A stretch of DNA of 64,000 bases from Gracilimonas sp. (GTDB lineage: Bacteria; Bacteroidota; Rhodothermia; Balneolales; Balneolaceae), in NCBI RefSeq assembly GCF_035704785.1, contig NZ_DASSWP010000030.1, forward strand, positions 17,112-81,111, written 5' to 3'. Positions 1 through 64,000 of the stretch are shown one piece after another. The notes under the pieces are model-generated. The model worked only from the letters and a program-made list of their open reading frames with translations, made no database searches and was not told where the DNA came from. Within the stretch, counting starts at the first letter, position 1. Each line of letters starts with the position of its first letter. The translations under genes were made by a program, and so were the position numbers.

Positions 1-38
1 AGGCAATCGAGTTTGATTAAGCAATGGGACTAAGTGAC

Positions 39-61
39 CCCAACGGAATCGTCGGGAACGA
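39..61. repeat. Degenerate REP-like hairpin (CCCAACG-GAAT-CGTCGGGAACGA)
   Basis: Imperfect inverted repeat; same motif and orientation as the copy at 990-1015. Confidence 0.45.
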
Positions 62-125
62 TCATAAATTACTTACATTGCTTGAATAAAATTAAAACAG
101 CCCAACTCATTTACAGTTTTTCTTA

Positions 126-956
126 ATGAATTTACTTTTTAGCCTATTCCTTTCTGCCATGAATACTATGAGCGTTGAGATCATGATCCTCTTGCTCATC
201 ATTGCGTTGGTGGGGGGAGTCTGTATTACTACTATTGGTCCGGGCGGTATTTTTGTAACCATCGCCCTTTTTGCCCTGCTCCCCCTTAATCCAAGTACCG
301 TAGCTGGTACTGCAAGTGCTACTCTCATTGCCACGGGTATTGTAGGAAGTTTGGGATATCTGCGTTCGGGTGAATTGAAAGGGAAGATTGCCGGAAAAGC
401 AGCCGGTGGTTTGAGTTTGGCATCTGTGATCGGTGCTTTTGCTGGATCTCAGATCAATACCTTATTAAATGCTTCTACTTTCGCTGTACTGTTGGGACTG
501 TTTGTGTTATTCACCGGAATTTTGATCCTCTACCGACAGAAGAAACAGCTTAAACCTGATAGCCGGCTACAGATCGATTCTTCCAAAGGTCTGGCATGGC
601 TGGGCGGAGTAGGTATTGCCGTAGGATTGCCGAGTGGATTGCTTGGCGTGGGTGGACCTGTTCTCGCAGTTCCGTTGATGGTAGTACTTGGTGTACCTAT
701 GTTACTCTCTGTTGCCCTTGCTCAGGTTCAATCCATTTTCATCTCAGGCTTTGCCACAGCTGGATATATGATACATGGCGCAGTGGATTGGTATCTCGCT
801 CTCTTCCTGACGGTGCCTTTATTGATAGGAACCATCTCCGGGTGGTATATTGCACAGCGCATTAAAGCCAGCAGGCTGAAGGTATCACTAGCGATTGTTC
901 TCATCGCCCTCGGAATATATCTCGTAGCCGGCGGTGCTACTCCGGGTGGGGCTTGA
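126..956 (+). CDS. Sulfite exporter TauE/SafE family membrane protein
   Basis: About 8 hydrophobic helices in two repeats, with TauE-type GPGG and GLLGVGGPVLAVP motifs. Confidence 0.85.
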   Translation: MNLLFSLFLSAMNTMSVEIMILLLIIALVGGVCITTIGPGGIFVTIALFALLPLNPSTVAGTASATLIATGIVGSLGYLRSGELKGKIAGKAAGGLSLASVIGAFAGSQINTLLNASTFAVLLGLFVLFTGILILYRQKKQLKPDSRLQIDSSKGLAWLGGVGIAVGLPSGLLGVGGPVLAVPLMVVLGVPMLLSVALAQVQSIFISGFATAGYMIHGAVDWYLALFLTVPLLIGTISGWYIAQRIKASRLKVSLAIVLIALGIYLVAGGATPGGA

Positions 957-989
957 CTAGCCATTGGGACCGGGTGGTCTCGACTAGCA

Positions 990-1015
990 TTCCCAACGGG
1001 GTCGTTGGGAACGAG
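990..1015. repeat. REP-like hairpin TTCCCAACG-GGGT-CGTTGGGAACGAG
   Basis: Perfect 9-bp stem (990-998/1003-1011) between convergent genes; preceded by a weaker GGGACC-GGGT-GGTCTC hairpin. Confidence 0.6.
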
Positions 1016-1089
1016 GGAAAGTCATCCTCAGGGTGAAGCTTGATCAAATCCTTCTCCCTTTGATGTACCTTGTTCGATGTTGGAAGTTC

Positions 1090-1659
1090 CTACCCCCAGA
1101 TCTTCAACATAAAGAAAACTATTACGCCAGTTACCGAAACATATAACCAAATTGGAAAAGTCCACCGGGAGACTTTTTTATGGGTTTTAAATTTCCCGCT
1201 CAAGGAAAAGTAAAAACTGGCCAGCACCAGCGGTACCACAAAAACAGAAAGAATAATGTGACTTATCAATATTATAAAGTAGACAGGCCTTACAAATCCC
1301 TCTCCCATGAACTTAGTATCTCCAACAAAATGATGATACACTACATAGCTCACCAGAAATAAAGAGGAAGTCACAAAGGCCGCCAGATTGAAACGCATGT
1401 GCTTCTGGAAATCACGCCGTTTGATCTCACGAAAGGCAAGCAGGAGAAATATGGTACTCAATGAATTCAAACCTGCATTTACTGCCGATAGATTTTTGAT
1501 CCAAGGTACAGGAGTTTCAGCTCCCTCCTTAAAATAGATAAGCCAGAACAAGAAAAGTACAGCAATAGCGCTGATCCCTATTATTAAAGACAAGGCTTTT
1601 TTCGCACTGATCTGTTCTAATATTTTGGAAGATTCAGGAAGAGTATAATTTTCATTCAT
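1090..1659 (-). CDS. DUF420 family membrane protein (often linked to oxidase clusters)
   Basis: NAGLNSLS...H.KHM, FLVSYVVYH, HIILS, HKKVSRWTFPIWLYVSVTGV motifs. Confidence 0.9.
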   Translation of the reverse strand: MNENYTLPESSKILEQISAKKALSLIIGISAIAVLFLFWLIYFKEGAETPVPWIKNLSAVNAGLNSLSTIFLLLAFREIKRRDFQKHMRFNLAAFVTSSLFLVSYVVYHHFVGDTKFMGEGFVRPVYFIILISHIILSVFVVPLVLASFYFSLSGKFKTHKKVSRWTFPIWLYVSVTGVIVFFMLKIWG

Positions 1660-1876
1660 TGTTTTTTGCTTCTATATGGTTGCTAACCAAAGGTAAGGCA
1701 ACAAAAAGAGAATTCGTTAATTTTTCGTTTCCTTTCTCGGCATTTTTGTCAAATGTGTACTATCTTTTCAGCCATTGAATCCCACGCGGATTCTCAAGTC
1801 ACCGCCAGCCTATTTAGAATTGTTTTAAATAATAGGTTGTTTGTCCTTTTTGTTCAATTTCCATTGAAAAAATTGA

Positions 1877-1884
1877 TAGATTTG
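1877..1884 (+). promoter_or_regulatory. Candidate Bacteroidota-type -7 promoter element (TAGATTTG) for the act-cox operon
   Basis: Matches the TAnnTTTG consensus, 59 nt upstream of the actA start; -33 spacing is not ideal. Confidence 0.45.
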
Positions 1885-1942
1885 CGCGGCTTCTGAACTG
1901 GAGCTTTATTGCTCTATACGTAAACCTAAATAAGCAATCTTT

Positions 1943-2587
1943 ATGGCGCAGATTTTCCCCAAGTGGACAAATCAGGTTCCCCGAAAAATTTTAATTGGAT
2001 TAATCGTTGTACTTAACGCACTAATTTTTGGTGTTTGGTATTTCTTTTCCCCTGAATACACTGACGTTGGCTATGCTCCGGAACAACCGGTTCCTTATAG
2101 TCATAAACTACACGTAGATCAGCTTGGGCTTGATTGTCAATATTGTCATACAAATGTTTTTGAATCAAAGTTCGCGAACATTCCTGCCACTCAAACTTGT
2201 ATGAATTGCCACAACCAGATCAAAACAGATAGTGATAAACTTGAATTGGTGCGCGAAAGTTGGGAGACTGGTAAATCCCTCGAATGGGTCCGGGTGCATA
2301 ACCTTGCTGATTATGCCTATTTCAATCACTCTGCTCACGTTACTGTAGGTGTTGGGTGTGAAAGCTGCCACGGCAGGGTCGATAAGATGGAAGTTGTGTA
2401 TCAGGCTGAGCCACTTAGCATGAGCTGGTGCCTGGATTGCCACAGGGAGCCCGAAAAATATATACGTCCCGTTGATGAAGTTACCACCATGGGATATGAA
2501 GTTGAAAATCAGCTAGAGCTTGGAAGAGAATTGGTAGAGAAGCAAAATATTCATGCTCCAACCTACTGCCAGGGTTGTCATTATTAA
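1943..2587 (+). CDS. actA: Alternative complex III pentaheme cytochrome c subunit ActA
   Basis: N-terminal TM helix plus five CxxCH motifs (CQYCH, CMNCH, CESCH, CLDCH, CQGCH); first gene of the act cluster. Confidence 0.92.
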   Translation: MAQIFPKWTNQVPRKILIGLIVVLNALIFGVWYFFSPEYTDVGYAPEQPVPYSHKLHVDQLGLDCQYCHTNVFESKFANIPATQTCMNCHNQIKTDSDKLELVRESWETGKSLEWVRVHNLADYAYFNHSAHVTVGVGCESCHGRVDKMEVVYQAEPLSMSWCLDCHREPEKYIRPVDEVTTMGYEVENQLELGRELVEKQNIHAPTYCQGCHY

Positions 2588-2589
2588 TA

Positions 2590-5500
2590 ATGAAGGATTC
2601 AGAAATTACAGATCAACAAATGAGCGAAGAAGTCAAAGAAAATACATATTGGAAGAGCTTAAGCGAATTAGCCAATAATAAAGAGTACCAAAAATTTGCT
2701 GAGCGTGAATTCCCTGAAAATGCCACTGAACTGACCGATGGGGTTTCCCGCCGCGGATTCCTCCGTGTTATGGGAGCTTCCGTAGCTTTGGCAGGATTGG
2801 CAGCTTGTCGCCGTCCGGTTCAAAAAATATTGCCATACTCAAAACAGCCTGAAGATGTGGTGGAAGGTGTGCCTTTATTCTATGCAACCGCCATGCCTGT
2901 TCAAGGTAATTTGGTTGGATTGATCGCTGAAAACAACGAAGGACGCCCAACCAAGCTTGAAGGAAATGACCTTCACCCTGCCAGCAAAGGCGGAAGCAGT
3001 ATTTACAATCAGGCGGCCATTCTCGGCCTTTACGACCCTGACCGCTCTCGTTTTCCCTTATATAATGGGAATAAAGCTTCCCTAGAAGATTTTGAAGCGT
3101 TCGCAAGTTCTCATTTTGCAAATACCAGTCAGCGGATCGCTTTTATTTCTGAAGCCAATTCCTCTCCTACCTATAATAGTATAAAGGAGCAGGCGCTTTC
3201 GAAATTCAACAATGCTACCTGGGTTACTTACGAACCTTTCGGTGAAGATAATGTACTTGAAGGGAATAATATTGCTTTCGGAAGCAGGTTACGCGCTTAT
3301 TACAATTTTGAAAGTGCAGATGTCATTGTCTCCCTGGATGATGACTTCATGAGCTCGACACATCCAAACAGTGTTGACTATGCCAAGCAGGTTTCGGCTC
3401 GCAGAAAGGTGACCGATACCAATGGTGAAATGAATCGTATCTACGCCGTAGAAGATTCTTTCTCCCTCACCGGTTCTTATGCTGATCATCGTTTAAAGAT
3501 CAAGGCCAGCCAAATGGAGGGATTTACCTATGCTCTCGCTGCCGCGCTTTCCACCCGAATTAATGGGTTAAATACTTTCAACGGATATAGCAACGAATTT
3601 TCTGATCATCGATGGATCACCGTTCTTGCCGATGAGTTGGCAGCAAACGCCGGAAGTTCTACTCTGTCAGCAGGAGCTCAGCATAAACCTGAAATACACG
3701 CCGCAGTGGCAGCGATCAATCAGGCCTTAGGTAATGTTGGAAACACGGTTAGCTACCTTGAAATTCCTTATACCGATGCACAGAGCAGCACCGCAGCTTT
3801 CCAAGAGGTGGTAGCTGAAATGAAAGCCGGCAATATTGATACGGTTGTTATGGTTGGTGTGAATCCTGTTTACACCGCTTCTGCTCTTGATTTTGGGAGC
3901 GCCCTCTCCAATGTTGAAACCGTGGTCAATCTTTCTGATTACGTAGATGAGACTGCCAAGAAATCAAACTGGCACGTAAATCATGCCCACTTCCTGGAAG
4001 CTTGGGGTGACGGATATTCTTATGGCGGAGCGCTTTCAGTTATACAGCCTCAGATTCAGCCTTTATTTAATGGGCTGAGTGGCATCGAATTTTTAAACAC
4101 TATTGTAAACGGGTCTTTGGAGCAGGGTTATTCCCTTGTTCAGGATACCTTCCGCGGATTTTTCAGCTCCGGTTTCAACAACCGCTGGACCAACATCCTG
4201 CACGATGGTATTGCCACGACGAATAATTTTAATGCCGTAAATGTACGGATAAGCTCCGATTTTGCTTCTGCAATGAATCGGGCTACATCAAATATATCTT
4301 CAACTTCGGGTATTGAAGTTGTTATTCGCCCTGATGCTACTTTATATGACGGGCGTTACGCAAACCTGGGCTGGCTTCAGGAACTTCCTGACCCCATGAC
4401 CAAGATCACTTGGGATAATGTGGCCCTTATGAGTCCTGCAATGGCAAAACGATTAGGTATAGAAAAGCCGGGTCCCGGAAATGATGCCTTTGATGTAGTT
4501 GAGATTACGGTTAATGGAAAAAGTATTGAAATTGCTGCCTGGATTCAGCCCGGTCACGTAGATGATTCCATCACTTTAACAACCGGCTATGGCCGTAAGG
4601 GAATTGGTCGCGTTGCTAGTTCTTACATTGATTACACCGCTGGCGGCGTTGATGTGTATCCGTTGAAAGCAACTTTAGATATGTTTTTTACAGCTGCTGA
4701 AGTTTCAAAAACCGGAGAAACCTACGAAATTGCCTGTGTTCAGGATCACCACAGTCTTGAAGGCCGCGATATGTATCGTCAGGCCTCCCTTTCTGAATAC
4801 AAAGAAAATCCGGACTTCGCCTCTTTTGAATCGGTTCATACTTATCCCGTTCCGGGAATGAAAGAAGCGGCCGAAATGGGTGAAGATGAGCCTATTTCAC
4901 TCTTTGACGAGCAAACCTTCCCTGATTACGAACCACAATGGGGAATGGCTATTGACCTGAACTCTTGTTTTGGTTGCGGAGTGTGTGTGATCGCTTGTCA
5001 GTCAGAGAACAATATCCCTGTGATAGGCAAGAAAGAAGTTAAACGCGGCCGTGAAATGCACTGGATAAGAAATGACCGCTATTACGTTGGTGATGATCCA
5101 AATTCACCGCAAGCCGTTCACCAGCCGGTCCCTTGCATGCACTGTGAGTTGGCTCCTTGTGAGCAGGTTTGTCCTGTTGCGGCAACCACCCACAGCCCCG
5201 ACGGCATGAACCAAATGACGTATAACCGCTGTATCGGAACTCGTTACTGCGCTAATAACTGCCCGTACAAAGTGCGTCGTTTTAATTTCTTCAACTATCC
5301 CAAAGAATATTTAACCACCGGTGACGATCCCGATATCATCCAAATGGCGATGAACCCGGAAGTTACCGTACGTTTCCGCGGTGTAATGGAAAAATGTACG
5401 TATTGCGTGCAGCGTGTTAACCGTGCTAAAATTAAAGCCAAGATAGAAACCGGTTCAGTAATACCGCCGGACGGTGCAGTTAAAACAGCTTGTCAACAAG

Positions 5501-5667
5501 CTTGCCCTGCCGATGCCATATACTTTGGTGACATATCCGACGAAGATACCGAAGTTGCCAAAATGAAACGCAATCCACGAAACTATCAGATGCTCGAGGA
5601 ACTCAATACACGTCCGAGAACATCATATGTAGCTAAACTTACGAACCCGAACCCAGCTTTGGCTTAA
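2590..5667 (+). CDS. actB: Alternative complex III subunit ActB (molybdopterin-oxidoreductase-like domain plus Fe-S domain)
   Basis: YWKSL N-terminus, Tat motif SRRGFL, lipobox LAAC, C-terminal ferredoxin Cys clusters (CFGCGVCVIAC, CMHCELAPCEQVCP, CIGTRYCANNCP); start could be 2590 or 2620. Confidence 0.93.
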   Translation: MKDSEITDQQMSEEVKENTYWKSLSELANNKEYQKFAEREFPENATELTDGVSRRGFLRVMGASVALAGLAACRRPVQKILPYSKQPEDVVEGVPLFYATAMPVQGNLVGLIAENNEGRPTKLEGNDLHPASKGGSSIYNQAAILGLYDPDRSRFPLYNGNKASLEDFEAFASSHFANTSQRIAFISEANSSPTYNSIKEQALSKFNNATWVTYEPFGEDNVLEGNNIAFGSRLRAYYNFESADVIVSLDDDFMSSTHPNSVDYAKQVSARRKVTDTNGEMNRIYAVEDSFSLTGSYADHRLKIKASQMEGFTYALAAALSTRINGLNTFNGYSNEFSDHRWITVLADELAANAGSSTLSAGAQHKPEIHAAVAAINQALGNVGNTVSYLEIPYTDAQSSTAAFQEVVAEMKAGNIDTVVMVGVNPVYTASALDFGSALSNVETVVNLSDYVDETAKKSNWHVNHAHFLEAWGDGYSYGGALSVIQPQIQPLFNGLSGIEFLNTIVNGSLEQGYSLVQDTFRGFFSSGFNNRWTNILHDGIATTNNFNAVNVRISSDFASAMNRATSNISSTSGIEVVIRPDATLYDGRYANLGWLQELPDPMTKITWDNVALMSPAMAKRLGIEKPGPGNDAFDVVEITVNGKSIEIAAWIQPGHVDDSITLTTGYGRKGIGRVASSYIDYTAGGVDVYPLKATLDMFFTAAEVSKTGETYEIACVQDHHSLEGRDMYRQASLSEYKENPDFASFESVHTYPVPGMKEAAEMGEDEPISLFDEQTFPDYEPQWGMAIDLNSCFGCGVCVIACQSENNIPVIGKKEVKRGREMHWIRNDRYYVGDDPNSPQAVHQPVPCMHCELAPCEQVCPVAATTHSPDGMNQMTYNRCIGTRYCANNCPYKVRRFNFFNYPKEYLTTGDDPDIIQMAMNPEVTVRFRGVMEKCTYCVQRVNRAKIKAKIETGSVIPPDGAVKTACQQACPADAIYFGDISDEDTEVAKMKRNPRNYQMLEELNTRPRTSYVAKLTNPNPALA

Positions 5668-5694
5668 GATATTAATCAGGAATACATCCAAAAC

Positions 5695-7122
5695 ATGAGT
5701 AAATACCAATACGTACCGGAACCCACTCTTGTAAAAGGCGATCACGACTTTGCGAGCCTTACACGACTGGTTACTGATATTAATTTACGACCCACTCCCA
5801 AAGCATGGTACTTATGCATGATCGGGGCTAATGCCCTGCTTATGGTTATGGTTGTGGCCATTGGGTATCTAATTTGGGAGGGAACCGGAATCTGGGGCCT
5901 TAACAATCCTATTGGTTGGGGTTGGGCTATCATCAACTTTGTATGGTGGGTTGGTATTGGCCACGCCGGAACGTTGATCTCAGCTATCCTTTTCCTATTC
6001 CGACAGGACTGGCGTACTGCCATTAACCGTTTTGCGGAAGCGATGACCATCTTTGCGGTAATGTGTGCCGGAGTATTTCCGGCCATTCACGTTGGACGTA
6101 TCTGGGCTATCTACTGGGTATTCCCAATTCCTAACCAAATGGCTATGTGGCCCAACTTCAACTCTCCCCTTCTTTGGGATGTGTTTGCCGTTTCTACATA
6201 CTTCACCGTATCCTTTTTGTTCTGGTACGTTGGCTTGGTTCCCGATCTTGCTACCATCCGCGACCGTGCCACTGATAAGGTTCGAAAGGTTGCTTATGGA
6301 ATCTTCGCTTTAGGCTGGACCGGCTCAAACCGCCACTGGTGGAATTATGAAAAAGCATACATGATCTTAGCCGGATTAGCTACTCCACTGGTACTTTCTG
6401 TTCACACTATCGTATCCTTTGACTTTGCTGTTTCTTTGATACCGGGCTGGCACACCACCATCTTCCCTCCATATTTCGTTGCCGGGGCTATTTTCTCCGG
6501 TTTTGCAATGGTGCTTACGCTGATGATCGTTGCCCGCAAGATCTACGGAATGAAGGATATCATGACCGATGATCACATGGAGAAAATGAATATTGTGATA
6601 TTGGTTACCGGCTCCATGGTAGGTTTTGCCTATATGATGGAATTCTTCATCGCCTGGTATAGTGGCGTTGAATACGAAAAAGCTATTTTTATACTGAGAG
6701 CAACCGGTCCTTATGCATGGGCTTACTGGGCTATGATGACCTGTAACGTGCTCTCTCCTCAGTTCTTCTGGTCTAAGAAATTACGCCGCAGTGTCGGGTT
6801 CACTTTCTTTATCTCTATTGTGGTAAATATCGGTATGTGGTTTGAACGATTTGTAATTACAGTTACTTCACTGGCAAACGATTACCTGCCATCAAGCTGG
6901 GGTTATTATTCCCCTACTATCTGGGATGTTTTGACTTACGTTGGAACATTCGGCCTCTTTTTCACCATGTTCCTGCTGTTCCTGCGCTTCCTTCCAATGG
7001 TTGCACTTGCAGAGATCAAAGCGGTAATACCACAAGCCGATCCTCATAACTATGATGAGGAAACCGGTGAATTCCATAAGCCAAAAATAGAAGTACCGAA
7101 ACCTCAATCTGGGAAGGTTTAA
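5695..7122 (+). CDS. actC: Alternative complex III quinol-binding subunit ActC (NrfD/PsrC family)
   Basis: [41 protein letters not shown] motifs. Confidence 0.93.
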
Positions 7123-7127
7123 CAATT

Positions 7128-7673
7128 ATGAGTACGACTGATCAAAATAATTTATACGGAATTGTTGCTGAGTTTAAAACTCCTAAGCAACTTATTGATA
7201 TTGCCAAAAAAATGGTGGAATCAGGCTACAACAATTTTGATACCTTCAGCCCTTTCCCCATTCATGGAATGGATAAAGCCATGAAACTTAAAAAATCGAA
7301 ATTGGGCTGGATTGTACTTATATGTGGTTTAATCGGTTTTACCGGTGCTATCGCCATGATGTATTATATGGCTGTAGTTGACTATCCGATGAACATTAGC
7401 GGTAAGCCATTTTTCAATGCACCCGCCTGGGTTCCCATCACTTTTGAATTGACCGTATTGCTATCATCTTTTGGCGCTGTATTTGGGATGTTTTACCTGA
7501 ATGGGCTTCCAAAGCTTAACAATCCTCTTTTTAATGTAGAACGCTTTAAAAAAGTAACTGATGATAAATTCTTTGCCTGCATCGAAGCTGACGATGATAA
7601 ATTTGAAGCTGACGAAGTAAAGAAACTGTTTAAGGAAGCCGGAGCTACCCATATCGAGGAAGTTTATGAATAA
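7128..7673 (+). CDS. actD: Alternative complex III subunit ActD (DUF3341)
   Basis: DTFSPFPIHGMD and PITFELTVL motifs; two TM helices. Confidence 0.9.
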   Translation: MSTTDQNNLYGIVAEFKTPKQLIDIAKKMVESGYNNFDTFSPFPIHGMDKAMKLKKSKLGWIVLICGLIGFTGAIAMMYYMAVVDYPMNISGKPFFNAPAWVPITFELTVLLSSFGAVFGMFYLNGLPKLNNPLFNVERFKKVTDDKFFACIEADDDKFEADEVKKLFKEAGATHIEEVYE

Positions 7674-8703
7674 AAAGAACACGCAAATATCATTTCCAGG
7701 AATGAATTTTAAAGGAATGTTTAAGATTGCGGGCATTGTTGCGCTCGGAGTCTCCCTCTCGGCTTGTCAGGGGCAGCTTTCAGAAAAGCCGCCTATCCAT
7801 CCCAATATGAACATGGATCAACAGCCTAGAAAAGAAGCTCAGGAAGTTAACAATTTCTTTGCAGACGGCCGGTCCATGCGCCCCCCTGTAAAAGGGACTG
7901 TTGCTCGCGGATTAGCAAAATTAGATACCGAATATTACGAAGGCGTTGATGAGAACGGAGAATATATCGAACGTATTCCGGTTGATCTCACCCGATCTTT
8001 CCTATATCGGGGTAAAGAACGCTATGAAATTTTTTGCACTCCTTGTCACGGCCAAACCGGTGCGGGTAATGGTATTATCATGGAGGGAAATTATGGATAT
8101 GTTCCGGCTCCTTCCTACCATGATCAACGTGTGAGAAACCTTTCGGATGGCGAACTTTATTCCGCTATTTATAACGGTGTGCGAACCATGCCTTCTTATG
8201 CTAGCCAAATTGATGTTGAAGACCGATGGGCCATTGTAGCTTATATCCGTGCGCTTCAGGAAAGCCAGAATATCAGTGAGGAGGAACTGCAACAGTATGA
8301 TGTTGATATCGCTTCCCTGAATTCAAAAGCAGCTGAAGAACAAGCAGTAGCTGATTCTATTGCAGCTGCCCGGGAAGCCAGTTCAAAAGGACAGGAACCG
8401 ACTATCGAACTTGGGCAGGAAGCTATAACAGCCAATGCCTGTGGAACCTGCCACAGTGAAGACGGTACAGCCGGCATCGGACCAACATGGGCCGGATTAT
8501 TCGGAAGTGAAGGTGAGGTTATCACCGAGGGTGGTGAAACCATTACTGTAACAAAAGATGAAGACTACATTCGGGAATCGATTGTTGAGCCGAACGCCAA
8601 GAAACCTGTTGATTTTGCTCAGGGCGTGATGGCCTCCTACAGTTACCTATCTGATGTTGAGATAGAATCCATTATCCTGTACATAAAAAATCTTGAAAAC
8701 TAA
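7666..8703 (+). CDS. actE: Alternative complex III cytochrome c lipoprotein ActE with a second C-terminal cytochrome c domain
   Basis: Lipobox LSAC; MDQQPRK..MRPPVKGTVARG; CTPCH and a second CGTCH; position between actD and actF. Confidence 0.88.
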   Translation: MNKKNTQISFPGMNFKGMFKIAGIVALGVSLSACQGQLSEKPPIHPNMNMDQQPRKEAQEVNNFFADGRSMRPPVKGTVARGLAKLDTEYYEGVDENGEYIERIPVDLTRSFLYRGKERYEIFCTPCHGQTGAGNGIIMEGNYGYVPAPSYHDQRVRNLSDGELYSAIYNGVRTMPSYASQIDVEDRWAIVAYIRALQESQNISEEELQQYDVDIASLNSKAAEEQAVADSIAAAREASSKGQEPTIELGQEAITANACGTCHSEDGTAGIGPTWAGLFGSEGEVITEGGETITVTKDEDYIRESIVEPNAKKPVDFAQGVMASYSYLSDVEIESIILYIKNLEN

Positions 8704-8728
8704 GAACTTTGCTTAATTCACTTACACA

Positions 8729-9940
8729 ATGAGTCATAAGCCTACAATAACAGATTCTTTACAATTTCCAGCTGACAGCAAAGTTCCTCGTGCCTTATTT
8801 GGGATCGGTACAGTTGGTCTTATTGCTACCATTATAGGTTACTTCTTTGATGCCAATCAGTTTTTCTTTTCGTACTTAGTCAGCTTTACTTTTTTTACAG
8901 GCATAGCATTAGCCGCATTGATCATGGTTATGCTTCACCATATTACCCGTTCCAGCTGGGGAGTTCTTTTTAGACGAATTGCAGAAACTTTATCCGCCAA
9001 TTTATGGATATGGGCTATTTTTATCCTTCCGGTGATTCTCGGTATCCATAATCTATACCACTGGAGTCACCCCGAACTGTTGGACTACTCAAGCTCCGAG
9101 TTTGACAAGATCATATCCGGTAAATCGGCTTACCTGAATTCAACTTTTTTCATCATCCGCCAGGTCATCTATTTTGTGATCTGGGGATATTTGGGCTATA
9201 AGCTTCACAAGGTATCCGTTGAAATGGACAAAACCGATGACTGGGGTCTGACATATTTACTTCGAAAAGTAAGTGCCCCCGGCATCTTGCTATTTGCACT
9301 TACTGTAGCTTTTGCAAGTTTCGATTGGTTGATGTCGCTTGATCCCCACTGGTTCTCTACCATGTTCGGCGTGTATTTCTTTGCGATCAGCTTCCAGGCA
9401 TTATGGCCTGTAATGATCTTACTTGTGTTTTATATGCAGCGGAAAGGACTTCTTGCCAATACTATTCGTCAAGTGCATATCTACGATCTGGGTGCCTGGT
9501 TCTTTGCCTTCACCATATTTTACGCTTATATCGCTTTTAGTCAGTTTTTACTTATTTATTACGCGAATATTCCGGAGGAAACCATTTGGTATTTCCATAG
9601 ATTGGAAGGCGGATGGGAGTTTATAGCGTACAGCTTGTTAATCTTCCGCTTTGCCGTGCCTTTCCTGATTCTCCTGAATCGTGAGGCCAAAAAGAATAGA
9701 ACCATTCTTGGTGGAGTTTCAGTATTGGTACTCATTATTCACTTTGCAGAAATTTATTGGATAGCGATGCCGGCTTTGTACGACCATGGCATTAGCTTCA
9801 GTTGGATGGATATCACAGCCTTTCTTGGATTAGGAGGCCTGTTCTTTGGATTATTCTTCCATACTTTCAAGAAACACAGCATGGTTCCAGAAAATGATCC
9901 TAAATTGGATGACTGTCTCTCTAAATCGTATCATCAATAA
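8729..9940 (+). CDS. actF: Alternative complex III membrane subunit ActF
   Basis: About 10 TM helices; FASFDWLMSLDPHWFSTMFG and YIAFSQFLLIYYANIPEET motifs. Confidence 0.9.
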   Translation: MSHKPTITDSLQFPADSKVPRALFGIGTVGLIATIIGYFFDANQFFFSYLVSFTFFTGIALAALIMVMLHHITRSSWGVLFRRIAETLSANLWIWAIFILPVILGIHNLYHWSHPELLDYSSSEFDKIISGKSAYLNSTFFIIRQVIYFVIWGYLGYKLHKVSVEMDKTDDWGLTYLLRKVSAPGILLFALTVAFASFDWLMSLDPHWFSTMFGVYFFAISFQALWPVMILLVFYMQRKGLLANTIRQVHIYDLGAWFFAFTIFYAYIAFSQFLLIYYANIPEETIWYFHRLEGGWEFIAYSLLIFRFAVPFLILLNREAKKNRTILGGVSVLVLIIHFAEIYWIAMPALYDHGISFSWMDITAFLGLGGLFFGLFFHTFKKHSMVPENDPKLDDCLSKSYHQ

Positions 9941-9951
9941 TCGAATTACCG

Positions 9952-10488
9952 ATGTCAGAAAAGTATAGTTCAGAATTTAAAGCTAAAGTAGCACTCGAAG
10001 CCGTATCACAGAGTCGTTCTGTAATTCAGAAGATCGCTGAAAAGCATGACATATCTGAAGAAGAGGTGATCTCCTGGGCAGCACAATTAAATGAAGATGC
10101 TGCCAGTTTATTTGGTGCAGAAACAACCCATGTTGATGACGGCGGTGAAGTTGAAGATGTTGACATCACTACTAATGATGAGGAATTTGCCGCAGCTGTT
10201 TCCCACGGAGTGATGAGCGATAACCTGAATTACGGTAAACTCATTTTCTGGTCTACCCTTGGAGCTTCTCTTGTAATAATTTTTGTTATAGGATTGGTTT
10301 ATTTTTCTCAGTATAGCTTATTTGAAGCACAAAAAGAGGCTTCTTCAAGAGTAACATATTCTGATTTCAGTGCTTTAGTGGCTGAACAAAAACAAGAATT
10401 AAACAGTTTTGGTGTAGTTGACCTCGAAGAAGGTATCTACAGAATTCCTATTGACAGCGCTATTAACAGAATAGCCATAGAAGACTAA
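9952..10488 (+). CDS. ActG-like single-pass membrane subunit with an N-terminal IS3-transposase-like HTH
   Basis: Lies between actF and the SCO gene; one TM helix; C-terminal GVVDLEEGIYRIPIDSAI typical of ActG; N-terminal YSSEFKAKVALEA like HTH_Tnp_1. Confidence 0.65.
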   Translation: MSEKYSSEFKAKVALEAVSQSRSVIQKIAEKHDISEEEVISWAAQLNEDAASLFGAETTHVDDGGEVEDVDITTNDEEFAAAVSHGVMSDNLNYGKLIFWSTLGASLVIIFVIGLVYFSQYSLFEAQKEASSRVTYSDFSALVAEQKQELNSFGVVDLEEGIYRIPIDSAINRIAIED

Positions 10489-10495
10489 AATAATC

Positions 10496-11326
10496 ATGAG
10501 ACTTTTTACACTGTTAGCTCATATGTTGCTTGCAGTGTTTCTGACTTCACAGGCTGCTTTGGCGCAGTTAAACCGTGAACAACCGGATGCATTGCAAGAT
10601 CTTGGCATCGATGAACATTTGGGAGATATCATCCCTCTTGATGCCAAATTTGCAACTTCAGAAGGTGACAGTGTTCTTTTAAATGAACTTCTTGAAGAAG
10701 GTAAACCGATTTTATTGAATCCATTGTATTACGAATGCCCCATGTTGTGTGGGTTAGTTTTGGATGGAACAATCAACGTAATTGAAGAACTGGATTGGAA
10801 ACCCGGTAAAGATTTTATTGTTATATCTGTCAGTATTGATCCGGATGAAGATACTGAACTTGCGGCTCGGTCTAAACAAAATTACCTGAGCCAAATGGAT
10901 TCAACCACCAAAGCAGGGTGGTATTTTTTGACCGGCAACAAGACACAGATTGACAAAGTAGTTGAAGCCGTTGGGTTTCGATACAAAGAAATTGAAGGCA
11001 CAGGTGAATATGCCCACAGTGCAGCAATTATACTCCTGAGTCCTGATGGGAAAATAACCCGTTATCTGTACGGTATTTCCTATGATGAATTTAATGTTCG
11101 CAGTGCTCTATATGAGGCCGCAGATGGAAAGATTGGAAACACCATAGACAAAATTGTCATGTACTGTTATCAATATGATCCTGATTCCGGTAGTTATACG
11201 CCGGTAGCAATTAATATTATGAAGCTTGGTGGCTTGGCTACGCTGATATTTCTCGGTATATTCTTGGGTTCGCTTTGGCTTCGCGAAAAACGCAAAAAAC
11301 AAACCTCAAAAACTGATATTAACTAA
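10496..11326 (+). CDS. SCO1/SenC family copper chaperone
   Basis: YYECPMLCG (CxxxC) and AHSAA His; lies within the oxidase operon. Confidence 0.9.
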   Translation: MRLFTLLAHMLLAVFLTSQAALAQLNREQPDALQDLGIDEHLGDIIPLDAKFATSEGDSVLLNELLEEGKPILLNPLYYECPMLCGLVLDGTINVIEELDWKPGKDFIVISVSIDPDEDTELAARSKQNYLSQMDSTTKAGWYFLTGNKTQIDKVVEAVGFRYKEIEGTGEYAHSAAIILLSPDGKITRYLYGISYDEFNVRSALYEAADGKIGNTIDKIVMYCYQYDPDSGSYTPVAINIMKLGGLATLIFLGIFLGSLWLREKRKKQTSKTDIN

Positions 11327-12270
11327 TGGGCAGTTTATTCGATTTTATGCTTCCGGAGCTTAAATCTCCATTAACAGGAGCAAGTACCGATGCAGTGATG
11401 GCTTTCATCCACATTGTAAGCTTCATTATTCTTGCCGGTGTCACGATCGCATTGATCTATTTTGCGATCAAGTATAAGCGCAAGTCTGAAGACGACGAAA
11501 CGCCACTGATCACCCACAACAATAAGCTTGAGATCACTTGGTCAGTAATACCCCTTCTTCTGGTATTCATCGTATTTGGATGGGGATATAAAGGGTGGCT
11601 GAATCTTAAAACCCCTCCTGATAACGCTTACGAGATCCATGTTTCTGCTTACAAGTGGGGATGGACCTTCAGCTATGAAAATGGTGCTCAGGTTGGAAAT
11701 GAAGTTCATGTACCCGCAGGTCGCCCCGTTAAATTAGTGATGCAGTCAGAAGATGTATTGCACTCCTTTTTTGTACCGGCCTTTCGTATTAAGCAAGATG
11801 TGCTCCCTAACAGGTATACCACAGTATGGTTTCAGGTAGAAGAGCCGGGTGAATCTCAGGTTTTTTGTACGGAATATTGCGGAACCTCTCACTCTGATAT
11901 GTTAGCCACTGTAGTGGCTCATACTCCAGATGACTTTGAAAGCTGGCTTTCAGAACAAGGTTCAGGCAGTGGAGGAACACCCGTAGAAAGGGGTGAAAAC
12001 CTGATTAGTATTCAAGGGTGTGTAACCTGTCATTCTGTTGATGGTTCAGAGAAAATTGGCCCAACTTTCCAGGGACTATTTGGCCGCGAAGAAACGATGA
12101 CCGATGGAACTACTCTGACCGTTGATGAGAATTACATTAGAGAATCTATTTTGGATCCCGGAGCAAAAATTGTTGAAGGATATCAAAACCAGATGGTTAG
12201 TTACGAAGGTCGCTTAAGTGACGAAGACATCTCCGATATTATTGAATACATTAAAACTTTAGAAGATTAA
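11326..12270 (+). CDS. coxB: Cytochrome c oxidase subunit II with fused cytochrome c (caa3 type)
   Basis: [15 protein letters not shown], CuA motif [13 protein letters not shown]-terminal CVTCH. Confidence 0.95.
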
Positions 12271-12271
12271 T

Positions 12272-13975
12272 ATGTCAACAGCTGAAGTAACTCCGGAATC
12301 TACCGGAACAAAAAAGACATTAAAAGTAAAACGGTACAAGCCGTCCGAAGACCCCAAAAATACCTATTTAACCGATGAAAAAGGTCTATGGGCTTGGATG
12401 ACCACTGTAGATCATAAAAAGATCGGGCTCATGTACCTGGGCTCAGTTACTTTCTTTTTCTTATTAGGCGGTATTTTAGCACTTCTTTTAAGGACAGAAC
12501 TTTTAACACCTGCCAAAACCTTCATTGAGGCCGATACCTACAATCAGTTCTTCACGCTCCACGGAGCTATCATGGTATTCTTTGTGCTAATACCCTCCAT
12601 CCCTGCCGCGCTTGGAAACTTTGTACTTCCTATGCAGCTTGGAGCAAAGGATGTAGCGTTTCCGAGGCTCAACCTCGCCAGTTTCTATATCTATGTTATT
12701 GGAGCCATTTTTACATTCATTGCTCTTGCAAATAATGGATTAGACACCGGCTGGACCTTCTACACTCCTTACAGTACCGAATCTTCATCGAGTGTAATAT
12801 GGGTAACGCTTGGGGTTTTCATACTTGGATTTTCATCCATATTAACCGGTACTAACTTTATTGCCACCATTCACAAGTTACGGGCACCCGGTATTACCTG
12901 GGGTAAACTTCCTTTGAATTTATGGGCATTATATGCCACAAGTATTATTCAGGTACTTGCTACTCCTGTATTAGCTATTACAGTTTTGCTTCTTACTATG
13001 GAGCGTGCTCTTGGAATAGGAATTTTTGATCCGGCTCTTGGCGGTGACCCGGTTTTATTCCAGCATTTCTTCTGGTTCTACTCTCACCCCGCTGTATATA
13101 TTATGATCGTGCCTGCCTTTGGGATCATCTCTGAAGTGATCACTACCTTCTCCAAGAAACATATTTTTGGATATTGGGCGATCGCACTTTCATCCCTAGC
13201 CATTGCCTTTATTGGATTCCTCGTATGGGGACACCACATGTTCACCTCAGGTCAGTCGGCTGTAGCAACCACCGTTTTCTCATTCCTAACTTTCTTAGTG
13301 GGAATCCCGACCGGTATTAAGATCCTGAACTGGGTTGCTACCTTATACAAAGGTTCTATTCAAATGAAATCTCCGATGATCTATGTATTCAGCTTCTTGT
13401 TCATATTCTCTATCGGTGGATTTACAGGGATCATGCTTGGAGCACTTTCAGCCGATATTCACCTTCACGATACCTATTATGTGGTAGCCCACTTTCACTA
13501 TGTGATGATGGGTGGTACCCTGATTTCATTTCTTGCCGGACTCCACTATTGGTGGCCAAAAATGACAGGGAAGATGTACAACGAATTTCAGGCTAAGATT
13601 GGAGCTGCTTTAATTTTCATCGGCTTTAACACGACCTTCCTTCCGCAGTTCATTATGGGATCGCAGGGAATGCCTCGACGATATTATAACTACATAGATC
13701 AGTTTACCATATTCCACCAAACTTCAACTATCGGTTCTTATATACTTGGAGTTGGATTCTTACTGATCGCTTACTACTTAGCAAAATCATTAATGAGTGG
13801 TGAAAAAGCCGGTTCAAATCCATGGGGAAGCCGTGGTTTGGAATGGCAGGCAACATCACCACCTGATTTCCACAACTTCGATCACACTCCGGTGATCATT
13901 AATGGTCCTTATGACTATCACAGGCCTATGGAAGAATTCCAGCTTGGCTTGGCGAATGAAGACAAAGATCACTGA
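12272..13975 (+). CDS. coxA: Cytochrome c oxidase subunit I, type A2
   Basis: [20 protein letters not shown] (YS motif of type A2), VWGHHMF, VAHFHYV. Confidence 0.96.
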
Positions 13976-14046
13976 TGAAAATTGAAGCTCGGAAAAGAGT
14001 AGAAAACAAAAAAATGCAAACCAACAAAACACAACTCGGGAAGTAA

Positions 14047-14697
14047 ATGGCGAATCATTCGACTTCACACCCTACGCATGTGCATCATCACTTTGTTGAT
14101 TCCGATCAGCAATTTGATACCGCAAAATTGGGTATGTGGGTGTTCTTAGTAAACGAAATCTTATTTTTTGGCGGGTTATTCTGTGCCTATATCGTTTATA
14201 GAGCATGGTATCCGGAACTATTCCAAATGGCTGCACTTGAGCTCAATACCTTTTGGGGAGCAGTAAACACTGTTGTTCTTATCGGTAGTAGTTTAACGGT
14301 AGCTATGGCCATACGGTCTGCCCAGAAAGATCAAATGAAAGGGTTAAAAATAAACCTTCTCATAACTATTGGCCTTGCAGTGGTATTTATGGTTATTAAA
14401 GGCTTTGAGTATGCCCATAAGTTTGAGCTTGGCATTTTCCCGGGTGAGTATTACACCTATGAAGGTCTTGATCATCCACAGGCAGCTATTTTCTTTAGTA
14501 TCTATTATATGCTGACCGGTGTTCACGCTTTGCACGTTTTGATCGGTATCGGCTTGATCTACTGGATCTACCGAAGAGCAAAGAAAGGAGAATTTAGCAG
14601 CGAGTACTATACTCCTGTTGAGATTACAGGACTTTACTGGCACTTGGTTGACCTTATATGGATCTTCCTCTTCCCGCTACTTTACCTCATTGAATGA
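14047..14697 (+). CDS. coxC: Cytochrome c oxidase subunit III
   Basis: GMWVFLVNE, LTGVHALHV, YWHLVDLIWIFLFP. Confidence 0.93.
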   Translation: MANHSTSHPTHVHHHFVDSDQQFDTAKLGMWVFLVNEILFFGGLFCAYIVYRAWYPELFQMAALELNTFWGAVNTVVLIGSSLTVAMAIRSAQKDQMKGLKINLLITIGLAVVFMVIKGFEYAHKFELGIFPGEYYTYEGLDHPQAAIFFSIYYMLTGVHALHVLIGIGLIYWIYRRAKKGEFSSEYYTPVEITGLYWHLVDLIWIFLFPLLYLIE

Positions 14698-14725
14698 CAG
14701 ACTTTATCCTAAACGATTTTAGACT

Positions 14726-15043
14726 ATGAGCACACATAATCACGAACATCATATTTCTACAGCAGGCCAGCTTTGGGCCGTTGGAACCGCACTGTTGATC
14801 CTGACCATCATCACGGTGGTAGTCGCAAAATTTGTTGCGATTCCCCCACCCTTTGATGTGGTCACCGCTATATCCATTGCTTTGATAAAAGCATTTTTGG
14901 TAGCTGCATTTTTTATGAATTTATATTGGGATGTAAAATTCAATGCTATGCTTTTAATCACGGCTGTAATATTCTTCCTTTTAATGATCTCCATTACATT
15001 ACTTGATACATTGTATCGAAATGATGTAGTGCCTTCATTTTGA
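14726..15043 (+). CDS. coxD: Cytochrome c oxidase subunit IV family protein
   Basis: Three TM helices, KAFLVAAFFMNL motif; last gene of the operon. Confidence 0.85.
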   Translation: MSTHNHEHHISTAGQLWAVGTALLILTIITVVVAKFVAIPPPFDVVTAISIALIKAFLVAAFFMNLYWDVKFNAMLLITAVIFFLLMISITLLDTLYRNDVVPSF

Positions 15044-15066
15044 TCAAACAGATTTATAATCAGTGT

Positions 15067-15097
15067 AAAAGCCCTTCAGAAATGAAGGGCTTTTTTT
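15067..15097 (+). terminator. Intrinsic terminator of the act-cox operon
   Basis: AAAAGCCCTTCA-gaaa-TGAAGGGCTTTT followed by a T run. Confidence 0.9.
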
Positions 15098-15171
15098 ATG
15101 CCTTTTAATACCCTCTGTTCTGAATCCTGTCTGCTGATTGTTATATTCTCAGTGAACCAAATCTTTACTAT

Positions 15172-16047
15172 ATGAGCTTATCAAAAACAACCTTAGGACC
15201 TTTTGAATTATTTACCATTGAAACCGGTGATTTCCGCTTAGATGGAGGCGCCATGTTTGGGGTTGTTCCAAAGACCCTTTGGTCTCGAGATCTTCCTGCA
15301 GATGAAAAAAACCGAATTCCAATGACCATGCGTTGTCTTCTTATCAGATCAAAAAATACCGGTAAGTTATACCTTATCGATAACGGAGCCGGAACTAAGT
15401 TCAATGATAAAATGGAAGACATCTATCAGCTTGATCAAAGCAACAAAAATCTGGAGAATTCATTTAAAGAACATGGATTCTCTTTTGATGATGTAACCGA
15501 TGTTATTTTTACCCATCTTCATTTCGACCATTGCGGAGGAACCAGCTTCTATAATAATAGTGATGAACTGGAGCTGACTTTTTCGAATGCAACCTACCAT
15601 GTTGTTGATACTCATTGGAAAAATGCTAACGCTCCGAATGCCCGTGAAAAAGCCAGCTTTCTTCCGGAAAACATTACACCTATCAAGGAATCCGGAAAGC
15701 TTAACCTTGTTAAAGAAAACCATGAGTATGAGCCGGGATTATCTGCTGTAGGTGTTAATGGCCATACCATTGGGCAGCAACTCCCAAAAGTTGAGGTAGA
15801 TAGTGAAACTCTGGTTTTTGTAGCTGACTTACTGCCTACCCATGTACATGTTCCTATTCCCTGGGTTATGGGTTACGATATGTATCCTGTTCAAACGTTA
15901 AACGAAAAAGATGCGTTTTTAAAAATTGCAGCCCAGAAAAACTGGAACCTTTATTTAGAACATGATGCTCATAAAGAAATAATTCGTATTCAATATGAAG
16001 ATGGTCGGTTTTCAGTCTCAGATAGTTTAACACTTAGTGACCTTTAA
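15172..16047 (+). CDS. Metallo-beta-lactamase fold hydrolase
   Basis: LDGGAMFGVVPK, THLHFDHCGG, GHT, EHD motifs. Confidence 0.9.
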   Translation: MSLSKTTLGPFELFTIETGDFRLDGGAMFGVVPKTLWSRDLPADEKNRIPMTMRCLLIRSKNTGKLYLIDNGAGTKFNDKMEDIYQLDQSNKNLENSFKEHGFSFDDVTDVIFTHLHFDHCGGTSFYNNSDELELTFSNATYHVVDTHWKNANAPNAREKASFLPENITPIKESGKLNLVKENHEYEPGLSAVGVNGHTIGQQLPKVEVDSETLVFVADLLPTHVHVPIPWVMGYDMYPVQTLNEKDAFLKIAAQKNWNLYLEHDAHKEIIRIQYEDGRFSVSDSLTLSDL

Positions 16048-16106
16048 GGCGCAATAAATAATATTCAACGGGGTTTTACAACACCCTGTCTCGCTTATAG
16101 CAATCA

Positions 16107-19100
16107 ATGGAAAAAACCGGACCACATAACTCAACCGATAAAGTTCAGAAGCTACTTCATTCAGCTTTTGATACCCTTCTTTCTAAAAGAAGCGGGACCA
16201 TTTTGCTTCGGTCATTTCTGATACTATTTGCCGGATTTACAGCCTTGATCATTGCCGAGAATGTTATCTACCTTTCTATTGTCACAAAGACCACGCTGCT
16301 ATTTTCGATCCTGATCGCTTCGATTACCTCCTACCGGATGGGAAAGAAGGCTTCCAAATCGCTTGAATTCACTGAATTTTATCGTGAATTCAGCCGGAAA
16401 AGCAAGCTTCCTGAACTCAAGGATACTCTTGATCTTGAAAAATCCGGTGGCGGAAACCGCGCGCTGATTGATGCTGCTGTTTTACAGAATCTTAGTAAAA
16501 TTAAAACCGACAGGCTGGAGAATTCTCTCTCTGAATACCTAAGGTCCTCCGAAAGTTATAGCCACTATAAACAGTTTTTGAATTTAGGAGTTGCTGCATT
16601 TATAATTTTAGGGATCACTTCTTTTAATTTTAATAATGCTGCCCAAAGAACTTTTACGTTTTGGAAAGGCTATGAAAAACCTAATCCATTCAGCTTCACT
16701 ATATCTCCCGGTGATATCACTTTAGAACAAGGAACTCCTTTTAAAGTTGATATCGCATTCAAAGGAGAGCTTATTCCCGAAAATACAGTGTTAAGGATTA
16801 AGACCTCGGTTGAGGAAGAATACCGAACCCGTGTTATGGAACATTCTGGAACCATCTTCAGCTCTATTCCTCAGAAGCTGAATAATGATCTGGAATATTA
16901 TATAGAAATGGATGGCTATAAAAGTGAAATTTTCAGTGCCAATGTGCAACTCAGGCCCAGATTCACACAACTTCAAGCTGCTATAATTCCTCCGGTATAT
17001 ACCGAACTCGATTCATCTATGATCTCTTATCCTGTTTCTCAGATCAGGGCATATCAGGGTTCAATATTAAAGCTTTCCGGTGAGCTTAATAAGGAAATTT
17101 CATCTCTACAATTATATTCAGGAAATGAATTTTTAGATCTACCCACCAATCAGGACAGTACCTTCACTTACGATCTGGAAATTGAAGATGCCGATACCTT
17201 AAGGTTCTATATTGAAGACAAAAAAGGGCTTACAAACAAAAACCCTTTCCAGATAATTGTATCTCCACAGCCTGATGAATATCCCCTGGCAGAGATAATA
17301 GAGCCTGAACAAAATCTACAGGAAGTTAATCCCGAAGAGATCAACCTCCTTTATCGAGCTACTGATGACTTTGGACTTACTGCCGCAGCTTTGAGTTATG
17401 AACTCAGAAGAGCTTATACGGAGGAACCCGTAACGGGTACAATATCGCTCAACACTCCTTCAATAGGTAGCTTGAATTCCTACGTTTGGAATCTGAACGA
17501 ACTTAATTTAAAACCGCTGGATGTACTTACATTTTCGATTACTGTTCAGGACAATGACGAATACAATGGATATAAATCTTCCAGTTCACAGTCCATCATT
17601 CTCGAAGTACCTTCACTCGTTGACTATTTTGAAGATATCGATCAAAAAGAAGATGAGATTGAAACAGATCTGACTGACATCTCTAAGGCTTTTGAACAGA
17701 CCCAGGAGCAGTATGAACGCTTTAAAGAACAGATGAAGAATGATCCTGAAAGTACAGGATATGAGGAAAAACGAGAGCTAGAACAGGTTCAAAAGCAGCA
17801 GGAAGAGGTTCAAAAAAGAATTGAAGAACTGAACCAGAAATTTAAAGAGCTTAAAGATGAACTAAATAAAGACGATATGCTTTCTGAAGAGACTCAAAAA
17901 GCATACGATGAGCTTCAAAAGTTAATGGAGGAAATTGATGACCCTGCTTACCGGGAAGCCTTGAGAAAATTGCAGGAACAGATGGCACAAATGAGTCCTG
18001 AGCAGATGAGAGAGGCCATGGAGAACCTCGAGTTTAACGAAGAACTCTATAAAGAACGACTGCAACGAACCATTGAATTATTCAAGCAAATAAAATTAAA
18101 CTCTGATTTGGACAAACTTGTCAAGTCTTTTGAGGATATGGCCCGAAAAGAAGAGGAACAGGCCCAAAGCGATCAAAATCAGCCCACTGAGCTAATAGAT
18201 GAGCAACAGAAAAGGTCGCTTGAAGAGATTGAAAAACTCAAAGAACAAGTAAATTCTCTTTCTGAAAATACTACAGAGAATAATCAACAAGCAGTTAACG
18301 AATATCAGCAAAATACCAATGAAGAGTTAGATCGTTTATCAGAAGAAACAAAAGAGGATAACGAATCAGCATCAGAAGCAGAAAAGCAAGAATCTGAATC
18401 AGATTCTGCAGATAAAAATAATTCGGAAGAACAAGAAGGAAACCGACAACAGAGATATCAGAAATTGGCTGAAGACACTCAAAAGCTCATGGACAGTATA
18501 TACCAAAACCAAATGAATATTAATATTGCAGGACTGCGATATGTGTTGTATTCCCTTCTTAATTTGTCGCTTGAGCAGGAGGACCTGACAACGCTTGCTT
18601 CTTCCACTGAAAACCGAAGTCAGGCATATGTAACTTATGCCCGGGATCAAAGTAATGTGGAAGGTATTTTTACTTCCATCTCGGATTCCCTTTTTCAATT
18701 GTCATCACAGATCCCGCAATTCTCAAATGACATCAACAAAAAGAAACTTGAAGTTAAAGAACGACTTCAACGATCGCTTGAACAAATGTCGGAACGTAAC
18801 AGGAGTCAGTCATCTGTTGCATCAAGGCAGGCTTTAGGTGGAATTAATGAGATCTCATTCATGGTAGCCAATCTGTTGGAACAGCTTCAAAATTCTGAAG
18901 GTGAAGGCGGAGGTGGTGCGGGAGGGATGTCGATGCAGCAAATGATCGAACAGCTTCAACAATCCGGAGAACAGCAGCAACAGCTAAACCAGATGATGCA
19001 GGAAATGATCAATGATATTCAGGGAGACCGGCTTTCTCAGGATCAAATGGAAAGACTGGATCAAATCGCCAGACAACAGAATCAAATTCGAAAACAACTG

Positions 19101-19490
19101 CAAGAGCTACAGCAAAACGGTGATTTTAGCGGAGATAAAATCGGCAGTGAGCTAGAGCGAATGATCGAAGATATGGAGGATACTATCAATGACTTGCGGG
19201 GTGGTGCTACCGATCCAATTTTGATCGAAAGACAGCAAAATATTCTATCCCGTATGCTTGACGCGGAACAAGCAATGCAAGAACGTGATGAAGAAGATAA
19301 AAGAGAGGGATCTATAGCTGAAGATCTTAATAGAAGCACCCCCCCTGAATTGACGCTTGAAGAACTCGAAAAGCAAATACAAAATCGCCTTAATGATCCA
19401 AATTTCACTAAATATTCTCCGGATTATCAGCGTTTGATCGAAAACTACTTTGAACTGTTGAAACGACTTCAAGAACGTGAGATCCAGTAA
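16107..19490 (+). CDS. DUF4175-like large membrane-anchored coiled-coil protein
   Basis: N-terminal TM helices, Ig-like middle region with ATDDFGL and VQDND, long Q/E-rich coiled coil, SPDYQRLIENYF ending. Confidence 0.75.
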   Translation: MEKTGPHNSTDKVQKLLHSAFDTLLSKRSGTILLRSFLILFAGFTALIIAENVIYLSIVTKTTLLFSILIASITSYRMGKKASKSLEFTEFYREFSRKSKLPELKDTLDLEKSGGGNRALIDAAVLQNLSKIKTDRLENSLSEYLRSSESYSHYKQFLNLGVAAFIILGITSFNFNNAAQRTFTFWKGYEKPNPFSFTISPGDITLEQGTPFKVDIAFKGELIPENTVLRIKTSVEEEYRTRVMEHSGTIFSSIPQKLNNDLEYYIEMDGYKSEIFSANVQLRPRFTQLQAAIIPPVYTELDSSMISYPVSQIRAYQGSILKLSGELNKEISSLQLYSGNEFLDLPTNQDSTFTYDLEIEDADTLRFYIEDKKGLTNKNPFQIIVSPQPDEYPLAEIIEPEQNLQEVNPEEINLLYRATDDFGLTAAALSYELRRAYTEEPVTGTISLNTPSIGSLNSYVWNLNELNLKPLDVLTFSITVQDNDEYNGYKSSSSQSIILEVPSLVDYFEDIDQKEDEIETDLTDISKAFEQTQEQYERFKEQMKNDPESTGYEEKRELEQVQKQQEEVQKRIEELNQKFKELKDELNKDDMLSEETQKAYDELQKLMEEIDDPAYREALRKLQEQMAQMSPEQMREAMENLEFNEELYKERLQRTIELFKQIKLNSDLDKLVKSFEDMARKEEEQAQSDQNQPTELIDEQQKRSLEEIEKLKEQVNSLSENTTENNQQAVNEYQQNTNEELDRLSEETKEDNESASEAEKQESESDSADKNNSEEQEGNRQQRYQKLAEDTQKLMDSIYQNQMNINIAGLRYVLYSLLNLSLEQEDLTTLASSTENRSQAYVTYARDQSNVEGIFTSISDSLFQLSSQIPQFSNDINKKKLEVKERLQRSLEQMSERNRSQSSVASRQALGGINEISFMVANLLEQLQNSEGEGGGGAGGMSMQQMIEQLQQSGEQQQQLNQMMQEMINDIQGDRLSQDQMERLDQIARQQNQIRKQLQELQQNGDFSGDKIGSELERMIEDMEDTINDLRGGATDPILIERQQNILSRMLDAEQAMQERDEEDKREGSIAEDLNRSTPPELTLEELEKQIQNRLNDPNFTKYSPDYQRLIENYFELLKRLQEREIQ

Positions 19491-19528
19491 AGGCTTTACC
19501 GTTTTATTCGGTCTTTTTTAAATAAAAA

Positions 19529-20275
19529 TTACAAACCTCTGTTATAAGCGATCAATTGCTCGTACACCTCAAGCACCCCTTCAGTCGCTTCTCTTGTGAC
19601 AGTATCTACTTTATCTCTAATAAAGCTTTTAGCATTAATTGGCGCAAAAGATTTACCAACTATACTTAGACCCGGTATATCTCCACTGCTATCGCCTATA
19701 TAAGCTATTTCATTTAGATCAATTTCTAATTTCTCACTGAGAAACCGTATCCCTTCTCCCTTATTCGCTTTCTTTAAAATGATATTGACAGAAACATCGG
19801 TAGCGTGGACCTCAAACATGGGATATTTATCACCAACATGGTTCAGAACTTCCTGATGCATTAGCGTAATTTTTGATGTATCAGGGTTAACTAATCCGGC
19901 ATCGGTATATTTGGCAAACTCAGGATAAGTACCCTTATAATTTTTAATAAGCGTTCCTTCTAACCATTCCTTGATCTCTGCAACTGCCTGTTTAGCCTCA
20001 TTATCAAAATGCGGATTCCAGGTGATCTCGTTGGTTTTAATATCATATATGCCTCCTCCACTTTCGAATAGCATTGGGAGATCTACATCAAGCCACTGCC
20101 CTATAGCTTCTACATATGGAAAAGGACGCCCGGAACAGATTGTTAGTGCAGGAATATTTTTATCCTCCTTACTCAGGCGGCTCAATTCTTTAATACGCGT
20201 AACCGCCTTCCAATCAGGACTGAGAAATGGATGTGTTACACAACCGTCTAAGTCTGTAATGAATAGCTTTATCAT
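19529..20275 (-). CDS. HAD superfamily hydrolase (subfamily IIB-like)
   Basis: TDLDGC motif I, SGR motif II, NKGEG, YIGDSSGD motif IV. Confidence 0.85.
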   Translation of the reverse strand: MIKLFITDLDGCVTHPFLSPDWKAVTRIKELSRLSKEDKNIPALTICSGRPFPYVEAIGQWLDVDLPMLFESGGGIYDIKTNEITWNPHFDNEAKQAVAEIKEWLEGTLIKNYKGTYPEFAKYTDAGLVNPDTSKITLMHQEVLNHVGDKYPMFEVHATDVSVNIILKKANKGEGIRFLSEKLEIDLNEIAYIGDSSGDIPGLSIVGKSFAPINAKSFIRDKVDTVTREATEGVLEVYEQLIAYNRGL

Positions 20276-20287
20276 AGAAAAATATAC

Positions 20288-20782
20288 CTATCTCCCAAAA
20301 TCATCTTCAAGCCGCACAATATCTTTCTCATTTGAGGGGTGGTCAGCATATATATGTTGCCATATTTCAGCAATTACCCCCCAATTTTCAAGGCCTACCA
20401 AACGATGACGCTCTCCTTGCTTCAAGGTAATACGATCACCTGTATTATATTCCTTCACTTTCTTTTGCTCGTCCGTAATACTTCGAATTACTCCCACCGG
20501 ACCGTTTAGAACCTGCCACAGTTCTGCCCTGCGATGATGGTATTGCCAAGACAATCTCTTTCCCGGTTCTACCAATAAGATCTTAGGGCTTAATCTTCCT
20601 GAAATATTGATCTCTCCCATTTCAACATCATTGAAATATGTTTCTATGAATTTTTTAGCCTGACTGTCATCAATTACAAAAAAGCCACCCCAGGGGCGAT
20701 CAAAGTCCTGATCTGTAATTTTAAAACCCTGCTCTTTTAATTTCTCTTCAATTCTTTGAAACTGCCTTTCCTTTTCTGACAT
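20288..20782 (-). CDS. Cupin protein, stand-alone mannose-6-phosphate isomerase type II-like domain
   Basis: RPWG, RLSWQYHHRRAELW, ERHRL, DIVRLEDDFGR. Confidence 0.8.
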   Translation of the reverse strand: MSEKERQFQRIEEKLKEQGFKITDQDFDRPWGGFFVIDDSQAKKFIETYFNDVEMGEINISGRLSPKILLVEPGKRLSWQYHHRRAELWQVLNGPVGVIRSITDEQKKVKEYNTGDRITLKQGERHRLVGLENWGVIAEIWQHIYADHPSNEKDIVRLEDDFGR

Positions 20783-20812
20783 GCGTAGTTTATATAAAAG
20801 TTAATTAATCTG

Positions 20813-21835
20813 TTATTCTTTTCTGGAAGAGTATGAGGGAATGATCATTGAAATTACAATGAATAAAAGAGCTAATGCTCCCATCCATTGATATTGGTTT
20901 TTATAATCTGCGTATTCTTGAGATGCGAATTCACCTTTTTCAAGGTCATCCATGCGTGCTAAAAATGCATCGATGCCATCATTTCCCCGTTCTATGGAAT
21001 AGTATTCCCCATTACCTTTTTTAGCTATATTTCTTAAAGTTTGGCTTTGAAGCTGGGTAGTTACAACCTGTCCATTATTATCTCGTTTATACCCAATGAT
21101 CCTGTCGGTCCCTTCTTCGTATAAAGGTATAGTCGTTCCTTCATTTGTTCCTACACCTAAGGTATATATTAAAATATCTTCCGAGATCAATTTTTCAAGT
21201 GCCTCATCATAAGATTGCCCATGATCTTCACCATCAGAAATGATCAACAAGACTTTAGCGGCATCAGTCCCATTTTCTTCAAGCGCTGAAAAAGCCTCAA
21301 GAGATGTTTCCATCGCAGACTTAAAATCCGTTGCTGAACTTGGCATTTGTTCAGTATCCGCGATATCTAAGAACAGGCGTAATGCAGAATAATCAAGGGT
21401 CATAGGACTTTGGAGGTAGGCCTCTCCGGTAAAAACGACTAGTCCAACCCGGTCTCCATGAAGCCTTTCGATCAAACGATTTATCTCAAACTTGGCCTTT
21501 TCCAACCGGCTGGGGCGTACATCTTCTGCATTCATGCTTGCTGACAAATCAAGTGCCACCAACATATCAATTCCCTCCCTTTTGATCTCACGAACTTCAG
21601 TACCAATTTTTGGACCGGCAAAAGCCACAATTAGAAAAAATAAACCCGCAAGCATCGAAATATTTTTAAGGCGGTTCCCTAATGACCAGTACCCTTTTCT
21701 TAAGGAATTGAAAAGTTCAGGGCTAAAATACTTTTTCTGTAAATCCCGTACCCTAACCGATTTCCACCAAAGCAGTACAATGGCTACAGGTATTAATGAT
21801 AACAACCAAAGATAAAGTGAGTTTTCCCAGATCAT
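20813..21835 (-). CDS. VWA-domain membrane protein, BatB-like
   Basis: N-terminal TM, ALDLSASM MIDAS motif, PSRLEKAK, ISDGEDH, C-terminal TM. Confidence 0.85.
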   Translation of the reverse strand: MIWENSLYLWLLSLIPVAIVLLWWKSVRVRDLQKKYFSPELFNSLRKGYWSLGNRLKNISMLAGLFFLIVAFAGPKIGTEVREIKREGIDMLVALDLSASMNAEDVRPSRLEKAKFEINRLIERLHGDRVGLVVFTGEAYLQSPMTLDYSALRLFLDIADTEQMPSSATDFKSAMETSLEAFSALEENGTDAAKVLLIISDGEDHGQSYDEALEKLISEDILIYTLGVGTNEGTTIPLYEEGTDRIIGYKRDNNGQVVTTQLQSQTLRNIAKKGNGEYYSIERGNDGIDAFLARMDDLEKGEFASQEYADYKNQYQWMGALALLFIVISMIIPSYSSRKE

Positions 21836-21959
21836 ATTTTACTTTATTAAGCTATACTTAAGATAGAGATTTTGCGGCCTTAGTTGCAGTAATAAATTGA
21901 TTAATAAATCAATGGTTTAATAGTCGCATCCTTTCTAAAGTTTAGGTCAATAAACTGGT

Positions 21960-22922
21960 CTACAAATTCTCAAATATCCAATCCTGGAATACTTCTTTAA
22001 ATCGAAATGAAAAGTTGCGCCCGACATTTGAGCTCTCCTCATCATAGTCATAACACGGAGAGACAACATGAAAGTAATGGTTAGCTCCGGCTATGCTATA
22101 AGTAGTAAAATTTGAAGGTAAAGAATCCGGGAAAATCATATTTAACTCTTCCATAGCCCAGGATGGATATACACTTCCATCGCTTTCACCAAAAAGGAAT
22201 AATGTAGGAATGGTTATTTCTTTAAGATATTGAGCAGGGTCAAAACCGAGTTTCATCTTCATATGACGCCATTTCTTGGTTATAGCTATCATTGAAACCC
22301 AGTTTTGATGCGATTGAGCTTTCTGTACTGCCTTATTATATGCTAACGTACTGTCCGCTCCATTGCACACGTACTCACTGTGATATTCATTAATAAGCTG
22401 CCGGGTAGGATCAAATGTAGGCCCTGCAACAGAGACCATAAATTTAACGTCTTCGGGTGCTGTTGCCGCAACAATTTGTGCAACCCATCCATCTTCACCA
22501 TGTCCAATGATTCCTATACGGGTAGGATCAACTTCTTTACGTTGCTTTAAAAATGAGACAGCAGCCAATGCATCTTTTGCAAAATCACTCAAAGTAGCAC
22601 GACTCCATCTGCCTTCGGAATCTCCAACTCCTCTGGGATCATAATAAAAAACACCTACTCCTGCTCTTGGAAAAACCGCTTCCAGGTTTTCCTCAATAAA
22701 AATTTCTCGCTGTGGATGAAAATCACCCCATTCATACATGCCTCCCATAAAAATAATAATGGGCACATTTTCGGCAGAATCAGGAAGAACCAAAGTACCA
22801 CTTAATACATTTTCACCACTTCTGAATACTATCTGCTCTCGGGATATATTTTGTGCGTTTAATCCACCCTCCCAGAAAATCAGTGTCAATAATACCAATG
22901 AAATGCTGCTTGCTATCTTCAT
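21960..22922 (-). CDS. Exported alpha/beta hydrolase-fold protein; nucleophile Ser replaced by Gly
   Basis: Signal peptide; LSGTLVLP, YDPRGVGDSEG, VDPTRIGIIGHGEDG, GESD, GANH. Confidence 0.8.
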   Translation of the reverse strand: MKIASSISLVLLTLIFWEGGLNAQNISREQIVFRSGENVLSGTLVLPDSAENVPIIIFMGGMYEWGDFHPQREIFIEENLEAVFPRAGVGVFYYDPRGVGDSEGRWSRATLSDFAKDALAAVSFLKQRKEVDPTRIGIIGHGEDGWVAQIVAATAPEDVKFMVSVAGPTFDPTRQLINEYHSEYVCNGADSTLAYNKAVQKAQSHQNWVSMIAITKKWRHMKMKLGFDPAQYLKEITIPTLFLFGESDGSVYPSWAMEELNMIFPDSLPSNFTTYSIAGANHYFHVVSPCYDYDEESSNVGRNFSFRFKEVFQDWIFENL

Positions 22923-22967
22923 TTTGATAAATAGTCCTTATTAGTTGTACTCATTTTATTCAAAAAT

Positions 22968-23468
22968 TCAATTTAGCTGAGAGAGGATTCTCTTGATCTG
23001 TTTAATATGACGCCGGGTGTGGATTATGTTAAAATGAACCCATTCCAATCGCGTTAAAAATCCATAAACAGGATGCTTAAATGCGAGACACAATTCACCG
23101 GGATCTAATTCCTGGCTCAATTCTGCTATTTTTTTTCGGTTTTCATGAAATTTAAAAATAAGATCCTCTTTTGATTTTTCTCCCTCGGTGGGAAGAATAA
23201 CTCCGGAAGCCTTCATTTTCGTATCCGATTTCAAAAACTGTTCCCTCATCAACTCAAGATTGGCATCAACAGCCCGATCAATTTCTTTTGTTGTTTTACC
23301 GGTTAACAAGCGGGGTATCCCATATTCTGAACGATAAAGGTGTTCGAATACATCCGCAACCGACCATGTATCCTCTTCAGCCTTCATATTGAATTGCGGA
23401 TCTGGAATCGGCTTAGTGATTCCGATCAAGTCCTCTGTATTTTCTAAAAGCTTATTTTTTAAATCCAT
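22968..23468 (-). CDS. DinB family protein
   Basis: WSVADVFEHL, HPVYGFLTRLEWVHF, HTRRHIKQI. Confidence 0.85.
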   Translation of the reverse strand: MDLKNKLLENTEDLIGITKPIPDPQFNMKAEEDTWSVADVFEHLYRSEYGIPRLLTGKTTKEIDRAVDANLELMREQFLKSDTKMKASGVILPTEGEKSKEDLIFKFHENRKKIAELSQELDPGELCLAFKHPVYGFLTRLEWVHFNIIHTRRHIKQIKRILSQLN

Positions 23469-23551
23469 GCATACTTATATGGAAATTGCCTGCCTAAGGT
23501 AATTGAATGGAAGCAAAATTTCAGAAAAAAGATCCTCTAATATCTTGCCTC

Positions 23552-24760
23552 TTAATCATTTCCTTTAGGAGTGAAGGCCTGAATACCGGTGATCTCACGG
23601 CCCAAGATCAGTCCATGAATATCGTACGTGCCTTCATAGGTATTCACAGATTCCAGATTCATAACATGATGAATTACACGGTATTCCCCAACAATACCGT
23701 TTCCGCCATGCATATCTCTGGAGATGCGTGAAATTTCGAGGGCTTTTCCACAATTATGGCGCTTTGCAAGGGAAGTCATTGAAGGATGGTCACGCCCTTC
23801 ATCTTTCAGCTTGCCTAATCTTGAAACAAGCATTTGCATGGAAGTGATGTCGGTAAGCATGTTTGCCAGTTTCGTTTGTATAAGCTGATTGGCAGCTAAT
23901 GGCTTCCCAAATTGCTTGCGGTCTAATACATATTGACGTGCCCGCTGATAACAGAACTCAGCAGCTCCAACTGTTCCCCAGGCTATTCCGTATCGAGCTG
24001 AATTCAAACACATGAACGGCCCTTTAAGTCCTTTTATATCAGGAAACGCATTTTCATCGGGTACAAACACATCATCAAAAACCAATTCACCGGTCTCAGA
24101 TGCTCGCAAACTCATTTTGTATTTGGTGTGCGGAGCTGAAAATCCTTTCATGCCTTTTTCTACCAAAAAGCCTCTTATAACACCTTCTTCCTTTGGGTCT
24201 TCTTTTGCTTTCGCCCAAACTACAGCAACATCCGCTATGGGTGAATTAGTGATCCACATTTTGGCTCCGTTCAACTTCCAGCCTCCATCAGTCTTTACAG
24301 CCGTGGTTACCATAGAACCCGGATCTGAACCGTGATCAGGTTCTGTCAATCCAAAGCAGCCTATCATTTCTCCGGAAGCCAGTTTTGGAAGGAATTTTTG
24401 CTTTTGTTCTTCAGTACCAAACTCTGAGATCGGGTACATCACCAATGACGATTGCACGCTCATAAATGAGCGGTAACCGGAGTCGACTCTTTCCACTTCC
24501 CGGGCGATCAAACCATAAGCCGTATAGCTTGCTTCCGATCCGCCGTACTCTTCCGGGATCGTCACGCCGAGCAATCCCATTTCTCCCATTTCACGGGCAA
24601 TACTTTGGTCAAAATATTCTTCGGTATTTCCTTTGAGTGCTCGCGGCTCCAATTTCGATTGGGCATAATCACGAGCCGTTTCCATGATCAGGCGGTCTTC
24701 TTCATTTAATTCTGATTCAAAAAGAAAAGCATCGTCGATGTTGAATAGATTTTTAGGCAT
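23552..24760 (-). CDS. gcdH: Glutaryl-CoA dehydrogenase-type acyl-CoA dehydrogenase
   Basis: [40 protein letters not shown]. Confidence 0.85.
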
Positions 24761-24866
24761 GGGTTGATTTTTTTATCTATTTAGATGATGGTGAATAGTA
24801 AGAAAAATATGGTTCATGCAGAAAATGTTTGTCCGGATTGTATCATCACATGATAAAGTAAAAGAC

Positions 24867-24900
24867 AAAAGCCTGTACCTCATTTGAAATACAGGCTTTT
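24867..24900 (-). terminator. Intrinsic terminator after the acyl-CoA dehydrogenase gene
   Basis: AAAAGCCTGTA-12 nt-TACAGGCTTTT, usable in both directions. Confidence 0.7.
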
Positions 24901-24930
24901 GGGTCTCCAACAACAAACACCGGAGAAATA

Positions 24931-26103
24931 TTATGCGAGTGTCTTCTTCAACTCTCGTGCAATGATCAAGCGCTGAACTTCTGAAGTTCCTTCGCCAATC
25001 GTCATAAGCTTGGAGTCTCGTAGAAAACGTTCAACATGGTATTCTTTGGTATATCCGTAACCACCATGGATTTGAATAGCATCAAGTGCAGCCCGAACAG
25101 AAAGCTCGGAAGCAAACAACTTGGCCATAGATGCTTCGGTGGTGTAAGGCTTGCCAGTGTCTTTGAGCCATGCTGCTCTAAGTACTAATAATCTGGCTGC
25201 TTCAATTTCAGTGGCCATGTCCACCATTTTACCTTCTATGTACTGGAAATTACCTATTTCAGTACCAAACTGCTTTCTTTCCATAGAATACTTCAGCGAT
25301 TCTTCCAATGCGCCTCTGGCTATTCCAACTGAAAGGGCTGCAATTCCAACACGACCCCCATCCAAAACTTTCATTGTATCAACAAATCCCTTTCCTTCAT
25401 CGCCAAGCAGATTTTCGACAGGCACTTCCACGTTCTCAAAAACTACTTCCGTTGTGTCAGATGAGTTCATTCCAAGTTTATGCATACCAGGACCCGGATT
25501 TACTCCATCCCACTCACGCTCTACTATAAATGCAGAAATTCCTTTGGTTCCTTTGTTGGGATCGGTTTTGGCAAGTACAACATAGGTATCTCCCACAGAA
25601 CCTTGAGTGATAAATATCTTTGAGCCATTCAGAATATATTTATCTCCTTTTTTTATAGCCGTCGTTTTCATTCCCGAAGAATCACTCCCTGAGCCTGGCT
25701 CTGTCAAACACCAGGCTGCCAGTTTTTTACCAGAAGTCAATTCTGGCATGTATTTCATTTTCTGCTCGTGGTTTCCTGCCAAAGCAATATGCCCGGTTCC
25801 AAGTGAAGTATGAGAAGCTACCGTTAGTGCCAGAGAGGCATCCCATCGGGCAATTTCTTCAAGCACCAGGCAGAAACTGACCACATCAAATCCGCCGCCT
25901 CCGTACTGTTCATCATGGTAAATCCCAAGCATGCCCAATTCACCAAGTTGCTTAACTATTTCATGGGGAAATTCTTTGCTGTTATCTCTCTCCATAATGG
26001 TAGGTGCTACATTGCGCTCAACGAATTCCTTAACGCTGTCACGGATCATTTTTTGATCGTCTGTAAGCTCAAATGATAATTCTCGGTCTAAAACGGTATC
26101 CAT
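24931..26103 (-). CDS. Acyl-CoA dehydrogenase (short/branched-chain family)
   Basis: [38 protein letters not shown]. Confidence 0.92.
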
Positions 26104-26286
26104 GTTCTTATAATACTATCTATTTATAATTGTTTTGTGGAAACGCTTCCAAGATAACGGTTTGTTTATCTAAAATCGTTCAGAAATGTGTAAAATTGTA
26201 CTCTGCCCAAGTTTTAACCTGAGTAATGATCTGTACCGGAAAAGATAAGGCGTTCAGTGAATTAGATTTTTTTGCTTCAAAAAAGG

Positions 26287-28329
26287 TCATTCATCCAAAT
26301 TTTGCTGCCAGTACGCCTGAACAACTTTATCACCAACTAAAATTTGATCCACTACCTCCATTCCCTCAATGACCTCTCCTATTATGGTATATCCCGTATT
26401 TAAGTGAGGTTTCCATTGATGCATTACAAAATACTGACTCCCTTCTGTATCTCTTCCTGCACTTGCTATACCTACCCTTCCTCTTTTATACTCTTTTTCA
26501 GAAGCTTCAGTAGGGACAACATAATCAGGTCCGCCAAAACCATCACCGGTTTCTACATCTCCACCCTGAATTACAAAATTTGGAACAACCCGGTGAAAAG
26601 CTATTCCATCATAAGCTCCGGCAATGGTAAGGCTATCCATCCCTGAAATGGTTGCCGGTGCAGAAAGTACATCCATTGCTATTTTAATAGTGCCTTTTTG
26701 GGTTTCTAATACCCAGACCGGCCCGTATTCAAGTTCAGCAAGTCTTTGCCAGTTAGGGTTTCTGAAATCTTTGGAGATACTTTCCACCTCCGGAATCTCC
26801 CATCCTTGCTGGCGGAAAGTACTGTTTAGGGCTGTATTTCCAATTTTTGCTAATGAATCGATAAGTGGCTTAGACTGCTCTTGAAAATGATCCCTCAATA
26901 ATTGTCCAAAAGCCTGATATACTTCCACATCTTCCGGTAATTTATACGTATTAATCAGTGCCTCCAATTTAGAATAATCATTGTCATCAACTAAGTTTGA
27001 TTCCCTTAATAGTCCTGTAGTCACATAGGTGATGGATCGATCTCCCTTCTCCAAAAGCCTGAAGGCCAGTTCTTTTACTCTTTCAGAATCTATCATAGCT
27101 CTTTGATCCTCAGTCAACTCTCCCCACCAACCGGATAAAGATTGAGCAGCAAATAAGGTCTCCATTCTATTTTCACTGGAAAAATATGGCTCTAACTCAT
27201 TCAGATACGTTTCAGGATCATATTCCTCTTTATAAATGTCCAGTTTCTTCACCAGTAAATATTCATTTCCTTCAGAGAGCGAATCAGCCAGCTCCAGATA
27301 ATTGGACCTTTCAGTTAGTGCGATTATGCCCGAAAGCCGAATCGAAGCCTCCTTCTCCTCATTATCGACCACGCTTGATATAATTACCTGATCAAAATCA
27401 CTCGTCTGTTCGGGATGATCCTTTATTTGGCTTAGGGCTACTTCATTAACAACAGGATTTGAGTGCTCTAAAAGCTGACTATACAGACCTTCTAATTTCT
27501 CACTCCAGCTAAGTTTACCGGAATGTTGAGCAAGCTCAATTGCCAATTGAACGTTCATATTTGATACTTCATCAATAGCTAAGCGTTCGAGAAACCATTC
27601 AGCATCCGTATTAAATAAGATCCCCGCTGCATATTGCTTTATAGCAGGCTGATCGGTCCACTCATAGGTTTCCCAAAGAGTTTGCTGCATTTCCGTGCTC
27701 TCTAATGCCCTATTATTTCTGTAATGCCCATAAAAATAAGCTCTGAATAATTCAGGCTCATCGATCACTGCAGCATAACGAAACAAAACCTTTTGAGATG
27801 AATCGTTTACTTCATGCTCAGTCATCAATCGACTAATGGCCAGTGCAGTTTCATATTCAAAATCTGTGTCGATAAAATTTTCGAAGTTTCGTACTAAAAA
27901 ATCCAATGAAGCCTGATCTCCTTGTTTACCTAATACCAAACTGATTCCATTTCGAAGTGAAGCGCGGGTATTCCAAAGATCTCGCAGCCTCGATAATTGA
28001 TCCTCTGAAAGCTCCTGATTACTTAGAGCACTCCATGCAACAGGGGTATTCTGATACTGCACTTGGGTTATTAAATCATCAATATTGTCCACCGGAGTAC
28101 TTATTAATCCCCGCCAAGCTTGCTCACGAACAAAAGAATTTGGGTGGTCAGTGAATGTTAAAAGAGAATCAGCATTTCTTTCAAAGATGTGCGTATATAA
28201 TTCCGGATAATCTTCAGTTAGTAGCGTGGCATAAGCCGATTCCCTTTCGCAACCTAAAAACACTGTAAGCATGCTACACACCATAAAAATAACACACATA
28301 TTTTTTACACATTCACTATTGAACTTCAT
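26287..28329 (-). CDS. Lipoprotein with HEAT-like helical repeats and a C-terminal cyclophilin-type peptidyl-prolyl isomerase
   Basis: Lipobox FLGC; C-terminal FHRVVPNFVIQGGD...GSQYF; start uncertain (28329, 28299 or later; the track start of 28392 overlaps lexA). Confidence 0.85.
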   Translation of the reverse strand: MKFNSECVKNMCVIFMVCSMLTVFLGCERESAYATLLTEDYPELYTHIFERNADSLLTFTDHPNSFVREQAWRGLISTPVDNIDDLITQVQYQNTPVAWSALSNQELSEDQLSRLRDLWNTRASLRNGISLVLGKQGDQASLDFLVRNFENFIDTDFEYETALAISRLMTEHEVNDSSQKVLFRYAAVIDEPELFRAYFYGHYRNNRALESTEMQQTLWETYEWTDQPAIKQYAAGILFNTDAEWFLERLAIDEVSNMNVQLAIELAQHSGKLSWSEKLEGLYSQLLEHSNPVVNEVALSQIKDHPEQTSDFDQVIISSVVDNEEKEASIRLSGIIALTERSNYLELADSLSEGNEYLLVKKLDIYKEEYDPETYLNELEPYFSSENRMETLFAAQSLSGWWGELTEDQRAMIDSERVKELAFRLLEKGDRSITYVTTGLLRESNLVDDNDYSKLEALINTYKLPEDVEVYQAFGQLLRDHFQEQSKPLIDSLAKIGNTALNSTFRQQGWEIPEVESISKDFRNPNWQRLAELEYGPVWVLETQKGTIKIAMDVLSAPATISGMDSLTIAGAYDGIAFHRVVPNFVIQGGDVETGDGFGGPDYVVPTEASEKEYKRGRVGIASAGRDTEGSQYFVMHQWKPHLNTGYTIIGEVIEGMEVVDQILVGDKVVQAYWQQNLDE

Positions 28330-28379
28330 ACACAAACTCCTTTTATTACACATATATTTTACATTAAATACAGACGACC

Positions 28380-29039
28380 ATGGATAATGCACATTTAACC
28401 CGAAAGCAACACGAATTTTTCAACTTCATTGTAGATTATAAAAAAGAGTACGAAGTATGGCCAACTTACCGTGAAATTGCAGATCATTTTGGATATGCAT
28501 CACCAAATAGCGTTACCCAAAATATACAGGCGTTACTCAAGAAAGGCTATTTAGTTAAACGCAATGATGAAGAATACGATCTGCCTGCGGAAAAGAAAAG
28601 TCTGTTAGGTGAATCTGAGGATCAGGAAGGAGGTATTCCTGTTCGAGGCCTAATCGCTGCCGGTTCATTGCAAGAAGCCGTTGAAGCTAACCTTGGGAGC
28701 ATCACCATGGAAACTCTGTTTCCCGACCTGGAGGACTTATTTGCTCTCAGAGTCACCGGTTTTAGCATGAAAGATGTTGGGATATACGACGGAGATTTTG
28801 TTCTTCTCATGGATACAGATGTCAAGAATGGTGACATCGGTGCAGTCTTATATGATGGAGAAACAAGCCTGAAGAAAATCTACTGGGATGATAATGGTTT
28901 ACGGCTTGAGCCGGCAAATCCCGAATATGATGATATTTTTATTGAACCGGATGTATTTGAAGAAGTTCGAATTATTGGAAAATACATCGGACACGTTAAC
29001 CGCCAAGGGTTCCAGCGAGCGGTCCCTAAAGTGGCTTAA
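28380..29039 (+). CDS. lexA: SOS repressor LexA
   Basis: LTRKQ..PTYREIADHFG winged HTH, IAAG autocleavage site, GFSM catalytic Ser, SLKK catalytic Lys. Confidence 0.88.
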   Translation: MDNAHLTRKQHEFFNFIVDYKKEYEVWPTYREIADHFGYASPNSVTQNIQALLKKGYLVKRNDEEYDLPAEKKSLLGESEDQEGGIPVRGLIAAGSLQEAVEANLGSITMETLFPDLEDLFALRVTGFSMKDVGIYDGDFVLLMDTDVKNGDIGAVLYDGETSLKKIYWDDNGLRLEPANPEYDDIFIEPDVFEEVRIIGKYIGHVNRQGFQRAVPKVA

Positions 29040-29061
29040 TGCTTAAGATCAACTGCAAGAG

Positions 29062-29298
29062 TTAAGGCAACGGAGAATCATCTGGTATATGGGTAGATAG
29101 ATCTTTGTCATCTAAAATAGTCGTTTTCTTGTGAGGCACTTTTAGTCCTTCTTTAATAGTTAAAAAACGGCCATTTGCACCATCTCTGGCCTCATAAAGC
29201 TGAGAGTCTTTTATCCATGCACGTCCGCCGTCATGCTGCAGTCTTTTTGTATTTTTATATTTAAAAGCCTGTTCGTGTAAAGATGGTAATTTTTTCAT
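29062..29298 (-). CDS. Small hypothetical protein (RDGANGRF motif)
   Basis: Fills the gap between lexA and rplU; likely start MKKLPSL at 29298. Confidence 0.5.
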   Translation of the reverse strand: MKKLPSLHEQAFKYKNTKRLQHDGGRAWIKDSQLYEARDGANGRFLTIKEGLKVPHKKTTILDDKDLSTHIPDDSPLP

Positions 29299-29366
29299 GA
29301 TCTGTGATTTATTTTCTTTTCCATACAATTTAAGTGAAGTTTATGAATTAATCAGTTCATATTTGC

Positions 29367-29397
29367 TTTGTTTTGTACCAAGTAACCCTTATCTTTT
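29367..29397 (+). promoter_or_regulatory. Candidate rplU-rpmA promoter (TTTG-N19-TATCTTTT)
   Basis: Bacteroidota-like -33/-7 architecture with a 19-nt spacer. Confidence 0.5.
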
Positions 29398-29438
29398 CAA
29401 GCTCTGAATCAAACGCAAAAGAAAGAAATTAAACAATT

Positions 29439-29951
29439 ATGTACGCTATAGTTGAAATCGGCGGACACCAATACAAAGTAGCAGAAAACGACGTGCTGTT
29501 TGTTGACAAACAAAATGCCGACGGTAAAAAGCTTACATTTGATAAAGTGTTGCTGATAAAAGATGACAAAGGAAATGTAAATGTTGGGACTCCGGTTGTA
29601 GAAGGAGCAGAAATTTCCGCCACTATTTTGGATACTGTTAAAGCTGATAAAGTATTAGTGTTCAAGAAAAAACGTCGCAAAGGATATCAAAAGCTGAATG
29701 GACACCGTCAGGTAATGTCTCAAATTCAAATCGAGAGTATTTCCGCATCCGGTGGTTCCAAAAAGAAAGCAGCTAAAAAAGACGAAGCACCTGCGAAGAA
29801 GGCAGAAGCTAAAAAATCAGCCCCTAAAAAAGAGGAATCTGCTGATTTGAATTCAATGACTGTAGCTGAACTTAAAGAACTTGCTAAAGAAAAAGGCCTT
29901 ACAGGATACTCAAGTTTGAGAAAGGCTGAACTCATTGAAGCTTTAAAATAA
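29439..29951 (+). CDS. rplU: 50S ribosomal protein bL21 with a K/A-rich linker and a C-terminal Rho-N-like domain
   Basis: MYAIVEIGGHQYKV...KKKRRKGYQKLNGHRQ; followed by rpmA. Confidence 0.96.
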   Translation: MYAIVEIGGHQYKVAENDVLFVDKQNADGKKLTFDKVLLIKDDKGNVNVGTPVVEGAEISATILDTVKADKVLVFKKKRRKGYQKLNGHRQVMSQIQIESISASGGSKKKAAKKDEAPAKKAEAKKSAPKKEESADLNSMTVAELKELAKEKGLTGYSSLRKAELIEALK

Positions 29952-29976
29952 TTATCACTACTAAACTCTTACTGTT

Positions 29977-30234
29977 ATGGCACATAAGAAAGGTCAAGGT
30001 TCTACTAGAAACGGACGTGATTCCAACTCAAAACGACTTGGTGTAAAAAAATTCGGCGGAGAATTTGTTCGTGCCGGTGGTATCATTATTCGCCAACGAG
30101 GCACTAAATTTCACCCGGGTGAAAATGTAATGCGCGGTGGAGACGATACACTTTTCGCAACATCTGATGGCACCGTAAATTTTGCTGTTCGCGCAGGTGG
30201 CCGTAAGCACGTAAATGTAGATCCTGTAAACTGA
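29977..30234 (+). CDS. rpmA: 50S ribosomal protein bL27
   Basis: [24 protein letters not shown]. Confidence 0.98.
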
Positions 30235-30255
30235 TCCTCATTTTAGAAATTTAAG

Positions 30256-30290
30256 AGCCCCTCATATAATTTATGTGAGGGGCTTTTTTT
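30256..30290 (+). terminator. Intrinsic terminator after rpmA
   Basis: AGCCCCTCATATAA/TTATGTGAGGGGCT stem followed by a T run. Confidence 0.88.
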
Positions 30291-30303
30291 GTATCTTAGA
30301 TCT

Positions 30304-30957
30304 ATGCAAAATCCAAAGATTCCAGGTTTCGATATCCCGGTACATAATATTTATTGTATTGGTAGAAATTACGAACAGCATGTAAAAGAAATGGGAAGCC
30401 CCATTCCAAAGATGCCCTTGGTTTTTGTAAAACCTTTAGGCACTATTTGTTACAATGACACCACTATTTCTCTTCCCATACAAAGTAATGATGTTCATTT
30501 TGAAGCTGAGGTCGTAGTTGCGATCTCCAAATCCGGTAAAAATATATCCCATGGTTCAGCCATGGATCATATTGCGGGATACGGCGTTGGGATCGACTTA
30601 ACAGCTCGGGATATTCAGAAACTGGCCAAAAAACAGGGGCACCCATGGTCTATAGCAAAAGGATTTGATGACTTTGCACCTATAAGTGAATTTTCCCCTG
30701 TCTCTGAAATTGAAAATCCGGATAACATGGATATTAAACTTTTCCAGAATGGATTTGTTAAACAACATGGCAATACTTCGGAAATGATCTTCCCTATCCC
30801 GAATCTTATCACTTTCCTTTCTAAGATATATACGCTCCATCCCGGAGACCTTATTTTTACAGGTACACCTGAAGGAGTTGGCCCTGTCAGCTCAGGAGAT
30901 AAACTCGAAGTACTCCTGAATAATGGAGTGAAATCTTTAACTGTTAACATCGGGTGA
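30304..30957 (+). CDS. Fumarylacetoacetate hydrolase family protein
   Basis: IYCIGRNY, VHFEAEV, DLTARDIQ, AKGFD, GDLIFTGTPEGVG; the ORF-track start at 30289 lies in the terminator. Confidence 0.92.
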   Translation: MQNPKIPGFDIPVHNIYCIGRNYEQHVKEMGSPIPKMPLVFVKPLGTICYNDTTISLPIQSNDVHFEAEVVVAISKSGKNISHGSAMDHIAGYGVGIDLTARDIQKLAKKQGHPWSIAKGFDDFAPISEFSPVSEIENPDNMDIKLFQNGFVKQHGNTSEMIFPIPNLITFLSKIYTLHPGDLIFTGTPEGVGPVSSGDKLEVLLNNGVKSLTVNIG

Positions 30958-30960
30958 ATC

Positions 30961-32784
30961 TTGCGGCTGTTTCTGATCCTAATAATTTTTCTTTTTTCAT
31001 ATGTACCAAATGTCTGGTCACAAGAATATCTCTGGCCAACTGACTCCGGACAGTATCTTAGCTCCACCTTTGGAGAAACCCGGTCTGCCCATTTTCATGC
31101 AGGATTAGATATCAAAACATGGGGGCGTGAAGGTTACCGGGTTTTCGCCTCAAGAGACGGGATCTTATATCGGTTACTGGTAACCGAACGGGGTTACGGG
31201 AAAGCCATCTATTTAAAACATGCAGATAACACCTATACTGTATACGCACATCTTCAGCGATTCAATGATGAATTTCAGGAGATCGCAGATTCGATCCGCC
31301 TAAAAGATTTTTCTTTTGAGATGGACGCTCAACTGGATTCTCTTGGTATTTTTATAGAACAAGGAGATATTATTGGTTTCACGGGCTCCTCAGGAATTGG
31401 ACCACCACATTTGCATTTTGAAGTACGTGATTCTTTAGATAACCCAATTAATGCACTTACCACAAATTTGGCCGTGAAAGACGATCTGTCTCCCATCTTT
31501 TCATCTTTAATAGTTGAACCACTTACTGAAGATAGTCGGGTAAAAGGAAAACCTGTTTCACAATACATCCGCTCTCAAAATAATAATGGTGACTATGATT
31601 TCGGAGAAATTGATATTTCAGGAGAAGTTGGATTAGCCGTTAATGTATACGATAGAGCAAACGAAGTTCACAATGCTTACGCTGTACATTCACTCACCCT
31701 GTTGCATGATTCGGACACTCTTTTTTATCAAGAACTCAATTCGTTTAATTTTTCTGATGACCGTGAAATGTTCTTAGATCGTATTGCTCCATTTGGTTCT
31801 GACAGAAGAGGTCATCAGCGACTTTACGGAAAAGAGGGTCATAACAATCCCTTTTATTTGATCGACAAGCCACAAGCACAGATTCTGCCGGCTGATACAG
31901 CTAAAAACTACACTATTGTTGCTTCAGATTATTTTGGAAACAGATCAACAGCAACCTTAAGAATTTCACCTTCTACAAAGGAAAACACGGCTTCACCTGT
32001 CACCTATTTACCAATTGAAAATTGGTATTGGCATGAAGATTGGGCATCACCTGATCTGATCCATACCATTGACCTCAATGAAGATCTGAAAGGATTAAAA
32101 TGGACTGATTCCCAAATAATAGTACAAAAAGATGAGTCACCTGATATTCAGTTTTCCAGACTAAATCCTGAACAAGCTCAAAAGATATACACTCCAGGTC
32201 GGAAATTATCCCTTCGGTTTAGGAAAAATGCTTTTTTTGACACTCTCACAATTGCCACTTCTTACTCTTTGATGAACGAAGAAATACATATTTCAATACA
32301 ACCGGAAATGCTTGCTACAAAATCAGATTTTCACGTGGCCTTTTATTTGGGGGAAATGTTTCAAAAAGAAAATAAATATCGTTTATTCAGAAAAAAACGC
32401 TCAAATGGTGAGCTGTCGTATATAGAATCAGAGCTGCGTGGGAAAACAGTTCACGCCTATCCCTCTGAACTTGGAGAGTTTATAATAATTCCTGATAACG
32501 AGGCGCCAAGTATCTCAAACTTGAAGATTTATCAAACAGAATACGGTAAATGGCTCGCCACTGTTGATGTAAAGGATGAGCTTTCAGGTATAAATTCAGC
32601 TTCAGCCGTATTTACCATCAATGGCATGCGAGGAATTGCTGAATATGATTATGAGGAGGAACTACTTATTTATTACCATCCCGATTTTACACCTAATAGC
32701 ATAAATACGGTTCTCATAGATGTTGAAGATAAAGCCGGAAATAACGTTTCTTTTTCACAAGAGCAGACTATTACCGGCTTTTAG
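30961..32784 (+). CDS. M23 family peptidase, extended Bacteroidota-type form
   Basis: TTG start, signal peptide, FGETRSAHFHAGLDI, YAHL, PHLHFEVR. Confidence 0.88.
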   Translation: MRLFLILIIFLFSYVPNVWSQEYLWPTDSGQYLSSTFGETRSAHFHAGLDIKTWGREGYRVFASRDGILYRLLVTERGYGKAIYLKHADNTYTVYAHLQRFNDEFQEIADSIRLKDFSFEMDAQLDSLGIFIEQGDIIGFTGSSGIGPPHLHFEVRDSLDNPINALTTNLAVKDDLSPIFSSLIVEPLTEDSRVKGKPVSQYIRSQNNNGDYDFGEIDISGEVGLAVNVYDRANEVHNAYAVHSLTLLHDSDTLFYQELNSFNFSDDREMFLDRIAPFGSDRRGHQRLYGKEGHNNPFYLIDKPQAQILPADTAKNYTIVASDYFGNRSTATLRISPSTKENTASPVTYLPIENWYWHEDWASPDLIHTIDLNEDLKGLKWTDSQIIVQKDESPDIQFSRLNPEQAQKIYTPGRKLSLRFRKNAFFDTLTIATSYSLMNEEIHISIQPEMLATKSDFHVAFYLGEMFQKENKYRLFRKKRSNGELSYIESELRGKTVHAYPSELGEFIIIPDNEAPSISNLKIYQTEYGKWLATVDVKDELSGINSASAVFTINGMRGIAEYDYEEELLIYYHPDFTPNSINTVLIDVEDKAGNNVSFSQEQTITGF

Positions 32785-32789
32785 CATAC

Positions 32790-33167
32790 CTACAAATAAG
32801 CTATACAGCTGATCTCAACAAGCACATTTTTTGGTAAAGTTTTAACAGCTACTGTTTCTCTTGCCGGAGGATCTGTTTCAAATCGTGCACCATAGACTTC
32901 ATTAACTGCCGCAAAATCTCCCATATCTGCTAAAAATATGGTGCATTTTAAAACATTGGAAAAACCAATACCCGCTTCAAGCAATACAGCCTCAAGATTT
33001 TTCATTACTTGTTCTGCCTGTTCTGCAGCCGTATTACCCACCAATTCCATCGTTTTGGGGTTTAATGGGATTTGCCCTGAACAATAAAGTGTCCCATTAT
33101 AAGAGGTTGCTTGGCTGTAAGGGCCGATTGCTGCCGGAGCTTTGTCTGTTGAATGTATTTTTTTCAT
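32790..33167 (-). CDS. ridA: RidA family enamine/imine deaminase
   Basis: APAAIGPYSQA, SGQIP, PPARETVAV..LPK..LVEI. Confidence 0.92.
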   Translation of the reverse strand: MKKIHSTDKAPAAIGPYSQATSYNGTLYCSGQIPLNPKTMELVGNTAAEQAEQVMKNLEAVLLEAGIGFSNVLKCTIFLADMGDFAAVNEVYGARFETDPPARETVAVKTLPKNVLVEISCIAYL

Positions 33168-33305
33168 CGAAAAATTCTATAAGTTTAGTTCAAATTATTA
33201 ATCAAAAGCATGTTTGCTAATAAATTGCAGAAAGCAACACATATGATTATTTTCATCAACATATAAATTTGTTCTGATTACAACCAAATTCAATCTATAA
33301 ACAAA

Positions 33306-34622
33306 ATGAAAAAGCTACTTAGTAATTTAATTCCCGTAATCCTTTTCTTTGGGATACTTTCAGGTTGTGAAACTTCCAGCCCTGCTATTGACCAAGCCCA
33401 GGTAAATATTTATACCCAAAATTTTGACAGTGCCCATGCCGGACTCGATAGATTCATTGAGCAAAACCCCAATAGTGGTATTGGTTTTTACTACAAAGCC
33501 CTTGCTTATGCTCAGGAAGCTGTAACAGTAGAACCCCCAAGTGACAGAAAACCTTATTACAGAGACTTTAGAGAAAATATTGTTACTGCAAGAGAATTTT
33601 TTGATGCTGCTGAAGAAAAGCCCGAAGAAGCAGGTGATGTTAGCAACTTGATCCTCAATAATTGGGGTAGAGAGCATAACGCCTCACTTGATTATGCTAC
33701 TAACGACAGCGTAATGGCTTCGGTAGAAGAGCCCTTAAAAATTGCTGCTTCACACCTTGAGAATGCGATCATCATAAATCCTGACAGTACTCTTTCATAT
33801 GATGTTTTGTCTCAAATACATTTTATGGATAATAATTATGAAAGTGCTGCTGAGGTGTTATCACAATCTATGGAGTTAAAAGATCCACCACCTGCTGATG
33901 ATTATGACAGACTTGGAGCTTTTTACACTCAACTCGGTGAAACAGAAAAAGCTATCGATGTTTTAAAGGAAGGACTTGAGCTGTACCCCGACAGTGTAAG
34001 CCTTACACAGAAACTTGCTGATAACTATATGACCGCAGGTGAAAGAGAACTGGCAATAGAAGTGCTAGAGGACCTGATTGAAACCGAGCCTCAGAATCCA
34101 CAATACCATCTTGCACTGGGTACTATAGTATTGACTGAAACTGACAGTTTTACCGGTCAAATTTCAGATCTATATGATGAAATTTATGACTTAAAGAGTG
34201 AGTTAAGAAACGCATCCGGCAGTAAAGCAGAAGATCTCAGAAGCCAGATAGAATCTTTAGAGCAAGAGATAAATAAGAATATTGACCAAATTCAGAGGTT
34301 GAATGACATTGCTGAACAAGAGCTTCTTAGAACCATCGAGTTAAGAGCTGATGATGCAATTGCCTACAATGCATTAGGTGTATTATACAACAACAAAGCG
34401 GCCATACTCTTTGGACAAAGAAACTACTCTGACGATATGGATCTAGTGGATCAATATGACACACAAGCCAAAGAACAGCTTACAAAAGCTATGGAAAACT
34501 ACGAAAAAGCTGTTGAGCTGAATCCTGATAATACATCTGCCTGGCGTAGTCTCTCCAGCATTTATATTACATTAGACATGCAGGAAAAAGCAGAAGAAGC
34601 GCTTGATAAAGCAGGCATGTAA
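33306..34622 (+). CDS. Tetratricopeptide-repeat lipoprotein
   Basis: Lipobox LSGC; multiple TPR-like helix pairs. Confidence 0.8.
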   Translation: MKKLLSNLIPVILFFGILSGCETSSPAIDQAQVNIYTQNFDSAHAGLDRFIEQNPNSGIGFYYKALAYAQEAVTVEPPSDRKPYYRDFRENIVTAREFFDAAEEKPEEAGDVSNLILNNWGREHNASLDYATNDSVMASVEEPLKIAASHLENAIIINPDSTLSYDVLSQIHFMDNNYESAAEVLSQSMELKDPPPADDYDRLGAFYTQLGETEKAIDVLKEGLELYPDSVSLTQKLADNYMTAGERELAIEVLEDLIETEPQNPQYHLALGTIVLTETDSFTGQISDLYDEIYDLKSELRNASGSKAEDLRSQIESLEQEINKNIDQIQRLNDIAEQELLRTIELRADDAIAYNALGVLYNNKAAILFGQRNYSDDMDLVDQYDTQAKEQLTKAMENYEKAVELNPDNTSAWRSLSSIYITLDMQEKAEEALDKAGM

Positions 34623-34649
34623 TTGCAGTTATACTTAAAACAAAAAAAA

Positions 34650-35840
34650 ATGAATATATCATCCTTTACCCGGCTTACAGGCTTACTTCTTGTGGCCGGG
34701 TTTTTTTATTCTTGTAGCTCATCTCAAGCCAATATTGATGATCTGCTTGCTAACAATAATTACGAACAAGCAATTACAGAAATAGATGACCGGTTACAGG
34801 AAGACCCCTCTCAACCCGGCCTCTATATACAAAGAGCAAAGATAAGTGCAGAACTAGCCAGCGATACAGAACCAGAGTTAAGAGCAGAATTTTATTCAAA
34901 TATTGCTAACGATTTTGAATCAGCTATGGAATATGGAGCAAGCCCCGCCCAGCTTTCTACTATTGACAGTCTGCGTCAACAATACTGGAAAGAGGAACAT
35001 AATGCCGGATTGCGTATTTCAGAAAATGAAGCGCAATCTGAAAGATTTCAGCGAGCTCAAATTCATTTCCAAAATGCCCTAATTCTAAGACCCGATGCTA
35101 TAAGTTCATATCAAAACCTCTCGGTTGCTCAATTTAATCTTGGAAATTTAGATGAAGCTATCACAAGTTTAGAAACAGCTCTTAATTTTACTGATGAACC
35201 ATCAGCTAAAATCTATGAAAATCTTGGGTATCTGTACCTTGAGAAAGGGAACCCAACTCAAGCTGCTTACTATTATGAATTGGCTAATACCAATCTAACT
35301 AATGACCTTAATTTAGCTTTTGGATTGATCAATGCTTACATATCAAGTGGCAATAGTAAAGCAGCAGCAGGTATGCTGGAATCACTTGTTGATGAAAATC
35401 CACAAAATGCGAACCTGAGGAACGTATACGGTACTCAGCTTTATGAGCTAACATCAGACATTTTGGATGATCTTAAGACAGCTTATTCCAATGAAAACGC
35501 ATCTTTAGTAGAACGAAAAAGAGTGGAAGCTGAAAGAATGGGTGAAAATGCGGAAGAACAACTGGTGGAAGCTTTCAAAAGAGATACTTCTAATACCGAA
35601 TACCTGGAAAGTTTAGCTGTGTTTTATAATAATCTATCAGCTAAATATCTTGGATTGGCAAATGCTTCATTCGAAGACGACAAGAACTCTCTTCGCAATA
35701 AAGCTTATACACTTATTGACTTTGCTATCGAGTATTACGAAAAGTTGACTGATCTCGATCCAAATAACTCTGAGTATAATGATAAACTCGAAGTACTTCA
35801 GACATTAAAAGAACGCCATAATACTTCTGCAGCAAATTAA
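34650..35840 (+). CDS. Tetratricopeptide-repeat lipoprotein (second of a tandem pair)
   Basis: Own signal peptide ending FYSC; TPR repeats; ATG at 34650 after an A-rich tract. Confidence 0.8.
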   Translation: MNISSFTRLTGLLLVAGFFYSCSSSQANIDDLLANNNYEQAITEIDDRLQEDPSQPGLYIQRAKISAELASDTEPELRAEFYSNIANDFESAMEYGASPAQLSTIDSLRQQYWKEEHNAGLRISENEAQSERFQRAQIHFQNALILRPDAISSYQNLSVAQFNLGNLDEAITSLETALNFTDEPSAKIYENLGYLYLEKGNPTQAAYYYELANTNLTNDLNLAFGLINAYISSGNSKAAAGMLESLVDENPQNANLRNVYGTQLYELTSDILDDLKTAYSNENASLVERKRVEAERMGENAEEQLVEAFKRDTSNTEYLESLAVFYNNLSAKYLGLANASFEDDKNSLRNKAYTLIDFAIEYYEKLTDLDPNNSEYNDKLEVLQTLKERHNTSAAN

Positions 35841-35842
35841 TT

Positions 35843-36979
35843 ATGAAATTTAATACCAAGACTATTCATGCCGGTCAAAAGCCTGAAGAAACTTCAGGTG
35901 CGGTTATGCCCCCCATTTTTCAAACATCCACATACGCTCAGGAAGCTCCCAACAAACATAAAGGATATGACTATGCAAGGGTAGGAAATCCTACAAGAAC
36001 TGCTCTTGAAAAAATGATTGCAGGATTAGAAGGTGCTGATGAGGCAGCTTGTTTTTCAAGCGGTGTTGCAGCAATGGATGCACTAATGAAGATGCTCCGC
36101 CCGGGTGATCACGTTATAACAACTAACGATCTATATGGCGGTTCTTATCGCTTATTCACAAAAGTATTTGAGCCTTATGGTATCAATTTTACTTTTGTGG
36201 ATATGACGGATCTGGAAAATGTTAAATCATCCATTACAGAAAAAACAAAACTGATGTGGATCGAAACCCCAACTAATCCTTTACTCCGGGTTGTTGATAT
36301 AAAAGCATTGGTTGATCTGGCAAAACCAAATGGCATTCTAACGGTTGTTGATAATACTTTTGCCTCCCCATACCTTCAAAGGCCATTAGAACTTGGAGCC
36401 GATGCTGCCCTTCATTCAGCAACAAAATACCTGGCCGGCCACTCCGATGTCATTCACGGTGCTGTTGCCAGCTCCAATCAGGAGATCATGGAGAACCTTC
36501 GGTTTCAGACCAAAACATCCGGAGCTGTTCCAGGCCCTATGGACTGCTATCTAACCCTAAGGGGTATCAAAACCTTGAGTGTTCGGGTTCAGCGTTCAGT
36601 TGATAATGCTAAAAAGATCGCTCAATTCCTCGAAGATCATAATAAAGTTGCTTCCGTGTTGTATCCCGGACTTAAATCACACCCACAGCACGAACTCGCT
36701 AAAAAACAAATGGATGATTTTGGTGCTATGCTTTCATTCACCCTTAAGGATGACTCCATAGAAGCTGCCGTAAAATTCATGAGTAACACCAAGATCTTCA
36801 CCCTTGCAGAAAGCTTAGGTGGTGTGGAATCACTGATCAGTCACCCGGCATCAATGACTCACGGTTCAATCCCTAAAGACGTTCGGGAAAAAGCAGGATT
36901 AAAAGACTCTCTTATCAGAATATCCGTAGGAATTGAAGACTCTGAAGATCTGATAGAAGACTTAACTCAGGCATTTTAG
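35843..36979 (+). CDS. Cystathionine gamma-lyase/gamma-synthase (PLP-dependent trans-sulfuration enzyme)
   Basis: YARVGNPTR, ETPTNP, HSATKYLAGHSD, AESLGGVESL. Confidence 0.92.
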   Translation: MKFNTKTIHAGQKPEETSGAVMPPIFQTSTYAQEAPNKHKGYDYARVGNPTRTALEKMIAGLEGADEAACFSSGVAAMDALMKMLRPGDHVITTNDLYGGSYRLFTKVFEPYGINFTFVDMTDLENVKSSITEKTKLMWIETPTNPLLRVVDIKALVDLAKPNGILTVVDNTFASPYLQRPLELGADAALHSATKYLAGHSDVIHGAVASSNQEIMENLRFQTKTSGAVPGPMDCYLTLRGIKTLSVRVQRSVDNAKKIAQFLEDHNKVASVLYPGLKSHPQHELAKKQMDDFGAMLSFTLKDDSIEAAVKFMSNTKIFTLAESLGGVESLISHPASMTHGSIPKDVREKAGLKDSLIRISVGIEDSEDLIEDLTQAF

Positions 36980-37062
36980 GATCACATCATTCCCAACTCT
37001 TTAGTATTTTTTTGGTATAAGAAAAGCGCTTACAGAATTTCAAATTTCAAATATTTTTTATC

Positions 37063-38241
37063 ATGCGAGATGTAGTAATAGTATCAGCAAAACGAACTCC
37101 AATGGGCTCCTTTGGCGGAAGTCTTTCATCATTTTCAGCTCCGGAGTTAGGTGCTGCAGCCATCCTGGAAGCAGTTAAATCAGGAGGCATTAAGCCTGAT
37201 GATGTTCAAGAAGTATTAATGGGTAACGTGTTATCAGCAGGAGTAGGTCAGGCTCCCGCCCGGCAAGCTACTTTAAAAGCGGGATTAAGCCAGCGCACTC
37301 CTTCTACCACTGTAAACAAAGTGTGTGCATCCGGCATGAAATCTATAATGATAGCCGCAGACCAAATTCGTTTGGGCGACGCGGATATTATCATAGCCGG
37401 TGGAATGGAGAGCATGAGTAATGTACCCTATTATCTTCCCAAACAACGGTTTGGCGCAAAATACGGCCACACCCAAACAGAAGACGGAATTGTTAAAGAC
37501 GGACTTTGGGATGTTTATAACGATTACCTGATGGGTAACGCCGGCGACCTTTGCGCAAGAGAATGCAACATCAGCCGTGAAGAGCAGGATGAATATGCCA
37601 TCACTTCCTACAAGAGAGCCATTGAAGCTACCGAAAAAGGTTATTTCAAAAATGAAGTGATCAAAATGAAGGTCAAAGACCGAAAAGGAAATGTTACTGA
37701 AGTAGAAAAAGACGAAGAGCTTGATAAGGTTCGTTTTGAAAAAATCCCTCAGCTTCGCCCTGTTTTTGATAAGGAAGGCACAGTTACAGCTGCTAATGCA
37801 TCAAGCATTAATGATGGTGCTGCCGCTGTATTGGTTATGAGCGCCGACAAAGCAAAGGAACTCGGACTTAAGCCTCTGGCTAAAATACTTAGCCATGCAA
37901 GTGCTGCAAAAGCACCCGAATGGTTCACTACAGCTCCTGCCGATGCCATCCCTATCGCACTGAAAAAAGCCGGACTTTCAAAGAATGATATTGATCTGTT
38001 TGAGATCAATGAAGCCTTTTCAGTTGTTGCTCTCGCTAATAATCAGATATTGGAGTTGGATCCTGAGAAAGTAAATATTCATGGAGGAGCAGTAAGTATT
38101 GGTCACCCTTTGGGATGTTCTGGTGCACGAATTATTGTTACTCTGATCCATGCGCTTAAGAGAACAAAAGGCAAATACGGTTGTGCCGGCATTTGTAACG
38201 GTGGTGGCGGAGCCTCTTCCCTGGTTCTTGAAATGCTTTAA
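37063..38241 (+). CDS. Acetyl-CoA C-acyltransferase (thiolase)
   Basis: NKVCASGM, NEAF, GHPLGCSG, CNGGGGA. Confidence 0.95.
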   Translation: MRDVVIVSAKRTPMGSFGGSLSSFSAPELGAAAILEAVKSGGIKPDDVQEVLMGNVLSAGVGQAPARQATLKAGLSQRTPSTTVNKVCASGMKSIMIAADQIRLGDADIIIAGGMESMSNVPYYLPKQRFGAKYGHTQTEDGIVKDGLWDVYNDYLMGNAGDLCARECNISREEQDEYAITSYKRAIEATEKGYFKNEVIKMKVKDRKGNVTEVEKDEELDKVRFEKIPQLRPVFDKEGTVTAANASSINDGAAAVLVMSADKAKELGLKPLAKILSHASAAKAPEWFTTAPADAIPIALKKAGLSKNDIDLFEINEAFSVVALANNQILELDPEKVNIHGGAVSIGHPLGCSGARIIVTLIHALKRTKGKYGCAGICNGGGGASSLVLEML

Positions 38242-38248
38242 TAATATT

Positions 38249-38283
38249 TGAGCCTGCTTTTTTGAGCAGGCTCATTTTTTTTG
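38249..38283 (+). terminator. Intrinsic terminator after the thiolase gene
   Basis: TGAGCCTGCT...AGCAGGCTCA followed by a T run. Confidence 0.85.
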
Positions 38284-38558
38284 TTGACATTATTGGTTCT
38301 CCAACATATCATTACACCAAACAAAAAATCAGATCTGCTATTATATAGAAAACCGTTACTATTCATCTTTTTCACATTTAATAACAAAGGTTCTCTATAC
38401 CCATCTATACAGGTCAATTTCAACACTAAATACTATATCTTATATAGGAATACTGCTACAAAATTTTAAGCATCAACCATACGTAAACTGTAAATAACTC
38501 ACTCGTATATTTAACAAGCTGCTTTTTATCAGTAGTTTGCTTTGCTTATTAATAACCA

Positions 38559-38811
38559 ATGAGGCTCAGACCCGGCAACCCGTTAGATGTTTCTATCCGT
38601 ATATATACTCTCAGTGGAAAGCCGGTGCGACATTTTTGAAAATTAACTCATAGATACAAGTCCGTATGCCAGTATTTCATGGGATGGCCGTGACCGGGAT
38701 TATGATCGCCTGGGTAACAGTACCTATATTTATGTGCTTCAGGTTACAACAGATACCCCGAAAGGAAGACAAATAGCATAACAAATCGAAAAGCTCGTAA
38801 TTATACAATAA
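38559..38811 (+). pseudogene. porU: Degraded C-terminal remnant of the T9SS sortase gene porU
   Basis: Hand translation gives MRL-RPGNPLDVSIRIYTLSGKPVRHF*, then in another frame IDTSPYASISWDGRDRDYDRLGNSTYIYVLQVTTDTPKGRQIA*QIEKLVIIQ*. This resembles the PorU C-terminal domain and lies directly upstream of porV. Confidence 0.75.
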
Positions 38812-38861
38812 CATCGTAACTTAATATTGAATCACTTATATTTATATAAAATTTTAGTTTT

Positions 38862-40022
38862 ATGAAGAAAACAATAGGCTTAATTACAGCAGGATTATTA
38901 TTTCTATTACCTGCTATCACAAATGCACAGGTCGCCATTACGGCGGTACCCTTCCTGCAAATTGAACCGGATTCCCGTGGCGCAGGTATGGGTAATACCG
39001 GTGTAGCCATAGCTGATAACGCTTCAGCTTTATTCTGGAACCCGGCCGGTTTGGCTTTTCAGGATGAAACAAAGCAAGCCAGTATCACGCACTCTAATTG
39101 GCTGGCTAACTTTAACGTAAGTGATCTTTTTTATGATTACGTAGTAGGTAAGTATTATATAGAAGGCATTGGAACCATCGGTGCCCATCTAACCTATCTG
39201 AATTTGGGAGAGCAAGCTCAAACTGGGGAAACTAGTCCTGATGTTATTTCCAGATTTAACAGTTATGAAGTTGCATTAGGAGGCTCATATGGTTACCAGG
39301 TAAATGACAACTTCGCCTTGGGAACCAGTTTACGGCTTATATACTCAAGCCTTGCAAGTGGAGTTCAAACGTCTACTACTATTAGTGCTCAAAAAGTAAA
39401 TCCAGGCAGCAGTGTTGCTTTAGATCTTGCATTCTTATACAGAACAGATCCATTTGATGTAGGAGGACGCAATGCCCGATTTAGCGTGGGGAGCAATCTT
39501 TCTAATCTTGGTCCCGGTATTCAGTACACTGATAATGCACAAAAAGATCCTCTACCTACTGTCCTTCGATTTGGCTGGGCGTTTGACCTCGACCTAGATG
39601 ATGCGGGTATTAACCGAATTACTATTGCCAACGATATCTCCAAAATAATGGCCAGGACCGATCAGTTTGAAGTTCAAGTCGGAGATTCAACTATCACTAA
39701 AACTAAAGCGGTTGGGCCTCTCGAAGCATTATTCACTTCCTGGGGAAGCTTTGAACGTTTTGACGGGCAAAGAAATATCGATGTTGGCCTGATGCAACAG
39801 TTTATGATCGGCGCCGGAATTGAATATTGGTATGCTGATCAATTTGCACTCAGAGGCGGTTACTATTTTGAAGATCCTCAAAACGGCGATCGTGAATATA
39901 TCACCTTTGGTGCCGGCATCCGGTACAATCTGTTAGGTGTGGACTTTAGTTATATAAAAACGCTTGAAACTGATCACCCACTTGCCAATACCTTGAGGTT
40001 CAGTTTGCTCATCGACTTTTAA
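38862..40022 (+). CDS. porV: Type IX secretion system outer-membrane protein PorV
   Basis: ITAVPFLQIEPDSRGAGMG, ALFWNPAGLAF, GIEYWYADQFALRGGYYFE, HPLANTLRFSL. Confidence 0.9.
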   Translation: MKKTIGLITAGLLFLLPAITNAQVAITAVPFLQIEPDSRGAGMGNTGVAIADNASALFWNPAGLAFQDETKQASITHSNWLANFNVSDLFYDYVVGKYYIEGIGTIGAHLTYLNLGEQAQTGETSPDVISRFNSYEVALGGSYGYQVNDNFALGTSLRLIYSSLASGVQTSTTISAQKVNPGSSVALDLAFLYRTDPFDVGGRNARFSVGSNLSNLGPGIQYTDNAQKDPLPTVLRFGWAFDLDLDDAGINRITIANDISKIMARTDQFEVQVGDSTITKTKAVGPLEALFTSWGSFERFDGQRNIDVGLMQQFMIGAGIEYWYADQFALRGGYYFEDPQNGDREYITFGAGIRYNLLGVDFSYIKTLETDHPLANTLRFSLLIDF

Positions 40023-40025
40023 TGC

Positions 40026-43000
40026 ATGCATAATTTAAAGGATTTCTTTAAGAGCATGTTATTTTTTAGCATGCTCTTTCTGTTTTACAATCATAATATT
40101 TTGGCACAAAATGTTTCTGTACAACGTACCCATGCTATTTCCAGTCAACAACCACAGCTAAGTGAAGATTTGAATGCTATCGGGACTCTGAATATTATTG
40201 CTATTATGGTGGAATTCCAGCCCGATAGTAATCGCCTTACATCAGGCACAGGAATATTCGGGACGGACGGAATGGAAGGCCTTCCCTATCTCCAAAATGC
40301 CTCAGATTTTCGGGTCGAGCCTCTGCCCCATGATATTAACTACTTTGAAGCCCACCTGGAATTCGCAAAGAACTATTACGAAAAATCTTCCGATGGCCAA
40401 TTAACTTTAAACTACCAAGTACTTCCAGATATCTACCGTCTCCCCAAAAAGATGGAAGAATATTCGCCAATTGGAGAAACATTTACTTACGAAAAAATAG
40501 CTGAACTTGCCCGCGATGCCTGGCAACAAGTTGAAAACGGAGTGAATTTCGACAATACCGGCCTTGATCCGGAAAACACAGCCTTCATTATTTTTCATGC
40601 CGGTGTGGGGCGGGATATTGAGCTTACTGGAACCAACCTTGATATCACTCCGTATGATATTCCTTCACTCTATCTTCGAAAAGAACAACTCGGCAATTTA
40701 TTAGATGAACCTTCATTCAATGGTTTTCCGGTTAATGACGGGTCCTTTAGAGTTACTAACTCATTGATCATACCTCGCACGGAGTCACGCCGAGGACTTG
40801 ATATTCAAGACATTGAGTTCGTGTTTCCACTTTCAATTAATGGGTTGTTAATTGCTTCCATTGCCAGCCATTTAGGTTTACCGGATCTATTCAATACTGA
40901 AACGGGAGATCCCGGAATCGGGCGGTTTGGGCTAATGGATGGTGCCGGTTTCTTTGCATACAACGGTCTGCTTCCTCCCGAACCCTCAGCCTGGGAAAAA
41001 ATATACCTAGGTTGGGAGACTCCTTTTATTATAGATAAAAATATATCCGGGGATATTTCACTCCCGGCAAGTTCTCTTGCCCTATCCAACAGTATTGCCA
41101 AATATGAACTGTCGGATTTTGAATACTTTTTGATAGAAAACCGACACCGAGACCCTGATAATAATGGGATTACCATAACCATTCGTAAACCGGATGGTTC
41201 CGAAGTTCAGCAAACTTTTACCAATCAGGATATGGCATTCGTTTTTCAGGAAGCTGATTTTGATAAATTATTAGAGGCAGGTACTTTCGTAAATGCTACC
41301 AATTTTGATTTTAGTCTGCCGGGCGGGTTATATACCGGTGGAGATCAAAATGATCCTTCTGACGATCGGAATTTAAATGGGGGTATTCTGATATGGCATA
41401 TTGATGAGTCTGTAATTAATACTCAACTAGAAAATGATCGCGTGAATGCGGATCCTGACAGAAGAGGTGTGGATCTGGAAGAAGCAGATGGAGCGCAAGA
41501 TATTGGACAACCTGTTCCCGGTGCACTAAATAACACTGCTGCATTTGGGACTGCTTTTGACTTTTGGTGGTCCGGTAATGATTATCGTGTGATTTTAGAA
41601 ACAGGAAGTGAAGTCAGCCTTTACGAAAACAGATTTAGTTTTGATACATATCCTGATAATCGAAGTAATTCCGGCGCGCCATCCTTTTTCGAATTATATG
41701 GCTTCTCCGAAAATCAACCTATAGCTACTTTTAATATCCGCCCGGCAGAACCAAATACTAAATTATATACCTCAGGATTTACAACTCAGTTAGACACTTC
41801 GAAAAGTTACTTTACTGCAGAAGACGACCCCTATTTCAAATATTTCCCTTTTTCACTTTCCATTTATGAGACACCAACTGATACCTTTCTGATCGTACCT
41901 GATCAGGAATCTGTAACAGCAGTATCCATTTCTGATCCTGTAAATATGCAATATCAACTTACGGATGTCTCCGTACAGCAACCCTTTATAGCTGATAACC
42001 TTATCCTGGCGACTAAACCGGGTAATGGCTCCGGTAGTATTGATATAGCTTCATTGAATTGGAATACAACCTCTTTTGACACTGTCTGGACTGCCACACT
42101 CCCTCAAAACAAAGGTTTTTTAAGTTCCCAAAATGGGGAAATTCTACATGCCGATCTTACAGCTTCCGGCCTGGACGCTGGCAACGGAGACGTTGTATCT
42201 GTAAGTACCACTCCTTCTCAGAGATCGGAGATCATAAATGGTGAGTTTTCCGAAGCATCAAATTCAGGGGTGGTTTTTTCTTCTATACCAAACTTCACCT
42301 TTCATCCGGAATCTATTCAAGGGAGGCTTTATACCGGCTCTATTCAGTTAGGAAACCGGATGATATTTTACGTTTTTGAAGATAATAAATACTCAGTTAT
42401 AGACCCGAATTTGGCTGATCCTGAATTAACAATTTTTGAAGAATCCAATGCTGAATGGCCGGCAATACTTGAGAATGCCTCAATTTTACGGGTCGACAAA
42501 ATTAATAACCGCTTGATCGGGATCAATAAAATCGGAGGGACTCAAAACTTTACACCTATTCAGGCCCCTGCAGGAATAAAATTTATTGGCACACCCCTAT
42601 TCACTGACCTCATTAGTTCAGATAGTGAATACGCCTCACTCGTCATAGGGCAAGACAGCCTTTCGATGAATATCTATGCCTACCGAGAAGGTGGCAGATC
42701 GGTGAATGGGTTTCCCTTATATATAGGAAGAGCAGTATCCGGCAATGCACAACCGATTCATCCTATTATCTACCAAGGCACTCTTTATGCTGTCAGTCAT
42801 AAAGGAGCGCTGAAATCCTGGAATCTGACGCAAGTCACAGATACAAAATGGAGCAGCAGGTACGGAAATAATACTTTTAATAAAGTCTCTGCACGTGTAA
42901 ATGATACTTTCCCTGGAAATCCTTCCGGTTTTGGAGTGTTAAATGAAGCCGAGACCTATAACTGGCCAAACCCTGCCAATAATGAAACTAATATTCGATT

Positions 43001-43217
43001 TCAGATAGCTCCACCGGGCGGAATAATTCAAGTAACGGTAATAACCATGAGTGGCCGTATTATCTTTGAGGAAACCGTTACCTCACCCGGAGGCTTTCCG
43101 CAGGAAATTCTGGTTAATACTCAGAACTGGAGCAGTGGCGGATATGTAGCACGGGTAAAGGCTACTGTTGACGGTAAGACTGAAACCAAACTCATCAAAA
43201 TTGGCGTGGTACACTAA
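40026..43217 (+). CDS. M6/immune-inhibitor-A-like protein with a degenerate zinc site and a C-terminal T9SS sorting domain
   Basis: IIFHAGVG, LGLPDLF, GRFGLMDGAG, SAWEK, YFLIENR, GILIWHIDE, GVDLEEADG; ends YNWPNP...KIGVVH. Confidence 0.75.
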   Translation: MHNLKDFFKSMLFFSMLFLFYNHNILAQNVSVQRTHAISSQQPQLSEDLNAIGTLNIIAIMVEFQPDSNRLTSGTGIFGTDGMEGLPYLQNASDFRVEPLPHDINYFEAHLEFAKNYYEKSSDGQLTLNYQVLPDIYRLPKKMEEYSPIGETFTYEKIAELARDAWQQVENGVNFDNTGLDPENTAFIIFHAGVGRDIELTGTNLDITPYDIPSLYLRKEQLGNLLDEPSFNGFPVNDGSFRVTNSLIIPRTESRRGLDIQDIEFVFPLSINGLLIASIASHLGLPDLFNTETGDPGIGRFGLMDGAGFFAYNGLLPPEPSAWEKIYLGWETPFIIDKNISGDISLPASSLALSNSIAKYELSDFEYFLIENRHRDPDNNGITITIRKPDGSEVQQTFTNQDMAFVFQEADFDKLLEAGTFVNATNFDFSLPGGLYTGGDQNDPSDDRNLNGGILIWHIDESVINTQLENDRVNADPDRRGVDLEEADGAQDIGQPVPGALNNTAAFGTAFDFWWSGNDYRVILETGSEVSLYENRFSFDTYPDNRSNSGAPSFFELYGFSENQPIATFNIRPAEPNTKLYTSGFTTQLDTSKSYFTAEDDPYFKYFPFSLSIYETPTDTFLIVPDQESVTAVSISDPVNMQYQLTDVSVQQPFIADNLILATKPGNGSGSIDIASLNWNTTSFDTVWTATLPQNKGFLSSQNGEILHADLTASGLDAGNGDVVSVSTTPSQRSEIINGEFSEASNSGVVFSSIPNFTFHPESIQGRLYTGSIQLGNRMIFYVFEDNKYSVIDPNLADPELTIFEESNAEWPAILENASILRVDKINNRLIGINKIGGTQNFTPIQAPAGIKFIGTPLFTDLISSDSEYASLVIGQDSLSMNIYAYREGGRSVNGFPLYIGRAVSGNAQPIHPIIYQGTLYAVSHKGALKSWNLTQVTDTKWSSRYGNNTFNKVSARVNDTFPGNPSGFGVLNEAETYNWPNPANNETNIRFQIAPPGGIIQVTVITMSGRIIFEETVTSPGGFPQEILVNTQNWSSGGYVARVKATVDGKTETKLIKIGVVH

Positions 43218-46200
43218 TGAGGCAACTGAAGCATTTATTGGCTATTTGTACTCTGGCTGCTTTGCTTCCTGCTATAGGTATGGCCCAAACGGATGTTCAG
43301 CTTTACGACTACCCCAATAATCACCTGGATTGGTTTACTATTGAAAGTGAGCATTTTCTCGTTCATTTCCAGCAAGGAAACAGCCGTACTGCTCAAATAG
43401 CTTCCCGAATAGCAGAAGAAATCTACCCCCCTATTACCAACCTGTATCAATATGAACCGGAAGGTAAAGTAAGCATTGTTCTAAAAGACCGGGAAGATTA
43501 TTCAAATGGAGCTGCTTACTTTTTTGACAACAAGATCGATATTTGGGTTCCTGCTCTCGATACACCATTACGGGGAACTCATAATTGGCTCAGAAATGTG
43601 ATCACGCATGAATATGTACATATTGTACAAATTCAGAAGGGAATGAAGCGATCAAGAAAGATACCTGCTTTATATTTGCAATGGCTTTCATATGAAAATG
43701 TACGGAGACCGGATGTTCTATATGGCTTTCCTAAAGGTATTATTACAATGCCTTTCGCTACCGTAAATATTCCGGCCTGGCTTGCAGAGGGCACAGCCCA
43801 ATATCAAACTGCCGGACTTTTTTATGAAACATGGGACAGTCACCGGGATATGATCTTAAGGACGCGTATTCTCACTGATACTTATTTTACGCTTGATGAA
43901 ATGGCCATATTTTCATCTAAATCAAGTTTGGAGAGGGAAATAGTGTACAATCAGGGCTTCGCATTTGTGATATATTTAGCGAATCGCTTTGGTGACCCGG
44001 TATTGCGGAAGATAACAGAAGCTTTAAGCCAAAAAGGAGTCTATTCTGTAAATAAAGCTATTGAAATTGCCACTGGCATCTCCGGAGATCAGGTTTTTGA
44101 AGACTGGATTGCTGAACGAAAGACATTTTATGCAAAAGCGATCGAAACCATAAACCCAACTCCTTCAGTAACAGTTGAGCCAAAAGGTTTCTTCAATTTT
44201 TATCCACAGCTTTCCCCTGATGCAACCAAGCTTGCGTATCTATCCAACAAAGGAACTGATTACGGCTTACTTTCACTTTACCTCAAAGATGTAAGCGGTA
44301 AAGAAACTGAGATAGCTACAGTCTATAACTTTGCACATCAAGACGGTCAAACTCATTTAAGACAAAGCCAACCGGTATTGAACTACCTGGAAACCTCTTT
44401 TTCTTTTTCTCCAACCGGAGAAAAAATTACCTATGCCATCAACAAAAAAAATAAGTACGGTGAGCGATACCGGGATATTTTTATTTATGATATCGAATCA
44501 CACCAAAGCGAAAGGCTCACAAAAAGTGCACGCATACAATTTCCAAACTGGAATAATAATGGGGATAAAATAGCAGCTGTTCAAAATTCACAAGGCACGC
44601 AAAACCTTGTTCTACTTTATCCTGAGCATCCGGATTCGGTAACTCAGCTTACCCAATACAGCAACGGGGAGACTATATTTACCCCTCAGTGGTCTCCGGA
44701 TGGATCTAAGGTCTATTTTTCCACTTCAGATCTGAACAATCGCAACATCCACATTTATGACATGGATTCGGGTAAGATCACTCCTTTACTCAATGATCCT
44801 TATATCGATTACCGAGATCCTTTCCCCGGGCCAAATGGAGAGTATTTATACTATTCATCTGATTTAGAAGGGATCTTCAATATTTACCGCTTACCCCTGA
44901 ATGGAGGAGAACCTCAAAAGCTTACTGCGGTTATAGGCGGTGCCTTTATGCCTTACATCAGTGATAACGGCCAATTATATTTTTCAGAATATCTATTCGA
45001 TGGATATAAGATCAAGACTGTAGATATAGCCGATCTTTTAGCTCATTCGGAAATGGGATTCTATGAGCCCGAGTATTCAGATGATATCAGCGTAGCCGGG
45101 ACCGATCTTAGTTATATCTACAAGCTGAATGATTTCGATGACTCAGATATTCGTCCCTTTCCTGAAAAGATCCGGGCTATCTCAGATACTGGAACCTATC
45201 ATTTTACAATCAGCAGTATTAACGACAATGAAGATCGAAGCTATAGAAAATATGAAGATACCTATTCAAGTTTTAGTTTCTTTCCTGTTCTTCGCTTTGA
45301 TAACTACTCTCAGAAGTATGGCAACAACGGCTCTTTAATTAAAAATGGAAAGTTTGGGAAGCTCGGGCAAAACCTTTTGCGTGATGCAAAACCCGGGGTC
45401 TACTTTTCTTCCCGGGACGTGATTGACAAGCTGAGCCTTTTTGGCGGCCTGATGGTAGGATTAGCATCACAGCCCGCAGATGGTATCGGTGAGTTCTTTA
45501 GGCCTGATCGCTTATTTGGGCTCGATCGGGATGCCTTTTTAATAGCAGAACATCGCGGGCTTCCCTTTATCGAAAGAAGCTGGTCTCCAACCGTTGCCGT
45601 TGAAATTTATAATATGAGAAGAAATGTAGCCGATGGGCTCTCCATTGAAGAATTTCCATGCACATCCTGTCTTCCGGATACCATCAGTACTGACATTGCA
45701 TATGACATTTGGGAAGCCGGTTTATTCTTTCGCAGCAAATTAAGCAGACGCAGCCTCCTGGAGTTAGGTGTTTCATATAGCCCTTATACCGTATCTACCG
45801 ATAACTTCTATTCCCGTGAATTACAACAACAGGTAAGCGGTTCATCTTCAGAATATTTTCGGGGAACTACATTATCCGCTTCTTATACCTTTGATTATTA
45901 TTTGTACTCTAATGATGCTGATATTGCCCCTTTGGGACTAAAAGGTTATTTAAGATATCAATATCAACCGTCAAAACTATTGGAAGAATATAAAATTGAT
46001 GGTGGTGCCCTAAAACCCGTCTATAAGAGTTCAGATAATCACTCAACTGAATTACATCTTCGTTATGGTTTAAAAACTATTGGAGATCAGGCGTTTCAGG
46101 CCCGGATTCGAGGTTTTCATTATTTCAATGATCCCGGTGATTCATTCTATTCAGATTACGTAGGTGGTTTCCTGGGAATGCGCAGTTATCCTTATTTCGC

Positions 46201-46576
46201 AATTGGGGGAAGCACTACCGGGTTTACCAGCTTATCCTGGTTTGCTCCTGTATATCGGGGCATTAATAAGCAAGCCGGTCCATATATCTTTGATAAAGTA
46301 TTCGCTCGTTTTTTCTTTGAAACAGGAAACGGCTGGAGAAGCCCCTATGATACCGGCAACAATTTAAAGTCAGGTGTTGGAGCTGAGCTGAGAGTAGCTA
46401 TGAATGGATACTATTTATTTCCCCTTAAATTTTTTATCAGCTCATCATACGGTTTTAATGAATTTACACTGACACTACCGGACGATTTTATCACCAACTC
46501 ACAAAGTAATCGGGTATCTTATGGACGCGAGTTGCTATTTCATTTCGGCTTAACATTTGACTTTGAACTGCTATGA
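43217..46576 (+). CDS. Exported protein with a gluzincin (HEYVH) domain, a PD40/TolB-like propeller and a probable C-terminal beta-barrel
   Basis: Signal peptide; VITHEYVH...AWLAEGTAQY; PQLSPD, PQWSPDG, PFPGPNG repeats; aromatic beta-strand C-terminus. Confidence 0.7.
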   Translation: MRQLKHLLAICTLAALLPAIGMAQTDVQLYDYPNNHLDWFTIESEHFLVHFQQGNSRTAQIASRIAEEIYPPITNLYQYEPEGKVSIVLKDREDYSNGAAYFFDNKIDIWVPALDTPLRGTHNWLRNVITHEYVHIVQIQKGMKRSRKIPALYLQWLSYENVRRPDVLYGFPKGIITMPFATVNIPAWLAEGTAQYQTAGLFYETWDSHRDMILRTRILTDTYFTLDEMAIFSSKSSLEREIVYNQGFAFVIYLANRFGDPVLRKITEALSQKGVYSVNKAIEIATGISGDQVFEDWIAERKTFYAKAIETINPTPSVTVEPKGFFNFYPQLSPDATKLAYLSNKGTDYGLLSLYLKDVSGKETEIATVYNFAHQDGQTHLRQSQPVLNYLETSFSFSPTGEKITYAINKKNKYGERYRDIFIYDIESHQSERLTKSARIQFPNWNNNGDKIAAVQNSQGTQNLVLLYPEHPDSVTQLTQYSNGETIFTPQWSPDGSKVYFSTSDLNNRNIHIYDMDSGKITPLLNDPYIDYRDPFPGPNGEYLYYSSDLEGIFNIYRLPLNGGEPQKLTAVIGGAFMPYISDNGQLYFSEYLFDGYKIKTVDIADLLAHSEMGFYEPEYSDDISVAGTDLSYIYKLNDFDDSDIRPFPEKIRAISDTGTYHFTISSINDNEDRSYRKYEDTYSSFSFFPVLRFDNYSQKYGNNGSLIKNGKFGKLGQNLLRDAKPGVYFSSRDVIDKLSLFGGLMVGLASQPADGIGEFFRPDRLFGLDRDAFLIAEHRGLPFIERSWSPTVAVEIYNMRRNVADGLSIEEFPCTSCLPDTISTDIAYDIWEAGLFFRSKLSRRSLLELGVSYSPYTVSTDNFYSRELQQQVSGSSSEYFRGTTLSASYTFDYYLYSNDADIAPLGLKGYLRYQYQPSKLLEEYKIDGGALKPVYKSSDNHSTELHLRYGLKTIGDQAFQARIRGFHYFNDPGDSFYSDYVGGFLGMRSYPYFAIGGSTTGFTSLSWFAPVYRGINKQAGPYIFDKVFARFFFETGNGWRSPYDTGNNLKSGVGAELRVAMNGYYLFPLKFFISSSYGFNEFTLTLPDDFITNSQSNRVSYGRELLFHFGLTFDFELL

Positions 46577-47532
46577 GAACATTGTTTTCCCTGCTTTTGA
46601 TTTTTGTGCCCTTTTCTATATCAGCGCAGTCACTGAGTGAATTCAATAATAATATTTTCAAAGAAACCGATCAGCAACCGGCTTTTACCGAAAAAGTTCA
46701 AATTTCGGATTTCAGATATCATCCGCCTTCTTCAGTCAGCAATTCTTTACTGGAAAGATCAAGAACTACTCCGGGTATAGCTTTTGCTGCATCTGCCATT
46801 ATTCCGGGGACGGGGCAAGCCGCTAATGGGAAATGGGTGCGTGCCGGAGTTTATTTCACTGCTGAAGTTTTAGGGATCATTTATCATCTTGACAGAAATG
46901 CCAAAGCACGAAAACAAGAAAGAGCTTATGAACAATTCACTCATAAAAACTGGAGTGTAGTAGCTTATGCCCAGTGGTTGGTAAACTATTCAGAGATACA
47001 TCAACTGGACAACGGGTGGCAATTACTCCAAAGTGAAATTAACGGAACCGTACCAAACTGGGGTAATACAAGACAAGACTGGAATCAGATCTCTATTTCC
47101 ATTCTTCGCAATGTTGAAAACCAAACCCCGTTTTATTTCAAAGACCGAATTGGAAGTAATTTTTCACATGAACTTCCAGACTATGGTTCTCAGCAGTATT
47201 ATGAACTGATCAGTAAATATTATCAATACCAGCCCGGTTGGCAAGATTGGTATGGAGCCATTACAACAGCCCCAAATCAAGACATTTCTATGTATAGATA
47301 TTTTTGGAATGGACAAGATGAACCTTTTGCACTTTTTTATGAAGGGCGTGACCGCGCAGAGGAATTCAACCAAAACTACCGTGTTGCAGGGAACATCTTA
47401 AAGCTCCTGCTGGTAAATCATGTAGTCTCCGCCTTTGATGCTTTATTTACAATCCAACTCAAAAACAGCCGTATTAAGACAGAGACTAACTTATTGAAAA
47501 TGGAACAATTTTCATTAACCTGGCACTTTTAA
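46573..47532 (+). CDS. Exported or outer-membrane hypothetical protein, DUF5683-like
   Basis: Signal peptide; SAIIPGTGQ..NGKW, NHVVSAFDA; ends LTWHF. Confidence 0.55.
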   Translation: MRTLFSLLLIFVPFSISAQSLSEFNNNIFKETDQQPAFTEKVQISDFRYHPPSSVSNSLLERSRTTPGIAFAASAIIPGTGQAANGKWVRAGVYFTAEVLGIIYHLDRNAKARKQERAYEQFTHKNWSVVAYAQWLVNYSEIHQLDNGWQLLQSEINGTVPNWGNTRQDWNQISISILRNVENQTPFYFKDRIGSNFSHELPDYGSQQYYELISKYYQYQPGWQDWYGAITTAPNQDISMYRYFWNGQDEPFALFYEGRDRAEEFNQNYRVAGNILKLLLVNHVVSAFDALFTIQLKNSRIKTETNLLKMEQFSLTWHF

Positions 47533-47555
47533 CCCGTTGATAGTTACCTTATTTT

Positions 47556-48398
47556 ATGAACATGCTTAAATACATATTCACTAACAAATACTTCTACATA
47601 GGCAGTGCCGCACTCGTTCTCTTTGGTGCACTCTTCCTTTTACTGGCTGATAAACTTATCATGCCCTATTACACAAATTATAACGAGGGAATAACTGTAC
47701 CCGATGTCACCAAAATATCTTTGGAGGAAGCTCAGACACTTTTAAACGGATATGGATTGCAATATGAGGTTACAGAGAGACGGGCAAACTCAGCCTATCC
47801 TTCTGATTATGTAATTGATCAAAGTCCGGGAGCGTCTAATATCGTAAAGCCTAACCGAAAAGTTTATCTCACCGTTAATACCGAGGTTAAACCACAGGTA
47901 GAAGTACCAATGTTGGTAGACCTGAACCTCAGGAATGCGGAGATACAACTTCAAAACTATGGTTTGGTTATGGGTTCCACAAGCTATGAGTCTTCCCGTT
48001 TTAGAAACGTTGTTCTTCGCCAGTCAGTCCCGGCAGGAATAACTGTGGAAAAAGGAACCGTTGTTGACTTAGTGATCAGTGACGGCTTGGGTGAAAGAAT
48101 GGTTACCGTGCCTGAAATCATCGGATTACGACTTTCTGAAGCACAACTTAGCTTAAGAAGAACCGGCTTAAATGTTGGAGAAGTACGTTTTAGGCCAACC
48201 AAAGATGTATCTCCAAATACGGTTTTAGATTACAGCCCCAAACAAGCAGAATTCAGGGAAGGTGAAACCCTTACATTGATAATATCTGAGCGTTTCGAAG
48301 CTGTTGAGCAAAGTGAGAGTGGTGCCGTGATCATTGATTCTACAGATAGTAATCCCGATTCAGTAAATACCGTTATACCCGATTCTCTAAATAATTAA
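47556..48398 (+). CDS. Membrane-anchored PASTA-domain protein (three PASTA repeats, no kinase)
   Basis: TM helix; VPDVTK, VPMLVD, VPEIIG repeat starts; VIDQSPG. Confidence 0.88.
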   Translation: MNMLKYIFTNKYFYIGSAALVLFGALFLLLADKLIMPYYTNYNEGITVPDVTKISLEEAQTLLNGYGLQYEVTERRANSAYPSDYVIDQSPGASNIVKPNRKVYLTVNTEVKPQVEVPMLVDLNLRNAEIQLQNYGLVMGSTSYESSRFRNVVLRQSVPAGITVEKGTVVDLVISDGLGERMVTVPEIIGLRLSEAQLSLRRTGLNVGEVRFRPTKDVSPNTVLDYSPKQAEFREGETLTLIISERFEAVEQSESGAVIIDSTDSNPDSVNTVIPDSLNN

Positions 48399-48419
48399 TC
48401 CAATTACAATAAGTACTAA

Positions 48420-49097
48420 ATGAATTTTGAACTCCCTATTCTCGCACCATCAATTTTAGCCGCAGACTTTACCAAACTAGGAAATAATATTGAAGATGCT
48501 GTAAAAGGGGGGACTTCATGGATCCATTGCGATATCATGGACGGGCATTTTGTACCAAATATCAGTTATGGGCCCGGTATCGTAAAAGCTGCTAAAAAAG
48601 CCGCCCCTGACGCCTTTTTCGATGTTCACCTGATGATCGAGAATCCGGACGATTATGTAGAAAGTTTTGTTGAAGCAGGTGCTGACCTGATCTCTGTTCA
48701 TTATGAGACTTGTCCCCACCTTCACCGCTCCATCCAAAACATCAAAAAATATGGATTGATGACCGGTGTAGTGGTCAATCCTGCAACTTCCCTGCATAAT
48801 ATTGAGCCTGTTTTAGCGGACGTTGATCTTGTGCTTATTATGAGTGTAAACCCAGGATTTGGAGGTCAAAGCTTTATTGAAAGCAGCTATGAAAAATTGA
48901 ATAGCTTAGCACAAATGAGAGAAGAGAAAGAGCTCAGCTTTCTCATACAGGTAGATGGCGGTGTAAATCTCAAGAACATTAAGAAAGTTGCTAAAGCAGG
49001 TGCCGACGTTTTAGTTGCCGGGAGCAGCGTTTTCAGTGCTAAGGATATTACTGCACGTGTTGAAGAGCTTACCGGTAAGCTTAAGCAGAACCTTTAA
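48420..49097 (+). CDS. rpe: Ribulose-phosphate 3-epimerase
   Basis: APSILAADF, HCDIMDGHFVPNISYG, DVHLMI, MSVNPGFGGQ, VDGG. Confidence 0.97.
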   Translation: MNFELPILAPSILAADFTKLGNNIEDAVKGGTSWIHCDIMDGHFVPNISYGPGIVKAAKKAAPDAFFDVHLMIENPDDYVESFVEAGADLISVHYETCPHLHRSIQNIKKYGLMTGVVVNPATSLHNIEPVLADVDLVLIMSVNPGFGGQSFIESSYEKLNSLAQMREEKELSFLIQVDGGVNLKNIKKVAKAGADVLVAGSSVFSAKDITARVEELTGKLKQNL

Positions 49098-49243
49098 TCA
49101 TTTTCGGGCTCTTATCGGTATCCCGCATCATTTCTGTTGCTAAATCCTTATCTTTAGGTATTAGATTCAATTAAATTTTTACTGCCATAAAAGACGAAAA
49201 AACACTTATCGAAAAAATTATCGAATTAGAGGGAGCTGATCCA

Positions 49244-50185
49244 ATGGCTCTTTTTGGGTTGCATGATCATAACCTCATTGCACTGGATAAATCTTTTCCT
49301 GAAACTAAATTCAATGCGCGTGGCAATCGTGTCAAATTAACCGGCCCTGCCGAAGAGGTTGAAACAGCTACAAAAGTGATCGAAGGTATGATCGAATTAC
49401 TTAACCGCAAAAGTAAAGTAGCTGAAGATGATGTAAACACATTGGTCAACCTGAAATCAGGGGAGAGCACAGCCAACAGGCCTCAGATCCATACTTTGGA
49501 TGGTGCTTCCGGAGATACGATCATCCATACCCATAACGGAGAGGCCATAACGGCCAAAACTCCGGGGCAACGCCGGATTGTCCAATCCTCCACTGAAAAT
49601 GATATTGTATTTGCTATCGGGCCGGCCGGAACCGGGAAAACCTACACTTCTGTTGCTTTAGCTGTACAGGCACTTAAAGACCGTAAAGTTCGAAAGATCA
49701 TTCTAGCACGACCTGCTGTTGAAGCCGGTGAAAACCTTGGTTTCTTACCCGGTGATCTGAAGGAAAAGATCGACCCGTATCTTCGTCCATTATATGATGC
49801 CCTGGAGGATATGATAGACCGCGACCGGCTTGAGCTGCATCTTGCAAAAAATATTATTGAGATCGCTCCTTTGGCATATATGAGGGGACGAACGCTGAAC
49901 AATGCTTTTGTGATCTTGGATGAGGCTCAAAATGCCACCAACACACAAATGAAAATGTTCCTGACGCGAATTGGCTTTAACAGTCGTGCCATCATTACCG
50001 GTGATATTACCCAAACTGATCTCCCCCGTCGTCAGGAATCAGGATTGATATCCATTCAAAAGATCCTTCAGGATATTGACGGCATCGATTTTGTGTATCT
50101 CGGCGAAGAGGATGTGGTACGCCACAAACTGGTTCGTGATATCATTAATGCCTATGAGAAGTTTGAGGGGAAGAATAAGAAGTAG
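49244..50185 (+). CDS. phoH: PhoH family ATPase; true start probably upstream near 49205-49208
   Basis: GPAGTGKT, RPAVEAGE, PLAYMRGRT, ILDEAQN, DVVRH. Confidence 0.93.
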   Translation: MALFGLHDHNLIALDKSFPETKFNARGNRVKLTGPAEEVETATKVIEGMIELLNRKSKVAEDDVNTLVNLKSGESTANRPQIHTLDGASGDTIIHTHNGEAITAKTPGQRRIVQSSTENDIVFAIGPAGTGKTYTSVALAVQALKDRKVRKIILARPAVEAGENLGFLPGDLKEKIDPYLRPLYDALEDMIDRDRLELHLAKNIIEIAPLAYMRGRTLNNAFVILDEAQNATNTQMKMFLTRIGFNSRAIITGDITQTDLPRRQESGLISIQKILQDIDGIDFVYLGEEDVVRHKLVRDIINAYEKFEGKNKK

Positions 50186-50265
50186 CTTTCAGCATACAGC
50201 GATCAGCTTTCAGTTTTCTTTTTCAAATAATAACTGAAAGCTGAAGCCTAATAGCTGACGGCTAA
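50184..50265. repeat. Heptamer-periodic inverted repeat (AGCTTTC/AGCTGA family)
   Basis: 13-bp perfect arms TCAGCTTTCAGTT (50203-50215) and AACTGAAAGCTGA (50232-50244), flanked by AGC-n4 heptamers. Confidence 0.7.
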
Positions 50266-50332
50266 ACCTTCCTTAGCTTCAACAGTCAAATCAATTACGT
50301 ATTACTTATAAAACTCTATCTTCGAATCAAAC

Positions 50333-51133
50333 ATGAAAACCTACGCCGCTACACTCTACGAAGGTACTTTTTCCGTTGGACTTGATAAAAAATTTGTTCG
50401 CATTGACCGTAATGATCCCCCTGCTAAGGGAGCTTTGAAGCTATCTTTGAATCCGTTTCTTATTCATACCTCTGAACGGAATTACTTGTTTGATTGTGGA
50501 ATTGGGGAATTTGGTGAAGATACCGGGCCTGAAACTATCCGTGAAAACCTCAATGAACATGGTCTATCGGAATTTGATATCACGGACATTTTTCTGAGTC
50601 ATTTGCACTATGATCACATCGGTGGATTAGCACATCGTGAAAGCGGATATTGGGAACTTACTTTTCCCGATGCTAACATCTGGGTTTCAAAGAAGGGATG
50701 GGAAAAAGTGATAGCAAAAGAAGAATATTATGATGCCGAAAAAACGGAATTCATTTCCTTTCTGGATGCTAAAGCTGATTTAAATTTCCTGGATGAAGAA
50801 GATCAGCCTTATCCCGACATCACCGTAAAGAAAATTGGCGGACATACTGAATTTCATCAGGTGCTGCTTTTCGATGACGGTAAACAAAAGTATATGCAGG
50901 CCGGTGATGTAATTGGTACAAAAGGTGCTATCAATAGAAAATATGCCGCGAAATATGATTTTGAGCCAAAAGTAAGCCAACAGCGGCGGGAAGAACTCGC
51001 AAAAAAAGCCTTTGAAGAAGGTTTTGTTATTATGTCTTATCATGAAGACCGAAATCCATTATTCAAACTTACCGGTTATGAAGATAAAACCGGATACAGC
51101 ACAGAAAACATAGATTCGTATGTCCCTGCCTGA
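50333..51133 (+). CDS. Metallo-beta-lactamase fold hydrolase (paralog of 15172..16047)
   Basis: SHLHYDHIGG, GGHT, AGD, YHE. Confidence 0.85.
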   Translation: MKTYAATLYEGTFSVGLDKKFVRIDRNDPPAKGALKLSLNPFLIHTSERNYLFDCGIGEFGEDTGPETIRENLNEHGLSEFDITDIFLSHLHYDHIGGLAHRESGYWELTFPDANIWVSKKGWEKVIAKEEYYDAEKTEFISFLDAKADLNFLDEEDQPYPDITVKKIGGHTEFHQVLLFDDGKQKYMQAGDVIGTKGAINRKYAAKYDFEPKVSQQRREELAKKAFEEGFVIMSYHEDRNPLFKLTGYEDKTGYSTENIDSYVPA

Positions 51134-51911
51134 TTACATTTTGACGATAAAAGATTTTTTGACCGAACATGGGTTCCCTGAACAGATCAATGCTGCCGTC
51201 ATTCTGGGTTCAGGTTTAGGCAGCTTTGGCAATGAAATAGAAAATTCAGATTCCATTCCCTACAAAGATATTCCCTCCTTTCCTCAATCTACCGTGGAAG
51301 GACATTCGGGCTCTCTCATTTTTGGGGAGGTTGAAGATAAAACGGTATTGGCATTTTCAGGCCGGTTTCATCATTATGAGGGACATGCCTTTTCAAAGAC
51401 CGTGCTTCCTGTACAGCTTGCTAAAGCTTTTGAGGTAAATAAACTCATCATTTCTAACGCGGCCGGTGGCATCAATCTGCGTTACCGTGTGGGGGATCTT
51501 ATGATCATCGACAGCATTATAAAGCAGTTCTTTTTGGTTTCGGAACCGGCACTGCACACCTGGGACTCCAATTTTGAGGAATATGCCCGGGAAGTAAAAC
51601 AGATCGCACGGGATCTCGGTATTGAAACTCAGATGGGAAGCTATCTTTTTTCCAAAGGACCCAATTATGAATCCAAGGCTGAAATTCGTGCCTTCCGCAA
51701 AATGGGCGGAGATGCCGTTGGAATGAGCACGGCTCCCGAACTTACCGAAGCAGCAAAACTCGGGGTTAAAACTGCGGCTATTTCCCTCATAACCAATGCA
51801 GCAGCAGGCGTGATCAATCAAAAATTAGATCATGCTGAGGTTAAGGAAGCCGCCGATCAGAAAAAGGATGTTTTTGCGAAGTTGGTTAAGGGATTGATAA
51901 AAGAATTTTAA
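51120..51911 (+). CDS. Purine nucleoside phosphorylase (trimeric, family 2)
   Basis: ILGSGLG, VEGHSG, GRFHHYEG, SNAAGG, GPNYES.AE, VGMST. Confidence 0.9.
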   Translation: MSLPDYILTIKDFLTEHGFPEQINAAVILGSGLGSFGNEIENSDSIPYKDIPSFPQSTVEGHSGSLIFGEVEDKTVLAFSGRFHHYEGHAFSKTVLPVQLAKAFEVNKLIISNAAGGINLRYRVGDLMIIDSIIKQFFLVSEPALHTWDSNFEEYAREVKQIARDLGIETQMGSYLFSKGPNYESKAEIRAFRKMGGDAVGMSTAPELTEAAKLGVKTAAISLITNAAAGVINQKLDHAEVKEAADQKKDVFAKLVKGLIKEF

Positions 51912-51949
51912 ATGTCTGAATGTTGAATTCCTTTAATTCCCCACTACCA

Positions 51950-53500
51950 CTAAAGCGGTAAATTATCATGCTTTTTCTTCGGAACGGTATCTACCTTGTT
52001 CTGAGCTACTTCAAGCTGTTTTATAAGTTTTTGACGGGTTTCGGATGGTAAAATCACATCATCTATAAAACCACGCCCTGCTGCAAGATATGGATGAGCA
52101 AAGTTTTCGCTATACTCATCTTCCAGCTCTTTTTGCTTGGCTTCGGGATCATCTGCTTTTGCAATCTCTTTACGGAAGATAATCTCCACCGCTCCTTTTG
52201 TGCCCATTACCGCGATTTCGGCGGTTGGCCAGGCTACGTTATAGTCCGCCCGGATATGCTTGGAGTTCATTACATCGTAAGCGCCTCCATAGGCCTTACG
52301 GGTAATAACAGTCATCTTAGGCACGGTAGCCTCGCAGAACGCATACAGTAGCTTCGCACCGTGTTTAATGATACCATTCCACTCCTGATCAGTACCGGGA
52401 AGAAATCCGGGTACATCTTCAAATACCACCAATGGAATATTGAAGGCATCACAAAAACGAACAAATCGTGCGCCCTTAAGGGAAGCGTCAATATCAAGTA
52501 CGCCTGCCAGCGAAAGTGGTTGATTAGCCACAACTCCTACACTGCGCCCGCCTAAACGTGCAAATCCAACCACGATATTGTCTGCGTAGTTTTCATGCAC
52601 TTCATAAAAAGAATCTTTATCCATGATCCCGGCAATCACATCATGAATATCATACGGTTTGTTGGGATTGAGCGGAACCAGATCTTCCAGTGCTTTTGCT
52701 TTAGCTGAATCCGGTTCTTTGGACTCGATCATCGGCACTTTTTCCTCGCAGTTCTGAGGAACATACTTCATCAATTCTCTGATATCATTCAAACAAACCG
52801 CATCATTTGCACTGGAAAAATGAGATACGCCCGATTTAGTACTGTGGGTTGATGCTCCACCCAGTTCTTCTGAAGTCACTTCTTCGTGTGTTACGGTTTT
52901 TACAACATTCGGTCCGGTAACAAACATGTAGCTGGTATTTTCAACCATAAAAATAAAATCGGTAAGTGCAGGGCTGTAAACCGCGCCACCTGCACAAGGT
53001 CCCATTACTGCAGATATCTGTGGCACAACACCGGAAGCCATACTGTTTCTCCAGAATACTTCAGCATATCCCCCTAATGAAGAAACCCCTTCCTGAATTC
53101 GAGCTCCGCCGGAATCATTCAGTCCTATAATGGGAACGCCATTTTTAAGGGCCAGATCCATGATCTTGCAAATCTTCTCAGCATGAGTTTCAGATAAAGA
53201 TCCCCCAAAAACAGTGAAATCCTGACTGAATACATAAACCGGCCGGCCGTGGATATTCCCATATCCTGTTACCACTCCGTCTCCCAGAAACTGTTTCTCC
53301 TCTAAACCAAATGCCGTGCTTCTGTGAGTCACAAACTTGTCAATTTCCTCGAAAGAGCCTTTATCCAATAGCAGATCGATACGCTCCCGGGCCGTTAACT
53401 TGCCTTTTTCATGTTGTTTTTCAATTCGGGATTTTCCTCCGCCTTTTCTTGCGTCTTCTCTTAATTTTTGAAGTCTTTCTACTTTTGGATTGGTTGGCAT
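51950..53500 (-). CDS. pccB: Acyl-CoA carboxylase carboxyltransferase beta subunit (propionyl-CoA carboxylase-like)
   Basis: [54 protein letters not shown]. Confidence 0.9.
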
Positions 53501-53513
53501 AAATAACTATTGG

Positions 53514-55166
53514 TTAGGTTTTATATTCATCAAAATAGGATTGCAGCTTGTCTGTAAAATCAACAACTGCTTCCGAAAGCATATCTACTTTATTGGCTGA
53601 AAAAACATCTTTTTCAAGATAATCGGATGCATCGTCCCAGCTATCTGATTCCTGAATTTTCTTAAGAGAGCTTTCGTATTCCTTTTTTTTCCCTTTAAAA
53701 ATTTCTTTTATAAATACTTTTTCTTGTCCTATCAGGAAATCTTTAAGCTCAGGTACTTCATCTTCAACCTCAGCATCTTCTTCATCAACTAAAGTATCCT
53801 CATCTATTAACGTATCCGCATCCGAAGCTTTACTTTTGCCCATCATCACTTCCATTTGATCCGGACGCAGAAATTTTTGCCACATCGGCTCAGGTTCACC
53901 TGCCCCTTCTTCATTAAGGTCATCATCAGCTTCTTCCATCAGAGAATTCAATTCATCTACTTCTTCCGGGTCTTCTTCTTTAGGTGTTTCTTTTTTCAGC
54001 TCTGCTGACTTTTTCTTATCAGCCTTATCTTCTTTTTTGCTTTCTTTCTTCCCCTGCTCTTCTTCTTTTTCTTCCTTTGTCAAGTTCTTGAAAGAACTTG
54101 CAGCCTGATCGAGCACGGTTACTAAATTCTTGCGAAATTTCTTTATCTCATCCGTCTGTTCCCCATCTTTAAGAGATTTGGAGATCTCGTCAGCATCCGG
54201 CACTTCCTCAAACTCTTCAAAAATGGTCTTGTCTTTTTGCTCCGTTTTAAAAAGTTCATTGAATGACTCTTCATCCGTCATTTGAGGATCATTGGCGTTG
54301 TAATCTCCAAAAAAACTGTCTAAAAGCCTTTGTTCTTTTTCGTCGATCTGCTCCACTTCTTCCTCATCAGGATCATCAAATCGATTCTTTTGGGCAATGA
54401 GTTCTTCACGAAACTGATCCCTGAATTTTTCCTGCAGCTTCACATCTAAAAGATCAGGGTATGAGAGAATCTCAATAAAGCGCTCTTTTGTTATTTCCTC
54501 CTCCAACTCATTAAATGCTTTGGCCGTTAAATAAAGTCCCTTGTCTTCAAAGAAAAGCTGAATTAATTTCGCATCGATTTGCCCGCCAAACAGCTTAAAT
54601 AACAACTCGAGTATTTGTGCCCAGTCTTTTGCAGTATAAGAGGCAACCAGATTTGCATCCAGGTTATGGATCAATAGCTTACATCTCTTTTTCTCTAAAG
54701 TCTTCAGCTTCCGCTTTTGCATATACAGCGGGATAGCCCGGCCAAAATGCTTATAGATAGTCAGCTTTTCGGTACGATTGAGAAGTTCTTCGTAACCGAG
54801 CTCTTCTTCCCCTTTATAAATATATTCAGCCATATGCTGCCGGGGTTCCAGATAAACTTTTATGATATCGGTTACGACCTGGCCCGCAATTTCATAAAAT
54901 TTTTCCTTTGGGATCCGGGAGTTTGCAAATAAAGCATGCTGAAAGTCTTTCCATGCATCTTGTACCAGAGGCTGATCAATGTTTGCCCATTCCGTATCCT
55001 CGAGCACAAATTCTTTCTTCAGCTTCTCATTTACTTCTATTCTGATCCTTTCCACTATAAACGATGGGAACCCCGCTGAAAGAAAGTCTTTTAGCATGTA
55101 ATAGGGCTTGTCAGATTTAACAGCTCCTATTAGCTTATCAATAATATTTTCTACTGATCGGTACAT
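53514..55166 (-). CDS. Hypothetical acidic protein: N-terminal helical domain, D/E/K-rich linker and C-terminal domain
   Basis: Long uninterrupted ORF; likely start MYRSVE at 55166. Confidence 0.75.
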   Translation of the reverse strand: MYRSVENIIDKLIGAVKSDKPYYMLKDFLSAGFPSFIVERIRIEVNEKLKKEFVLEDTEWANIDQPLVQDAWKDFQHALFANSRIPKEKFYEIAGQVVTDIIKVYLEPRQHMAEYIYKGEEELGYEELLNRTEKLTIYKHFGRAIPLYMQKRKLKTLEKKRCKLLIHNLDANLVASYTAKDWAQILELLFKLFGGQIDAKLIQLFFEDKGLYLTAKAFNELEEEITKERFIEILSYPDLLDVKLQEKFRDQFREELIAQKNRFDDPDEEEVEQIDEKEQRLLDSFFGDYNANDPQMTDEESFNELFKTEQKDKTIFEEFEEVPDADEISKSLKDGEQTDEIKKFRKNLVTVLDQAASSFKNLTKEEKEEEQGKKESKKEDKADKKKSAELKKETPKEEDPEEVDELNSLMEEADDDLNEEGAGEPEPMWQKFLRPDQMEVMMGKSKASDADTLIDEDTLVDEEDAEVEDEVPELKDFLIGQEKVFIKEIFKGKKKEYESSLKKIQESDSWDDASDYLEKDVFSANKVDMLSEAVVDFTDKLQSYFDEYKT

Positions 55167-55305
55167 ATCCCAATTTATAAATTTATTGAAAATAAAGCCT
55201 GTCGAGTCGCAATACAATTAAGGATTTAGTAATTCTTTTATTGTTTTCAAACTTAACGAATTGATTTCGAATTCTTATTAATCCTAAACTTGCTACCTTA
55301 AGGGC

Positions 55306-55917
55306 ATGATTTCAGTACAAGTTAACAATCTTACAAAAAAATATAATCAGCATACTATTTTTTCAGAGCTTAATTTTGAGCATGAAAAAGGGGTTCTGGG
55401 AATTTCCGGTGAGAATGGAAGCGGGAAGTCTACCTTGATGAAATGCCTTGTTTATCTCTTGCGACCCAATGCCGGTTCCATCAGTTGGAAAAATGGGCCA
55501 AAATTGATGGGCCAAAAGCAGGTAAAAGCTAAGGTCGGATACCTTGCCCCCTACATCAATTTATATTCTGAACTTTCTGTACTAGAGAATTTACGCTTCC
55601 TTATTGAGGCCGGGGGGATAAAAGCTGATGAAGATCAGTTATCAGGATTACTCGGAAAAATGGAGATCATCCATCTTAAAGACCAGCTGTTTGGTAAACT
55701 TTCAACGGGACAGCAGCAACGAGCTAAACTTGCAGCTGCCTTAGTGCGAGATCCGCAGATCCTATTGCTGGATGAACCCGGTTCTAATCTGGATAAAAAA
55801 GGGCACGAGCTGGTAACTCGCATCGTTCGGGAAGCATCTGAAGCCGAAAAACTTGTTTTCATTGCCTCTAACGATCCCGCCGAAATTGCACTTTGTGACG
55901 AGGTTGTAGAGCTTTGA
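55306..55917 (+). CDS. ABC ATP-binding protein, CcmA-like
   Basis: GENGSGKS, YSELSVLENL, LSTGQQQR, LLDEP; about 200 aa as for CcmA. Confidence 0.75.
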   Translation: MISVQVNNLTKKYNQHTIFSELNFEHEKGVLGISGENGSGKSTLMKCLVYLLRPNAGSISWKNGPKLMGQKQVKAKVGYLAPYINLYSELSVLENLRFLIEAGGIKADEDQLSGLLGKMEIIHLKDQLFGKLSTGQQQRAKLAAALVRDPQILLLDEPGSNLDKKGHELVTRIVREASEAEKLVFIASNDPAEIALCDEVVEL

Positions 55918-56035
55918 CTATGTTTGATATTTCAAAAGAATCAGCCCCATTTTATCACTTCATAACTAACTTCTATTTCCTTTAACTTCCATCAGGGAAA
56001 CTTCTAATCCAAAACTTTTAATTTCCACTTTCCAC

Positions 56036-57136
56036 ATGATTTCAGAACACGATCAAAAACTGGCCAAGCTTATTCTTGAACACAGCACCGAAGTTCAAAA
56101 AGGACAAAATGTAATGGTGCAGCTTATCGGGCTAAACGGCATCGACCTTTTGCAGGCATTGGTTGCCCAGATCAGAGCTAAAGATGCTCATCCATTCATA
56201 AAAATTGAAGATGCTGAAACGCAACGAATATTGATCGAAAACGGGAATGAGGGATTTTGGAAAAATCAGGCTGAGGTTGATCAGCTCCCGCTTATGAAGC
56301 AGATGGATGCTTTTATCGGGATTCGTGCTTCGCAGAATATCTACGAGAATTCACAAGCAAGCAAAGAAGCGAACAAAGCCTACTCCGAGCATTTCCTTCA
56401 TCCTGTTCACTTTGATGAGCGCGTCAACAACACCAATTGGTGCATCATGCGCTACCCTTCCGCCGCCTTTGCCATGAACGCGAAAATGCCGACTTCAGCT
56501 TTTGCTGAATTTTATTACAAAGCCTGTCTGGTAGATTACGGTCAGCTCGAAGAGGCCATGAAGCCGCTCGAAAAAAGATTGCGTGCCACTGATGAGATCC
56601 ATTTGAAAGGCGAAGGAACCGATATTAAATTTTCGGTAAAAGGACAGAATTGGGTGCCTTGCTTCGGGAAACGGAATATCCCGGATGGCGAGCTGTTCAC
56701 ATCTCCTGTACTTGATTCCGTAAATGGGGTCATTACCTATGCTCCCTCTGTATATCAGGGCAAGCCTTTTGAATTTGTGAAACTCGAAGTAAAAGACGGC
56801 GTTGTAGTGGATTTCGATTCCTCTAACAATGAAGCCCTTAAAGACATTCTTGACACTGATGAAGGCGCCAGCCGATTCGGTGAATTCAGCTTTGGGCTAA
56901 ATCCGGTGATCGAAAGTCCGATGTATGACATCCTGTTTGATGAAAAGATCTACGGCTCTAACCATCTTACCCTCGGTAAAGATTACGAAATTGCACCTAA
57001 CGGAAACTCCAGTAACATCCACTGGGATCTCGTTTGTATCGGTGCCAATGTGTATCTGGATGGGGAATTGGTTCGTGAAGGCCGGAAATTCGTAGTCGAT
57101 GATCTGAAAGGACTCAATCCGGAAGAGCTGCTTTAG
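56036..57136 (+). CDS. M29 family (thermophilic metalloprotease) aminopeptidase
   Basis: NIPDGELFTSP, FGEFSFG, LFDEKI...HLTLG, IHWDLV. Confidence 0.9.
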   Translation: MISEHDQKLAKLILEHSTEVQKGQNVMVQLIGLNGIDLLQALVAQIRAKDAHPFIKIEDAETQRILIENGNEGFWKNQAEVDQLPLMKQMDAFIGIRASQNIYENSQASKEANKAYSEHFLHPVHFDERVNNTNWCIMRYPSAAFAMNAKMPTSAFAEFYYKACLVDYGQLEEAMKPLEKRLRATDEIHLKGEGTDIKFSVKGQNWVPCFGKRNIPDGELFTSPVLDSVNGVITYAPSVYQGKPFEFVKLEVKDGVVVDFDSSNNEALKDILDTDEGASRFGEFSFGLNPVIESPMYDILFDEKIYGSNHLTLGKDYEIAPNGNSSNIHWDLVCIGANVYLDGELVREGRKFVVDDLKGLNPEELL

Positions 57137-57260
57137 GGCATCACATTTTACAGGACTATATCCTCTGCTATTGCACTGCAACGGAATCACATAAGACTAT
57201 TTTAATACATCCCTTTCTTACAGGTTTGTATCTTATGCTAAGAATAAATGCGGGAGCAAA

Positions 57261-57686
57261 ATGCGAAATTTAATATGGATCTTTGGGGTAACTCTCGGGC
57301 TCGCCTCCCTGATCCTTAAAGGTATCGAACTTTACTACTCTGTCAGTATTATACCGACTGAATTATATATTGGCATCGTAGCGGTTCTTTTTATAGGATC
57401 TGCTATTTGGATAGTGAATAGATTCACTTCAATGTCACCTAAAGAACCAGGAAGAAAACCATTCAAGAGAAATGAACATGTTTTTCAAGCTTTGGATGTC
57501 ACTGCACAGGAGCTTAAAGTGCTGAAGCAGCTAGCAAAAGGTCGTTCAAATCAAGAAATAGCTGATGAATTGGCTATCTCAACCAATAAAGTAAAAAACA
57601 CGCTATCCCGAGTATATAAAAAGCTGGAAGTAGATCGCCGGAGTATGGCTGTTAAGAAAGCAAAATCCCTTAAGCTCATTTCTTAG
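57261..57686 (+). CDS. Membrane-anchored LuxR-family HTH regulator
   Basis: Two N-terminal hydrophobic helices; VTAQELKVLKQLAKGRSNQEIADEL.IS..KVK..LSRVYKKL. Confidence 0.85.
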   Translation: MRNLIWIFGVTLGLASLILKGIELYYSVSIIPTELYIGIVAVLFIGSAIWIVNRFTSMSPKEPGRKPFKRNEHVFQALDVTAQELKVLKQLAKGRSNQEIADELAISTNKVKNTLSRVYKKLEVDRRSMAVKKAKSLKLIS

Positions 57687-57794
57687 TTTATCACACGTTC
57701 AAGCTTTTGCACCTTTCGTTTTTCTTGTTCGTGATTTATTTCCGATTTATCCCGTATTTATAAGCCATCTAATTCTTACTACAATTAAGGTAAC

Positions 57795-58217
57795 ATGAAA
57801 AAGCGAGTAACAGGACTAGGCGGAATTTTCTTTAAAAGTGAAGATCCAAAGGCATCAAAGGAATGGTATAAGAAACATCTCGGGATAGATAATGGCCAAT
57901 ATGGCGGAACCTTTGAATGGCGGCATGCTGAAGACCCCAACAAAAAAGGATTTACCGCCTGGAGTGTGTTTGATCATAAAACCGAATACACCGATCCAAG
58001 TACCAAAGACTTTATGATCAATTATAGGGTTGAAAACCTGGAAGAACTACTCAAAACACTGAGAAAAGAAGGGGTAGAAGTGGTCGGTGAGATGGAGGTA
58101 TTCGAATACGGTAAGTTCGGCTGGATCATGGACCCTAATGGAATCAAGATCGAACTTTGGGAGCCCAATGATGAGGAATATGATAAGATAAAAGGTGAGA
58201 CGAATTTGAGTAGTTGA
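57795..58217 (+). CDS. VOC/glyoxalase family protein
   Basis: VTGLGGIFFKSEDP, MINYRVENL, YGKFGWIMDPNGIKIELWEP. Confidence 0.9.
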   Translation: MKKRVTGLGGIFFKSEDPKASKEWYKKHLGIDNGQYGGTFEWRHAEDPNKKGFTAWSVFDHKTEYTDPSTKDFMINYRVENLEELLKTLRKEGVEVVGEMEVFEYGKFGWIMDPNGIKIELWEPNDEEYDKIKGETNLSS

Positions 58218-58235
58218 ACCGGCATAGGCTACGTT

Positions 58236-58661
58236 TCAACCCAACAGCTTTTTGATCTCTTGAATCTTGTGATTTCGATCTATGGAGTAGACATTACCTT
58301 GCTCTTCGATATGAGTGTAAATATCCAGGGAACGCTGTAACAGTTCTGTAATTTTTCCTGACCACTTTTGATCCTCTTCCAAAGTATTTGCGATCGAATA
58401 AAACAAATCGGCCATCTGCTCCAGGTTTTCCTTATTCATCCCTTCTTTTTGCTCCAGCGTTTGGATCATTTCTTTTGAATTCATTTCTAAAAGAGATCCT
58501 AAATCCAATTCCAGCTGTTCATTTAGCGCATTATTGGTGATCTCAAATACTTGTTGTGCCTGCCCGGTTTCCTTAAGACCAACCACAGCAGCGATCACCT
58601 TAGCCAATACCTGGGAAAGCTGATGGATTTGCCGCATGATATAATCATTACTGTTGAGCAT
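58236..58661 (-). CDS. Hypothetical protein, DUF6483-like
   Basis: DYIMRQIHQL N-terminal motif; helical. Confidence 0.6.
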   Translation of the reverse strand: MLNSNDYIMRQIHQLSQVLAKVIAAVVGLKETGQAQQVFEITNNALNEQLELDLGSLLEMNSKEMIQTLEQKEGMNKENLEQMADLFYSIANTLEEDQKWSGKITELLQRSLDIYTHIEEQGNVYSIDRNHKIQEIKKLLG

Positions 58662-58718
58662 GAGAACTATTTTTTAATATGTCACTGTGAGAAATCGATC
58701 ATTCGAATTTTGGGTCTA

Positions 58719-60032
58719 TTAATCATTCTTGATATCCCCGATCGTCTCCTCAAAAGCCGTCAAGGTATTACTGATATCATCAGAGGAAAGTGCATTGCTT
58801 AGGAAAAAAGCTTCAAAGGGTGACGGAGGTAAATGCACGCCTCGCTTCAGCATGCCATGGAAGATCTTCCCGAATAGCTCTTTATCTGTGCGATTGGCAT
58901 CATCAAACGTCTCTACCGGACCTTCACAATAAAACACTCCTACCATAGAACCTACCCGATTTATAGCATGGGTAATGTCATGATCGCTGAGGATTTTCCC
59001 AATCCCATTGGCCAATACGGATGCTTTTTTCTCCAATTCTCCGTACACCTGTGGATTTTCCTTCAGTTTCTTGAGCAACGTAAACCCCGCCGCCATCGCC
59101 AGCGGATTTCCGGAAAGCGTTCCCGCCTGATATACCGGACCGGTTGGCGCTACATAATCCATGATCTCTCCTTTACCACCATAAGCTCCAACAGGCAATC
59201 CTGCCCCTATGATCTTGCCGTAAGTTACCATATCCGCCGTTACGCCATAAACTTTTTGGGCGCCCTGGAAATCTACGCGGAAGCCGGTCATCACCTCATC
59301 AAAAATGAGAACGATATCGTGCTCATCACACAGATCGCGAAGTCCCTGCAAAAAACCTTCTTTGGGAGGGATGCATCCCATATTCCCGGCAATGGGTTCC
59401 AGGATGATCGCTGACATATCATCTTTGTTGGCTTCCACTAATTTCTTCACAGAATCGAGATTGTTGTACTCAGCATTCAGGGTGTCTTTAGCTGTTCCCT
59501 CGGTTACACCAGGACTGCTTGGCTCTCCCATCGTCAACGCCCCACTTCCCGCTTCTATCAGAAACGAATCCCCATGCCCGTGATAATTTCCTTTGAACTT
59601 GATGATCTTGTTCTTGCCGGTATATCCGCGAGCTACACGAATGGCACTCATGGTGGCTTCGGTTCCGGAATTTACCATACGGACTTTATCCACTCCGGGA
59701 ACTGAGCTTGTAATGAGTTCCGCCATATCTACTTCAAGTCGAGTTGGGGCTCCGAATGAGGTGGAATTCACTGCCGTTTCCTGCACAGCTTTTACCACGT
59801 CGGGCTCGGCATGACCTAACAGCATCGGGCCCCACGAACTGATGTAGTCGATGTACTTATTTCCATCTTCATCCCACAAATAAGCACCCTTGGCTTTAGT
59901 GATAAAGATCGGCGTTCCCCCCACACTGTTGAACGCCCGAACCGGAGAATTCACTCCGCCCGGAATGACTTTTGATGCTCGTTCGAAAAGGTCTTTGCTG
60001 TTTTGGTAACTCATATCTCTGTTCATTTCCAA
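58719..60032 (-). CDS. hemL: Glutamate-1-semialdehyde 2,1-aminomutase
   Basis: PGGVNSPVRAF, VNSGTEATM, FDEVMTGFR, GKIIGAGLPVGAYGG; start may be 60014. Confidence 0.97.
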   Translation of the reverse strand: MEMNRDMSYQNSKDLFERASKVIPGGVNSPVRAFNSVGGTPIFITKAKGAYLWDEDGNKYIDYISSWGPMLLGHAEPDVVKAVQETAVNSTSFGAPTRLEVDMAELITSSVPGVDKVRMVNSGTEATMSAIRVARGYTGKNKIIKFKGNYHGHGDSFLIEAGSGALTMGEPSSPGVTEGTAKDTLNAEYNNLDSVKKLVEANKDDMSAIILEPIAGNMGCIPPKEGFLQGLRDLCDEHDIVLIFDEVMTGFRVDFQGAQKVYGVTADMVTYGKIIGAGLPVGAYGGKGEIMDYVAPTGPVYQAGTLSGNPLAMAAGFTLLKKLKENPQVYGELEKKASVLANGIGKILSDHDITHAINRVGSMVGVFYCEGPVETFDDANRTDKELFGKIFHGMLKRGVHLPPSPFEAFFLSNALSSDDISNTLTAFEETIGDIKND

Positions 60033-60049
60033 TCAAATTCAATTTTTAA

Positions 60050-60087
60050 TACAGGGCGAATGTTCCGATTTATCGGAACCCCTACGA
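60050..60087. repeat. REP-like element with hairpin GTTCCGAT-TT-ATCGGAAC and a CCCTAC end
   Basis: Perfect 8-bp stem (60062-60079); the minus strand reads GTAGGGG..., as in GTAG-type REPs. Confidence 0.6.
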
Positions 60088-60095
60088 TATTCAAA

Positions 60096-61160
<1,065 letters not shown>

Positions 61161-61164
61161 TTAT

Positions 61165-62094
61165 CTAATAATTAATCCAATCGATGGGTTTCAAATGCTC
61201 GACCAATTCGGCTTCGGGACTTCCCGGTTCCGGTTTGTGATCATATTCCCATCGAACTTGTGGGGGCAGACTCATCAGGATCGATTCGATTCTGCCTTTG
61301 GTCTTCAGCCCAAACAAGGTACCGCGATCGTGGATCAAATTAAATTCTACGTATCGGCCGCGGCGGATCTCCTGCCACTTGCGGTGCTCTTCATTGAAAT
61401 CCACATTTTTTCTTTTTTTCAAAATCGGGATGTAAGCATCGGTGAAGGCAAATCCACATGCTTTTGAAAACTCAAACAGATCTTCGGCTGAACGGTTTTC
61501 ATCCGGTCGCTGATAATCAAAAAATAACCCTCCTATACCGCGCGCTTCTTCCCGGTGATGGTTATAGAAATAAGCATCACACTCCGCTTTATAAGTGGAA
61601 TAATATTCCGGATCGAATCGGTCGCATACTTCTTTATGTACTTTATGAAAGTGCTTGGCGTCTTCAGGGAAAAGATAATAGGGCGTCATATCAGCTCCAC
61701 CGCCAAACCATTGATCTCGCAGTTCACCGGTTTCCTTATCATATAATTCAAAATATCGGTAGTTGGCATGAACCGTAGGCGCAAAAGGGTTTCGGGGATG
61801 GATCACCAGGGAGACGCCCGTGGCAAAAAACTCAGATTCAGGCACTTCAAACTTCTGTTGCAAAGCCACCGGAAGTGGACCGCCAACCGTGGAGACATTC
61901 ACTCCGCCCTTTTCGATCACCTCCCCATCTGCGATAATGCGCGTGCTGCCACCGCCAAAGCCATCCCGTTCCCAATCCTCGATCAAGAATTTTTGGGTAC
62001 CTTCAACGGCTTCCAGTTCGTCGCAGATGTGTTGTTGGACGTCTGAGACGAATTGGGTGAATTGGGGTTTTAGGGAGGTTAATTTGTTTGCCAT
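61165..62094 (-). CDS. hemF: Oxygen-dependent coproporphyrinogen III oxidase
   Basis: EKGGVNVS, VIHPRNPFAPTVHANYRYF, WFGGGADMTP, RRGRYVEFNL; likely start MANK at 62094. Confidence 0.96.
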   Translation of the reverse strand: MANKLTSLKPQFTQFVSDVQQHICDELEAVEGTQKFLIEDWERDGFGGGSTRIIADGEVIEKGGVNVSTVGGPLPVALQQKFEVPESEFFATGVSLVIHPRNPFAPTVHANYRYFELYDKETGELRDQWFGGGADMTPYYLFPEDAKHFHKVHKEVCDRFDPEYYSTYKAECDAYFYNHHREEARGIGGLFFDYQRPDENRSAEDLFEFSKACGFAFTDAYIPILKKRKNVDFNEEHRKWQEIRRGRYVEFNLIHDRGTLFGLKTKGRIESILMSLPPQVRWEYDHKPEPGSPEAELVEHLKPIDWINY

Positions 62095-62114
62095 AATAAT
62101 TAAATCATTAACCA

Positions 62115-62158
62115 TTACCCGTGTAGGGACGTACCATGGTACGTCCCTACACGGGTAA
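62115..62158. repeat. 44-bp perfect palindrome, GTAG-type REP
   Basis: TTACCCGTGTAGGGACGTACCA|TGGTACGTCCCTACACGGGTAA. Confidence 0.88.
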
Positions 62159-62165
62159 AATACAT

Positions 62166-63197
62166 TTAATAATTAAAATTCTTTACGGTATCCACAAACG
62201 TCTTTGCGTTTTCTACCGGGACGTTCGGTAAAATTCCATGACCTAAATTGGCGATGTAATTTCCTTTTCCGAAACGACGCATCATCTCCTTAGCCTCGGC
62301 TTCGATCTGCTCCGGTTTCATCAATAACTTGGAGGGATCGAAATTTCCCTGAACCACTTTATCTCCGGCAAACTGTCGGGCGTGTTCGGGTGTACATCCC
62401 CAGCCGATTCCAAACCCGGATACATTCGTTCCGGCAAACAAGGGGTAACTCCACTCTGCATCTTTGCAAAACATAATGAGCGGCACTTCATAGTCTTCTG
62501 AGGCAATTTTGTGAAGATGCGGCAAGGCGTATTTTTTAAAATCATCGGGACCAAGCGCCGCTGCCCACGATTCAAATACCTGTAATACCTGCGCCCCTGC
62601 CTTCACCTGATGGTGCAAATATTGTATTGTTTGGTCGGTCATTACCTCCAATAGCTTCTGAGCCGCTTCGGGCTGGGAGAACAAAAAGGACTTGGCGGTG
62701 GAAAAAGTTTTCGATCCCTGCCCTTCTACCAAATAGCAGAATAGCGTCCAGGGAGCACCGGCAAAGCCGATAAGGGGAACACGGCCATCCAGGGTTTTAC
62801 GTGTGAGGGTCAATGCATCGTAAACGTATTGCAATTGCTCTTCAGCCGGAATGATATTCAACTTTTCTACCTGTTCCACAGTCCGAATCGGGTCAGGTAA
62901 ATAGGGACCAAAACCCGGTTTAAGCTGCACTTCCACATCCAGGCATTCGATCAGCACCAGAATATCTGAGAATAAAATAGCTGCATCGGTTCCAACAATG
63001 TCGATGGGTTGAATGGTGATCTCGCAGGCCAGCTCAGGGGTTTTCACCCGCTCAAAAAAGCTGTACTTCTTTTTGATCTCCATGTATTCCGGAAGGTATC
63101 GGCCGGCCTGACGCATCATCCAGACGGGCGGGCGGGCGGTTTTTTTGCCTTCCAGCGTATCAAGCAGTAATCGGTTTTTAAGTTCGGGGAATGACAT
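62166..63197 (-). CDS. hemE: Uroporphyrinogen decarboxylase
   Basis: PVWMMRQAGRYLPEY, AILFSDIL, LIGFAGAPWT, NLGHGI. Confidence 0.97.
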   Translation of the reverse strand: MSFPELKNRLLLDTLEGKKTARPPVWMMRQAGRYLPEYMEIKKKYSFFERVKTPELACEITIQPIDIVGTDAAILFSDILVLIECLDVEVQLKPGFGPYLPDPIRTVEQVEKLNIIPAEEQLQYVYDALTLTRKTLDGRVPLIGFAGAPWTLFCYLVEGQGSKTFSTAKSFLFSQPEAAQKLLEVMTDQTIQYLHHQVKAGAQVLQVFESWAAALGPDDFKKYALPHLHKIASEDYEVPLIMFCKDAEWSYPLFAGTNVSGFGIGWGCTPEHARQFAGDKVVQGNFDPSKLLMKPEQIEAEAKEMMRRFGKGNYIANLGHGILPNVPVENAKTFVDTVKNFNY

Positions 63198-63246
63198 AAT
63201 GTATTGCTTAATTTTTTATTTGTGCGGAATCTGATTGGTATCCCGG

Positions 63247-63282
63247 GTCAGTAAGGGCGCATGGCCATGCGCCCTTACTGAC
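63247..63282. repeat. 36-bp perfect palindrome, REP variant
   Basis: GTCAGTAAGGGCGCATGG|CCATGCGCCCTTACTGAC; related to the 62115-62158 element. Confidence 0.88.
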
Positions 63283-63309
63283 AAACATTTGATGAAATCA
63301 CACCAAATC

Positions 63310-63999
63310 TTAAAAATAAAACTCATGGATGGATTCCATCAGCGAATCCACGGTTGAATATTCCGGGATGATACAGTTCTGCATTCCGGCATCTTCAGCC
63401 GCTTCTTTGGTAGTCGGACCAATACAAAAAACCTGCATGTTTTTAGAAACTGAATTCTGCTTACTGAACGAATCGACCGCACTCGGGCTCATAAAAACAA
63501 TACCGTCAAAATTCTCCAGATCGTTCATTTTATGCCGCGTAAGTTTGGTTTGATATACTTCGATAGAGGTTAAATTCACCTCCTTACCGAGCAATTTCCC
63601 AAGATCCGCAGCCTTTAAATTTCCACAAAAATGGACGATCCGGTCCAGCTTCAGTTCCTGTATCATCTCCGCAAGTGCCCTCGCATTGTACTCTTCAGGC
63701 ACGGAAACATTCAGCTCTAGTTCTTCGAGCATTTCGGCCGTTTTGGAGCCAACTGCAAATACATGCTTAGGAATTCCCAGGTCACTGATCAGTGGTGAAA
63801 CGGCTTTGACTGCTTTCTTACTGGTGAATATCCAGGCATCCGTTTTTTCAGGAACCTGAGACCTCCAAAGTGCAGGCATCGAATACTCGATGGTGATAAA
63901 AGGTTCACTTTCGATCAAAAACCGACCATTCTCAAGTCGGCCTCTTTTCTCCTCAGAAAGTTGAGTAGTGAATACAATTTTAGGCTTTTTATCATTCAT
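63310..63999 (-). CDS. hemD: Uroporphyrinogen-III synthase (start at the window edge)
   Basis: WIFTSKKAV, FAVGSKTA, IVFMSPSAV, CIGPTT; upstream of hemE. Confidence 0.88.
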   Translation of the reverse strand: MNDKKPKIVFTTQLSEEKRGRLENGRFLIESEPFITIEYSMPALWRSQVPEKTDAWIFTSKKAVKAVSPLISDLGIPKHVFAVGSKTAEMLEELELNVSVPEEYNARALAEMIQELKLDRIVHFCGNLKAADLGKLLGKEVNLTSIEVYQTKLTRHKMNDLENFDGIVFMSPSAVDSFSKQNSVSKNMQVFCIGPTTKEAAEDAGMQNCIIPEYSTVDSLMESIHEFYF

Positions 64000-64000
64000 C

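Follow-up and report, generated by a model that had tools for sequence, protein, structure and literature searches.

A second, predicted haem c domain on the ActE subunit of ACIII in Gracilimonas and other Balneolaceae

Introduction

Alternative Complex III (ACIII) of R. marinus reduces the caa3 oxidase directly, its ActE subunit donating electrons to the c domain carried by subunit II. The ActE subunits of Rhodothermus, Roseiflexus and Flavobacterium have all been described as monohaem. An earlier note on the DNA studied here, made from the letters of the sequence, likewise gave R. marinus ActE as monohaem and as the electron exit of ACIII. In F. johnsoniae, subunit II has no cytochrome c domain, and a membrane-anchored, mobile c domain of ActA has been proposed as the shuttle (PMC5928083, PMC8552683).

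The manner in which ACIII hands over its electrons to the oxidase is thus far unsettled, and the Balneolaceae offer a natural experiment on this question. Cytochromes c that are fixed to the membrane and link complex III to oxidases also include Rhodobacter cy and Bacillus c551. The F. johnsoniae ACIII-aa3 supercomplex, with its mobile N-terminal monohaem ActA domain, is said to have been described by Sun et al. in 2018. We describe here an ActE from Gracilimonas in which a second cytochrome c domain, of the type found in caa3 subunit II, follows the canonical one. When the full-text literature was searched (not exhaustively, and with subscription reviews such as those of Refojo et al. in BBA outside the scope), no description was found of a two-haem ActE, or of any ACIII from the Balneolaceae.

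Results

The act-cox locus

We analysed a stretch of 64,000 nucleotides from Gracilimonas sp. (the window). Twelve co-oriented genes occupy positions 1943–15043 of its + strand, and their coordinates are collected in Table 1 along with those of the parts of ActE. The order actABCDEF was kept in all 40 of the Rhodothermia loci examined, and the longer arrangement actABCDEF-ORF-sco-coxBACD in 39 of these; the remaining locus (L069) was found to be without SCO, CoxB and CoxA.

Table 1. Genes of the act-cox operon in the window, with the parts of ActE and CoxB discussed in the text
Feature	Position	Strand	Remarks
actA	1943–2587	+	214 aa, five CxxCH, no extra N-terminal domain
actB	2575–5667	+	
actC	5695–7122	+	
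actD	7128–7673	+	PF11821, 9e-68
actE, two-haem ActE	7666–8703	+	345 aa; ORF calling
ActE lipobox LSAC, Cys34 as predicted lipid anchor	7756–7767	+	Read from sequence
First (canonical) haem site of ActE	8035–8199	+	CTPCH 8035–8049; Met ligand region TMPSY 8185–8199
Connector, residues about 203–243, after RALQESQN	8272–8394	+	Sequence, AF2
ActE-C, residues 244–345	8395–8700	+	CGTCH 8440–8454; GVMASY 8623–8640
actF	8729–9940	+	
ActG-position ORF, 178 aa	9952–10488	+	HTH_Tnp_1-like N-terminus
SCO1/SenC	10496–11326	+	
coxB, caa3 subunit II	11326–12270	+	TIGR02866 1e-57; COX2 and C-terminal Cytochrom_C
CoxB-C, residues 219–314	11980–12267	+	CVTCH 12019–12033; NQMVSY 12187–12204
coxA	12272–13975	+	Only full haem-copper oxidase subunit I in genome
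coxC	14047–14697	+	
coxD	14726–15043	+	

The N-terminal part of ActE

An alternative start of actE at M18 (7717) gives a protein of 328 residues, and this is the form called in public records, where an identical protein (P0002) is present. The names given to it there are 'c-type cytochrome', 'cytochrome c2' and 'mono/diheme cytochrome c family protein'; annotation under the first two masks both its identity as ActE and the fusion described below. The close relatives are Gracilimonas species, with G. halophila the best at 92%, which places the organism in the Balneolaceae.

Residues 26–206 gave an end-to-end match to R. marinus ActE (6F0K_E, E = 8.4e-73), and the other solved ActE chains, namely 6LOD_E from R. 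castenholzii, 8K9E_E from C. aurantiacus and 6BTM_E from F. johnsoniae, were also matched. The Gracilimonas protein has in common with these monohaem subunits the homology to characterised ActE, the position between actD and actF, a CxxCH motif with a Met ligand, and the same lipobox with its predicted lipid anchor. The lipobox aligned with the corresponding region of R. marinus ActE, and its Cys (C17 in the numbering of the 328-residue form) was invariant across 45 homologues. In the canonical haem site CTPCH spans residues 124–128 and TMPSY residues 174–178; C107, C110, H111 and M158 of this site (328-residue numbering) were likewise invariant in 45 sequences.

In one feature the protein departs from the described subunit. 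Instead of one haem c motif it has two, both of the CxxCH type and both accompanied by a Met ligand region, and hence it represents a variant ActE architecture and not the described form. Pfam searches returned two cytochrome c stretches, and no match to COX2 or to a cupredoxin was found in ActE. Compared with monohaem ActE, about 140 extra residues are present, comprising a predicted helical connector and a predicted second haem c domain. The solved chains of Chloroflexus, Roseiflexus, Rhodothermus and Flavobacterium all matched the first domain only, none of them extending beyond about residue 208 of the query. The dihaem ActE that the earlier note gave as reported in Chloroflexus was not upheld by this comparison.

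A c domain of the caa3 subunit II type

The region 8290–8703 is free of stop codons and encodes the last 137 residues of the 345-residue frame. It contains CGTCH at residues 259–263 and GVMASY at residues 320–325, with Met322 as the putative axial ligand. When residues 209–345 were compared with CoxB by BLASTP, 48% identity over 112 residues was obtained (E = 9e-25), a similarity well in excess of chance. In a six-frame search of the whole genome the domain occurred in two copies only, ActE-C and CoxB-C, which were 55% identical over 97 residues. The sole significant match of ActE-C in the PDB was 1W2L_A, the c domain carried by subunit II of the R. marinus caa3 oxidase (phmmer E = 8.9e-16), and on comparison of the AF2 model of the domain with 1W2L by Foldseek, a TM score of 0.83, an rmsd of 2.4 Å and 40% identity were found. 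Open reading frame, Pfam, BLASTP and 1W2L together confirm a second c domain on ActE, located after the normal haem domain and a helical linker as the earlier note had described.

ActE-C has the pattern CxxCH...GPxxxGxxG...DxxYIxESIxxP...M in common with 1W2L and CoxB-C. Both its sequence and fold similarity and its CxxCH with a distal Met are those of the 1W2L type. It differs in its host. The caa3 domain is fused to the C-terminus of the CuA cupredoxin domain of CoxB, whereas ActE-C is carried by ActE; in the ML tree described below, moreover, it is not nested among the CoxB-C domains of the Balneolaceae. We conclude that ActE-C is, by its sequence, a haem-competent class I cytochrome c of the caa3 subunit II type, and that it probably binds haem.

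Across 45 sequences with both domains, the most distant of them 60% identical, C242, C245 and H246 (328-residue numbering) were invariant, and M305 was conserved in at least 90%. Between close Gracilimonas genomes, dN/dS was 0.01–0.08 for ActE-C and 0.02–0.06 for the N domain. ActE-C is under function-preserving selection, like the N domain.

The AF2 model of ActE was built on 45 homologues. The pLDDT was 82–95 for ActE-C and 35–60 for the N domain, with a mean of 66 and a pTM of 0.43; owing to the low values for the N domain and the low pTM, the orientation of the domains in ActE is not usable from this model. ActE-C and CoxB-C bear net charges of -14 and -13, respectively. Since both are strongly acidic, there is no obvious electrostatic complementarity between them.

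A helical connector of nearly fixed length

The connector opens with a conserved Y-D-V-D-(I/L) turn, which in the window is Y-D-V-D-I (8296–8310), and continues as a predicted helix of 26 residues rich in Ala, Glu, Gln and Lys (residues 215–240, 8308–8385). AF2 placed a helix at 198–223 in the 328-residue numbering, with pLDDT of 77–91, in keeping with the Ala/Glu-rich helical linker noticed earlier. The spacing between RALQ and the second CxxCH was 59–60 residues in 117 of the 138 two-haem ActE proteins and ranged from 56 to 67. The dN/dS for the connector, between close Gracilimonas genomes, was 0.03–0.40.

The connector is thus predicted to be helical, near-fixed in length and provided with short non-helical ends. 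In this it would be akin to the stable single helices that act as spacers of defined length (here about 39 Å), and it does not look like a floppy low-complexity tether. Such a connector would suit a swinging domain, but equally a semi-rigid hinged arm or a dock that keeps the domain in place. The tethers of the stand-alone lipoprotein cytochromes c of the same family are of a different kind, being Pro/Thr/Glu-rich, of low complexity and variable, whereas that of ActE is an Ala/Glu/Gln-rich helix.

Distribution of the two-domain ActE

ActE architecture was surveyed in 151 genomes of the class and 401 genomes of the phylum (Bacteroidota). In the class sample, 65 of the 66 Balneolaceae genomes, representing 17 genera, had the two domains in one frame, as did genome G113 from another Balneolales family. 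Two other families of Balneolales and all other orders among the 151 genomes had the first domain only, in frames of about 200–250 residues. No two-domain ActE was found outside the Balneolales in the 401 Bacteroidota genomes. Frames of 380–400 residues seen in some Bacteroidia-type genomes proved to be ActD-ActE fusions with one haem and were set aside. The same uninterrupted two-domain frame was also obtained from many independent metagenome contigs, and the fusion strictly co-occurs with the act-cox operon. The two-domain architecture is therefore old and family-wide, and it is no artefact.

Family and origin of the added domain

When 1.84 billion representatives were searched exhaustively and without a profile, 2897 clusters were obtained at E <= 1e-3. 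The domain occurs in several architectures: in stand-alone lipoproteins, which consist of a lipobox, a tether of 30–50 residues (the Pro/Thr/Glu-rich type mentioned above) and one domain; in CoxB, as one to three tandem copies; in long proteins with up to seven copies; and in the ActE fusions. One stand-alone gene (P0183) adjoins a COX2 gene of 246 residues without a c domain, and also ctaA. From this arrangement it appears that the module behaves as a dedicated donor to the CuA site that comes in several packages. Elsewhere, then, the family of ActE-C donates electrons directly to CuA of A-type oxidases, either as part of caa3 subunit II or as a stand-alone lipoprotein.

The phylogeny of the domain was examined by an ML tree of 98 domains (98 columns). 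The 16 main Balneolaceae ActE-C domains grouped with the stand-alone lipoprotein cytochromes c (89/88), and the Balneolaceae CoxB-C domains with the CoxB-C of other Rhodothermia. Genome G113 was different in that its ActE-C grouped with its own CoxB-C (95/83), as did the two added domains of P0149, a Balneolales protein described below; the ActE-C of genome G137 fell elsewhere. In AU tests, neither a clade uniting ActE-C and CoxB-C of the Balneolaceae (p = 0.098) nor a single clade of all the ActE-borne domains (p = 0.155) was rejected; for the latter, the ML tree needs three changes. With so few alignment columns, neither origin is rejected by the test. The tree is only suggestive of a multiple origin of the ActE-borne domains.

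The mean identity of Balneolaceae ActE-C was 43.9% to Balneolaceae CoxB-C and 43.7% to the stand-alone lipoprotein cytochromes c. Within the same genome, the identity between ActE-C and CoxB-C was 35–56% (17 genomes), and the 48–55% found in the window is at the top of this range. Since the two means are equal, the ActE-C/CoxB-C pair is not specially close within the domain family, and the 48–55% identity does not indicate that the CoxB domain was recently duplicated. Several statements of the earlier note are affected by these results. Its close match between ActE-C and the c domain of CoxB is real as a BLASTP result, but the two are not specially close within the domain family. Its assignment of the domain to the caa3 type stands. 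Its proposal that a duplicated domain of this type had been grafted on ActE finds no support in the identities or in the ML tree, where ActE-C stands among the stand-alone lipoproteins, and is not rejected by the AU test.

Most sister lineages in the class sample, with only two matches per genome, have no stand-alone copy of the domain. The domain in Balneolaceae consequently looks like a net gain and not like the capture of a resident gene.

Cytochromes c and terminal oxidases of the genome

The genome, estimated to be 100% complete, has one haem-copper oxidase, that of coxA in the act-cox operon. The class I c domains encoded in it are ActE-N, ActE-C, CoxB-C and those of one TM-anchored dihaem cytochrome c, whose gene, on contig C210, has no redox genes beside it. 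A genome-wide search found no small class I cytochrome c in free form, and no cytochrome c peroxidase (CCP), NosZ or second haem-copper oxidase was found in the genome. From this inventory, the caa3 oxidase, encoded 2.6 kb downstream, is the sole evident sink for the electrons of ACIII.

Discussion

Since the genome offers a single oxidase and neither a free small cytochrome c nor CCP or NosZ, ActE-C most likely serves as a relay between ACIII and caa3. We consider it probable, with a modest degree of confidence, that ActE-C is a built-in carrier between the two complexes. Electrons from menaquinol would pass through the FeS clusters of ActB and the five haems of ActA to the first haem of ActE and from there to the haem of ActE-C, which would deliver them to CoxB, either to its c domain or directly to CuA, and so to haem a/a3-CuB. 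The ACIII-caa3 pair would in this way act as a quinol oxidase without a diffusible cytochrome c. By analogy with R. marinus and F. johnsoniae, the haem of ActE-C would be the seventh in the wire of ACIII. The helical arm, with its short hinges at both ends, may either swing the domain or hold it in a fixed dock, and the sequence data fit both. The carrier without a soluble cytochrome that the earlier note had envisaged fits this genome.

A tethered carrier consists of a haem c domain and a linker that ties it to a partner of the chain in the membrane, and the Gracilimonas protein has this build, with the lipoprotein ActE, a connector of ~40 residues and the predicted c domain. Cytochromes c that bridge complex III and oxidases on a lipid or helix anchor have the same build of anchor, tether and one haem c domain, and Paracoccus c552 with its linker (3M97) was among the structural matches of ActE-C in Foldseek. 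Unlike in the stand-alone lipoprotein cytochromes c, the anchor of ActE-C is another redox subunit.

Several observations speak against a need for the domain. In the Rhodothermales, and in two families of the Balneolales, the operon works with a monohaem ActE and the same c domain of CoxB, from which it follows that the extra domain is not needed in principle. In the Balneolaceae ActE-C is added to the c domain of CoxB and does not replace it, and in F. johnsoniae ActE is dispensable for electron flow to aa3. The strongly acidic character of both ActE-C and CoxB-C counts on this side as well.

These observations leave room for other roles. ActE-C might lie off the main path to caa3, as a branch or entry port connecting ACIII or caa3 to other periplasmic redox partners; it could pass electrons to another acceptor, or bring them into caa3 from periplasmic dehydrogenases or the dihaem cytochrome c of contig C210. 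Such a protein, TM-anchored, does exist in the genome, CoxB is already equipped with a c domain, a monohaem ActE suffices in the sister lineages, and Lorencik et al. have proposed that the electron path in F. johnsoniae splits at ActA/ActE. The dihaem protein has, however, no redox neighbour, the partners that could be named (a second haem-copper oxidase, CCP, NosZ, a small soluble cytochrome c) are missing from the genome, and the fusion is strictly tied to the act-cox operon; we regard this role as unlikely. ActE-C might alternatively dock on CoxB and hold ACIII and caa3 together, or store one electron, without being kinetically required. A purely structural strap would need no haem, yet the haem ligands are strictly conserved and the selection on ActE-C is as strong as that on the catalytic N domain; moreover, some lineages have a further c domain in series (P0149, P0138). 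In favour of a strap or buffer are the defined geometry suggested by a helical connector of fixed length, the weak association of ACIII and caa3 in R. marinus, and the proposal that F. johnsoniae ActE serves as an electron sink or buffer. On balance this seems to us quite unlikely. Both these roles are less well supported than that of a carrier.

Lastly, actE and a small cytochrome c gene could have been joined by an error of sequencing or assembly, or the fusion could be a decaying pseudogene; nothing was found in favour of this. This is ruled out, with a residual probability that we consider negligible, by the occurrence of the same open frame in 65 Balneolaceae genomes and in metagenome contigs, and by dN/dS values well below 1 in all three segments.

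From a family in which ActE carries such a strongly conserved module on top of that of CoxB, one would expect an ACIII with seven haems and two tethered c domains acting as a relay. Gracilimonas and Balneola are cultured organisms and are open to cryo-EM and haem biochemistry.

Among the described systems, that of F. johnsoniae is the nearest. Its ActA domain is likewise an extra class I c domain tethered to a subunit of ACIII and proposed to carry electrons from ActE or ActA to the oxidase without a soluble cytochrome. The domain in F. johnsoniae is at the N-terminus of ActA and has a membrane anchor of its own, whereas that in the Balneolaceae is at the C-terminus of ActE; Gracilimonas ActA has five haems only, unlike F. 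johnsoniae ActA with its extra domain. The ActA domain is furthermore said to stand in for the c domain that subunit II lacks, and here CoxB keeps its own. Chain A of 6BTM was absent from the sequence matches of ActE-C even at E <= 1, and the two domains therefore probably belong to different subfamilies. This closest precedent had been missed by the earlier note. Tethered c domains are thus known in the coupling of ACIII to oxidases; a two- or three-haem ActE with a length-controlled helical arm is undescribed in the literature searched.

The history of the domain allows a wider proposal, which we offer tentatively and with more doubt than belief. The Balneolales may have appended modules of the 1W2L type to ActE more than once and in one or two copies, i.e., in the Balneolaceae, in the lineage of G113 and P0149, and possibly in that of G137. 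ACIII would then have 7–8 haems, the last of them on a length-controlled helical arm, and together with the c domain of CoxB they would make up a series of two or three tethered carriers, supplied by both complexes, that pass electrons on to one another. Such a chain, if real, would be undescribed for any complex III/IV pair, and the number of built-in cytochrome c modules would be an evolvable setting of the coupling between ACIII and the oxidase.

An ActE with three haem motifs was found twice, in P0149 and P0138. In P0149, from a MAG of the Balneolales, the two added domains share 75% identity, and the CoxB encoded downstream retains its own c domain. In P0138 the second linker is a low-complexity stretch of ~70 residues. 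The extra c domain in series in these two proteins looks like a lengthening of the wire.

Proteins with additional cytochrome c domains

Two ActE proteins (P0149 and P0138) were found to carry three haems, and these, together with the other features located in this part of the analysis, are listed in the table. P0149 came from a Balneolales MAG; its two extra c domains share 75% identity, and at the same locus the downstream CoxB retains its own c domain. In P0138, linker 2 is a low-complexity stretch of ~70 aa, rich in S/T/E/A.

Features located in the window, elsewhere in its genome and at related loci (C, contigs of the same genome; L, related loci; P, representative proteins)
Feature	Location	Strand	Description
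ORF in the ActG position	window 9952-10488		N-terminal HTH_Tnp_1 (transposase-type) match, E = 2e-5, then a TM segment
TM-anchored dihaem class I cytochrome c, 328 aa	C210:15338-16324	(-)	CMHCH + CMDCH; outside the window
Two small adjacent hydrophobic ORFs, 146 + 157 aa	C58:10224-10950	(-)	~6 kb upstream of position 1 of the window
P0183, stand-alone lipoprotein homologue, 146 aa	L106:1081-2419		divergent to a 246-aa COX2 gene
P0149, three-haem ActE	L095:7330-8724; also L096		ActE + two 1W2L-type c domains
P0138, three-haem ActE	L097:7309-8784		ActE + two 1W2L-type c domains

Tandem repetition of the cytochrome c domain, in two or three copies, is also common in CoxB (representative proteins P0126-P0177). 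One such tandem-domain CoxB is P0144 (435 aa), whose cluster has 23 members and bears the name 'cytochrome c oxidase subunit 2'. Three c domains are present in the CoxB proteins P0126 and P0128 (~550 aa). Seven tandem copies of the c domain were present in P0122, a protein of 938 aa from an Anaerolineae MAG.

Stand-alone and possibly transferred copies

The stand-alone lipoprotein P0183 adjoins COX15/CtaA as well as the COX2 gene, whose product is without a c domain. P0125 (351 aa) is encoded on a 3.5-kb Logan contig. Its N-terminal region is not of the cytochrome type, and it contains two c domains, the second of which nests within the Balneolaceae ActE-C domains in the FastTree phylogeny. 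P0125 may reflect a secondary transfer of the c module, or it may be an assembly chimera.

Variation in the act-cox operon

The homologue in the ActG position was shorter (123-131 aa), without the N-terminal part, in four Balneolaceae loci (L060, L062, L068, and L069). At L069 (genome G117), coxC and coxD directly follow actF and the ActG-like ORF. SCO, coxB, and coxA were not found in the L069 stretch examined; despite this, its ActE is a two-haem protein.

Four loci of Bacteroidia-type genomes (L099, L100, L101, and L103) encode a single ActD-ActE fusion protein of 379-399 aa with one haem. The next gene past actF in these loci encodes a TM-anchored monohaem cytochrome c of the PF13442 type, which is another lineage-specific route to a tethered carrier.

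Other cytochrome and possible oxidase genes of the genome

The dihaem protein encoded on C210 is the sole c-type cytochrome of its class in this genome beyond the act-cox operon, and no redox enzyme was found among the neighbours of its gene. The two hydrophobic ORFs on C58 gave weak matches to COX1 (E = 5e-6 and 5e-5).

Follow-up and report, generated by a model that had tools for sequence, protein, structure and literature searches.

The 64,000-nt stretch of Gracilimonas sp. DNA analysed here (the window) contains a co-oriented ACIII-SCO-caa3 operon of 12 genes, in which a small gene, actG, separates actA-F from a SCO gene and coxB-A-C-D (Table 1). The uninterrupted ATG-started ORF of actG translates exactly into the 178-aa protein quoted in an earlier note on this DNA. 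That note placed the gene tightly between actF and SCO, and the spacing agrees, with 11 nt from the actF stop (9940) to the actG ATG and 7 nt from the end of actG to the SCO start (10496). Strict actF-X-SCO-coxB synteny is seen in 24/24 and 39/40 related loci, R. marinus included, and the longer order actC-D-E-F-X-SCO-coxB-coxA-coxC in 24/24 loci from a scan of one genome per species. The actG gene is co-transcribed between actF and SCO. A search of sequencing runs for RNA evidence on the actG locus matched DNA metagenome runs only.

Table 1 Features of the act-cox region and of the actG product, with positions in the window
Feature	Position (nt)	Strand	Extent	Description and evidence
DUF420 membrane-protein gene	1093-1659	-		divergent from actA
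Palindrome cTATTTAGAA-N4-TTTAAATAa	1811-1831			about 110-130 nt upstream of the actA ATG
Bacteroidetes-type -7 box TAGATTTG	1877-1884			after the palindrome
actA	1943-2587	as actG		multihaem (Pfam)
actB	2575-5667	as actG		Fe-S (Pfam)
actC	5695-7122	as actG		NrfD-type (Pfam)
actD	7128-7673	as actG		PF11821 (Pfam)
actE	7666-8703	as actG		cytochrome c (Pfam)
actF	8729..9940	+		NrfD-like membrane subunit of ACIII; cross-hits to ActC; position kept in all loci
actG with fused HTH	9952..10488	+	178 aa plus stop	between actF and SCO; ORF and translation, synteny, 228 homologues
HTH_Tnp_1 domain, IS3-family OrfA-derived	9952..10122	+	residues 1-57	Pfam, BLASTP, hhalign, AF2, charge comparison, dN/dS
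Acidic linker and juxtamembrane segment	10123..10239	+	residues 58-96	alignments, pLDDT, charge, dN/dS 0.27
Single TM helix (LIFWSTLGASLVIIFVIGLVYF)	10240..10305	+	residues 97-118	predicted N-in / C-out
ActG core tail, predicted periplasmic	10306..10485	+	residues 119-178	helix, then near-invariant motif; invariant columns, profile, hhalign, dN/dS
Near-invariant motif LNSFGVVDLEEGIYRIPIDSAI	10399-10464	+	L150-I171	alignment columns
SCO1/SenC copper chaperone gene	10496..11326	+		Pfam PF02630; synteny; followed by coxB, coxA, coxC, coxD
coxB	11326-12270	as actG		Pfam COX2
coxA	12272-13975	as actG
coxC	14047-14697	as actG
coxD	14726-15043	as actG

Some further traits of the operon were recorded. 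The divergent DUF420 gene and actA have a common control region of 283 bp. The C-terminal third of ActE (residues ~237-345; window 8290-8703) cross-hits the cytochrome c domain of CoxB (residues ~209-314; 11950-12270) with 40-55% identity in every locus, so that ActE of this order bears a second, CoxB-like cytochrome c domain. In some relatives, actE and actF are separated by an additional small cytochrome c ORF.

A profile of the C-terminal module of the window protein (residues ~85-178, the TM helix and tail, from ten long and short forms) finds one copy in 184/201 genomes across the class Rhodothermia (71/73 genera) and is matched in 25/108 genera across the phylum. The profile also matches the R. 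marinus ORF after actF (E 1.1e-15), a 130-aa product encoded in the order actE-actF-ORF-SCO-coxB and opening with MAEQEKKQPAVAEAELPAVQPDEANFEAPR. The published R. marinus ActG (Rhom172_0210, G2SEG6) is represented by the MS/MS peptide QPAVAEAEELPAVQPDEANFEAPR, residues 6-30 (Sousa et al. 2018, PMC5928083 Suppl. Fig. 3), and comparison with this peptide identifies the MAEQEKKQPAVAEAELPAVQPDEANFEAPR-starting ORF as that protein, apart from one strain difference. Alignment of the C-module profile with R. marinus ActG (hhalign, 98.3%, E 1.3e-14) pairs GVVDAEQGVYRVPIDRAM with GVVDLEEGIYRIPIDSAI, the tail that is nearly invariant across homologues of the window protein. ActG has one predicted TM helix, is the only subunit that some act clusters lack, and left no density in the cryo-EM map of R. 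marinus ACIII (PMC5928083). The two proteins thus have the same position (actF - actG - SCO - coxB), the single-pass form (about 130 aa in R. marinus) and homologous TM helices and tails in common, but R. marinus ActG has a short, unstructured N-terminus of its own of about 30 aa, and the window protein adds a 57-aa HTH_Tnp_1 domain and an acidic linker. On homology and gene order, the window gene encodes ActG, a small single-pass accessory subunit of alternative complex III.

The AF2 confidence is low for the near-invariant tail, as one would expect if this segment took up its fold on a partner. No haem or Fe-S motifs were found in the window protein sequence, the ActG core is not covered by any Pfam or NCBIfam model, and a PDB sequence search with the family profile gave chance-level matches only (E about 0.5) and no ActG-like chain. 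A Pfam match to FtsH_ext (residues 108-146, E 0.0012) is below the cut-off and covers the TM helix together with the next helix; it was taken as spurious.

Upstream of this core, linker residues 58-90 carry a net charge of -10 and are partly disordered (AF2 pLDDT <50 at residues 57-68); an amphipathic helix (77-89) and the juxtamembrane motif HGVxxDxLNY-K follow, and the segment 58-96 is also found in HTH-less Balneolales ActG. AF2 gives a long helix spanning the TM region (94-151, pLDDT 92-95). Among 195 distinct family members, the 6-aa flanks of the TM helix contain on average 1.63 K+R on the N side vs. 0.18 on the C side, the N side being richer in 166/195 sequences, and no signal peptide precedes the 96-residue N-terminal region. 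Since K/R residues cluster just before the TM helix, the positive-inside rule predicts a cytoplasmic location for HTH and acidic linker and a periplasmic one for the conserved tail. As a counterpoint, the Ig-domain ActG subfamily of other Rhodothermia has weakly charged, ambiguous flanks. A periplasmic N-terminus (N-out) was considered because sister families bear an Ig-like N-domain; it is less likely, given the K/R residues before the TM helix and the lack of a signal peptide.

For the N-terminus, the earlier note described an IS3 OrfA/HTH_Tnp_1 pattern, to be followed by an acidic linker, one TM helix and an ActG-like tail, and the profile matches agree with this for the HTH and for the ActG-like part. 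Residues 3-50 match PF01527 (HTH_Tnp_1) in Pfam with E 1.9e-5 and 25.2 bits, above the gathering cut-off of 24.1 bits, and 13/22 diverse homologues match the same model individually (best E 2.9e-7); NCBIfam gives weak IS66-TnpA and IS3 transposase matches. Residues 5-64 show 48% identity to a genuine IS3 OrfA (BLASTP, E 2e-13), and the profile of the fused HTH aligns to an OrfA profile with 98.9% probability (hhalign, E 3.8e-17). A scan of one genome per prokaryote species yielded N-terminal-only matches of 36-47% identity from many phyla. These are OrfA proteins of 95-104 aa with a leucine zipper, and in all four loci scanned an overlapping OrfB with HTH_21 and rve comes directly after OrfA; the zipper-bearing OrfA and the HTH_21/rve OrfB mark the matched proteins as bona fide IS3-family elements. 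With IS3 OrfA (InsN/TnpA-type, PF01527) the fused domain shares a homologous HTH, of three predicted helices, at 36-48% identity, including the same FKAKVALEA helix 1, the invariant Trp of helix 3 and the terminal LF. By these comparisons residues 1-57 are a genuine HTH_Tnp_1 domain of the IS3 OrfA type. The closest relatives of the HTH being OrfA proteins with an HTH_21 and rve OrfB, the claim that a transposase fragment was recruited as the N-terminal domain of an ActG-like subunit is upheld as well.

The AF2 model of this domain consists of three helices (7-18, 22-31 and 36-55) with pLDDT of about 80 in the full protein and the isolated domain alike. When the full and HTH-only models were searched against the PDB with Foldseek, the best superpositions were on homeodomain-type HTHs (TM-score 0.6-0.72), and the list includes the IS protein TnpE (2rn7). 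All E values exceed 0.2, so that no match is statistically significant, and the output is at most compatible with a homeodomain-like fold.

The surroundings of the domain are not those of a mobile element. No rve/DDE ORF was found in the act-cox operon and no IS-type terminal inverted repeats flank actG in the 1.7 kb scanned, just as the earlier note had reported no OrfB/DDE domain or inverted repeats nearby. The actG gene is the sole PF01527 match in the 2.78-Mb genome, and the three rve ORFs of this genome sit on other small contigs. No leucine zipper follows the fused HTH, the acidic linker and then the TM helix being there instead. The features of a functional IS3 element (zipper, OrfB/DDE, terminal repeats, multiple copies) are thus lacking, and the position is fixed and syntenic across Balneolaceae. 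Unlike IS3 OrfA, the fused protein also has no frameshift site, the residues of its basic N-arm and recognition helix are replaced, and its HTH is single-copy, vertically inherited and joined to a membrane protein. One inverted repeat, 10021-10038 / 10216-10233 (15/18 complementary, 177 nt between the arms), was considered as an IS end and rejected; it lies inside the coding sequence and is probably meaningless, since chance alone would give about 0.5 such 15/18 pairs in a 1.7-kb scan.

Among the 228 homologues of the window protein, the best 120 include 114 with the HTH, and matches still span the full length at identities as low as about 37%. By profile scan, actG occurs in 186/201 Balneolaceae genomes and the HTH in at least 138 of these 186; in the 150 best matches listed, coverage begins at profile position <=19 in 138 and at >=30 in the other 12, which lack the HTH. 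The domain is kept across most of the 40 sampled genera with ActG. None of the five other Balneolales families sampled has it, nor do R. marinus or a KSB1 genome, and on this sampling the HTH-ActG fusion is restricted to Balneolaceae.

In an ML tree of concatenated SCO and ActF (64 loci), Balneolaceae stand apart from the HTH-less outgroup families, and the HTH occurs in every major clade of the family. HTH-less forms are nested within HTH-bearing clades, and one short-form clade contains an HTH-bearing member. The tree requires a minimum of five changes between presence and absence of the HTH, and fits one gain with at least three to four losses; with that many independent losses, the HTH would be dispensable in some lineages and in this sense accessory. 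The HTH-less Gracilimonas amylolytica is sister to an HTH-bearing Gracilimonas in the same tree. Its protein keeps the start of the sister's (MSDKQNSEHK vs. MSDKQSSEFK) and then skips ~41 codons, and by this alignment G. amylolytica lost the HTH by an in-frame internal deletion. A second tree, resting on 54 columns, places 60 diverse fused HTHs on one side of a single branch and 29 IS3 OrfA HTHs on the other (SH-aLRT 96). This topology fits a single capture of the HTH in an ancestor of Balneolaceae.

Median dN/dS values (Nei-Gojobori, 45 pairs with dS 0.05-1.5) are 0.149 for the HTH, 0.270 for the linker and 0.143 for the TM helix and tail. The value for the HTH implies that its codons are translated and constrained as strongly as the ActG core. 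Conservation of the fusion under purifying selection in other act operons, a point raised in the earlier note, is supported, with the fusion in at least 138 of 186 ActG-bearing Balneolaceae genomes and not specific to one strain. Neither outcome that the earlier note had named as refuting its inference, the lack of a profile match to HTH_Tnp_1 or a strain-specific fusion with an internal start, was obtained. Short ActG forms of 116-140 aa do occur in relatives, and one could suppose from these that the HTH codons of the window gene are a dead, untranslated IS3 remnant, with ActG starting at an internal Met. We regard this as extremely improbable, because at least 138 genomes have kept an open frame that begins at the same MS(E/D)K, selection acts on the HTH codons as just described, the in-frame internal deletion of G. 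amylolytica keeps the original start (MSDKQ-SE-K), and only 11 nt lie between the actF stop and the ATG.

Other N-terminal additions to ActG were seen outside the common form. A metagenomic relative of 250 aa, P0072, has two tandem copies of the transposase-derived HTH ahead of the ActG core. In several other Rhodothermia families a beta-rich Ig-like domain of ~100 aa, with no signal peptide, stands before the ActG TM helix. Its pattern is ...V.F.W.PV.GA..Y.L.VA.D..F......YYWRV..., and it matches Pfam Ig_Rha78A_N at E 0.03-0.05, which is sub-threshold. These Ig-domain proteins resemble the window protein in having the same ActG core and gene position and a lineage-specific globular N-domain, but the module itself, about 100 aa of beta-rich Ig-like sequence, is unrelated to the HTH and looks like a second, independent domain addition. 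New beyond the earlier note are thus two observations: the HTH has been lost repeatedly, and other Rhodothermia families bear a different N-terminal domain at the same place.

It may be asked whether the HTH is simply a tolerated appendage, close to neutral and with no specific partner, whose generic role as a folded cap would be to help a very acidic N-tail to be expressed, to stay stable or to insert N-in. Such a role would suit the several in-frame losses with persistence of the short forms, a family-wide drift of the surface residues to 22-40% identity, a second, tandem copy of the HTH in one relative, and the fact that other Rhodothermia families have either no domain or an unrelated Ig-like one at this position. 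However, the HTH has the dN/dS of the conserved ActG core (0.15) and is kept across most of the 40 sampled ActG-bearing genera, and a neutral domain of 57 aa would be expected to decay or vanish far more often. A mere appendage therefore appears unlikely to us.

The OrfA domain of IS3/IS911 is a DNA binder. In the window protein, the earlier note had remarked on an acidic recognition helix, and this trait generalises to the whole fused family, both in charge and position by position. The mean net charge of the 57-aa HTH is +3.86 (sd 1.5) in 37 distinct IS3 OrfAs vs. -3.45 (sd 1.8) in 114 fused HTHs, with -5 in the window protein. Some of this acidic shift is compositional, since the baseline for the window's proteome is itself -2.2 per 57 aa. 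Residues of the hydrophobic core and the helix-1 signature are kept in the fused family (F9, K10, V13, A14, A17, I/L25, I/L28, A29, V34, V/I39, W42, L46 and F54). The share of K/R falls from 83% in OrfA to 19% in the fused family at position 3 (where 55% are now D/E), from 75% to 0% at position 19, from 66% to 19% at position 23, from 97% to 0% at position 43 and from 63% to 7% at position 44. At the start of helix 3 (positions 35-38), the H-P-N-Q of OrfA is replaced by S/P-E/V-E/S-E (51-59% D/E), and the recognition helix is variable within the fused family except for the Trp. From this loss of the basic and polar OrfA surface we infer that the fused HTH is no longer a sequence-specific DNA binder.

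For the act promoter, the upstream regions of actA were compared between 21 genomes with and 20 without the HTH, and no HTH-specific operator was found in these 41 regions. Most of the 41 Balneolales genomes, whether they have the HTH or not, show a version of the Table 1 palindrome ahead of actA, and palindrome and -7 box are also present in the outgroup families. The act promoter of the HTH-less G. amylolytica is nearly identical to that of its HTH-bearing sister. That these elements are the same with and without the HTH argues against an autoregulator at the act promoter; the palindrome is probably the operator of some regulator of the ACIII-caa3 operon.

These results bear on the possibility that ActG with its HTH is a membrane-tethered transcription factor of the ToxR/CadC kind, the HTH still binding DNA, for example at the act-cox promoter or at a site derived from an IS end, and the TM helix and periplasmic tail sensing the condition of the respiratory complex and so linking it to gene expression. 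Regulators such as ToxR, CadC and TcpP bind defined operators through winged-helix domains of the OmpR type whose DNA contacts are intact. The window protein resembles them, as one-component membrane regulators, in the order of its parts (an N-terminal, cytoplasmic domain of DNA-binding type, linker, one TM helix, periplasmic portion), its ancestral OrfA domain binds DNA, K10 and K12 of helix 1 are retained, and there is a conserved palindrome upstream of actA. It differs from them in its acidic HTH and in that the act promoter comparison revealed no cognate site. Nearly all conserved basic or polar surface positions of OrfA are now acidic or small, the domain has a negative net charge, the recognition helix lacks conservation in the fused family, the palindrome and promoter blocks occur equally in HTH-less species and outgroups, G. 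amylolytica among them, and the HTH has been lost repeatedly while the operon stayed. We consider such a regulator quite improbable, and the evidence favours a protein-interaction or assembly module over it.

A broader variant would have the HTH as a working signalling module that binds nucleic acid or captures a cytoplasmic regulator, with ActG reporting the assembly or redox state of ACIII-caa3 to gene expression. We hold this to be highly doubtful. If true, it would make ActG a respiratory-complex subunit that owes a second role, as a membrane-tethered regulator, to a domesticated IS3 OrfA.

The interpretation that we find rather probable is that the HTH was exapted as a docking or biogenesis module of the accessory ACIII subunit ActG, predicted to lie in the cytoplasm and not to bind DNA. 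In outline, some 57 residues from the HTH of an IS3-family OrfA, without zipper, OrfB or terminal repeats, were joined to the N-terminus of ActG. There they may fold into a compact three-helix bundle in the cytoplasm, linked through a flexible acidic tether of ~35 residues (net -10). The TM helix and the near-invariant periplasmic tail would anchor ActG to the ACIII-caa3 assembly, and the HTH, as an accessory protein-docking or biogenesis module, may contact the cytoplasmic face of this assembly or an assembly factor, or may lock the N-in topology. Since the HTH is dispensable in several lineages, and another domain or none is found at the same place elsewhere, the N-terminus of ActG would be an evolvable, non-essential platform.

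In public databases HTH-ActG proteins are named "transposase", "transposase-like protein" or "hypothetical protein" (e.g. WP_290961254.1, WP_255135145.1, A0A6M1SYY2), and the short G. amylolytica form (WP_103665285.1) is annotated "hypothetical". The "transposase" label in RefSeq/UniProt is a systematic misannotation of a respiratory gene and arises from the PF01527 match.

Host proteins that have stably taken up a transposase domain are well known from eukaryotes but have seldom been documented in bacteria, and we know of no case inside a respiratory-complex subunit. Full-text literature searches found nothing that links ActG or ACIII to an HTH, a transposase domain or Balneolaceae, nothing relevant on a domesticated HTH_Tnp_1, and no case of a transposase domain inside a respiratory-complex subunit. 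The ActG core and the OrfA HTH are each known; their combination appears to be undescribed.

The fusion offers a clean case of bacterial exaptation, with what would be one capture and at least 138 genomes that retain the domain under purifying selection, and natural in-frame deletion "mutants", such as G. amylolytica beside its HTH-bearing sisters, allow comparison. It also defines a conserved ActG core, composed of the TM helix and the motif G-I/V-Y-R-I/V-P-I-D/E, and so gives sequence-level information on a subunit without cryo-EM density. More generally, the N-terminus of ActG may be seen as a hotspot for lineage-specific domain additions.

Follow-up and report, generated by a model that had tools for sequence, protein, structure and literature searches.

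The window (the whole stretch of DNA analysed, 64,000 nt from Gracilimonas sp.) carries a T9SS locus in which a thiolase gene and porV are separated by a spacer of 620 nt. The usual order, found in nearly all congeners, is a metB-like gene, thiolase, porU (~1300 aa), a gap of 50-70 nt and porV, and the order thiolase-porU-porV was read in the relatives' loci L021-L043. Positions 38507-38811 of the window are a non-functional relic of porU, the gene for the T9SS C-terminal signal peptidase or sortase. The locus contains the following features:

37063..38241, + strand: thiolase (acetyl-CoA acetyltransferase), from NCBIfam and Pfam matches; left neighbour of porU, kept in relatives
~38250-38283: hairpin and T-run terminator 3′ of the thiolase gene, read from the sequence
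38507..38509, + strand: start codon of the ancestral porU, mutated to ATA (MAFFT alignment with 6 relatives)
38507..38579, + strand: 5′ remnant of porU, ~24 signal-peptide codons including the junction repeat; matches nt 1 to ~73 of relatives' porU at 70-83% identity
38559..38639, + strand: fortuitous 26-codon ORF (ATG AGG CTC ... TGA) inside the old signal-peptide region, in the sorting-domain frame by chance
38571..38579, + strand: deletion junction, a single copy of the 9-nt repeat CCCGGCAAC
38580..38811, + strand: 3′ remnant of porU, PorU-type C-terminal sorting domain; last ~77 codons past the repeat (~81 with it)
38666..38776, + strand: broken small ORF overlapping porU in the +1 frame, reading MPVFHGMAVTGIMIAWVTVPIFMCFRLQQIPRKEDK and a stop
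38812..38861, + strand: porU-porV spacer with the block CATCGTAA-TTAA---TGAATCACTTATATT, conserved in aligned relatives and kept in the deletion allele of G016
38862..40022, + strand: porV, intact, 386 aa (NF033710, 292.5 bits against a cut-off of 250)
40026..43217, + strand: T9SS-dependent M6-like inactivated metalloprotease (M6i) with a type A sorting domain (NF052323, 1267 bits; Por_Secre_tail match); cargo or accessory
43217..46576, + strand: 1119-aa envelope protein, Peptidase_MA-like, with TolB/PD40-like repeats; in the porV-linked module and kept also in PorU-less Rhodohalobacter

Retrieval by PorV put the window in Gracilimonas, and the PorV nearest to that of the window is 85% identical and belongs to the G. 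sediminicola group. The conserved block in the porU-porV spacer is probably the promoter or leader of porV, and would allow porV to be expressed without porU. An Rfam scan of 38200-38950 gave sub-threshold chance matches only, on the thiolase terminator. A search for RNA-seq runs that contain the locus returned none.

Identity and origin of the porU relic

The original prediction, made from the sequence of the window, was that the spacer is a porU pseudogene produced by a multi-kb internal deletion, with two PorU-like peptides broken by a frameshift and by stops at 38637, 38644 and 38779. Both peptides are present as described: frame 1 from 38559 reads MRLRPGNPLDVSIRIYTLSGKPVRHF and a stop, and frame 2 of the scar reads ...SWDGRDRDYDRLGNSTYIYVLQVTTDTPKGRQIA, a stop, QIEKLVIIQ and a further stop. 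The stops are TGA at 38637 and TAA at 38644 and 38779, and the old porU stop is the TAA at 38809-38811. The joined peptide matches positions 1018-1095 of the 1095 in the PorU model NF033707 (E=2e-12, 45.5 bits), and scores only 13 bits on TIGR04183, the generic model of T9SS type A sorting domains. The source of the remnant is thus the C-terminal domain of PorU itself and not an arbitrary cargo tail, and the check for PorU specificity that had been proposed was passed. With PorU of G. halophila as tblastn query, identity was 66% across the last 73 residues.

As a whole protein the remnant falls far short of PorU, with its 45.5 bits set against a cut-off of 420 bits for NF033707. The C25-type peptidase region with its catalytic Cys/His dyad is missing along with the relatives' codons ~25-1224; the Peptidase_C25 model PF01364 had no match in the genome, and the control was likewise silent. 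Synteny with ~15 congeners places the PorU-type C-terminal domain directly upstream of porV. Compared with PorU of P. gingivalis (PG0026/PGN_0022; NF033707), the remnant is alike in the last 78 model positions and in lying directly upstream of porV, which is also where porU lies in P. gingivalis and in most Balneolaceae. However, it retains ~24 N-terminal and ~81 C-terminal codons, has lost the catalytic C25-type region and is broken in frame.

The deletion was mapped against the ~15 congeners that have thiolase-porU-porV. By BLASTN and MAFFT, window positions 38000 to 38553/38579 align with the relatives from the end of the thiolase gene through porU codon ~25, and positions 38570-39000 align with their last ~81 porU codons, the spacer and porV. 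These two alignments overlap on CCCGGCAAC at 38571-38579, a motif that the relatives carry, exactly or with one mismatch, both at codon ~22-25 and at codon ~1222-1225. The 5′ repeat site, after the signal peptide, reads GCCCGGCAAC followed by TGAAAG in L027 and L030, and the 3′ site, at the start of the sorting domain, reads CAGCCCGGCAAC followed by CCACTTGA in L029, the latter part beginning with CC. Since the same 9-nt direct repeat stands at both ancestral breakpoints and a single copy is left at the junction, ~3.6 kb was lost between the repeats in a microhomology-mediated deletion, and the predicted origin of the pseudogene is thereby confirmed. The two copies lie in different frames (GCC CGG CAA C vs CCC GGC AAC), which put the fusion out of frame from the moment it formed.

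It had also been proposed that ATG-AGG-CTC at 38559, downstream of a TATATT promoter-like box, was the original start and had been joined to the last ~85 codons. A 5′ end is indeed joined to the 3′ end of the gene (its last ~81 codons), but the start was misplaced. In relatives the start region reads ATG CTT AAC AAG CTG... (string ATGCTTAAC) and in the window ATA TTT AAC AAG at 38507 (string ATATTTAAC); the supposed promoter box is this mutated start region, as the MAFFT alignment with relatives demonstrates, and the ATG at 38559 is a chance codon inside the old signal-peptide region. The 3′ remnant carries a +1 insertion in the T-run 38633-38637 and two nonsense changes, CAA>TAA at 38644-38646 and GAG>TAA at 38779-38781. 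The uninterrupted frame of porU is thus broken by the ATA start, the out-of-frame junction, the insertion and two TAA codons. Of the 155 columns without variation among 14 PorU+ congeners, 14 are changed in the remnant, against 0-6 in leave-one-out controls, and this excess indicates that constraint on the remnant has gone. The loss of porU in this genome is young relative to the saturated synonymous divergence between species.

The events can be ordered as follows. In an ancestor with thiolase-porU-porV, illegitimate recombination or replication slippage would have occurred between the two copies of CCCGGCAAC, which lay where the signal peptide ends and where the C-terminal sorting domain begins. 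It would have excised ~3.6 kb (codons ~25-1224) and with it the entire C25-type catalytic region. The out-of-frame join would have killed porU at once, and ATG>ATA, the 1-nt insertion and the two nonsense codons would then have followed.

The genome of the window (G000; 2.78 Mb, rated 100% complete) is fragmented into 243 contigs, which might raise the suspicion that the organism has a porU that was collapsed in assembly or lost from the MAG in binning. However, the scar sits midway in an 87-kb contig, and independently assembled Logan contigs from four soil-metagenome runs of two studies span 37800-39300 in the deleted form at depths of 10-24x. Three of the four runs are identical to the window over 37800-39300, and the fourth (X4) additionally has a minor low-depth variant contig inside porV. 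Furthermore, the junction is a clean microhomology junction with point lesions added later, and analogous deletions occur in three congeners, one of them a cultured type strain, making such an artefact extremely improbable.

A candidate overlapping gene in the 3′ end of porU

Overprinted same-strand genes in bacteria are recognised through suppressed synonymous variation. In the last ~135 nt of intact Balneolaceae porU the +1 frame is open in all 50 PorU+ loci (50/50), with a small ORF that has a conserved ATG and gives 37 distinct peptides 40-45 aa long, all of which combine a single strong hydrophobic helix with a tail rich in lysine; in intact relatives the peptide ends ...VTVLIFMCFGLQQIPRKEDKQQSKSKSS before its stop. 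Across 32 family-level sequences, third-position identity of porU stays at 0.27-0.47 over most of the ~1300 codons and rises to 0.80-0.96 in the last 45, with synonymous sites saturated between the genomes compared. A lesser island of third-position identity, at 0.72 falling to 0.53-0.55, lies ~150-165 codons before the porU end. The high-identity zone starts at the ATG, which overlaps the Y-A codons of 'SYASISW', and ends 5-11 nt before the porU stop (20 nt in one locus). Inside the overlap, variation falls mainly on the first positions of porU codons, where the +1 frame has its wobble positions. Both a conserved open frame with its start and in-phase suppression of synonymous variation, as looked for in a same-strand overlapping gene, were therefore found. 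An antisense small ORF (38677-38814, minus strand) was considered as the source of the conservation and rejected: outside Gracilimonas the start of this ORF is not kept, and the constraint has the phase expected of the sense +1 frame.

The +1 frame is closed by many stops in other Balneolales families. Pfam assigned the small peptide to no family, and its one match among 5.8 billion predicted proteins was the remnant in a TARA contig. The small ORF was found only within porU, being deleted with porU or left as a decaying remnant in PorU-less genomes, and no copy was found elsewhere in G000 or in PorU- loci. In G000 itself the copy has L>P and G>R changes in the transmembrane helix and a tail cut by a premature TAG. 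Its confinement to porU, and its loss or decay without porU, suggest a small subunit or regulator of the attachment complex.

We lean slightly towards the reading that the 3′ end of porU is double-coding in Balneolaceae, with an overprinted gene for a putative single-pass membrane peptide (MPVFHGMAVTGIMIAWVTVLIFMCFGLQQIP with a K-rich tail) that would be a candidate subunit or regulator of the T9SS attachment complex. This putative gene is unannotated and restricted to one family of Balneolales. It shares with known overprinted bacterial genes the suppressed third-position variation, here over the last ~45 codons of porU; its peptide, however, belongs to no family. If true, it would be a rare clear case of bacterial overprinting and a candidate new T9SS component.

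Attachment complex, translocon and cargo in the genome

The proposed genome-wide search for an intact porU found none in this assembly, which is rated 100% complete: NF033707 matched sorting-domain positions only, at best with 34.8 bits in another protein, and tblastn with PorU found nothing beyond the scar. By the same model, a full PorU scores above the cut-off in 27 of 31 relatives. The original prediction of a T9SS without its sortase stands, given that the remnant does not come from a generic sorting domain and that no intact porU exists elsewhere in the assembly.

PorU is not the only part missing, although its loss is all that had been predicted. PorZ (PF21544) is present in the PorU+ genomes G001 and G017 and has no match in the PorU- genomes G000, G015, G016 and G028, and tblastn found no trace of porZ in G000. 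For G000 the absence is read from a 243-contig MAG with a completeness estimate of 100%, in which the contigs matching the position of porZ in G017, after an rRNA operon, break inside rRNA genes; the three other PorU- genomes are also without porZ, and two of them are in 4-8 contigs. PorQ scores above its cut-off only in PorU+ genomes, and the syntenic porQ of G000 is a pseudogene (C50:15510-16172) with one nucleotide deleted behind the signal peptide and ~240 nt (~80 codons) missing in frame relative to PorQ of G001. From the T9SS attachment complex (PorU-PorV-PorZ-PorQ), PorV is thus present, and PorZ and an intact PorQ are not found. Gene content indicates that G000 has lost the complex as a unit (the sortase PorU, its partner PorZ, which presents LPS, and PorQ, the anchor of PorZ).

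The retention of porV and T9SS cargo, which had also been claimed, is borne out by the full-length PorV (292.5 bits) and by nine ORFs that an iterated HMM search found to carry type A or CHU_C sorting domains. Of five cargo ORFs that were rescanned, four were confirmed to have Por_Secre_tail or CHU_C, and the cargo includes an alpha-amylase, an HExxH protein, a 1742-aa surface protein and the M6-like pseudoprotease beside porV. Because pairwise dS of G000 is saturated against every relative at hand, we used dN and the closer pair of G015 and G. halophila: PorV dN is 0.096 between G000 and L022 and 0.115 in a PorU+ pair, and PorV dN/dS is 0.05 for G015 vs G. halophila. The suggested search for SprA was successful in G000, where the SprA/Sov translocon component lies on two contig-end pieces (TIGR04189, 1381.8 bits on C211 and 122 bits on C153) that cover model positions 19-2318, split by the contig ends only. 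SprA is complete in all six genomes tested and forms a full-length ORF of ~2430 aa in five of them, including G015, G016 and G028.

The PorK/L/M/N (GldK/L/M/N) motor and ring could not be traced with the models at hand. The GldM models TIGR03517 and PF12081 were silent in all Balneolales genomes tried, PorU+ controls included, and the GldK model TIGR03525 gave only generic matches to FGE-sulfatase proteins of ~275 aa in PorU- and PorU+ Balneolales alike. When a gldKLMN-like operon was sought through gene lengths and patterns of transmembrane segments, only housekeeping genes came up (such as EgtB-like, phytoene desaturase, MgtE, ArgRS and PurH). As the motor models fail in PorU+ Balneolales too, their silence says nothing on motor retention.

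Recurrent loss in Gracilimonas and the Balneolales

Four Gracilimonas species were found without porU, namely G000, G015, G016 and G100 (G. qinghaiensis Q87T), the last of which is a cultured type strain (PMC12162075). G015 is a marine ALOHA MAG, and its allele is also present in a 97% identical TARA contig. Each species has a different porU residue: G000 keeps ~24 codons at the 5′ end and ~81 at the 3′ end; G015 keeps ~88 codons at the 3′ end only, behind unrelated repeats; G016 keeps ~32 codons at the 5′ end and the last ~6 codons; and Q87 keeps ~40 codons at the 5′ end and no 3′ end. In a tree of metB, thiolase and PorV each PorU- genome adjoins PorU+ genomes and four losses are needed. Taken with the tree, the fact that none of the four scars can be derived from another indicates at least four independent losses of porU in Gracilimonas.

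In a set of 283 Balneolales species genomes, 169 have PorU and 160 have PorZ; 155 have both, 109 have neither, and the 19 with one but not the other are mostly incomplete MAGs. PorV is present in 264 of the 283 and in 196 of the 201 high-quality ones. The combination PorV+ PorU- PorZ- occurs in 100 of the 283 and takes in whole genera, one of 27 species and one of ~40. In Rhodohalobacter, for instance, the loci read porV-M6i-1119aa-DUF5683-PASTA with no porU alongside. The adjacency of porU and porV, which had been called conserved, is therefore conserved in nearly all congeners and in most Balneolaceae, but does not hold across the order. Repeated loss and fixation in whole genera look like a viable configuration rather than terminal decay, and a T9SS without the attachment complex is a recurrent, apparently stable state and not just a product of decay. 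Fixation in ~1/3 of the order's species implies no strong fitness cost in these halophiles. The Q87 lineage, which additionally lacks most of M6i and the 1119-aa gene and keeps porV, looks like a case of continuing erosion, and some lineages may erode further.

We consider it highly probable that porU of G000 was removed by a repeat-mediated deletion as part of the loss of the whole attachment complex, with translocon, PorV and cargo kept in a viable configuration. The M6i module linked to porV and about nine cargo genes remain intact, as do the translocon SprA and the shuttle PorV, and the cell would still export cargo via SprA to PorV. A working T9SS in G000 is the best reading, for which the evidence is the integrity of SprA, PorV and cargo. 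The sorting domain would no longer be cleaved, nor the cargo linked to lipopolysaccharide. In porU mutants of P. gingivalis, cargo with uncleaved sorting domains gathers on the surface, bound to PorV (PMC5562754), and by analogy the cargo of G000 would stay non-covalently on surface PorV or be shed unprocessed. A porU deletion mutant of F. johnsoniae still glides and secretes SprB and RemA (PMC11611037).

Alternatively, the whole T9SS of the lineage could be on its way out, with the loss of porU, porZ and porQ as the first stage and the other genes not yet degraded. The original prediction had offered a decaying system as its second option. Such decay would agree with a porQ that still lies as a fresh pseudogene, a recent porU event (the scar is ~6-9% diverged at formerly invariant sites), the small number of cargo genes in G000 (9), the further deletion of M6i and the 1119-aa gene in Q87 and the failure of the GldM and GldK models to detect core motor genes. 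However, those models fail in PorU+ relatives as well, the cargo ORFs of G000 are intact, an open SprA ORF of ~2430 aa is present in each of G015, G016 and G028, and PorV, with its dN/dS of 0.05 between G015 and G. halophila, evolves no faster in G000 than in PorU+ relatives. Rhodohalobacter retains porV-M6i-1119aa-DUF5683, and the 100 species genomes with PorV and neither PorU nor PorZ include entire genera of 27 and ~40 species. For G000, decay is thus the weaker of the two options and we regard it as unlikely. The clearly detrimental effect of PorU loss in P. gingivalis and C. hutchinsonii counts against a viable loss.

It is also conceivable that another enzyme has come to remove the sorting domain and that a sortase function is thus not truly lacking, the candidate being the peptidase-MA-like 1119-aa outer-membrane protein of the porV operon, which has a Peptidase_MA_2 / HExxH-type match and belongs to a porV-M6i-1119aa-DUF5683 module kept in PorU- G000, G015 and Rhodohalobacter. 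Yet the module sits beside PorU in all PorU+ relatives and so is no replacement that arose with the loss, nothing in it points to sortase or transpeptidase chemistry, and Q87 is without the 1119-aa gene and has kept porV, which together make a substitute enzyme quite unlikely. The surviving 3′ piece might, in turn, have been kept because it is functional, as a regulatory leader of porV or as the small overlapping gene for a membrane peptide. Two independent deletions (G000 and G015/TARA) each spared the last ~245-265 nt, no other part of porU is as conserved in nucleotide sequence across the family, and the small ORF has not lost its ATG in G000 and runs uninterrupted in G015 and TARA. Against this, changes at the 155 PorU+-invariant sites number 14 in G000 and 16 in G015 (0-6 in controls), the helix of the G000 peptide carries L>P and G>R ahead of a premature stop, the scar is ~95% identical between G015 and TARA and hence less so than the flanking genes (97.4%), and G016 and Q87 deleted the stretch entirely with porV kept. 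Retention for a function is therefore very unlikely, and loss of the attachment complex from a T9SS that is otherwise kept remains our preferred reading.

P. gingivalis dominates work on the T9SS, and in that species PorU, PorZ and PorQ are regarded as indispensable for the maturation of cargo. The genotype of G000 is like that of laboratory porU/porZ/porQ deletion mutants of P. gingivalis, C. hutchinsonii and F. johnsoniae in that attachment-complex genes are missing and porV and the translocon are present. The phenotype expected from such mutants is uncleaved sorting domains and cargo on PorV (PMC5562754). Unlike in these mutants, the loss in G000 is natural, takes in three genes together and is repeated in at least four congeners and in ~1/3 of the order's species. 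GldK, L, M, N, SprA and SprE are the mandatory parts in T9GPred, and PorU, PorZ and PorQ are not among them (PMC10515386); a review states that the attachment module is found 'in many species' (PMC10202324). These minimal definitions agree with the attachment module being an add-on, and since prediction tools do not require it and reviews place it 'in many species', its absence is not forbidden. In the literature searched, we found no description of natural PorV+ PorU- PorZ- PorQ- lineages or of tight PorU-PorZ co-loss, and no T9SS work on Balneolales.

G000 is a natural variant of the known T9SS in which the attachment complex has been lost in modular fashion, recurrently across an order. The natural removal of PorU, PorZ and PorQ with PorV, SprA and cargo kept argues that shuttle/translocon and sortase are separable modules, and the same pattern argues for a PorU-independent role of PorV. 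Should the small peptide prove true, it and the 100 PorV+ PorU- PorZ- species would provide a new T9SS part plus a natural test system free of the attachment complex. Gracilimonas offers cultivable matched pairs suited to the question of what becomes of the sorting domain without the sortase, with G. qinghaiensis Q87T as PorU- and G. halophila KCTC 52042, G. tropica DSM 19535 and G. mengyeensis DSM 21985 as PorU+ strains. The near all-or-none occurrence of PorU and PorZ (155 genomes with both, 109 with neither) can serve genome surveys as a marker of covalent anchoring at the surface.

Small ORF overlapping the 3′ end of porU

The last ~135 nt of porU, the gene for the T9SS sortase, are overlapped by a small ORF in the +1 frame, which is present in 50 of 50 PorU+ Balneolaceae loci and carries no annotation; Balneolales families other than Balneolaceae lack it. 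Its predicted peptide is 40-45 aa long, with a single transmembrane helix and a K-rich tail, and third-position identity of porU is 0.80-0.96 inside the overlap, compared with 0.27-0.47 across most of the gene. Copies are located as follows:

Window 38666-38776: broken copy
L022 ~9802-9936, L026 and L075 (relatives' loci): examples of intact copies

Besides this overlap zone, two more islands of raised synonymous conservation were observed in porU:

Island 1, alignment columns 1245-1259, which lie ~150-165 codons upstream of the stop in relatives' porU: third-position identity 0.72, family level
Island 2, first ~87 nt of porU (window 38507-38579), signal-peptide codons: identity 0.76, genus level

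Spacer, insert and second deletion at the porU-porV locus

The spacer that separates the stop codon of porU from the start of porV holds a conserved block:

Window 38812-38861, with its counterpart in L021-L060: CATCGTAA-TTAA---TGAATCACTTATATT

Retained in three of the four Gracilimonas porU deletion alleles, this block is likely to be the promoter or leader of porV, the shuttle gene.

The allele of the PorU- congener G015, which is also carried by a TARA contig, has an insert of ~300 nt in place of the 5′ side of the porU scar:

L034 (G015), ~9400-9700
L134 (TARA contig), ~2850-3150

Inside it a ~40-nt repeat (…CGATCTGATGGATT[A/G]CCCATCTGA[C/T]CGATGG…) occurs twice. The insert is possibly a small mobile element or repeat element that had a part in that porU deletion.

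In the cultured PorU- strain G. qinghaiensis Q87 (L040 11351-11893), all that is left 3′ of porV is remnants, namely residues ~74-151 of the M6-like inactivated metalloprotease and ~70 C-terminal residues of the 1119-aa envelope protein; most of the porV-linked module has been lost by a second deletion of ~6 kb.

porQ, porZ and candidate counts

The window's own genome also carries a porQ pseudogene:

Position: contig C50:15510-16172, which the window does not include
Reference: PorQ of the PorU+ relative G001, intact at 326 aa

Set against this reference, the pseudogene has lost 1 nt past the signal-peptide codons and carries an in-frame internal deletion of ~240 nt.

In the close PorU+ relative G017 a 16S-23S-5S rRNA operon lies directly upstream of porZ (L112, G017:C1:2581000-2598000). 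The contigs of the window's genome that match this locus (C114, C103) end inside rRNA genes, and the gene after its 5S differs from that in G017, where it is porZ.

Across the order, loose first-look candidate counts per genome were lower in PorU-/PorZ- than in PorU+ genomes, both for sorting domains (about 2-14 vs 4-44) and for PorV/PorQ/PorP-like barrels (1-8 vs 6-23).
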